Below are positions 1-9,747 of a DNA stretch of 9,747 nucleotides, piece by piece (positions within the stretch are counted from its first letter, which is position 1; the number at the start of each line of letters is the position of its first letter). Below the pieces are notes generated by a model, which ran no database searches, was not told where the DNA came from, and saw only the letters and a list, made by a program, of their open reading frames with translations. Location: positions 1 to 9,747 of the forward strand of contig JBHGNT010001335.1 in the NCBI GenBank assembly GCA_043228905.1, given 5' to 3'. The position numbers and the translations under genes are program-made. The stretch comes from Azolla caroliniana (lineage: Eukaryota; Plantae; Polypodiophyta).

Positions 1-1149
1 AGCTCCTGTCATCCCGCAAGCTTTCAAGATGCTGACAAAGGTTATTCCATTTGGCGAAAGTCCTTCCCTTTGCATCTGTTTGAAACAGTTCAATGCTTCA
101 TCACATTGCCCCCATTGAGCATATCCTGCAAGTAAAGCAGACCATGACACTACTCCACGTACAGGAAGCTCGTTTAACACTTGCTTTGCTTTAGCAAGAA
201 ATCCACATTTAGCATACATATCAATTAATGCATTACCAAGAACCATGTCCTTCTGTAGAAGCCCCCTACGAACTACTTCACAATGAATCTCCTTGCCCTT
301 TTCCATAGCTTCTATGCTTCCACATGCCTTTAAAATGCTAGTGAGAGTTACTACATTTGGAGAGAGACCATCATCTTGCATCCATTCCAAGCAGTCTAAT
401 GCTTCATGGAATTGCCCCTCATCAGCAAATCCTGAAATCAATGTCGACCATGAAACCACATCCCGAATAGGAAGCTCTTTAAGCACTTGTCGTGCTTTTA
501 CAAGCACACCACATTTGACATACATATCAACCAAAGCATTACCAAGAATGACATCCTTCTTCAGCAAGCCATTACTTACAATCTTGTCATGAATCTCTTT
601 TCCTTTTTCAATAGATCCAATACTGCCACAAGCCTTCAAAATGCAAGCAAAAGTGACACAATCTGGAGAGAGACCCTCACTTTCCATCTGTGCAAAACAA
701 TTCAATGCTTTGTGACCTTGTCCATGTTGGACATACCCTGCAATAAGGGCAGACCAAGAAACTACATTGCGGACGGTAAGTTGCTCTAGCACTTCTTGTG
801 CTTTAGAAAAAACCCCACATTTGGCATACATACTTATCAAACTGCTAGCCAGAAAAGGACTCTTTTCAAGTAAGCCTCTTCCCTGAATATCAGCATGTAG
901 TCTACTGCCTTTATCAAGATCCTTCTTCTTGGCGCAAGCCTTCAGTAAGGTAATAAATGCAAAATCCTCCTCTTTGTTCATATTGTTAATTTTTTTGCAA
1001 GGTTTCTCCATCATTAGCTCTTCATATGTTGAGAAAATAATTGGTCTCCTCCTCAGCTCTTCATATACCCAACATGGATTGTAACATAAATCAATCCACA
1101 AAGACTCATGATTATTTATGTGTTTAATATCTGGCAATGTAGAGTTTTT
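1..1149 (-). CDS. Large exon of a PLS-class PPR protein gene (probable organellar RNA-editing factor), 3'-truncated by the window edge; begins with the second half of a PDF motif
   Basis: Manual translation of the minus frame (codons starting at multiples of 3) has no stops: KNSTLPDIKHINNHESLWIDLCYNPCWVYEELRRR...DFAFITLLKACAKKKDLDKGSRLHADIQGRGLLEK-SPFLASSLISMYAKCGVFSKAQEVLEQLTVR-NVVSWSALIAGYVQHGQGHKALNCFAQMESEGLSP-DCVTFACILKACG... It contains three L-S-P triplets (about 36+31+35 aa, 306-nt period) plus the start of a fourth L motif. The acceptor TGTTCCTACAG|AAA is at 1150/1149, phase 0. The PPR call is near certain; the exon boundary is inferred. Confidence 0.93.
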
Positions 1150-1539
1150 CTGTAGGAACACAACAGAAATCATATTCTTGTTATCATGCGGAAAATGAAC
1201 CAAACACATCCAAAAGACATCTATATAATCAACCAATGGAAATGGATCTATTGTTGGTTCTACTGTAAAACTGTGCTCAGGACTGGGAGAAAGGTTCCCT
1301 TGTTCATGAAATGCCGATGGGGATTTTACAATTGCCAATCCAAAATATTTTATAAAATGAACACAATATGGTGGAATATATAGATTTCCTACTAAATTCT
1401 TAAAGATTTGCACTACTTCCTCGTAATATCCTATTGTTTGCATATGAGAAGTAAAACTAACCAAATAGTAAAAACAAAGAAAAATATTAATGCATTTATA
1501 GCAACCCAAGTGATTATACACAACCTGCAAGAAAATGGT

Positions 1540-2700
1540 GCCATCATATGACAAAAAAGGATGCCTATGAGGAAGCACAGTATTGGGATTTATATATTCA
1601 TGAGCAAAAAATTCACCACTGTTTGACAGTATATCAGAGAAATCTGATCCTGATCTAGAAACCACAATTATCACATTTCTACATGAAGAGCCAGTATTAT
1701 GTCCATCACCAATCCCTGCAACACAACCCTCAGAGCCACACCTTCATCTGATACAACAGGAACCTTCAGTATGTATGAGTGTCTGAATATAGAGGACTAG
1801 AAGCTGAACACCTCAAATGTGGCAAGGACACTTGCTACTACTTGCACACATATTCAATAGACTCTTGGTAGAGAGCCTTCACAACGCATGGACCATGCAA
1901 ACAACGCTGCTTATCCATAAATCAGGAGATTCAATCAAACCTGGGAACTATCGAGCCATCATCATTGGCCATTCACTTGCCAAAATCTATAGCGTGTGCT
2001 TGAAGTGGAACTGAGAACTTATCCCAAGGTAGAAGAGATATGATCCTTAGGATAAGTAGGATTCAAACAAGCCTTCTTTACCATTGGCCACATCTTTACG
2101 TTAAGTTGCTTGGTGGACCAAGTAAAGGTACAAAAGAAAAGAGAATCTGGCTTCTTTGAGGATTTTCTACAAGATTTCCTTGTATCCAGGGAATGTTTTC
2201 ATCAGAAACTCCACGCACTTGAAATCCCCCTGATATGATATCAGTGAGTATGTGCATTATATGAGCAAGTGTTGGGAAGAGCTTGATGTCGAAGGAGGTT
2301 ATCAAGAGTCATAACAAGCACCATTAGCGTGAAGCAAAGTAACCTAATTACATTTTTCTTTACCTTGATAGTAAAATCTTGGTCTCTGAATATCTTAATA
2401 CTCTGGATGATTTTTCCCAAAAACAACATCTCACAGTGAACCCATGAAATATAAGGCCATGATCTTTCACACATCTGCACCAACTCGCCCACAAGTTGTT
2501 GTCACTCTAGAAGGAGGCCAAGTTGAAGAAGTGGATTAAAGTTTCCCTAAAGTCACATTTACAAGCACCATTAGGCACTTCTCTATGATCCAAGATGCCA
2601 AAGATTGACCCACTCAAGAATCTACAACTCTAGCAAAGTTAGGACAACAATGCCAACAAGCATTCTTCCAGGTACCTCATACCATGGTTATTCGACATAT
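1540..2700 (+). mobile_element. Degenerate non-LTR retrotransposon (LINE, RTE-like) reverse transcriptase relic, antisense to the host gene
   Basis: RT motifs appear in the expected order: GLEAEHLK (~1795), LAHIFN, W...IHKSGDSIKPGNYRAIIIGHSLAKIY (~1890-1990), G*VGFKQAFFTIGHIFTL (~2050-2103, compare QAGFR..STIDHIFTL), STISVKQS (2317-2340, compare GVKQG) and KAMIF (~2453-2467). It has stops and frameshifts and no recognisable YADD. Boundaries are approximate. Confidence 0.8.
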
Positions 2701-3254
2701 GCAATCATGTGTGCTCCAAGCCTCCCCATTCACATATGGATATAAATAGAGAATCAACTAGTCATGATGTTGTCTTTGACGTGACAAAACCTTAACACTT
2801 CCCGTGCAGCTGCCCAGCCTACAAACACTAGACATATGCAAAATTCTTACCGGTGTACATTGCCCTTCAATAGATGACGGAAAAGGCTGACCTGGTCCAC
2901 TTTGGTTACCACACGAGACACAAAGGGAATCAGATACCACAGACTTCTTCCATAGGACAGTATCTCCACAAACAATGTGCAGATGAGTCACCATAGGATA
3001 ATAATACATCATCATCCTCTCTCTCCCTAGGTACAATGTCTTTCCTTAAAAAAATTTAGTATTGGGCATATATTAGATCTTTCATTAGTCAATTTAGCCT
3101 TTTGAATATGTTAATTTGGCATTCGTTTTGATACACGTAACTTCACATGCTACATGAAAATGTTTCACTTTTGGTCCCATAGATCATATTTGAACTCCAA
3201 GGGAAGATATTAAAATCCATGCATTTATCTCTGCCTTTCTGAGGATGCCAAAAT

Positions 3255-3278
3255 ATCATCATCATCATCATCATCATC
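3255..3278. repeat. (ATC)8 microsatellite
   Basis: Seen directly in the sequence. Confidence 0.95.
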
Positions 3279-3312
3279 TCTCTCGCACACATAACCACGA
3301 GCTCATACTTAC

Positions 3313-3396
3313 CTGTCTATAAATATAGCGCCACAGAGAAGGATCCTTGAAGTAATCCTTCCACAAGAGATCCATAATGATCCCTCGTCCCACCAT
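3313..3396 (-). CDS. Upstream coding exon segment of the PPR gene, encoding the first half of the PDF motif (MVGRGIIMDLLWKDYFKDPSLWRYIYRQ)
   Basis: A consensus donor CAG|GTAAGT at 3313/3312 is phase 0 and matches the phase-0 acceptor at 1149. LWKDYFKDPSLW resembles LWxxFFxxPxxW of the OSB PDF motif. The first in-frame ATG is at 3396 and the frame is open from 3438. The exon probably starts at the acceptor TGTTGCAG|G at 3544/3543. The true start codon is uncertain. Confidence 0.72.
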
Positions 3397-3403
3397 GCCG
3401 GAA

Positions 3404-3538
3404 TCATAAACTTCTGTCAGGTGGTTTCCAGAGTGCAATTAGGCGTCTCCTCCATGTCCACACGGAAGCTGCGTGTCTTCCGGTCTTCAAAAGGCAGTGC
3501 TTTATTCGCCAGCAGGGAGCCTGTCTTCGAATCACCAT
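3404..3538 (-). other. 44-aa ORF resembling an organellar targeting peptide, out of frame with the PDF-PPR coding frame (frameshifted N-terminus or uORF)
   Basis: MVIRRQAPCWRIKHCLLKTGRHAASVWTWRRRLIALWKPPDRSL* has 8 R, 3 K and only one acidic residue. Its ATG is 5 nt inside the 3543 acceptor and its stop is 7 nt before ATG 3396. Confidence 0.5.
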
Positions 3539-3622
3539 TGAGCCTGCAACAACAGGGATTGTGCATTTTCTGATTCTCCCTTAGGTAATTAGCAGTTTTG
3601 AACACAGCATGTAAAGTATTAA

Positions 3623-3664
3623 GCTTTGCATGTATGCAAGTGTGCTTTGCATGTATGCAAGTGT
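3623..3664. repeat. Perfect 21-bp tandem duplication GCTTTGCATGTATGCAAGTGT x2
   Basis: Units at 3623-3643 and 3644-3664. Each contains the inverted repeat TTGCAT-gt-ATGCAA. Confidence 0.9.
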
Positions 3665-3690
3665 GTGTATATAGATACGCACATGTGACA

Positions 3691-3754
3691 TATGTATGTA
3701 TGTATGTATTTATGTATGTATGTATGTATGTATGTATGTATGTATGTATGTATG
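3691..3754. repeat. (TATG)16 microsatellite with one variant unit
   Basis: Seen directly in the sequence. Confidence 0.95.
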
Positions 3755-4564
3755 TGTAAGTGTGTGTACGTTTGTTGTCTCCATCGTTCTCATGATATGC
3801 TCATGGACAGTTCATGAAGATATGACGGTTTCATTGTCATATGCCGATTGAGATTCATAAGCCTCCTCTTTAACCCTTTCTCGCTCAGAGGTGGTTCTCA
3901 CCCTCGTCATGAAGGTATGGTATATGTATTTTGGGCCATGTTTTCGTTGTACCTAAACCAAACAACTTGATTCTTCTCTTGATCGAGTGACATATTCGGT
4001 CACTTGCCCCCTTGTATGACTTTCTTTATTCCTGAAGTGTTTATATTATCGACACACCACACTTGTCGCCTGTTATGGATTCAACCGTTGTAGAGTTGTT
4101 GGGGTGACATTATGTTCAAGCTACGATTGCCTTCATGCACAAGAACTTTCACTTTCACTTTATTGTAGCAAACACGATTGAGGGGATAGTTATGGTCCAA
4201 TGGCAATTCACTTTGTGTCACCTCTAATGCAAGAGGATACACTCAAAGACTCATTCTAGAAGTGTAGAGAGAGAGAGAGACCAACATTGTAATACCAGAG
4301 TATAAAGGTAGTATCTATAAATTATTAAACCCCAACTGTGAAAGGATGAAGTTCATCAAGTGGTTAGCATTTTGTTTGTGGTGACCAAACAATTGTCATT
4401 TGTCCCTTCTCACATCCTTGATAATAGAGTAGAAACTGACATGAACACCCCTAATATGATTATCTCTGTGTGAGCTCAAGAAATAATTAAGAAAACAACC
4501 AAGAGAGATGTGGGCTAGGAGCAATCCTGCACTCACTCAATCTCTTCAAACCCTTAAGCATTAA

Positions 4565-5193
4565 GTCTTCTACTACTAATGGATATGGATTAATCAAAGT
4601 TGAGATATTTTGGTGATTTCTTACTTTATTATTATTTTAAGTATTATTGTTGTTTTAAGTCATTTAAAATGTTGGTGATTTCTCCTTCTCTTCGATGGAA
4701 TATATGTATCGGAGGTCTCTTATACTACACCAATCCATTGTTTGGAAGAGGACAAGGTTTGGTTTATGATATCATCTTTAGTAGTTAGGGTATTATGGAA
4801 GGCAAGATGTAAATGTGTATTTCAAAAAGTTATGCTGAATGAGGTTGAGTTAGTCAAGGAGATATGGTTCATGCTCCTCCATACTCTAAGAGGTCAATAT
4901 GATGCAATACTTGGTGAGCTTGATGTTGTGTTTCATAAGCAACAACATTTTCGAGAAATTTGGAAAAAGGCAGAGGTCTTCACCTTTTTTGGGGAGAGAA
5001 TAAAGTGGAGATATTCTCCACCAAGATGGCTTTTTCCGCCCCCCACCTTGGAAGGACCCTGCATGACCGCTTCCACTACTAGACATGTTGGTTGATGTGG
5101 GTAGGAGGGTTATATTTTATTGTATGGGTTCTTTTTTAGCCTTTGGGCATCTTTTCATTAATACCAAGGTGAATCTTGACTTTTTTTAAAAAA
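4565..5193 (+). mobile_element. 5'-truncated L1-like LINE 3' fragment (ORF2 C-terminus, 3' UTR, short A tail)
   Basis: ORF 4742-5095 contains VWFMISSLVVRVLWKARCKCVFQ, resembling the WxxWKxRNxxxF motif that follows zf-RVT in plant L1 ORF2. It overlaps ORF 4600-4788 in another frame, suggesting a frameshift. A T-rich tail ends in AAAAAA at about 5193. The left boundary is approximate. Confidence 0.6.
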
Positions 5194-5270
5194 TGTTTTG
5201 ACAAGCATTAATTGTGTGAGTTTATGATTAAGAGAGAACGATTCAAGTTTTCTTTACTAGTTGATGTAAA

Positions 5271-5846
5271 CGTTCATAGCTTGAGTGTCATTGACAACTA
5301 CCCTTGCAATTGCTAAAAAATAGGGTTCGAGTTGAATCAATACCTCAAAATGATCTCATTGTAATTTTCACAAAGAATATTGCAAGATGTGAACTTGGTA
5401 AATGTTACGGGCATGACCATATAATATCTCGTGGTAAGTTCATAGTATTCTACACACAAGGACAACTTGTGAGGGTTAATCGAGAGTGTAAAGAAGGGAG
5501 GATTACTTTTAATCCTAGGGATTGAGACAACCCATTAAGGCAAAGTGTGAACTTGCCTAGGGGCCTTAGATATGGCTATAAATATAAGGCCTAACTACTC
5601 TCATTTGATACATTATCGACTATGTTGAGACTCAGATCTTGTGGTGATCAACTCTTGTAGCAAGTGCGCACCAAGTACAACTCGATGCCAATATGTAGGT
5701 ATGGGACGCCGATCAAGGCTCAAGTTTATCTCAATCCCTTCGTTGGGGGGTGATTGGTTGGATCGCCACCCTTCTTTGTTGGTCTTCTCTATTTTCCTAT
5801 CTTATATTTCCTTATCTTTTGCTTACATTAGGATAAAGCTCTAACA
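5271..5846 (+). mobile_element. Probable solo LTR (576 bp)
   Basis: Flanked by the 5-bp direct repeat GTAAA (5266-5270 and 5847-5851). The termini CGTTCATAGCTT...AAGCTCTAACA are an imperfect inverted repeat (TG..CA with the first T read as C). There is an internal TATAAATA at 5577-5584 and a pyrimidine-rich U5-like 3' part. Confidence 0.62.
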
Positions 5847-6947
5847 GTAAACCAAAACCAAAACAATAGTGAACGTGCATATGGAAACATGAACTCTCGA
5901 ATAAGGGATTGTTTCCATCATTCTCTAGGTTTTTAAGACATGATCAAACTTCAAAGGGGCATGTCATGATAACAAGCTCAACCACACAACTTATGTGTAA
6001 ATACACTCATTGCATGTGTTCAACTTTGCCATTGATTCAATGAATGAGAGATGCCTTTGCATTGAATGAAGTGGATACCGTAGATATCACACTCAATGTC
6101 CACTCATCACAAGATTCTTCATAACCTCTATGATACTCCAAGCTTGGCAAGTTGCAACCTTAGACAAAGAAACCAATTAACCAACAAAAAGCACTTGAGT
6201 GTGTATCCTCTTGACATGCATTGAGATCATTATCAAGTGTGAATCAAGTTTCTTATACCTCCTAGATATTATCACCTTTGGCGATCATTATATGCCATGC
6301 CAATTCTAATGAACCTTGTTCCAAAATTGGTGACTTATGAACCATAGAAAGAGTGGTTATTCTATAAATAGATATATTTTTAACTACTAAGGGAGACACC
6401 AATTGTGATTTATTTATGGATAAGGACTTGGTTTCTCTCAAATTTATGACTATGATACATTTACGTTGTACCATTCTCTGAATTTCATGACATATTACTC
6501 CATGGAGGATTGAGCTTGGGACCTCTCAATATTATGACTTTCACACATGTATACCAATGTGTGTTTTTCGCCATGCTTTGAACTTTTTGTGACACATTGT
6601 TTAGCATTGTATAGGTTTTCACCTCACTTTAAGCTTTCCCCATGAGGAGGGGTGTGGAACTACAAAGATGGCAAACTTGAACCAAAGTAATGGGAATCCA
6701 ACCATGATGAGTGGGGTGTGAAATTTTCAACGCGGTTTTTACTTTGGATATCAGACCATATACCTTGTTGCTAAGATGGTTATGTTGAGGAAATGCACGT
6801 GGTCTTGGTAGCACGAACATCCAACTGACCAGCCTCCGATCGATGTACAGTATGGAAACACTTACAAATATGGTGGACCTGAAATGCTCTGATTTATAAT
6901 GTGGGAGTGTTGCCGTGAGGTAGTGACAAAGTGGTTCATCCAATTAC

Positions 6948-7192
6948 TAGGTGTAGGAAACGGCTCGGCTCAAGCCTAAACCGAGTTGTTAAACCGTTTT
7001 TAAACACTTTGGAGTTGTGGAGGTTTGGATCGGGCTTGAGTTTCCTTAACCAGTTTGAGCACGGTTGGCTCAAGCCGAACCAAACCAATTTGGTTCAAGT
7101 TTGAAAACTTCCAAACCGGTTAAGGCTTAACCAGTGTGGTTTGGACATGGCCAAACCGGTTAACCTGAAACCGAACCGTTGCAGATTGCCTA
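6948..7192. mobile_element. Degenerate hAT-like MITE / non-autonomous DNA element (245 bp)
   Basis: Imperfect terminal inverted repeats: TAGGTGTAGGAAACGGCTCGGCTCAAG versus the reverse complement of the right end, TAGGCAATCTGCAACGGTTCGGTTTCAGG. The interior is dense in AACCG/CGGTT motifs in both orientations. No intact 8-bp TSD. Confidence 0.55.
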
Positions 7193-7467
7193 ACATTGTC
7201 AATTTATGGCAATTACCACATCATAGACAACATACGTGTGTAGAATGACAGTATTATTATGTACATGTTTGTATGTATACAAACCCAATCAATGTCTTTC
7301 CGATCAGAGGTAGCTACAAGGAGAATGAATCAAAGCTGCTGATTAAAATGTTTCAGCAGATTAATCATTGACATGAACCGGGGATGTAAATAAATCAGAA
7401 AGGTTACTACGGATATGGATATGGATCTTAGTAACCTTCAAATTGTACGGATATGTACAGAACAGGG

Positions 7468-7791
7468 TCATGCCATTAAGGAGGAGAGGTATGATCGACA
7501 CCTTATACTATTCTGCACAGTATCCATGGCGTCTGTACTTCTTGTATAACTGAGACCTTGATTGCACTCAAATCCTTCGACTCGAACAGGAGATGGCGCT
7601 GCCATGGCTGGGTACATCGGATTCAACAGCTGGAGATGATGGAATTCTGCATCCTGCGCCATGGGGTTTCTCGCTCTGCAAGGTGGAGAGCCTGTGAAGA
7701 TTAGATCTTTAACTCCGTATGAGCTCTTGCCTCTCACATCATCATCATCATCAGAAGCAAGCGCTGTATCTCTCTCTGCAGAAGAAAGCTC
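7468..7791 (-). CDS. Exon 3 of the same gene
   Basis: The acceptor GACAG|GAG at 7792/7791 is phase 0 after a 90-nt intron. Encodes ELSSAERDTALASDDDDDVRGK...FTGSPPCRARNPMAQDAEF...SPVRVEGFEC...LMA*. Total CDS is 269+118+324 = 711 nt. Confidence 0.85.
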   Translation of the reverse strand, partial: ELSSAERDTALASDDDDDVRGKSSYGVKDLIFTGSPPCRARNPMAQDAEFHHLQLLNPMYPAMAAPSPVRVEGFECNQGLSYTRSTDAMDTVQNSIRCRSYLSSLMA

Positions 7792-7881
7792 CTGTCATGT
7801 AACAGGAGTAGCACCAAATTAAGCACCATTCCCTGCACTCGCAAAAAACAACGATTTGGTTATACATAATATTGGAACTAC

Positions 7882-7999
7882 CTTGTTCAGGAAAATATCC
7901 AAGATCTCATGGCTTGCTCCGCATGATTTAGACATTGCGCTTACATCGTCATTAACGCTGCCAGCATACGCTGCATGAGCGTCGACAATAGACATGGCA
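7882..7999 (-). CDS. Exon 2 of the same gene
   Basis: Branch point TACTAAC at 8034-8028 and acceptor TACAG|T at 8000/7999, phase-compatible with exon 1. Encodes ...GASHEILDIFLNK, compare family ELLDIILxK. The donor AAG|GTAGTT at 7882/7881 is phase 0. Intron 1 is 160 nt. Confidence 0.8.
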
Positions 8000-8159
8000 C
8001 TGTAGACCACACGAATATCAACAGTATGTTAGTATAACATTCATGGGTATAAGTAGCACAGATGGTGTAACTACAGAGAATCTCTCCTTCCTGCATCGAT
8101 GGATATCAAAATAATGCATAATATACAAATCCTGTTTTACGTCTTGATTGCATATATAC

Positions 8160-8428
8160 CTTTGCGATCTTAACGTACTCCTAATCATCGTGGGAGGCCT
8201 GATGGATAGAAGCTCTGCAGAGACTGAGAAAAGGTTATTGGACGCCATAGCCGGGCTCTGCTGAAGTATAAGAGAAGACCTCTGTGGCATAGGGCGGATC
8301 ATGTTGAGCCTGTGATCTTCCCGAATAGTGGTCGAGCTTTGCGGATGACATGTCGAAGCCTGATGGAGAATTTGAGGGGAGGAGGGTGAGGATGCATGCG
8401 TTGCCACATTGCTACTGCTGCGCCTCAT
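8160..8428 (-). CDS. Exon 1 of a 236-aa plant-specific uncharacterised protein (GSPPxRxxNP / VRVEGF family, At5g16110/At3g02555-like)
   Basis: ATG at 8428. IRPMPQR resembles the family CPKPRR motif. The donor AAG|GTATAT at 8160/8159 is phase 2. Confidence 0.75.
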
Positions 8429-8435
8429 CTGTCTC

Positions 8436-8541
8436 TGTGTGTGTGTGTGTGATGGGTAGTCCCTGCGCGTGTGAAGTTGTCTACGCGGGGGCGACGAAGA
8501 AGAAGAAGAAGAAGCTCGCGATGGCGATGGCGATGGCGATG
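8436..8541. repeat. Cluster of simple repeats in the 5' leader: (TG)8, (GAA)6, (GCGATG)4
   Basis: Seen directly at about 8436-8451, 8496-8513 and 8518-8541. Confidence 0.9.
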
Positions 8542-8579
8542 GTTCGAATCTGGGAGGAACGGATCATCAGAGAATGCAT
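8481..8579 (-). other. Possible 32-aa upstream ORF of the 236-aa gene
   Basis: ATG 8579 to TAG 8483-8481 encodes MHSLMIRSSQIRTIAIAIAIASFFFFFFVAPA*. It matters only if transcription starts upstream of 8579. Confidence 0.3.
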
Positions 8580-8588
8580 TTAGGGTTT
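8580..8588 (-). promoter_or_regulatory. Telo-box AAACCCTAA
   Basis: Exact match about 150 nt upstream of ATG 8428, a typical position in plant proximal promoters and 5' UTRs. Confidence 0.5.
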
Positions 8589-8768
8589 TCTTTTTTGCTG
8601 AGTCACATCCAAAACCACTAATCTGTTTCTGAATCCGCTAACTTCATTCCCCGGTGGTTTTCCAACAAACCGCTAGTCACCCGCGCAGAACCGTTGTTTT
8701 TCGCTTTTTCGCTTTTTCTGACTCGGCACCACGCGCTCTGCTTTTTCTTATCATCCAACCAATACATA

Positions 8769-8790
8769 CATGCATGCATGCATGCATGCA
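8769..8790. repeat. (CATG)5 palindromic repeat, equivalent to tandem RY elements (CATGCATG), in the upstream region
   Basis: Seen directly in the sequence. A regulatory role is not shown. Confidence 0.85.
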
Positions 8791-9747
8791 TACATATATC
8801 ATCCCCATCCGCTTTTTCTCATTGGTTCCTTGGAAATCCCCTTGGCTTCACGGTGGCCCATATCTGTATGTATATTATTTCCCCCTTAGAGGCTCCTAAC
8901 CCGCCCATTTGTTTTTCCTCATTGCCACCCCAACACCTCTCCCTTTTGGCACTCTGGCCCTCCACATGTCCGAACACACCTCCACGTTCAACCTTTCATG
9001 CCCTCGTATAGCACAAAAGCGTAGCATAAGCTGTGTTTCCTAACAAAGCTCTCTTGTTGTTTTATGCGATTGGTTGTATTTTCATCGTCAAATATGAGCC
9101 CCATTGGGAAGGGAAGGAGTTGAATGCATATTGGGCGAGGAAGAGGTAGATTCTGACATCTTCTTAACAATAAGACACTTGGGATATATACACGGTATTC
9201 TTGCATCTTGAAACAACTATTAACTTGGATATTTCAACTATGTTGGGTTGGTTTTATCGATTTGGTTAGCAAAGCTGCCATCACTTCCGTCATTTTAACA
9301 ATAGTGTGATTATTCCTTTGATGGCAAATTTGTATAATGTGTTTACGAAGGTATTCGTAAATCGACTATAGAAATATTTATAGTAGTTTAATTCATTGAA
9401 GTCAAAATGGTCTCATTGTGGGTAGGAAGATGTTGCATTATGTGTTTCATGTTCAAATTATCATGGACTATGCCCAAGAAACACAACATGCATTGCTTAT
9501 TGTGTGAGGAAAGCTTATGCTCATACCAAATGGTCCTTGGTTTCAGAATTGGTACATACTAGTGGTTGTTAATCGGGTATGTCTTGCCTCAATATTTTAT
9601 TAGGGCAAGAAGCTATATCTCAATCAATCATTACTGCTAAAATCACCTTAGCATATGTCCTCAAAAAAATCAATTCATTAAGGATGCCCACGTAATCGAG
9701 TGTTGTTTGCTATTGTTACCCATCCTGTTTTTTTGTTGCGAATCGAG

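What the first reader, a model, noticed from the sequence alone, without database searches (positions are those of the whole stretch)
1..3396. OSB-type PDF ssDNA-binding motif fused to a PLS-PPR array, hidden by a 2.2-kb intron
Seen: splicing CAG|GTAAGT (3313) to CTACAG|AAA (1149) gives LLWKDYFKDPSLWRYIYRQ|KNSTLPDIKHINNHESLWIDLCYNPCWVYEEL, followed about 30 aa later by L-S-P PPR triplets. Established: the ~50-aa PDF motif of plant organellar ssDNA-binding proteins (OSB1-4/pTAC9) has the pattern LWxxFFxxPxxWWDNRxxKxNxxxPDFKHKxxxExLWxxxxxxPxWV, and PLS-PPR proteins are sequence-specific organellar RNA-editing factors. The conserved W/P/K/H positions align across the junction, but WDNR is changed to RYIY and PDF to PDI. 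Inference: this is a chimeric protein that could tether an RNA-editing factor to nucleoid ssDNA or R-loops, or one whose PDF motif is repurposed or decaying. I do not know of a description of this architecture but cannot exclude one.
Basis: partly seen in the sequence, partly recalled or inferred. Interest (0 to 1): 0.85.

Follow-up and report, generated by a model that had tools for sequence, protein, structure and literature searches.

The report
Fern PPR with eroded PDF domain
This fern gene joins, across a 2.2-kb intron, a worn-down copy of the small single-stranded-DNA-binding PDF domain of plant organelle OSB proteins to an RNA-reading PPR array; the same fusion, not found in the papers searched, marks a large old family of likely RNA-editing factors in mosses, clubmosses and ferns, and in this copy the domain has likely lost its nucleic-acid grip.

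Summary
Confirmed. The intron (3312-1150, GT-AG, phase 0) is spliced out in one contig from a close relative. The joined peptide scores 34.4 bits (E 8e-13) on an HMM built only from OSB PDF motifs; the best of 2000 shuffles scored 10.5. Three L-S-P triplets follow; the C-terminus lies outside the window. The gene is one of a large family: 90 stored PDF+PPR proteins, named ones from Sphagnum, Ceratodon, Selaginella, Diphasiastrum and ferns, always with PDF first. Their PDFs group apart from OSB PDFs (98/92), and 8 of 80 moss-type loci have an intron at the identical site, pointing to one early land-plant fusion. This copy is degenerate: 5 of 14 core residues are lost, and there is no presequence. 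It is likely a PLS-PPR editing factor whose PDF no longer binds nucleic acid; binding is untested. Ten literature searches found no description. This scan reported the architecture before in peat moss (three notes). New here: the shared intron, erosion and short leaders in ferns, and PDF motifs in phage replication modules.

The parts
3397..3543 (-). 5' untranslated part of the first coding exon; candidate acceptor before 3543; three out-of-frame upstream ATGs (3538, 3455, 3407); in-frame TAA at 3441-3439
   Evidence: sequence; relative's contigs cover 3316-3478 without gaps; the 3543 acceptor is inferred
3313..3396 (-). first coding exon part, residues 1-28: 8-10 residue leader (ATG 3396, second ATG 3375) and first half of the PDF motif
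   Evidence: covered by X3 and X5 contigs
1150..3312 (-). 2163-nt phase-0 GT-AG intron, five codons ahead of the PD signature; same site as introns in 8 moss-type PDF-PPR loci
   Evidence: (X5 joint)
1150..1715 (-). stretch retained when an alternative acceptor at 1715 is used; out of frame, stop after 14 codons
   Evidence: X3 joint 1714-3312 with CT..AC ends; translation
1054..1149 (-). second half of the PDF motif, residues 29-60 (PDI in place of PDF; LW and PxW kept)
967..1053 (-). 29-residue linker (family median 27)
1..966 (-). PLS-class PPR array: three L-S-P triplets and the start of a fourth L; runs off the window, so E/DYW domains cannot be seen
   Evidence: Pfam PPR_2 E 7.5e-54; motif parse

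Best explanation
This is a spliced fern gene for a PLS-class PPR protein, likely an organellar RNA-editing specificity factor, that carries at its front a degenerate PDF domain inherited from a likely single fusion in early land plants; the domain likely served the ancestor as a sequence-independent anchor on single-stranded nucleic acid and has likely lost that grip in this copy. Shown: splicing in a relative, homology to OSB PDF motifs, the PLS array, a family in mosses, lycophytes and ferns, a shared intron site, and loss of core residues. Inferred: in intact members the PDF (1-3 copies) binds ssDNA at transcribing nucleoids, or single-stranded RNA, and raises the local concentration or dwell time of the PPR array, which supplies sequence choice; an E/DYW domain, in cis or in trans, edits. 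In ferns the family expanded and the PDF became optional in many paralogues. Here the Trp/Pro scaffold is kept, but the invariant Asp, Arg, Lys, Phe and Lys are replaced, so the protein would act through its PPR array alone.
For: Splice joint in X5. OSB-only HMM 34.4 bits against a shuffle maximum of 10.5; most PPR-fused motifs score 58-79. Of 242 stored PDF proteins, 90 have PPR, 84 an OB-like domain, 68 neither, none both; PDF precedes the array in 90 of 90; 10 of 61 long members end in a DYW-type tail. Named OSBs (Populus OSB1, Euphorbia OSB3) were recovered by the fern-PPR profile. All 58 PPR-fused motifs in the tree fall on one side of a 98/92 branch; the window motif sits in a fern group (97/85) on a long branch (0.69). 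Intron at the same codon in 8 of 80 moss-type loci, about 4 genes. 5 of 14 core residues lost; 7 of 24 fern motifs lost 3 or more, against 1 of 48 lycophyte, 0 of 4 moss and 8 of 167 OSB motifs. Exons differ from the relative by 3.5% (48/1382), intron pieces by 7.2% (96/1332). PDF is reported as sufficient for ssDNA binding in OSB1 (PMC6963530, passages). Phage PDF proteins lie beside exonuclease, helicase and primase genes in 3 of 3 loci scanned.
Against: No binding data exist for any PPR-fused PDF, and which PDF residues touch nucleic acid is unknown; that the lost residues are the binding ones is inferred from conservation and charge. OSB1/OSB2 prefer ssDNA to RNA (PMC4166229, passage), so an RNA anchor is not established. 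The protein has no visible presequence, so organelle import is uncertain. The splice rests on one low-depth contig from a relative. That relative keeps the invariant Lys (Q28K) and the only other listed change in the motif is silent, which hints at some constraint. The tree has 56 columns and an unsettled bootstrap, and motifs were chosen with a fern-derived profile, which biases both the grouping and the fern-versus-lycophyte erosion counts. The C-terminus is unseen.
Confidence: 0.6

Rival explanations
1. The PDF fold has been repurposed in ferns as a protein-binding or import module. It sits at the extreme N-terminus where other PLS-PPRs carry a presequence, so it could route the protein to an organelle or nucleoid through a partner, or bring DYW-less members together with a deaminase. 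The window copy would then be functional with a changed surface.
For: Leaders before the PDF are 20 residues or fewer in 12 of 24 fern proteins and 40 or more in 1 of 24, against 3 and 27 of 45 in Diphasiastrum and 1 and 23 of 30 in moss-type loci. The window keeps 9 of 14 core residues, mostly Trp/Pro/Leu. Frame and splice are kept in the relative. Only 10 of 61 long members end in a DYW-type tail.
Against: Fern motifs decay to very different degrees, some with internal deletions, as relaxed selection would give. Many fern PLS-PPRs show no motif: 14 of 120 hits had one in their first 200 residues, though gene models may miss the first exon. Short leaders may partly reflect incomplete gene models.
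Confidence: 0.2
2. One reading: this very protein still tethers an editing factor to nucleoid ssDNA or R-loops through its PDF motif.
For: True homology; Trp residues and the PD and KH positions kept; many PPR proteins are nucleoid-associated (PMC10226603, passage).
Against: Asp, Arg, Lys, Phe and Lys that are 92-100% conserved in both OSB and PPR-fused motifs are all replaced, and the window's residue is seen in at most 1% of 279 motifs at each of these columns. No presequence.
Confidence: 0.1
3. The gene is a young pseudogene or a non-organellar, selectively neutral paralogue of the fern PPR expansion, and neither part does useful work.
For: Degenerate PDF, no presequence, three upstream ATGs and an unproductive alternative acceptor.
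Against: 383 codons open without a stop, regular PLS motifs with ordinary code residues, exon divergence half that of the intron (Fisher p 1.6e-5; some intron pieces may come from other loci).
Confidence: 0.1

Closest known systems
OSB1-OSB4 organellar ssDNA-binding proteins (Zaegel et al. 2006, not held; described in PMC6963530, PMC4166229, PMC13393729)
   Same: Homologous ~50-residue PDF motif; 1-3 copies per protein in the family, as in OSBs.
   Different: No OB-fold; PDF is N-terminal, not C-terminal; followed by a PLS-PPR array; this copy has lost 5 of 14 core residues; no presequence.
PLS-class PPR (E/E+/DYW) RNA-editing factors of land plants
   Same: L-S-P triplets of 36/31/35 residues; best structural matches of a fern homologue are designed PLS-PPRs such as 5IZW (E 5e-3); relatives carry E and DYW domains.
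   Different: An extra N-terminal PDF domain that the reviews and surveys I searched do not mention (they list RRM, SMR, LAGLIDADG, NYN, CBS, SAP, bZIP, MORF and zinc-finger fusions). Its own E/DYW state is unknown.
PPR fusions with a second nucleic-acid-binding domain (PPR4 with RRM, pTAC3 with SAP, PPR-SMR)
   Same: A PPR array joined to an accessory nucleic-acid module.
   Different: Those are P-class and few per genome; this is PLS-class and expanded to dozens of paralogues in Diphasiastrum and ferns.

Membership tests
OSB proteins | OB-fold/SSB-like central domain | tested here: not met
   Only 8-10 residues precede the PDF; Pfam finds no SSB in the window pieces but does in P0218, P0260, P0276; no stored protein has both OB and PPR.
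OSB proteins | one or more PDF motifs | tested here: met
   34.4 bits, E 7.9e-13 on the OSB-only HMM, but degenerate.
OSB proteins | PDF motifs placed at the C-terminus | tested here: not met
   N-terminal here and in 90 of 90 PPR-fused proteins.
OSB proteins | N-terminal organelle transit peptide | tested here: not met
   In-frame TAA 45 nt upstream of the ATG; the relative's contigs run ungapped over 3316-3478. No targeting predictor was available.
PDF motif | invariant Pro-Asp-Phe signature and W-x-D-x-R-x-x-K core | tested here: not met
   Pro and Asp kept; Phe, Asp, Arg and two Lys replaced; 9 of 14 core columns kept. The relative keeps one of the Lys.
PDF motif | binds single-stranded DNA | not testable with these tools
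   Needs a binding assay.
PLS-class PPR editing factors | tandem P-L-S triplets | tested here: met
   Three L-S-P triplets and a partial L.
PLS-class PPR editing factors | C-terminal E1/E2 with or without DYW | not testable with these tools
   The frame runs off the window and no genome is held. Relatives have E and DYW.
PLS-class PPR editing factors | organelle location | tested here: inconclusive
   No visible presequence; short leaders are common in fern members; location needs experiment.
PLS-class PPR editing factors | sequence-specific RNA binding and editing | not testable with these tools
   Code residues look ordinary; no organelle genome of the species was on hand.

The most novel reading that the evidence does not exclude
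A large share of the RNA-editing PPR proteins of mosses, lycophytes and ferns descend from one early fusion with the OSB ssDNA-binding PDF domain, which ties editing to transcribing nucleoids. In ferns the domain moved to the extreme N-terminus in place of a presequence and was repurposed as a targeting or partner-binding module, of which this gene is a working example. The domain itself is older than plants and also serves in phage replication modules.
Probability: 0.2. Interest if true: 0.85.

Novelty: new variant of a known kind. Interest (0 to 1): 0.6.

Why it matters
PPR editing factors are usually drawn as presequence, repeats and E/DYW. A conserved DNA-binding module on dozens of paralogues in the heavily editing seed-free plants would link organelle genome maintenance to RNA editing and make coupling of editing to transcription testable by deleting one 50-residue domain. 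It appears overlooked because Pfam has no PDF model, the 2026 OSB survey kept only proteins with both PDF and OB domains (PMC13393729), and an intron splits the motif, so gene callers drop its first half. Degenerate fern copies such as this one are natural loss-of-function controls. The domain could also be tried as an add-on for synthetic PPR editors.

Tried and rejected
No whole genome is held, so the 3' end of the gene could not be read. No RNA holder is on record for this stretch; the six runs listed are guessed to be RNA. Runs X1 and X4 gave no contig across the junction, and X2 had no depth at either side of it; this is lack of cover only. Fusion with the upstream gene through a donor at 7501 was considered and dropped: X2, X3 and X4 contigs run on through 7500 to about 7300-7410. 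The presequence-like 44-codon upstream ORF at 3538 is out of frame and the relative has no gap in 3316-3478 that would join it. A word-based search with the second half of the motif among long proteins found nothing (4 candidates). ESM Atlas gave only scores under 0.8, at chance level. AlphaFold models the PDF as a small confident helix-strands-helix domain (pLDDT about 90-97); Foldseek, VIA-align (best Z 4.3) and a sequence search of the PDB gave no clear match, which does not show the fold is new. A scan of prokaryote genomes gave one 11-residue match, not meaningful. A test of PDF self-pairing was not run because the queue was full. Chance resemblance is rejected. Literature: ten searches found no description; the library lacks most subscription papers, including Zaegel 2006 and, from recall, Gutmann et al. 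2020, whose text or supplements could mention the fusion.

Full report
Observation. The minus strand has a donor after 3313 and an acceptor before 1149, enclosing a 2163-nt phase-0 GT-AG intron. Downstream the frame is open for 383 codons to the window edge, with strong Pfam PPR hits (PPR_2 E 7.5e-54) that parse as three L(36)-S(31)-P(35) triplets and part of a fourth L, starting at 966. The nearest named relatives are from Adiantum capillus-veneris and Ceratopteris richardii, so the window is from a fern; no genome is held.

Splicing. Six runs were listed, all guessed to be RNA; five were laid. One 341-nt contig of X5 (organism C, depth 3.6) joins 978-1151 to 3316-3478 with one letter between. 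That is the predicted intron removed, plus a substitution that turns residue 28 from Gln to the Lys that is invariant in the family. A contig of X3 (same organism) instead joins the donor to an acceptor at 1715, which is out of frame and stops after 14 codons. X1 and X4 did not cover the junction. Exon pieces differ from organism C by 3.5% (48/1382) and intron pieces by 7.2% (96/1332); I picked these pieces from cut tables, and some intron pieces may come from other loci. The spliced gene at 8428 to about 7300 is separate.

Is it a PDF motif? Of the 120 best PPR relatives listed (of 378), 5 carry a whole canonical motif at the N-terminus and 9 a half or remnant. A profile of the five found 77 proteins by the word-based search and 1083 cluster representatives at E up to 0.001, of which 150 were returned. 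Among 367 stored proteins, 242 had the motif: 90 with PPR, 84 with an OB-like domain, 68 with neither, none with both. Of ten looked up, two are named OSBs, Populus OSB1-like and Euphorbia OSB3. An HMM from 167 motifs of 68 OB+PDF proteins alone (16 near-duplicate cluster members dropped) scores the joined window peptide at 34.4 bits, E 7.9e-13. The halves score 11.0 and 23.1, and the best of 2000 shuffles 10.5. The homology is real.

The family. Named PDF+PPR proteins come from Sphagnum, Ceratodon, Selaginella, Diphasiastrum (1-3 PDFs), Adiantum, Ceratopteris and Pteridium. Only one of the 'eukprot' proteins was looked up as Pteridium; I treated the others with the same naming style as ferns, and four unnamed rows in the tree were labelled by resemblance. 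I saw no liverwort, hornwort or seed-plant member among the named hits, but only part were named. The PDF precedes the array in 90 of 90; 10 of 61 long intact members end in a DYW-type tail. In metagenome contigs, 45 of the 80 loci returned (of 401 confirmed) have the whole motif and PPR in one frame. Eight others, about four genes whose motifs resemble the Sphagnum ones, have a 138-150-nt GT-AG intron in phase 0 five codons before PD, the same site as the window's intron. A fern genomic ORF, P0110, also starts at that site. In a tree of 103 motifs (all 25 fern and 6 moss rows, 26 lycophyte rows, 45 of 167 OSB rows drawn at random, and the window), the PPR-fused motifs form one side of a 98/92 branch, and the window motif lies in a fern group (97/85) on a long branch. 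With 56 columns and a fern-derived profile this is consistent with one origin, not proof. Together with the shared intron, one fusion before mosses and vascular plants split, followed by intron loss in retroposed copies, is the simplest history (inference; retroposition of PPR genes is argued in PMC13386178, passage).

This copy is eroded. Fourteen columns are at least 80% conserved in both OSB (167) and PPR-fused (112) motifs. The window keeps nine (four Trp, three Pro, the Asp of PD, one Leu) and loses five: Asp, Arg and Lys of the first half, Phe of PDF, and the Lys after His. Its 34 bits compare with 58-79 for most PPR-fused motifs. Three or more core residues are lost in 7 of 24 fern motifs, 1 of 48 lycophyte, 0 of 4 moss and 8 of 167 OSB motifs; the search route favours finding degenerate fern copies. 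Only 8-10 residues precede the motif, with an in-frame stop 45 nt upstream. Short leaders are typical of ferns (12 of 24 at 20 residues or fewer) but not of Diphasiastrum (3 of 45) or moss-type loci (1 of 30). How fern members reach an organelle is therefore unexplained.

Mechanism. Reviews state that the PDF motif of OSB1 suffices for ssDNA binding (PMC6963530, passages; PMC6451138, passages) and that OSB1/2 prefer ssDNA to dsDNA or RNA (PMC4166229, passage). AlphaFold gives a small self-contained domain ahead of the PPR solenoid with no clear match in the PDB. PDF-like motifs also end small phage proteins in 15 viral loci; in the 3 loci whose neighbours I scanned, the gene lies directly before a DnaB-like helicase and, in two, directly after an exonuclease, where ssDNA-binding proteins usually lie (recalled). 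This supports a portable ssDNA-binding module. I infer that intact members use it as a non-specific anchor at nucleoids or on single-stranded RNA while the repeats choose the site, and that here the anchor is lost (0.6). Rivals: repurposed targeting or partner module (0.2), still binding ssDNA (0.1), pseudogene or neutral paralogue (0.1).

What is known. It is not an OSB (no OB-fold, PDF at the other end) and works like a PLS-PPR factor; E/DYW cannot be checked. Ten searches found no description. I saw term-search passages, not whole texts, of PMC6963530, PMC13386178, PMC9459714, PMC11897456, PMC4166229, PMC6451138 and PMC10226603; the abstract, outline, passages and a supplement term search of PMC13393729 (no 'PPR' in its text or three supplements; it required both PDF and OB domains); and zero-hit term searches of PMC13263110, PMC12548569 and bioRxiv 10.64898/2026.10.24.761589. 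Zaegel 2006 is not held, and most subscription papers and bioRxiv supplements were out of reach, so a passing mention cannot be excluded. Three earlier notes of this scan report the same architecture in peat-moss DNA; I confirmed moss, lycophyte and fern members myself, but not liverworts.

Verdict. A real, spliced, degenerate fern member of an apparently undescribed and ancient PDF-PLS-PPR family: a new variant of a known kind, interest 0.6. The family deserves the attention; this copy is most useful as a natural loss-of-function control and as evidence for the shared intron.

Noticed in passing
L081:2626-3198, L085:2308-3120, L086:2725-3204 (15 viral loci L081-L095): Small phage proteins end in a PDF-like motif after an Ala/Pro linker; in the three loci scanned the gene lies directly before a DnaB-like helicase, after an exonuclease (2) or a DNA methyltransferase (1). 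PMC4166229 calls the motif confined to green plants.
   Followed up: partly
proteins P0209, P0210, P0215, P0217, P0221, P0223 and others: Unnamed proteins made of 4-11 tandem PDF motifs behind a hydrophobic N-terminal leader, with neither OB nor PPR domain; source organisms not looked up.
   Followed up: no
window 1150-1743 (-): The last 594 nt of the intron have no stop in the PPR frame (0 of 20000 shuffles, 1 of 20000 Markov simulations), yet give no Pfam hit and the relative's contigs have frameshifting gaps there. Unexplained.
   Followed up: partly
window 3404-3538 (-): 44-codon upstream ORF rich in Arg and hydrophobic residues, resembling a mitochondrial presequence, but out of frame with the PDF-PPR reading frame.
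   Followed up: partly
window 7300-8428 (-): Separate three-exon gene (about 236 codons, Ser-rich); its introns 8159-8000 and 7881-7792 are spliced in contigs of runs X1-X4; no significant Pfam hit for the two pieces scanned.
   Followed up: partly
window 1800-2800 (+): Short frames in the intron look to me like remains of a LINE reverse transcriptase on the opposite strand (recalled motifs); Pfam and PDB searches gave no support.
   Followed up: partly
P0181 (Ceratodon purpureus M758_3G008300): An intact PDF-PLS-E-DYW protein in a genetically tractable moss: a good first test case.
   Followed up: no
P0282, P0340: Two OSB-like fragments begin their PDF match five residues before PD, which hints that some OSB genes may share the intron site; not checked on DNA.
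   Followed up: no
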